The position numbers and the translations under genes were made by a program. A stretch of 15,473 bases of DNA, from assembly GCA_963843575.1 (NCBI GenBank), contig CAWJKZ010000006.1:1-15473 (forward strand), read 5' to 3'. Shown here in pieces: positions 1-15,473 of this stretch (position 1 is the first letter of the stretch; the number at the start of each line of letters is the position of its first letter). The notes beneath the pieces were generated by a model. It saw only the letters and a list, made by a program, of their open reading frames with translations, was not told the origin of the DNA and searched no databases. Source of the DNA: an uncultured Acidobacteriota bacterium. GTDB lineage: Bacteria > Acidobacteriota > UBA6911.

Positions 1-79
1 CGCCCGCCCATCGTCGACCTCGGGGCGCAAGAGTCCGTCCCGGGGCTGCCGAAAATCAAAACTTGCCACGGAAGACACT

Positions 80-100
80 GAAGGACTCGGAAGGACTCGG
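80..100. repeat. Perfect 10-bp tandem direct repeat (GAAGGACTCG x2) upstream of the kinase gene; candidate regulator-binding site
   Basis: 80-89 and 90-99 both read gaaggactcg; a weaker copy (ggaagacact) precedes them at 70-79. It overlaps the expected -35 position of the -10 at 114-119. Confidence 0.55.
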
Positions 101-110
101 CTGGCCCCGG

Positions 111-119
111 TGTTACAAT
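111..119 (+). promoter_or_regulatory. Putative extended -10 promoter (TG-t-TACAAT)
   Basis: TGtTACAAT matches TGnTATAAT with one mismatch and lies 9 bp before ATG 129. No SD is visible, so the transcript may be near-leaderless. Confidence 0.5.
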
Positions 120-128
120 GTTGGGCTT

Positions 129-1676
129 ATGAGAGTGCCGGTCTATAACCCGACCGCGGTGGCGGTTGCGATTGCCGTGATCGTGCTCTCCACCGTGACC
201 CTCAGCCTGGTCAGCTACCACTACACCGTCGGGCGCGAAAACCTGACCGAGACCTCCCTTGTCCAGACCAACATCAAACTCGCCAAGCAGACCGTCGACC
301 GGATCGAGCAGAAGATCATCGACAATGACCGGGTCCTGGCTGACATGGTCGACGTCAACGCGCCGGACAGCTGGCCGGCCACGGCCGATGCCATCCGCAA
401 GGCCGATCTCAACGTCGAGCAGGTCTATTTCTTCCACCCCAGGAACAACTATCCGCTCTACCCCCAGTACTCCGACGCGATAAAGAACTCCTGGGGAGCC
501 ATCCGGTCGGCCGTGCGCGAGCTGGATGCCGAACACCTGCAGCCCAACCAGACACACCACCTGCACAAGGAACGGCCGGACAACTACTTCTTCGTGTCTT
601 ACCTCGTCAAGGAGAACGCACAGGGTGAGAAGTTCCTGATCTGCTTTCAGATGAGTTTCGAGAAGATCATCGCCCTGCTCAACGGCTATCTGCGTGACCT
701 GGAGACCAACTTCTACGTGAGCATCGTCGACTTCGACAATGTCGGCGTCTACAACGAGCCGCGCAACCGTTCGGGGAAATATTTCTACGAGATGCGTTTC
801 CCGACGACGCTCTACAAGTGGATCCTGCAGGTCGTGCCGCGCAACTACACGGAAATCGAGAGCAACGTGCGCAACCAGCGCCGCACGAACCTCTTTTTCA
901 TCATCCTGAGCACTTCGCTGACCTTCTTCAGCCTGGCTGTGATATATGTTGCGAGCCGGCGCGAGCGGCAGCTGCGGCAGCTGAAGGAGGACTTCATCGG
1001 GAACGTCAGCCACGAGCTGAAAACGCCGCTGTCGCTGATCCGCATGTTCAGCGAGATCCTGACCACGGGGCGCGTCAAGGCGGAGAAGTCCAAGGAGGAG
1101 TATTACGAGATCATCTACACCGAGAGCGACCGGATGACGCGCCTGATCGATAACCTGCTCGATTTCGCCAGCCTCGAGCGGGACGGCAAACGGCACCCAT
1201 TTGAAAGGACGAACATCGGACAACTCGTGGCCAAGCAGATCGAGGCGTACCGCTACCGCATCCAGAACGAAGGGTTCCAGGTCGCGTCCGAAATCGAACC
1301 TGATATCCCGGACACGATGGCGGACCCCAACTCCATCACGATGGCCTTTTCGAACCTGCTCGACAACTCGGTGAAGTACTCGGGGGATCGGAAAAACATC
1401 CTCGTCCGAGTGCGCCGCAGCAACGGTTTCGTGGAGCTGGCAGTCCAGGACAGCGGGCTGGGAATACCGCCGGACGAACAGCAAAAGGTGTTCGAGAAGT
1501 TTTACCGTGGCACCAACGCCGTCACAAGGAGGATCCGGGGCAGCGGCATCGGGCTCTCGATCACCAAGAACGTGGCCGAGATGCATGGCGGCACCGTCCT
1601 GATCGAGAGCGAGCCCGGCAAGGGCAGCACGTTCACGCTCAGAATCCCGATCCGGCCGCCGGAGGCCGCGGCCTGA
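129..1676 (+). CDS. Membrane sensor histidine kinase (TM - extracytoplasmic Cache-like region - TM - HisKA - HATPase_c)
   Basis: TM1 AVAVAIAVIVLSTVTLSLV and TM2 LFFIILSTSLTFFSLAVIYV; H-box NVSHELKTPL, N-box NLLDNSVKY, G1 DSGLGI, F-box VFEKF, G2 GSGIGL. Start moved from TTG 63 to ATG 129 because the upstream part contains promoter-like elements. Confidence 0.95.
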   Translation: MRVPVYNPTAVAVAIAVIVLSTVTLSLVSYHYTVGRENLTETSLVQTNIKLAKQTVDRIEQKIIDNDRVLADMVDVNAPDSWPATADAIRKADLNVEQVYFFHPRNNYPLYPQYSDAIKNSWGAIRSAVRELDAEHLQPNQTHHLHKERPDNYFFVSYLVKENAQGEKFLICFQMSFEKIIALLNGYLRDLETNFYVSIVDFDNVGVYNEPRNRSGKYFYEMRFPTTLYKWILQVVPRNYTEIESNVRNQRRTNLFFIILSTSLTFFSLAVIYVASRRERQLRQLKEDFIGNVSHELKTPLSLIRMFSEILTTGRVKAEKSKEEYYEIIYTESDRMTRLIDNLLDFASLERDGKRHPFERTNIGQLVAKQIEAYRYRIQNEGFQVASEIEPDIPDTMADPNSITMAFSNLLDNSVKYSGDRKNILVRVRRSNGFVELAVQDSGLGIPPDEQQKVFEKFYRGTNAVTRRIRGSGIGLSITKNVAEMHGGTVLIESEPGKGSTFTLRIPIRPPEAAA

Positions 1677-1734
1677 TTCCACGGCTGCCGCCTCCCAACG
1701 GGGGTCACGCGCAACGCCGCTCACGGAACCCGAC

Positions 1735-2415
1735 ATGCAGAAGATCCTCATCATCGAAGACGAGCGCGAGATGGTCCGCGGGCTCCGGGACATCCTGGAA
1801 TTCGAAGGGTACGAGGTCCTTTCCGCCGAGACCGGCAAGGAGGGGTTAGAATCGGTCGCGCGGGCAGAACCGGACTGCATCATTCTCGACCTGATGCTCC
1901 CCGACCTCAACGGCTACCAGGTCTGCGAGCAGATCCGCCGCCTGAAATACCCGACCCCCATCCTGATGCTCACCGCGCGGGCCCAGGACTACGACAAGAT
2001 CCGCGGTCTCGAGGTGGGTGCCGACGACTACATGACGAAACCTTTCAGCGTCGGCGAGCTGCTTGCCCGCGTGAAAGCCCTGCTGCGCCGCAGCTCCCGT
2101 TACGCGCAGGACGCCGACACCATAAGGATCGGATCCTGTTTCATCGACGTGAAGCGCTTCCTGGTCCGACGTGGAAGCAAAGAACACTCGCTTTCGCACT
2201 ATGAGGTCGGACTGCTAAAGCTCCTGTACGCAAACGCGGACCAGCCGGTGTCGCGCGACGAGATCCTGGAAAAGGTCTGGGGCACCGAGAACTACCCCAC
2301 CAACAGGACCGTCGACAACTTCATCGTAAAGCTGCGCAAGAAGATCGAGGACGACTACAAGAACCCGCGGCACATCCTGACCATCTACGGCGTAGGTTAC
2401 AAGCTCAGCCCATGA
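1735..2415 (+). CDS. OmpR/PhoB-family DNA-binding response regulator
   Basis: Receiver motifs IIEDE, ILDLMLP (phospho-Asp), MLTAR and KPF; winged-helix tail RTVDNFIVKLRKK...TIYGVGYK; directly downstream of the kinase. Confidence 0.96.
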   Translation: MQKILIIEDEREMVRGLRDILEFEGYEVLSAETGKEGLESVARAEPDCIILDLMLPDLNGYQVCEQIRRLKYPTPILMLTARAQDYDKIRGLEVGADDYMTKPFSVGELLARVKALLRRSSRYAQDADTIRIGSCFIDVKRFLVRRGSKEHSLSHYEVGLLKLLYANADQPVSRDEILEKVWGTENYPTNRTVDNFIVKLRKKIEDDYKNPRHILTIYGVGYKLSP

Positions 2416-3617
2416 TACCGCTCCCGGATACCCTGCGCCTGCTAGCCTTCAGGGCTCGGGCCCTGCGTGCCGTCGCCGGCAGGAAGCGCGCCGTCGCCGG
2501 ACTGCTCTGGCTCTCGGCGGGATTCCTCCTGTTCGCCGTCCTCCGCAATTCGGTCTATGCCGGCCTCCAGGAGCCGATCCCGGGAGTGGTCAACCCGGGG
2601 ATCCTCGATTCGCTCTTCCAGCTGAACCTCATCCAGGCGGTCGGATTCTTTGCCGTCGTTTACGTCCCGGCCATCATCGCGCTGGGCAATGCCTTCGCCG
2701 CCGACGGTCGCGGCCTGACCGTCTCTGGCGAGGAATACCGGAGGCACGGCGCCGTCCTGTTTCCGCTCTGGGGACTGCTCTTCCTGGTCGCGGCGCCGGT
2801 CCAGTGGTTTGCCCCGCAGTTTCTGGTCCTGGGCGTGTTCTTCGGGATCAGCATTGGGCTACTGGTCCTCATCCTGCTGCTGGCCGTCTACTCGATCTGG
2901 GCCATCAAGGAACTGAACTTCCTGACCCTGCCCGCCGCCGCCGGTGTCTTCGCCCTGTCGTCGCTCACCCTGCCGCTGTTCTACCTCATGACGGCAGTCT
3001 TTTACGCGCTCCCGCTCTTCCTCATGATCCCGTTGGTGTACCTGCTGTTTCAGAGACTCCGTTCGCTGACCTCCGGCCGGCAGCAGGAGCGCGAGTTTCA
3101 GCACCACCTGTTGGCGTTGACAACCAATCCGCAGGACGCGGACGCACACCACCAACTCGGGATCCTGCACGCCAGGCGCGGAAACCTCGAAAGCGCTCGC
3201 CGGTACCTGGAGCAGGCCAGCAGGATCGATCCGGGACAGCCGGAGTACCACTACCAGATCGGGCGCGTCCTGGAAACCGCGGGCGCGTGGCCGGAGGCGC
3301 TCGAACAATACGAGGAAACCTACCGCCTCGACCCCAACCACGGGCTCGGGGACATCTTCCGCGAGGTCGGCAAGGCGTACCTGCACACGGGCCAACCGGC
3401 CAAGGCGCTCGAGTTCCTCCGCTATTTCCTTCAACTGCGCGCATCGGACCCGGAAGCGCGGTACTGGTTCGCCATGGCGCTCAAAGAAACCGGCGCGCTG
3501 GAGGAGATGAGAGTCCAGCTGAACACCCTGCTGGAACAGGCCCGATCCAATCCCAGGTTCTTCCGCCGCGAAAAACGCGAGTGGATCTACCGCGCCCGCC
3601 TGCTCCTGCGGGACTGA
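2412..3617 (+). CDS. Multi-pass membrane protein with C-terminal tetratricopeptide (TPR) repeats
   Basis: About 5-6 hydrophobic segments in the first ~215 aa, then TPR-type helices (DADAHHQLGILH...A..YLEQA..IDP; PEYHYQIGRVL...ALEQYE..YRLDP; PEARYWFAMAL). ATGA overlap with the regulator stop codon. Confidence 0.88.
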   Translation: MIPLPDTLRLLAFRARALRAVAGRKRAVAGLLWLSAGFLLFAVLRNSVYAGLQEPIPGVVNPGILDSLFQLNLIQAVGFFAVVYVPAIIALGNAFAADGRGLTVSGEEYRRHGAVLFPLWGLLFLVAAPVQWFAPQFLVLGVFFGISIGLLVLILLLAVYSIWAIKELNFLTLPAAAGVFALSSLTLPLFYLMTAVFYALPLFLMIPLVYLLFQRLRSLTSGRQQEREFQHHLLALTTNPQDADAHHQLGILHARRGNLESARRYLEQASRIDPGQPEYHYQIGRVLETAGAWPEALEQYEETYRLDPNHGLGDIFREVGKAYLHTGQPAKALEFLRYFLQLRASDPEARYWFAMALKETGALEEMRVQLNTLLEQARSNPRFFRREKREWIYRARLLLRD

Positions 3618-3637
3618 CCGGAGTCGACACGTGTTGT

Positions 3638-3660
3638 GGCCGCGTCGGCCCGACGCGGTC
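3638..3660. repeat. GC-rich palindrome (ccgcgtcgg-c-ccgacgcgg) preceded by GTGG; REP-like or weak terminator
   Basis: 3640-3648 and 3650-3658 are exact reverse complements; about 20 bp after the TPR gene stop; no U-tract. Confidence 0.5.
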
Positions 3661-3673
3661 CGAGCCCCCCCCA

Positions 3674-3690
3674 ATTACAACTTATTACAA
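3674..3690. promoter_or_regulatory. Direct repeat ATTACAA-N3-ATTACAA (10-bp period); candidate OmpR-family binding site upstream of the GT2 gene
   Basis: attacaa at 3674-3680 and 3684-3690 in an AT-rich patch; a TATACT -10-like hexamer follows at 3731-3736. Confidence 0.5.
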
Positions 3691-3759
3691 TCCCGGACAT
3701 TGTGGTGACAACCGACGCAGGGGGAGTGCCTATACTGCTGCAGCATTTTGGGGAGACCT

Positions 3760-5352
3760 ATGCACCTGTTCGGGACACCGGCTTCGGCTTACGAGAAATT
3801 CCTGAGAACCGGGAACATCTCGTATCTGTACCAGATGGACCGCTTCGATGCGGCGATCGTGACGGCGTACTTCGTCATCCTCGCCATCCTGAGCTTCTAC
3901 GGGATGCACCGGTACATCATGGTGTTCCTCTTCAACCGCCACCGGCGTAACGTGGCGCAACCGCGGGCGCATTTCGAGGAGTTACCACGGGTTACGGTTC
4001 AGCTCCCCTCCTATAACGAGATGTACGTCATGGAGCGGGTCATAGACGCCGTCTGCTCCTTCGACTACCCGCGGCATCTGCTCGATATCCAGGTGCTCGA
4101 CGATTCGACCGACGAGACCAGGGTGATTGCCGCCGGCGCCGTGGACCGATGGCGCAGCCTCGGACTGGACATCCACTACATCCACCGAGAGGACCGCACC
4201 GGCTTCAAGGCGGGTGCCCTGGAGAACGGGCTGAATACGGCCAAGGGCGAGTTCATCGCCATTTTCGACGCCGATTTCGTCCCCGAGCCCGACTTCCTGC
4301 AGAAGGCCATCCACCACTTCACGGACCCGCGCGTCGGCATGGTGCAGGGACGGTGGGATCACCTCAACCGCGAGTACTCGTTCCTGACCCGCACCCAGGC
4401 GATCTTCCTCGACGGCCATTTCATGCTCGAGAGCTTCACCCGATTTCTCGGCGGCCGCTTTTTCAACTTCAACGGGACGGCCGGAATCCTGCGGCGCGCA
4501 ACGATCGTGGACGCCGGGGGGTGGCAGCACGATACCCTCACGGAAGACCTCGACCTCAGCTACCGCGCGCAGATGAAGGGGTGGAAATTCGTCTTCCTGC
4601 CGGACCTGCGCGTGCCTGCCGAATTGCCCGTCGAGATGAACTCGTTCAAATCGCAGCAGTGCCGCTGGGCCAAGGGTGCGATGCAGACCTGCAAAAAGGT
4701 GCTGCCGACCCTCCTGCGGGGGGATTTTCGCCCGGCGGAGAAGATGGAAGCGTGGTACCACCTCACGGGCAACATCTCGTACCCGCTTATGGTCGCCCTC
4801 TCCGTTATCCTCTTCCCCGCGCTCGTGATCCGCTTTAACCAGGGGTGGTTTGAGCTGCTGCTCATCGACCTGCCGCTTTTCATCCTGTCCTTCAGCAGCG
4901 TGACCACGTTCTATATCGTTTCCCAGCGCGCCTTGCACAAGGATTGGCGCAAGAGGTTGCTATATCTGCCCGGCCTGATGGCGGTCGGCATCGGATTGAC
5001 CGTCAGCGGCGCGAAAGCGGTCATGGAGGGGGCCTTCGGGATTCAGACCCCGTTTGTGCGCACCCCCAAATTCTCGGTGGAAGGGAACCGGGGCGACTGG
5101 AAGCGTAAGAAGTACCGCGGCAAAGTGGGCTTCCTCGCCTTCATCGAATTGACCCTGGGCCTCTACTTCACCTTCGTAAACCTGTATGCCTGGGATCTGG
5201 GCATCTACGGGGTCATCCCCTTTCTGCTCCTCTTCCAATTCGGGTTCCTCTACACCGGGCTCTTTTCGCTCTCCCAGGGGTTGAAGCACATCAGTTGGCC
5301 TGCACCGATCGCCCGGCTGCACGCGCTGGTCGTCCGCCCGGGCACCCAGTAG
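3760..5352 (+). CDS. Processive GT2 glycosyltransferase, cellulose-synthase-like (CslA/CESA-type)
   Basis: Motifs VQLPSYNE, VLDDSTD, GFKAGAL, FDADF (DxD), FNGTAG, TEDLDLS, QQCRW (QxxRW) and FVRTPK; one N-terminal and several C-terminal TM helices. GGAG SD at 3752-3755 favours ATG 3760. Confidence 0.93.
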   Translation: MHLFGTPASAYEKFLRTGNISYLYQMDRFDAAIVTAYFVILAILSFYGMHRYIMVFLFNRHRRNVAQPRAHFEELPRVTVQLPSYNEMYVMERVIDAVCSFDYPRHLLDIQVLDDSTDETRVIAAGAVDRWRSLGLDIHYIHREDRTGFKAGALENGLNTAKGEFIAIFDADFVPEPDFLQKAIHHFTDPRVGMVQGRWDHLNREYSFLTRTQAIFLDGHFMLESFTRFLGGRFFNFNGTAGILRRATIVDAGGWQHDTLTEDLDLSYRAQMKGWKFVFLPDLRVPAELPVEMNSFKSQQCRWAKGAMQTCKKVLPTLLRGDFRPAEKMEAWYHLTGNISYPLMVALSVILFPALVIRFNQGWFELLLIDLPLFILSFSSVTTFYIVSQRALHKDWRKRLLYLPGLMAVGIGLTVSGAKAVMEGAFGIQTPFVRTPKFSVEGNRGDWKRKKYRGKVGFLAFIELTLGLYFTFVNLYAWDLGIYGVIPFLLLFQFGFLYTGLFSLSQGLKHISWPAPIARLHALVVRPGTQ

Positions 5353-5389
5353 GGCGCGCCCGAACCCTTCCAAGTACAGAATGTGAAGT

Positions 5390-5425
5390 GCGGCGCCTAG
5401 GCCGCCTAGGCGCCGCTTTGACTTA
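5390..5425 (+). terminator. Probable intrinsic terminator hairpin after the GT2 gene
   Basis: gcggcgcctaggc (5390-5402) and gcctaggcgccgc (5404-5416) are exact reverse complements, followed by tttgactta. Confidence 0.6.
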
Positions 5426-5588
5426 TACCCTACCGGCTGGATGCCCGGCACCTCGGCGCCAAGCCGAATTGCGACATGCGACCCTGAAACCTCGGCCCGC
5501 CGCGGCTCCGAGGCGCCGCTGCCAAAGAGGCGTCGAGCGGGTGGCCCTTCCAGCATCGATCTCCGGACAGCCTCTTCAGCACGGGTTC

Positions 5589-6197
5589 CTAGAATGGGCG
5601 GTTGCGCATGCGCTGGAGGAGCGCCTCGTATTCCGCGGGGGTGTCGACGTCCTCGACCGTTCCGGGATCATCCGTTTCCAGGATGGCCGTGTCGTTTTCG
5701 TAGCACCATATTAACTCTTTGGGGCTGCGGCCGGCGGGCAGGGCCAGAAGTTCCTGGCACAGGCGGGGGCCGAACAGCGCGGGATGCCCTCGTTTCCCCC
5801 CGCGCCGGGGCATCGCAGCCGACGCTCCGGTGTCGACGAACAACCGGATCAGGCTGCGGACGGTCTCCTCGCGGACTGCCGGTTGGTCCACTGGCCAGAC
5901 CAAACACGCGCGGAAGATCCCGGCGTTTCTGAGGGCGAGTTGCAGCGAGGAAATCTGCCCCTGCTCCGGGTGCGGGTTGAGCACGGCGCGCAGGTCGCGC
6001 CCGACGAGGTGCGGTTGTATCAGGGAGGCGTGCTTCCCGACGATCACGACCGGGCGGGCAAGCGGCAGCCTTCCGATCCCGTCAAGAATGACGTCGATGA
6101 ACGTCGCGGCCCCGAGGCGCAGCAGCGCTTTCGGAAAGCCCATGCGGCGCGAATCGCCGGCCGCCAGCACCAGCGGGACAATCGGCAGTTCGGGCAA
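5589..6197 (-). CDS. MocA/MobA-like nucleotidyltransferase family protein (NTP_transf_3 type)
   Basis: LVLAAGDSRRMGFPKALL (GxSxRMGxxK), NPHPEQGQISSL, PVDQP, GKRGHPALFG, EDVDTPAEY. TTG 6197 follows a GAAGGGGG SD; ATG 6227 is an alternative start. Confidence 0.88.
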   Translation of the reverse strand: MPELPIVPLVLAAGDSRRMGFPKALLRLGAATFIDVILDGIGRLPLARPVVIVGKHASLIQPHLVGRDLRAVLNPHPEQGQISSLQLALRNAGIFRACLVWPVDQPAVREETVRSLIRLFVDTGASAAMPRRGGKRGHPALFGPRLCQELLALPAGRSPKELIWCYENDTAILETDDPGTVEDVDTPAEYEALLQRMRNRPF

Positions 6198-6269
6198 GCG
6201 TCCCCCCTTCTGCGCGCGGCTTCTCATTCTGGGTGCGCGCCGTCGGCCCCTGTGCTTAAATCAGCGGCC

Positions 6270-7802
6270 ATGAAGCGATTCTACCCCGTAGCCTTCCTTT
6301 TCCTCGTTGTTTGTTCGATCGGGCCATCGACCGGCTGCGCCGCCCGTCCGCCAGGGCGCCCGGCTGCCCCGGCGCACACCGCGGATGCGCTGGGACAACT
6401 GCGCCTGGACTTGGCGGGCATCTTCGACGACGCCAACTTCGGCAACGCACAGTGGGGTGTCGAGATCGTGTCACTCGACAACGACCAGGTGCTTTTCGAG
6501 CGCAACAGCACCCGGCTTTACATGCCCGCCTCCAACAACAAGCTGCTCACGGGCGCAGCCGCGCTGGTCCGGCTCGGCCCCGACTTCCGGTTTCAGACGC
6601 ACATCATGACCGACGGAACCGTTTCCGGCGGAGTGTTGCGGGGCAACCTCGTCGTTGTCGGCGCGGGCGATCCCACTACCGCCTCGCGGTTTCACGGGGG
6701 CGACCCATTCCGGGTGTTTCGGGACTGGGCGGGACAGCTGAAACAGATGGGGATCTCGAACATCGAGGGGAAGCTCGTCGGTGACGACGGAGCCTTCGCC
6801 GAACCGTCGATCGGTCGCGCGTGGGCCTGGGACGACCTGGCCTATGGATACGCGGCCCCGGTCACTGCCCTTCAGTTCAACGAAAACCTGCTGACCCTCG
6901 AGGTCACTCCGGGACCCGTCCCCGGAGCATCGGCCGGCGTCATGGTCTTGCCTGTGCCGGATTTCCTGACCGTCGAAGCCTCCGTCACGACCGCGGCGGC
7001 CGGGACCCTCCCCGACCTCGATCTGCTCCGCGGCGAGGGCGAAACCCTGCGGGTCACCGGTACGCTGCCCGCAGGCGGCGCACCCGTCGAACGCACGGTC
7101 GCGGTCCGATCGCCTGCGCGTCTCTACCTGACGGCTTTGCGCCGCGTGCTCGAGGAGGAGGGCATAACAGTTACGGGCGGCACGTCAGCGACGCGCAATT
7201 CGGATCTCTCGCACCTCACACTGCTGTGGAGTCACTCTTCGCCCCCGCTTGCCGAGATCCTCAAGCCCCTCTTCAAGGTCAGCCAGAATCTCTACGCCGA
7301 AACCATGGCCCGGACCCTGGGTGTTGCGGTATCCGGCACGGGGAGTTTCGCAAAGGGCAGGGAGGTGGTCGAACAGGTGCTCGGGCTCATGGGCATACAG
7401 CGGGGCAGCTACACCTACGCCGACGGTTCCGGCCTGTCGCGGCTGAACCTGATAAGCGCGGACCTGGTGGTCCGGCTCCTGAAATACGTGCACCGTCACC
7501 CCTCGTTCCCCCAGTTCTACGACGCTCTCCCGGTCGCCGGCGTGGACGGCACCATCGCCGACAGAATGAAAGGCACCCGTGCGGCGAATAATGTCCGTGC
7601 CAAGACCGGCACCCTCGCGAACGTGCGCTCCTTGTCCGGATACGTCGCTACGGCGGATGGCGAAACCCTCGTCTTTTCGATGATCGCGAACAACTTCCTG
7701 GTCTCGTCGGCGTCGGCGGAGTACGTCCAGGACACGGCGCTGCAGCGGTTGGCCACGTTCAGCCGGAGGCAGCCTCTGCCGTCAAGTGGGTCTGGGCTTT
7801 AG
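6270..7802 (+). CDS. dacB: D-alanyl-D-alanine carboxypeptidase/endopeptidase (PBP4, peptidase S13)
   Basis: SxxK (PASNNK), SxN (VSQN), KTG (AKTGTL), DGSGLSRLN, GAGDPT, LPVAGVDGT. Signal peptide from ATG 6270 (MKRFYPVAFLFLVVC...STGC, possible lipobox). Confidence 0.93.
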   Translation: MKRFYPVAFLFLVVCSIGPSTGCAARPPGRPAAPAHTADALGQLRLDLAGIFDDANFGNAQWGVEIVSLDNDQVLFERNSTRLYMPASNNKLLTGAAALVRLGPDFRFQTHIMTDGTVSGGVLRGNLVVVGAGDPTTASRFHGGDPFRVFRDWAGQLKQMGISNIEGKLVGDDGAFAEPSIGRAWAWDDLAYGYAAPVTALQFNENLLTLEVTPGPVPGASAGVMVLPVPDFLTVEASVTTAAAGTLPDLDLLRGEGETLRVTGTLPAGGAPVERTVAVRSPARLYLTALRRVLEEEGITVTGGTSATRNSDLSHLTLLWSHSSPPLAEILKPLFKVSQNLYAETMARTLGVAVSGTGSFAKGREVVEQVLGLMGIQRGSYTYADGSGLSRLNLISADLVVRLLKYVHRHPSFPQFYDALPVAGVDGTIADRMKGTRAANNVRAKTGTLANVRSLSGYVATADGETLVFSMIANNFLVSSASAEYVQDTALQRLATFSRRQPLPSSGSGL

Positions 7803-8062
7803 CCCGGACGTCTTTTGGTCTGAGCTATATAGCGACCAGCGTCCGGGCTGAAGAGGCTGTCCAACGGTTGAACCACCCGCCCCGCCCGTAAAGCAAGTGG
7901 GTCCGGGCTTCAGCCCGGACGTCTTTAAATCCGTTCCATAGAGTTCCACCTGCCCTGCATGGCGACCGCAAACAGCGTCCGGGCTGAAGCCCGGACCCAC
8001 GTGTGTCTTGTTTGGATCGGGCAGATCAACCGTTGGACAGCCTCTGAAGCCCGGACCCACTT
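7783..8062. repeat. Cluster of REP-like palindromes GTGGGTCCGGGCTTCAGCCCGGAC arranged as two inverted pairs
   Basis: Forward copies at 7786-7809 and 7897-7920 (33-bp context 7783-7815 vs 7894-7926, 2 mismatches). Reverse copy at 7977-8000. A split reverse copy at 7841-7853 plus 8044-8060. GTGG foot plus hairpin is the REP architecture. Confidence 0.85.
7853..8044. mobile_element. Non-autonomous MITE-like insertion with terminal inverted repeats and target-site duplication
   Basis: gaggctgtccaacggttga (7853-7871) is the exact reverse complement of tcaaccgttggacagcctc (8026-8044). It is flanked by duplicated TGAA (7849-7852, 8045-8048), or by CTGAAG if the ends are 7854/8043. Removing it restores an intact REP. 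Confidence 0.75.
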
Positions 8063-8073
8063 CACAGCGCCAT

Positions 8074-8529
8074 TCAGAAAGCCACGCCGTGCTTCGCCTC
8101 GGCGGGACCCGTCAGGTCGAGGACGCCGCCGCCGAGTACGGCCCGAACCGGCCTGCAGCGCGCCAAGTCCGGCGGGGTGGGCCCGTCCGAATCTACAGAC
8201 CAAATGACGAGGTCCGCGGCGGCGCCCGGCGCAATCGTGCCGCGCCCGGGGATCCGGAACCGGCGGGCGGCCTCGGACGTCCAGCGGGACAGTGTCTCGG
8301 CCGGGTCGCCCGACAGTTCGGACGGGGCGCGGTAGCGTTCGGCTTCAGCGCGGGTGAGCGCGTCCATGCCGAACCAGCGGGGGACCTTTACGGAGCGGGC
8401 CGGGTCGGCAGTCCCCGGACCCAGCACCCAGCCCCTTGCGCCGGCGGCGAACCACTCGGCGAGCAGCAGGTCCCAGTCGGGTCCGGCATCCGGGGGTGCC
8501 CCGGTCACGACGAAGCCCGAGTTCACCAT
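8074..8529 (-). CDS. Amidohydrolase-like C-terminal segment; probable frameshifted 3' part of the upstream M14 gene
   Basis: WTSEAARRFRIPGRGTIAPGAAADLVIW...RAVLGGGVL matches the C-terminal TxxxAxxxxxxxxGxIxxGxxADLVI pattern of metal-dependent amidohydrolases; overlaps the M14 ORF in another frame. Confidence 0.6.
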   Translation of the reverse strand: MVNSGFVVTGAPPDAGPDWDLLLAEWFAAGARGWVLGPGTADPARSVKVPRWFGMDALTRAEAERYRAPSELSGDPAETLSRWTSEAARRFRIPGRGTIAPGAAADLVIWSVDSDGPTPPDLARCRPVRAVLGGGVLDLTGPAEAKHGVAF

Positions 8530-9868
8530 TCCCCGCCGCGGAGTGCAGGCGGGCCGCGGCCGGGGATCTTGCCGACAGGCCGTCCCCGGGGATGCTGCGC
8601 AGGACCGTCAGGACGCCGCGCCTCAGATAGTTCTCGTCCGCCGCCGGGTCGATTGCCCCCGTCGTCGCAGGATCCCAGGCGATCAGCCCGGGGGTGATCA
8701 GGGTGCCAACGCAGTCCATCGACTGGTGGGCGGTGTAGACCCCGAGATCCCCGATGTCGGCGATGATCGCCGCGCCCCGCGCTGCCCGGCGCGCATCCCC
8801 CCGTATGGCAATGTCCCCCTTGAACACGGGGGTTGCCGCGCCGGTGTATATCCACGCGTTCTTCAGCAGCAAGTCGAATATCGGGGTGTCGCTGTTCATT
8901 CTCAGGGCGTCGAACACCGCGGGATTCGCCTGTCCGACGCGCCCGGTGGCCAGCGAATTCAGCACCGCGAGGATCCCGACGAAGTTCAGCTTCACCGGGA
9001 AGCCGGGGCCTTGTTCGAACGAGTATCCACCGCTTTCGATCAGGACGACCGGCGTTCCCCACTGGGTGAGGTTGTCGCCGAACGCGCGCGGGTTGTACGA
9101 CTCGTCGTAACGGGAGATGTGCCCGTAGGCGAAGGGCGACAGCGCATCGTAGAGCACCGCCGCGACCCTCCGGGTCAACAGGGAATCATTGTCCGCGGGT
9201 GCGGAGCCGGCCCCGACCGCCAGCAGTGCGATGGTCGCCACTTCGCCCGTGTCCCCTACCGTCGTGAGGCTGTTCTGGTCGTGCAGGTTGAAGCCGAGGA
9301 ACGGGAGATATCGATCGCGCACGGATTTGAGGACCCGCCCTTCGGGAGTCTGCAGGGCGCGCGCATCCCGGTTGATGTCGATCTCCTGGGCGTTGCGGCG
9401 CTGGTTGAGCTCCGCGCCGTCGGGATTCAACATGGGAATGCACAGCAACGTGTATTTCCCGAGGATCTCTTCGACCCAGGGCTCGCCGCGGTGGCGGCAC
9501 AGGAACTGGAAGAGGTCCAGCAGCGAACTGGTGGCGGTGGCCTCGTCGCCGTGCATCTGGGACCAGAGGAGGATCTTGTCGGCCCCCGTCCCCAGTGTCA
9601 CCAGATAGAGTTCCCGGCCAAGCACCGACTTCCCGGCCTGCTCGAGACGGGCGGTCTGGGGAAACTCGGCAATCAGCGCCTGGAGCCTGCGCTTCAGGTC
9701 CGCGTGCGTCAGGGAGCGCGGATCGTCCGGCGAGACGCGCTCTTTCTCCCACAGCGCACCCAGCCGTCTCACATCGACTTCGTATAGGTCCCCCGCCGGG
9801 AGGGATCCGACCGCCGCCAGCAAGGCAGATCCAAAAACGACACCCGCGAACCACGTCGATGCGTCCAT
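8345..9868 (-). CDS. Secreted M14-family zinc carboxypeptidase with amidohydrolase-like C-terminal extension (true end probably 8074 after a frameshift)
   Basis: Signal peptide; GKSVLGR, SQMHGDE (HxxE), NPDG, RRNAQEIDINRD, LHDQ, LIESGG; then FDLLLKNAWIYTG...DIAIRGD...IADIGDL...LITPGLI. GAGGG SD before ATG 9868. The sequence turns Arg/Gly-rich and non-protein-like after about 8550. Confidence 0.85.
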   Translation of the reverse strand: MDASTWFAGVVFGSALLAAVGSLPAGDLYEVDVRRLGALWEKERVSPDDPRSLTHADLKRRLQALIAEFPQTARLEQAGKSVLGRELYLVTLGTGADKILLWSQMHGDEATATSSLLDLFQFLCRHRGEPWVEEILGKYTLLCIPMLNPDGAELNQRRNAQEIDINRDARALQTPEGRVLKSVRDRYLPFLGFNLHDQNSLTTVGDTGEVATIALLAVGAGSAPADNDSLLTRRVAAVLYDALSPFAYGHISRYDESYNPRAFGDNLTQWGTPVVLIESGGYSFEQGPGFPVKLNFVGILAVLNSLATGRVGQANPAVFDALRMNSDTPIFDLLLKNAWIYTGAATPVFKGDIAIRGDARRAARGAAIIADIGDLGVYTAHQSMDCVGTLITPGLIAWDPATTGAIDPAADENYLRRGVLTVLRSIPGDGLSARSPAAARLHSAAGNGELGLRRDRGTPGCRTRLGPAARRVVRRRRKGLGAGSGDCRPGPLRKGPPLVRHGRAHPR

Positions 9869-9896
9869 CTCGTCCCTCGCATTCGCTGTTCCGGAC

Positions 9897-9905
9897 TGCT
9901 ATGGT
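9897..9905 (+). promoter_or_regulatory. Possible extended -10 (TG-c-TATGGT) for the 9960 gene
   Basis: TGcTATGGT lies in the divergent intergenic region about 55 bp before ATG 9960. Confidence 0.3.
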
Positions 9906-9959
9906 ATCAGAACGGGCCGGCCGCCACGGCAATTTGCATCCCGGCCTCCCCCTATCTCT

Positions 9960-10529
9960 ATGATGAAAATGCTGGTCCTGTCTATGATCTGGCTGCCACA
10001 ACTGCCGCCGAAACCGATCGCTCCTGCGCCTCCCTCCGACAATCACGCGCCGCTGGACAAGAGTGCGTACTTCGCGTTCGTGGACCGCGAGTACATCTTC
10101 ACCATCGAGATGATCAAGCCGGGCATACCCCTGTTCAACTTCATCTCGATGACCGACGCCGAACAGTTACTCCCCGCAAAAGAGGTTCGGCTGACCCTCG
10201 ACGGCCGGAAGGCCCCCGGCAAGTTCTTTCTGGTGGACACGGGCAACCCTAAGGAGCCCGTGATCATCCCATCCGTCCGGCTGCGACCGAAATCCTCGTT
10301 TGGCGTCCGGTTGCAGGGGGACTTCGGCGACGCCCGGGAACTGTTCGGCGTCACCGTGCGTTGCGGTCCGAACGATTTTTCCCTCGTGCCCCTATCAAGC
10401 TTCGAGTTCGAGAATCTGGCCCTCAAAGTGAACCGTCTCAACCTGGGATCCCCGGACTTGCGGGACGACTGGCGGGTCCTCAAACTCGAGGCGATGGGGA
10501 CCAGGGCGCCGGCCGTCCGGCGCCGTTGA
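9960..10529 (+). CDS. Hypothetical protein, probably exported, beta-rich
   Basis: Fills the gap between genes with host-like G/C-ending codons and normal amino-acid composition; hydrophobic N-terminus plus Pro-rich linker. No family recognised. Confidence 0.75.
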   Translation: MMKMLVLSMIWLPQLPPKPIAPAPPSDNHAPLDKSAYFAFVDREYIFTIEMIKPGIPLFNFISMTDAEQLLPAKEVRLTLDGRKAPGKFFLVDTGNPKEPVIIPSVRLRPKSSFGVRLQGDFGDARELFGVTVRCGPNDFSLVPLSSFEFENLALKVNRLNLGSPDLRDDWRVLKLEAMGTRAPAVRRR

Positions 10530-10553
10530 ACTGCGGTTTTCCTGGCTGCGATA

Positions 10554-10583
10554 CAAGCGGGTCCGGGCTCTCGGGCCGGGGAC
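10554..10583 (+). repeat. Degenerate copy of the 7.8-kb REP
   Basis: caagcgggtccgggct (10554-10569) matches caagtgggtccgggct (7894-7909) at 15/16; the 3' arm has decayed. Confidence 0.45.
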
Positions 10584-10669
10584 TGCCTCGGTCTACGCCG
10601 CAAGAAACGACACAGAGCGACATTAGTTCATGCGCGACTTGGCGTCTCGGGGTGCCGCGCCCCCGCTTT

Positions 10670-10748
10670 GAGAATCTTCGAGCCCTTTGAAAAACCTTGG
10701 AGGTCAAAAACCAACCTCCAAGACTTCTCGAAGGTCTCCAAGAATCTC
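10670..10748. repeat. Long imperfect inverted repeat (35-bp arms, 9-nt loop) between convergent genes
   Basis: 10670-10704 versus the reverse complement of 10714-10748 match at 28/35; the inner 9 bp (cttggaggt/acctccaag) pair perfectly. Confidence 0.75.
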
Positions 10749-10838
10749 GCCGCGCTCCGGCATATCCACGGTGCTCTCAGGCGTACTCCGGATGATGCGC
10801 AATCATCTATGAGGTTCTGTATAAATCAACCGACTGGG

Positions 10839-12653
10839 TCAGTCGGCCAGGAAGATGCGGTTGCCCCCCTGCCCCTTGGCCCGGTACATGGCGAGGTCGG
10901 CTTTCTCGATGAGTTGCTCCGCGTCGGTGGTGGGGGAAAACTCGGCGATGCCGACGCTGGCGGTGATCTGGCCGCTGAAGTGCTGGCTCAAGTGCGAGAG
11001 TATCCGCTCGGTGACGATGCGAGCCTCGCCGCAAGTGGTTTCGGGCATCATGATCGTGAACTCGTCTCCTCCGTAGCGGAAACACATGTCGACGCTCGCA
11101 CGCACGAGGCTGCGGATCAGGGTGGCGGTCTCGCGCAGTGCCTGGTCGCCCCGCACGTGTCCGCGGCTGTCGTTGTACTGCTTGAGGCCGTCCAGGTCGA
11201 AAAAACAGAGCGAGAAGGTACGGTTGAACCTTCGGCTGCGTTCGATTTCGCTCGCGAGCGCCGAGAAGAAGCGGCGCTGGTTGAACAGGCCCGTCAGGTC
11301 GTCGGTGATCGACAGGGCTTCGAGCCGCTGGTGCAGCAGGACGGTCTCGGTGATGTCGCGCACCAGGCAGAGGAAACCGACGGGGTCGTTGTCCGAGTTG
11401 TACACGCGCTGGATCGCCACGTCGAGGTAAGCCTGACCTGCGTTGGTGGTGTGGTAGAGACGGCTCCTTTCCAGGAGGGATGAAACGGGATCGGAGACGA
11501 ACGCGGAGAGTTCCTCCTGGAACCGCGAGTTGGAGAAGAGTGTCAGGATATCCTTGCCGACGATCTGCTGGCGCGGCATGTGAAAGATCTGTTGGGCGCC
11601 GATCGACACCGTGATGACGTAGCCGTGCAGGTCGGTCGAAATGATGGCGGCGTCCTTGGCGGACTGCAGGATGGCCTGCATGTACTCGTTGGATTGTTGC
11701 GCATGCTGGAACTGGCGCAGGTTTTCGAACGCCGAGGCGACCAGCGAGGCCAGCCCTTCCATGGTGTTCAGGTCTTCGGGCGGGAAGGCGTCGAGCCGGT
11801 TGCTCTCGAACGACAACACGCCGAGGAGGTTTCCGCGTACTCTCAATGGGACGACCAGGTGGCTCCCGCGGGCCTGTCCTTTGCCATCCTCCCCGAGCAG
11901 GTTGTTGTTGTGGAGCATCTTCTCCAGCCGTAGGCACTCCTCGACCATCGGCGGGGCGGCGGCCGGGGGGGCCGCTTTGCCCCCTTTGCTGGCGTGGCCC
12001 ACGAGTTGGAGCGGTTCCTGCTTCGACCCGAGCCGCCACATCTGCACCCGGTCGTAGTCGAATCCTCTGCGCAGCAGTTCGGCAGTGCGGCGCAGGAACT
12101 CGCCCACGTCCTCGACCAGGACCGCCTGTTTGGCGATCTCGCTGACGATTTCCAATTGGCGGCCGTGCCGCCGCTCCATGTAGTGGGTGTCGGAGTTCTC
12201 GACGGCGAGGGCGAGGTGCGTCGCGAGATGCCGCACAAAACGATGTTCGGCGGGGGAGAATTCCCGGGCGACGGCAAGCCCCACGACCAGCACGCCCTTG
12301 CGCTTGCCCTGCCAGTTCAGCGGCAGATAGGCGGCCGCCAGATCATCCGGCCCCAGGAGATAAGCGCGTTCCGCGCCGTCCTGACGGCTCGACTCCCCGA
12401 AGACCGCCGCGAGTTGGCGCTGCTCGGCAAGCGACGTGCGCAGCCGCGAGTCCTCCAGCGGGACGATCTTCGGCCCGACCAGCGGAGCCTCCGGATCGGC
12501 CTCGACCGAGTAGAGCGTGACCGTGATCTCGCTGGCCCGCTGCTGCACCAACGTGAGCCGCCCGACGGCAAGCCGCTCCTCCAGCATTCCGCGGCAGTTG
12601 CGCAGGATGTCCTCCAGGACGAGCGATCCGTAGACCGAGGCTGCAAGCCGCAT
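10839..12653 (-). CDS. Cytoplasmic diguanylate cyclase, GAF-GAF-PAS-GGDEF
   Basis: Two GAF-like segments (AAYLPLNWQGKRKGVLVVG...LALAVEN; HLVVPLRVRGNLLGVLSFES...ASAFEN), PAS (AIISTDLHGYVITVS...VGFLCLVRDITE), and GGDEF (TDDLTGLFNQR, DLDGLKQYNDSRGHVRGD, RYGGDEF, ASVG, ADLAMYRAK). Start is uncertain: ATG 12653, or GTG near 12729. Confidence 0.92.
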   Translation of the reverse strand: MRLAASVYGSLVLEDILRNCRGMLEERLAVGRLTLVQQRASEITVTLYSVEADPEAPLVGPKIVPLEDSRLRTSLAEQRQLAAVFGESSRQDGAERAYLLGPDDLAAAYLPLNWQGKRKGVLVVGLAVAREFSPAEHRFVRHLATHLALAVENSDTHYMERRHGRQLEIVSEIAKQAVLVEDVGEFLRRTAELLRRGFDYDRVQMWRLGSKQEPLQLVGHASKGGKAAPPAAAPPMVEECLRLEKMLHNNNLLGEDGKGQARGSHLVVPLRVRGNLLGVLSFESNRLDAFPPEDLNTMEGLASLVASAFENLRQFQHAQQSNEYMQAILQSAKDAAIISTDLHGYVITVSIGAQQIFHMPRQQIVGKDILTLFSNSRFQEELSAFVSDPVSSLLERSRLYHTTNAGQAYLDVAIQRVYNSDNDPVGFLCLVRDITETVLLHQRLEALSITDDLTGLFNQRRFFSALASEIERSRRFNRTFSLCFFDLDGLKQYNDSRGHVRGDQALRETATLIRSLVRASVDMCFRYGGDEFTIMMPETTCGEARIVTERILSHLSQHFSGQITASVGIAEFSPTTDAEQLIEKADLAMYRAKGQGGNRIFLAD

Positions 12654-12756
12654 TTGCCCGCGCTTTCCGCGACGCTGCCGGCGAACGTGCGCCGATGGAT
12701 TCCCCGCAACCGGCAGGGAAACCAGCACGTCCGTTGCCGCCAGGGACTGCCCGCCG

Positions 12757-13971
12757 TCAACCTTCCGGCGCCTGGAGCGCGGTTCTGAACGCGGCCGCGA
12801 CTGTCTCGATCCAATCATTTAGGGTTGCCTCCTCGATTCCGCCGGCCTGCGCAAACTCGGGCCGGCCACCGCCTCTGCCGCCCAGCCTGGAGGCGGCTTC
12901 CTTCACCCAGGAGCCGGCGCTCCCCGGTATGTCGGCGGCCCGGGCGACGACTATCTGGCCACTGCCGCCCGCGACCGTTCCCAGGATGGCCACGACCCTG
13001 GCCCGCGCCGACGCCTTCTGCGCCAGCAGCTTCACCTCTTCGACCGGGCGCCCTGAATACACGCGCTTGACGAGGAACACCTCGCCGTACTTATCGGCAA
13101 CCTGCACCAGATTTGAAGCTTCAAAATCGAGAAGCTGCTCCTGGAGTTGCGCGTTGGCCCGCCTGGCGGCTGCCTGCTCCGCGAGCAGCTTTTCGCCCAG
13201 CCTCGGCAGTTCGTCGGGGTGCGCGGAGAAGAGCCGCCCGAGCTGCTTAAGGGTGCCATGCTCGTGTCGAAACAGCCGGAACGCCCGCAGGCCGCACACG
13301 AATTCGATGCGGGTCCCCCCTTTGTACCGCTCCGACCCCAGAACCGAAACGAAGCCGATTTCCCCGGAGCGGCGCACGTGAGTGCCCCCACACGGGGAGC
13401 GATCGAATCCGTGCACGTCGATGACCCGGATCAACCCCTCGCGCTGCGATTCCTTGCGCACCCCGAGCGCCGACAGCTCGCTGCGGTCGACCGAGATCGT
13501 GGAGACCGGCCGGTCCTCCATCACGATGCGGGTGGCCAGCTCTTCCGCCGCGCAGATCGCGCCGGGATCGGGTTGGGGCATGTCGACGTCGATGGTCGAT
13601 GTTTCGGGGCCAAGGTGGAACGACACCGTGGCGGCCCGGGCGGCCTGGACGAACGCCTGGGACAGGATGTGCTGCCCGGTGTGCTGCTGCATGTGGTCGA
13701 ACCGGCGTTCCCAGTCGATGCGTCCCTCCACCGGACCGGGCGCTAACGGCACATCGAGGGCATGCACGATCCGTCCTGCGGCGTCTTCCTCTACTGAGAC
13801 GACCCGCGCGGGCCCCAGGGCCCCCCGGTCATGTGGTTGTCCGCCGGAGGTGGGGTAAAACGCGGTCCGATCGAGCACGACGGCGGGTGATCCGCCGACT
13901 GAGAGCTGCTCGAGGACGGTGGCGCTGAAGGACGTGAGGTATGCGTCCTCGTAGTAGAGATGCTCGGTCAA
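12757..13971 (-). CDS. AlaX-type free-standing alanyl-tRNA editing protein with C-terminal DHHA1-like domain
   Basis: LYYEDAYL, LDRTAFYPTSGGQPHDRG, Zn ligands QHTGQH (HxxxH) and CGGTH (CxxxH), RIEFVCG, GGRGGGRPEFAQAGG. TTG start with AGGAG SD. Confidence 0.92.
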   Translation of the reverse strand: MTEHLYYEDAYLTSFSATVLEQLSVGGSPAVVLDRTAFYPTSGGQPHDRGALGPARVVSVEEDAAGRIVHALDVPLAPGPVEGRIDWERRFDHMQQHTGQHILSQAFVQAARAATVSFHLGPETSTIDVDMPQPDPGAICAAEELATRIVMEDRPVSTISVDRSELSALGVRKESQREGLIRVIDVHGFDRSPCGGTHVRRSGEIGFVSVLGSERYKGGTRIEFVCGLRAFRLFRHEHGTLKQLGRLFSAHPDELPRLGEKLLAEQAAARRANAQLQEQLLDFEASNLVQVADKYGEVFLVKRVYSGRPVEEVKLLAQKASARARVVAILGTVAGGSGQIVVARAADIPGSAGSWVKEAASRLGGRGGGRPEFAQAGGIEEATLNDWIETVAAAFRTALQAPEG

Positions 13972-13996
13972 GGATCCTGCTCCTGGTCACTGCACC

Positions 13997-15163
13997 TCAA
14001 TTGAGAAGTTCGAGATACTTCAGCCCGGTCCCCGTATTGAACAGGACCACGACTTCGTCTGGGCCCAGCCAGCTGTCGCGCACGAGCCGCCGGAGCGCGG
14101 GAATGCATGCGGCCCCCTCGGGGCACAGGAACAACCCCTCGAGCCGGCCGCAGAGTCTCATTGCCGCGACGATCTCGTCGTCGTCCACGGCGACCGCGAT
14201 GCCGCCGCTTCGGCGCAGCGCGTCGAGGATCAGGAAATCCCCGAGCGCGCGCGGCACCCGGAGACCGGAGGCGATCGTGCGGGCGTTCTGCCAGGTCTCC
14301 GCCACGGACGCGCCCGCGGCAAAGGCACGGACGATGGGCGCACACCCCGAGGACTGGACCGTCACCATGCGCGGGCGGCGCGAATCCAACCAGCCCAGCG
14401 TTTCCATCTCCGAGAACGCCTTCCACATGCCGATCAACCCGGTACCTCCGCCCGTCGGATAGAGGACCACGTCCGGCAGATGCCAGTCAAACTGCTCCGC
14501 CAGCTCGTACCCCATCGTTTTCTTGCCTTCGATCCGGTACGGTTCCTTCAGGGTTGAGACATCGTACCACCCTTCGCTCAGTTTGCGTTCGGCAACAATG
14601 CGGCCGCAGTCGGTGATCAAGCCATCGACGAGCTCCACGCGTGCGCCGAAAACCTGTGCCTCGATGACGTTGGCCCTGGGAGTGTCTGCAGGCATGAAGA
14701 TGAACGACTCCATGCCGGCATGCGCGCCGTAGGAGGCCATGGCCCCGGCCGCGTTCCCGGCCGACGGGATGGCGAGCCTGCGGACGCCCAGTTCCCTGGC
14801 CATGCTCACCGCCGCGCACAGGCCGCGCGCCTTGAACGAGCCCGTCGGGTTACCGGCTTCCTCCTTAATGTAAGGCGCGACAACCCGAGTTCGCGTCCCA
14901 GCCGCGGGGCGTGCACCAGCGGCGTGAACCCTTCCCCGAGCGAAACCACGTGGGCAGGATCCTGTACCGGCAGAAGCTCGGCGTAGCGCCACATCGTCGG
15001 AGGCCTGTCGCGCAGGCACTCGCGCGTGAACGACGCCCGCGCCCGCTGCAGATCGTAACGTGCGAGCAGGGGCGACCCGCAGCTGCACAGCGTGTGCGGC
15101 AGACCCTTCGGGTATGCGCGGGCACATTCGGACAATCGAGCCGGTCGAGGAAGGTAAGACGAT
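13997..15163 (-). CDS. thrC: Threonine synthase (fold-type II PLP enzyme) with apparent single-base frameshifts near 14872, 15131 and the start codon
   Basis: The N-terminal part is in other frames (LDC.ECA...CSCGSPLLARYDL, MWRYAELLP, SLGEGFTPL). It then continues YIKEE.GNPTGSFKARG (PLP Lys), SAGNA, RIEGKKTMGYE, PTGGGTGL, PEGAA, FNTGTGLKY. AAAGGA SD lies upstream of the inferred start near 15163. Confidence 0.85.
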   Translation of the reverse strand: MVLPSSTGSIVRMCPRIPEGSAAHAVQLRVAPARTLRSAAGAGVVHARVPARQASDDVALRRASAGTGSCPRGFARGRVHAAGARPAAGTRTRVVAPYIKEEAGNPTGSFKARGLCAAVSMARELGVRRLAIPSAGNAAGAMASYGAHAGMESFIFMPADTPRANVIEAQVFGARVELVDGLITDCGRIVAERKLSEGWYDVSTLKEPYRIEGKKTMGYELAEQFDWHLPDVVLYPTGGGTGLIGMWKAFSEMETLGWLDSRRPRMVTVQSSGCAPIVRAFAAGASVAETWQNARTIASGLRVPRALGDFLILDALRRSGGIAVAVDDDEIVAAMRLCGRLEGLFLCPEGAACIPALRRLVRDSWLGPDEVVVLFNTGTGLKYLELLN

Positions 15164-15179
15164 GCTCTGTCCTTTGGGG

Positions 15180-15449
15180 TTATGCCTTGAACCAAGTCCA
15201 CACTCCTATGGCGACAAACAGGACGGCGGCGGCCTTCGCGAGCGATGCTGCGGCACGAAGCGGTCGACGACCCCACCCAGCAGTACGCCAAGCGCCGTGA
15301 CGAGCGTGAGGGCTGCGGCGCCACCCAGGAAAACCGACAGTGGCTTGCGGGACGACGCCGTCATCGTGATGATCGCCAGCTGGGTTTTGTCCCCCATCTC
15401 CGCCAGGGAATATCGCCGAAAACGTCGTCAGTGCCAGTCTCCAATCCAT
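15180..15449 (-). CDS. UPF0016/TMEM165/GDT1-family small membrane protein (putative Mn2+/Ca2+ transporter), with two compensating apparent indels
   Basis: MDWRLALTTFSAIF joins, across a frameshift, LAEMGDKTQLAII (E-x-G-D-K-T signature)...VFLGGAAALTLVTALGVLLG, then returns to the first frame for LAKAAAVLFVAIGVW. G-rich SD upstream. Confidence 0.85.
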   Translation of the reverse strand: MDWRLALTTFSAIFPGGDGGQNPAGDHHDDGVVPQATVGFPGWRRSPHARHGAWRTAGWGRRPLRAAASLAKAAAVLFVAIGVWTWFKA

Positions 15450-15473
15450 CCCGTCCCCCCTTTCCGCCCGGCG

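Follow-up and report, generated by a model that had tools for sequence, protein, structure and literature searches.

A probable MITE with an internal REP doublet, inserted in the loop of a REP, and its hairpin-targeting relatives in Acidobacteriota

The use of REPs as landing pads by insertion sequences (ISs) and the mobility of REP doublets are both already known. IS1397, for example, goes into the loop of the palindromic unit and gives a short duplication, and elements of its family, IS3, have ends of the form TG...CA. Bacterial MITEs, such as ERIC, NEMIS/Correia, and MITEAba12, are small elements with terminal repeats and a target duplication but no coding capacity.

PMC1525189 reports REPs as specific landing sites for five IS families, and describes IS110 elements as being without terminal repeats. 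REP-targeting elements include IS1397 and ISKpn1 (IS3), ISPsy8, ISPa11, ISPpu9/10, and IS621 (IS110), and ISRm22 (IS4). REPs have also been found inside larger palindromes. The relevant parts of PMC3733652 report REP dimers within longer palindromes in Anabaena variabilis (GTAG-15) and Halothiobacillus neapolitanus (CGTC-1), and REPs within small palindromes in T. roseum.

Structure of the nested repeat

The window, which is the whole 15,473-bp stretch of acidobacterial DNA that was analyzed, contains a split REP doublet between convergent dacB-like and amidohydrolase/M14-like genes (Table 1). The final codons and the TAG stop of the dacB-like gene fall within the first REP (C-terminus ...PSSGSGL). 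The 24-nt REP, GTGGGTCCGGGCTTCAGCCCGGAC, is present as three unsplit copies and has no matches in shuffled sequence; in all, the 15.5 kb holds four copies and one degenerate look-alike (10556-10582). It has the sequence features of a REP: a 5' GTGG tail (GT(A/G)G type), an 8-bp stem, a 4-nt loop, and an arrangement in two inverted doublets. An earlier note on this DNA had placed the outer pair, the two split halves, and the inner pair correctly to the base. Its further remark that the spacers of the two pairs resemble each other is borne out, since the inner and outer doublets are homologous beyond the REPs at both ends (spacers of 56 and 31 nt, respectively), starting CAAGTGGG...GACGTCTTT and finishing ...GCGAC..CAGCGTCC. 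A Pfam search found no gene for a REP-associated transposase (RAYT) within the 15,473-bp window.

Table 1. Positions of the repeats, the inserted element, and the flanking genes in the window
Feature	Position	Strand	Remarks
dacB-like S13 D-Ala-D-Ala carboxypeptidase gene	6270..7802	+	Pfam PF02113, E = 3.7e-111; start probable
Outer REP, left member of doublet	7786..7809	+	Two mismatches to consensus: one weakens the stem, the other makes the loop TTTA
Spacer of outer doublet	7810..7840	.	31 nt
Split outer REP, left half	7841..7853	-	Stem arm, loop, and first CTGAAG copy (7848-7853)
190-bp element, very probably a MITE	7854..8043	.	Bounded by 18-nt terminal inverted repeats
Left terminal inverted repeat, AGGCTGTCCAACGGTTGA	7854..7871	+	Perfect
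Left subterminal segment	7872..7896	.	25 nt; not conserved in other family members
Inner REP	7897..7920	+	Perfect consensus, 0 mismatches
Spacer of inner doublet	7921..7976	.	56 nt; both ends homologous to outer spacer
Inner REP, inverted	7977..8000	-	Perfect consensus, 0 mismatches
Right subterminal segment	8001..8025	.	25 nt; equals reverse complement of left segment at 11/25 positions
Right terminal inverted repeat	8026..8043	-	Perfect, 18/18 nt
Split outer REP, right half	8044..8060	-	Opens with second CTGAAG copy (8044-8049)
Convergent downstream ORF, amidohydrolase-like C-terminus	8074..8529	-	Overlaps M14-like ORF (8345-9868) in another frame

The 190-bp element interrupts the right-hand outer REP at its tetraloop and is flanked by a 6-bp (or 4-bp) duplication. 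When the insert and one CTGAAG are deleted in silico, the resulting 24-mer is identical to positions 7977-8000, restoring an empty site. The boundary at 7853/8044 had been called ambiguous, and the ambiguity is genuine: an 18-nt terminal repeat leaves CTGAAG as the duplication, a 19-nt one leaves TGAA, and these readings cannot be separated because nearly all targets in the family have a C before and a G after the loop. (A third reading, GA with a 20-nt repeat, fits the window copy only and fails in related copies.) The terminal repeats are perfect, as had been claimed. AGGCTGTCCAACGGTTGA occurs exactly twice in the window, and still twice, both times perfectly, when three mismatches are allowed; two matches were reached in none of 200 shuffles. 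The inner REP doublet occupies the exact center of the element, 25 nt from either terminal repeat, and the whole 280 nt folds as a single nested hairpin (-102.2 kcal/mol, z = -15.3).

The element is small and non-coding, and the window holds one copy of it. An ORF that spans it has no Pfam match, and a spurious 92-aa ORF across the structure, used as a proxy for further copies, yielded one candidate and no significant hit among 5.8 billion predicted proteins. Copying of one end by way of a hairpin template, considered as the source of the two subterminal segments, has no support, since they match at just 11 of 25 positions. Rfam returned plant miRNA-precursor models below threshold (48 bits vs a 196-bit cut-off, and 35 vs 60), and these matches reflect the long hairpin shape rather than membership in an RNA family.

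It is hardly credible that the nesting is an artefact, either of mis-assembled repeats or of an inverted repeat arising by chance, even though intergenic DNA rich in repeats is prone to mis-assembly and many related copies are located at contig ends. A collapse or mis-join would not leave behind a 6-bp duplication from which a perfect REP can be rebuilt, the shuffles gave no such pair of terminal repeats, and the same architecture is seen again in independent assemblies. Positions 7854-8043 are very likely to be a MITE of the AGGCTGTCCAACGGTTGA-end family that inserted into a REP loop.

The element family and its targets

The exact AGGCTGTCCAACGGTTGA end was scanned for in a species-representative genome collection (the window's own genome is not part of it) and was found at 35 loci. 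Sixteen of these are single matches in unrelated phyla, a number that agrees with chance (17.3 expected), and they show no GC-stem-plus-loop flank in the 40 nt upstream or in up to 72 nt downstream. The other 19 lie in five Acidobacteriota/Terriglobia assemblies (11, 5, 1, 1, and 1 loci). The elements bounded by AGGCTGTCCAACGGTTGA in these assemblies measure 96, ~211, ~255, and 813 bp; they agree only in the 18-nt end, the interior differing between lineages. These comparisons show that a family with this end is spread among Acidobacteriota, and they support the MITE call well. The window-type REP, with up to four mismatches allowed, is absent from all 35 loci. Two loci, L020 and L025, diverge soon after the end and turned out to be truncated or solo ends next to ordinary sequence, with no transposase. 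BLAST of plasmid records with a 96-bp copy and with the full 280-bp structure gave short matches only (E >= 0.8), and a match on a Paraburkholderia phymatum plasmid, the only one to overlap an end sequence, is an unrelated stretch. The end sequence was not found in the literature searched.

Insertion of a MITE into a REP loop, as first proposed for the window copy, is supported by the family: nearly all elements with the same ends in the five assemblies lie in tetraloops of GC-rich hairpins and have like duplications. Thirteen two-ended copies, the window copy included, were available for counting. The tetraloop is closed by at least seven perfect stem pairs in nine of them; such hairpins make up 28 of 133,769 positions of the same DNA, which gives 8 occurrences in 13 a binomial P of 5e-27. 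A perfect 6-bp C-NNNN-G duplication is likewise present in 9 of the 13. The earlier note had asked whether other copies share the loop and duplication of the window copy. Tetraloops of hairpins and C-NNNN-G duplications are indeed shared, but the loop sequences differ, the duplicated loops being TGAA, TGGA, TCAC, TGAC, GTCA, GTGA, and TTCA. Hairpin-loop targeting by the family is well supported, and what the family seems to read is the structure of the hairpin (stem plus tetraloop) and not the sequence of its loop. Four of the 13 copies do not have a perfect duplication: L018 shows no duplication at all, the loops at L033 are inverted (CTGAAG/CTTCAG), L004 agrees at 5 of 6 positions, and the copy at L030 5997-6251 has a degenerate one. 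The sites of the single-ended L020 and L025 are AT-rich (CTTAAG and CTTTAA) and have no GC stem. Insertion is directed to the 4-nt loop of GC-rich, REP-type hairpins with 7-9 stem pairs, and the duplication covers the loop by itself (4 bp) or together with its closing pair (6 bp, C-NNNN-G).

The duplications point most naturally to a DDE-type transposase that makes staggered cuts and works in trans, and such an enzyme probably moves the 190-bp element. Of the earlier proposal of a non-autonomous DDE-type element, then, the non-autonomous element with terminal repeats and duplications holds, while the transposase was not found and the DDE class is deduced. The earlier note had also asked whether a full-length IS with these ends exists. 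No transposase gene bounded by AGGCTGTCCAACGGTTGA ends was found at the 35 loci (8-kb stretches around the exact matches), in plasmid records, or in the literature searched, and inverted end-like pairs with up to four mismatches, 1-3 kb apart, were seen among the 35 loci only at L035 (Rhodobacteraceae). That pair was discarded as a chance occurrence: its second member falls within a large unrelated ORF, and ordinary genes lie on either side.

Direct target duplications are not known from single-strand transposition by HUH enzymes of the IS200/IS605 type, and the duplications in 9 of the 13 copies speak against movement of the element by an HUH transposase. Mobilization by a TIRtron/TIRYT-type tyrosine (HUH) transposase, instead of a DDE enzyme, is very unlikely, although the pertinent sections of PMC3733652 do describe RAYT-like genes flanked by terminal inverted repeats, in a sharply defined Acidobacteria group, and families of such repeats in some species. 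The motif GGGGWSAS, which the same sections give for some TIRtron terminal repeats, is missing from the AGGCTGTCCAACGGTTGA end, and the window contains no Y1/HUH transposase gene.

Origin of the inner doublet

The interiors of related elements bear on how a REP doublet came to lie within the MITE. In a second lineage, the family occurs as a 255-bp version whose interior is an entire multi-hairpin host repeat, exactly centered, and this version is present in several copies. At L004, nt 33-225 of a 257-bp copy align over ~190 nt with the repeat, in its uninterrupted form, in which 96-bp copies sit, an alignment that holds at 6 of 7 sites tested (L012, L006, L009, L023, L024, and L034). The 255-type interior is common to copies at different sites in two assemblies (L004, two at L030, L029, and L018). 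In one further assembly, the third, 96-bp copies are inserted in two different hairpins of that same host repeat, and at L030 2395-2626 a second element end is joined to the first hairpin of the element itself, at its loop. The earlier note had asked whether all copies carry an internal REP pair: the 255-bp composites do hold the host repeat, but the 96-bp copies are without a hairpin interior, which is thus not obligatory.

The edges of these interiors are also informative. An interior unit with the ends AGGCCC...GGGCCT is found with identical ends in three contexts: within the AGGCTGTCCAACGGTTGA-end family, within an unrelated family with other terminal repeats (TAGTTTCTGTCGCGAAAC, L006 3364-3713), and at L012 without any terminal repeat. 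In all three cases examined the interior is exactly centered, with 14/14, 9/9, and 25/25 nt on its two sides, the last case being the window. The recurrence of the same interior ends in three contexts suggests that such units insert themselves into the MITE and are not captured by it. Together with the centering, it fits joint spread after an event that the earlier note had allowed for as an alternative, the later arrival of a REP pair in the MITE. The REP dimers on record within longer palindromes in A. variabilis and H. neapolitanus point the same way. Within the window, the argument on the route of entry draws on two doublets, and self-insertion of the inner doublet is only slightly favored over capture.

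Capture would mean that the MITE took up a REP doublet as cargo and so actively spread its own targets. It would account for composites with host-repeat interiors being multi-copy in relatives and for interior hairpins serving as targets of the same family, and a REP-targeting element might well be expected to flank REP clusters often. Imprecise capture, however, predicts neither identical interior ends in three contexts nor exact centering in three independent cases. A simple composite should also have left REP halves just inside the terminal repeats, and none are there; the lack of a hairpin interior in the 96-bp members counts against capture as well. Uptake of the doublet as cargo is for these reasons improbable. 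The routes it could have taken, either a template switch while the gap left by excision was being repaired or the flanking of a doublet by two copies whose inner ends were then lost, are likewise unlikely.

If self-insertion is the correct reading, the precursor would have been a short MITE of ~86 bp, which a complete REP doublet (a REPIN-like unit) entered by its own route, presumably with a REP-associated HUH/tyrosine transposase and at the center of the MITE dyad. The composite could then be mobilized as a single unit by the MITE transposase, as its 255-bp relatives show, and would bring with it fresh hairpin loops of the type that the family targets. At this locus, the element interrupted the right-hand REP of the doublet between the dacB-like and amidohydrolase/M14-like genes; whether the inner doublet entered before or after that landing is about an even bet. 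The account as a whole, in which a loop-targeting MITE, a self-inserted REP doublet, and joint spread are combined, is likely to be right. The earlier idea that the element spreads its own landing sites is partly supported. At the level of the family, composites exist and interior hairpins are used as targets, so the element carries its own landing sites; the less likely part of the idea is the origin of the interior by capture.

A more far-reaching reading, which is tentative and rather doubtful, is that two palindromic mobile DNAs feed each other. The MITE would enter only hairpin apexes, a REP-type doublet or hairpin array moved by another enzyme would enter the dyad centers of MITEs, and transposing composites would plant new targets for their own family, giving a self-reinforcing Russian-doll expansion of intergenic repeats in Acidobacteriota. 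Were such mutual feeding real, three-level nests like that at L006 3364-3713 would be its footprints.

Significance and comparison with known systems

Three features were not found in the literature searched: a hairpin-reading MITE family with an 18-nt end across Acidobacteriota, interiors that are repeatedly a full host palindromic repeat, and nesting that runs either way. An active composite would offer a straightforward example from nature of a transposon that increases the number of its own targets, would help to account for the dense hairpin arrays in the intergenic DNA of soil bacteria, and would point to a structure-specific transposase.

The element resembles the REP-targeting ISs in having a REP as its landing site, and its insertion in a REP loop is of the IS1397-like kind. 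It differs from them in being non-coding, in carrying REPs inside, and in its host phylum, and no parent IS was found. An IS3-type element, with TG...CA ends and an OrfAB transposase, is not what the window contains: the ends here are AGGCTG.../...CAGCCT (or GAGGCTG...), and there is no ORF.

The outer and inner units each look like a REPIN, with two inverted REPs around a spacer, a GTGG tail (GTAG-like), an 8-bp stem, and a tetraloop, an architecture that agrees with the one in PMC3116915. The 190-bp element, in contrast, has terminal repeats and a duplication, both of which REPINs are without, and the window lacks the RAYT of a REPIN/RAYT system. The embedded dimers of A. variabilis and H. 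neapolitanus come close in that a REP dimer is central in a longer inverted-repeat unit. The sections of PMC3733652 that describe them report no target duplication, no insertion of the outer unit into loops, and no family across genomes; here, the outer unit is transposon-like and itself targets REP loops.

With bacterial MITEs in general, the AGGCTGTCCAACGGTTGA-end family shares its size, its ends, its duplication, its lack of coding capacity, and its multiple copies in relatives. It is set apart from them by a strict preference for hairpin apexes and by interiors that are swapped between lineages and consist of palindromic repeats of the host; conservation is limited to the 18-nt end.

Anatomy of the window element and its genomic setting

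The gap between two convergent genes in the window is filled by a nested structure (see table), which had been read from the sequence as a MITE inserted within a REP, a short palindromic repeat; that description of the region proved exact. The 18-mer AGGCTGTCCAACGGTTGA occurs in the 15,473-bp window as two perfect copies that form the ends of the 190-bp insert, with no further match in the window even when 3 mismatches are allowed, and two matches were seen in 0 of 200 dinucleotide shuffles. In the 24-nt REP GTGGGTCCGGGCTTCAGCCCGGAC, a GTGG tail precedes an 8-bp stem with a tetraloop. Two doublets of this REP are present, an outer one whose second member is split and an inner one within the insert, and homology between them extends past the REPs themselves. 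Removal of the insert together with one copy of CTGAAG regenerates a 24-mer identical to the second REP of the inner doublet. The boundary allows two readings, an 18-nt end with 6 bp duplicated and a 19-nt end with 4 bp duplicated, a genuine ambiguity that had already been recognized. The inner doublet occupies the exact middle of the insert, with 25 nt to the end repeat on either side, and as single-stranded DNA the 280 nt of the whole structure fold into one nested hairpin (-102.2 kcal/mol, z = -15.3). (An RNA gene at 7852-8045 was considered and rejected: the Rfam matches there, found on both strands, are sub-threshold hits to plant miRNA-precursor models, with MIR820 at 48 bits against a cut-off of 196 and mir-1422 at 35 against 60, and are a long-hairpin artefact.)

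Coordinates of features in the window and of related elements in other genomes
Feature	Location	Strand or orientation	Remarks
dacB-like S13 peptidase gene	window, about 6270-7802	+	Pfam E = 3.7e-111
REP, outer doublet	window, 7786-7809	+	2 mismatches to GTGGGTCCGGGCTTCAGCCCGGAC
REP, outer doublet, split	window, 7841-7853 and 8044-8060		fourth REP
End repeat AGGCTGTCCAACGGTTGA	window, 7854-7871	+	perfect
REP, inner doublet	window, 7897-7920	+	perfect GTGGGTCCGGGCTTCAGCCCGGAC
REP, inner doublet	window, 7977-8000	inverted	perfect GTGGGTCCGGGCTTCAGCCCGGAC
End repeat AGGCTGTCCAACGGTTGA	window, 8026-8043	-	perfect
ORF with amidohydrolase-like C-terminus	window, 8074-8529	-	partial match, Amidohydro_3 C-terminus
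M14-like ORF	window, 8345-9868	-	partial match, first half of Peptidase_M14
96-bp element	CAYYTC01		right end differs at 4 of 18 positions; interior without GC hairpins
About 255-bp element	JAFNAG01: L004, L030 (two copies), L029
255-type element, 813 bp	CAVTZY01, L018 2776-3588		length due to a nested small gene cassette
211-bp element	L033 72-282		different interior

The first REP contains the last seven codons and the TAG stop of the dacB-like gene. Within 7783-7802 this stop is made by the variant loop of that REP, TTTA-G; with the consensus loop the frame would be longer by about 7 codons. Thus, the REP supplies both the C-terminal residues and the stop. On the other side, the two minus-strand ORFs overlap in different frames, and 8074-9868 may represent a frameshifted or fused gene. 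The window (64.4% G+C) contains no transposase of any kind. Another intergenic stretch carries a degenerate REP-like sequence, GCGGGTCCGGGCTCTCGGGCCGGGGAC (10556-10582), which matches 12 of the first 13 bases of the REP consensus (mismatch at position 2) and diverges afterwards; the same intergenic region has a hairpin of higher AT content, CTTGGAGGT...ACCTCCAAG (10697-10731; loop of 9 nt), that looks like a terminator.

The end-sequence family and its choice of target

A scan of species-representative genomes (596 Gb, both strands) for the exact 18-mer yielded 35 loci (L001-L035), all in genomes other than the window's own, and none of them has a match to the window-type REP with 4 mismatches or fewer. 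Single matches in unrelated phyla account for 16 of these loci, against a chance expectation of 17.3 for an 18-mer, and no GC stem and loop is found there in the flanks inspected (upstream, 40 nt; downstream, up to 72 nt). The other 19 lie in five Acidobacteriota/Terriglobia assemblies (CAYYTC01, 11; JAFNAG01, 5; CAVRYD01, CAVTZY01 and CAVXIH01, 1 each). Among these, L007 is situated in apparently coding DNA without a hairpin and is probably a chance match too. Past the 18-nt end, the element types (96, about 255, 211 and 190 bp) have nothing in common, which suggests from sequence comparison that only the end would be needed, as expected of a transposase binding site. Among the individual copies, the cassette within L018, which lies between inverted runs of hexamers resembling GTCCAGGTCCAC, codes for a protein of 112 aa with a match to 23S_rRNA_IVP (four-helix bundle; PF05635, E = 1.7e-21); the interior of L033 is another long GC-rich inverted repeat, CCTGGGAGCGCGGGCGTC....

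Thirteen copies, the window copy included, have both ends. A perfect 6-bp C-NNNN-G duplication flanks 9 of these, with the loops TGAA, TGGA, TCAC, TGAC, GTCA (three times), GTGA and TTCA, and in 9 of the 13 at least 7 perfect stem pairs directly enclose the four loop bases. Such hairpins occupy 28 positions in the same 133,769 nt (2.1e-4), and the chance probability of finding 8 of the 13 copies in them is about 5e-27. As to the remaining flanks, the L004 duplication matches at 5 of 6 positions, those of L030 5997-6251 are degenerate, and the right flank of L018 has no match. At L033 the flanks are perfectly inverted (CTGAAG left, CTTCAG right), with intact REP-like stem arms on both sides but inverted rather than directly repeated loops, an arrangement that probably arose by recombination of two copies in oppositely oriented REPs. 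Six single-ended copies (L001, L008, L031, L022 and two in L029) have a left flank that ends in a GC run, four bases and G; two others, L020 and L025, lie at CTTAAG and CTTTAA, respectively, without a GC stem. The target hairpin in JAFNAG01, GCGCGGGC-TGAA-GCCCGCGC, has the core CGGGCTGAAGCCCG in common with the window REP. Since the loops differ in sequence but share one stem-loop geometry, the putative enzyme appears to recognize structure or dyad symmetry rather than the sequence of the loop. Taken together, the duplications and loop hairpins in independent genomes strongly support both the identity of the element as a MITE and its targeting of hairpin loops, as the earlier note had proposed.

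Direct duplications whose length stays the same over many different sites are the hallmark of staggered cutting by a DDE-type transposase, and we infer this class for the enzyme that moves the end family; a transposase gene with these ends was not found in the 35 loci, in plasmid records or in the open-access literature. Movement by a terminal-repeat-flanked tyrosine transposase would be in keeping with the description of such enzymes in Acidobacteria (section 16 of PMC3733652), but the target duplications of the family argue against this route.

Origin of the palindromic interiors

The L004 copy of 257 bp can be aligned, from position 33 to 225 and over about 190 nt, to a genomic repeat of CAYYTC01 that is uninterrupted once the 96-bp insert is taken out. 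The alignment holds at 6 of 7 insertion sites examined (L012, L006, L009, L023, L024 and L034, not L005). The repeat consists of GC hairpins in a row, and its two ends, AGGCCCGAAGGGCCGGCAG ... CTGCCGGCCCTTCGGGCCT, are inverse complements. Consequently, the family lands in this repeat in one lineage, where two of the hairpins are used, and has it as the interior of its elements in another. The composite with the multi-hairpin interior is present at several different sites in two assemblies. Furthermore, in L030 2395-2626, which as a whole sits in a REP-like hairpin between the copies of a clean CTTCAG duplication, a second end copy has its junction precisely at the loop of the first hairpin inside the element itself (...CAGGCCCGAAG|AGGCTG...), as insertion of a MITE into a MITE followed by recombination would leave it. 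Thus, at the level of the family, the elements carry hairpins of the kind used for landing and move together with them. The 42-nt tandem repeat of this copy (end sequence plus 24 nt) and the 123-nt tandem repeat at L029 400-622 (flank together with the element's left part) resemble scars left by nested insertion and subsequent recombination. A second, unrelated end family, TAGTTTCTGTCGCGAAAC, brackets the same multi-hairpin repeat, with both ends in L006 (at 3364 and 3696-3713) and single ends in L008, L009, L020, L024 and L034. L006 3364-3713 is a three-level nest: the 96-bp MITE occupies one of the repeat's hairpin loops, and a TAGTTTCTGTCGCGAAAC element encloses the repeat.

The multi-hairpin unit has identical ends, AGGCCC...GGGCCT, in three contexts: within this end family (JAFNAG01), within the TAGTTTCTGTCGCGAAAC family, and without terminal repeats (L012). 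The palindromic interior is exactly centred in each element, by 14/14 nt in the 255-type, 9/9 nt in the TAGTTTCTGTCGCGAAAC family and 25/25 nt in the window, for which our arithmetic gives uniform-placement probabilities of roughly 1/29, 1/19 and 1/51, respectively. For the two window doublets, the left limit CAAGTGGG is common to both, and both end in ...CCCAC on the right, followed by TT in the outer doublet but by GT in the inner. These identical ends, the exact centring and the same limits in the window favour self-insertion of a palindromic unit over its capture by the MITE. Section 7 of PMC3733652 describes REP dimers within longer palindromes for two species and REPs in small palindromes for a third. 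The doublet probably came into a short precursor MITE, at the centre of its dyad, through the mobilisation route of the REP itself, either before or after the MITE landed at the window locus; the composite would then be movable by the transposase of the MITE. A hairpin interior is dispensable, as the 96-bp members show. The earlier idea that the element spreads its own landing sites is supported as a consequence at the level of the family, in which interior hairpins are hit and composites are multi-copy, but this support probably does not extend to capture as the origin.

Comparison with known systems

The use of REPs as targets is established for five IS families (PMC1525189), and that of REP doublets as mobile units is likewise established (PMC3116915), as these sources describe them. 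In the open-access text searched, there is no description of such a MITE family or of its reciprocal nesting with repeats. IS1397 is an IS that targets REP loops, and the window element works in a similar way. By its ends, the window element is not a member of the IS1397 family; unlike elements of that kind, it is non-autonomous, it belongs to another phylum, and palindromic repeats of the host itself make up the interior.
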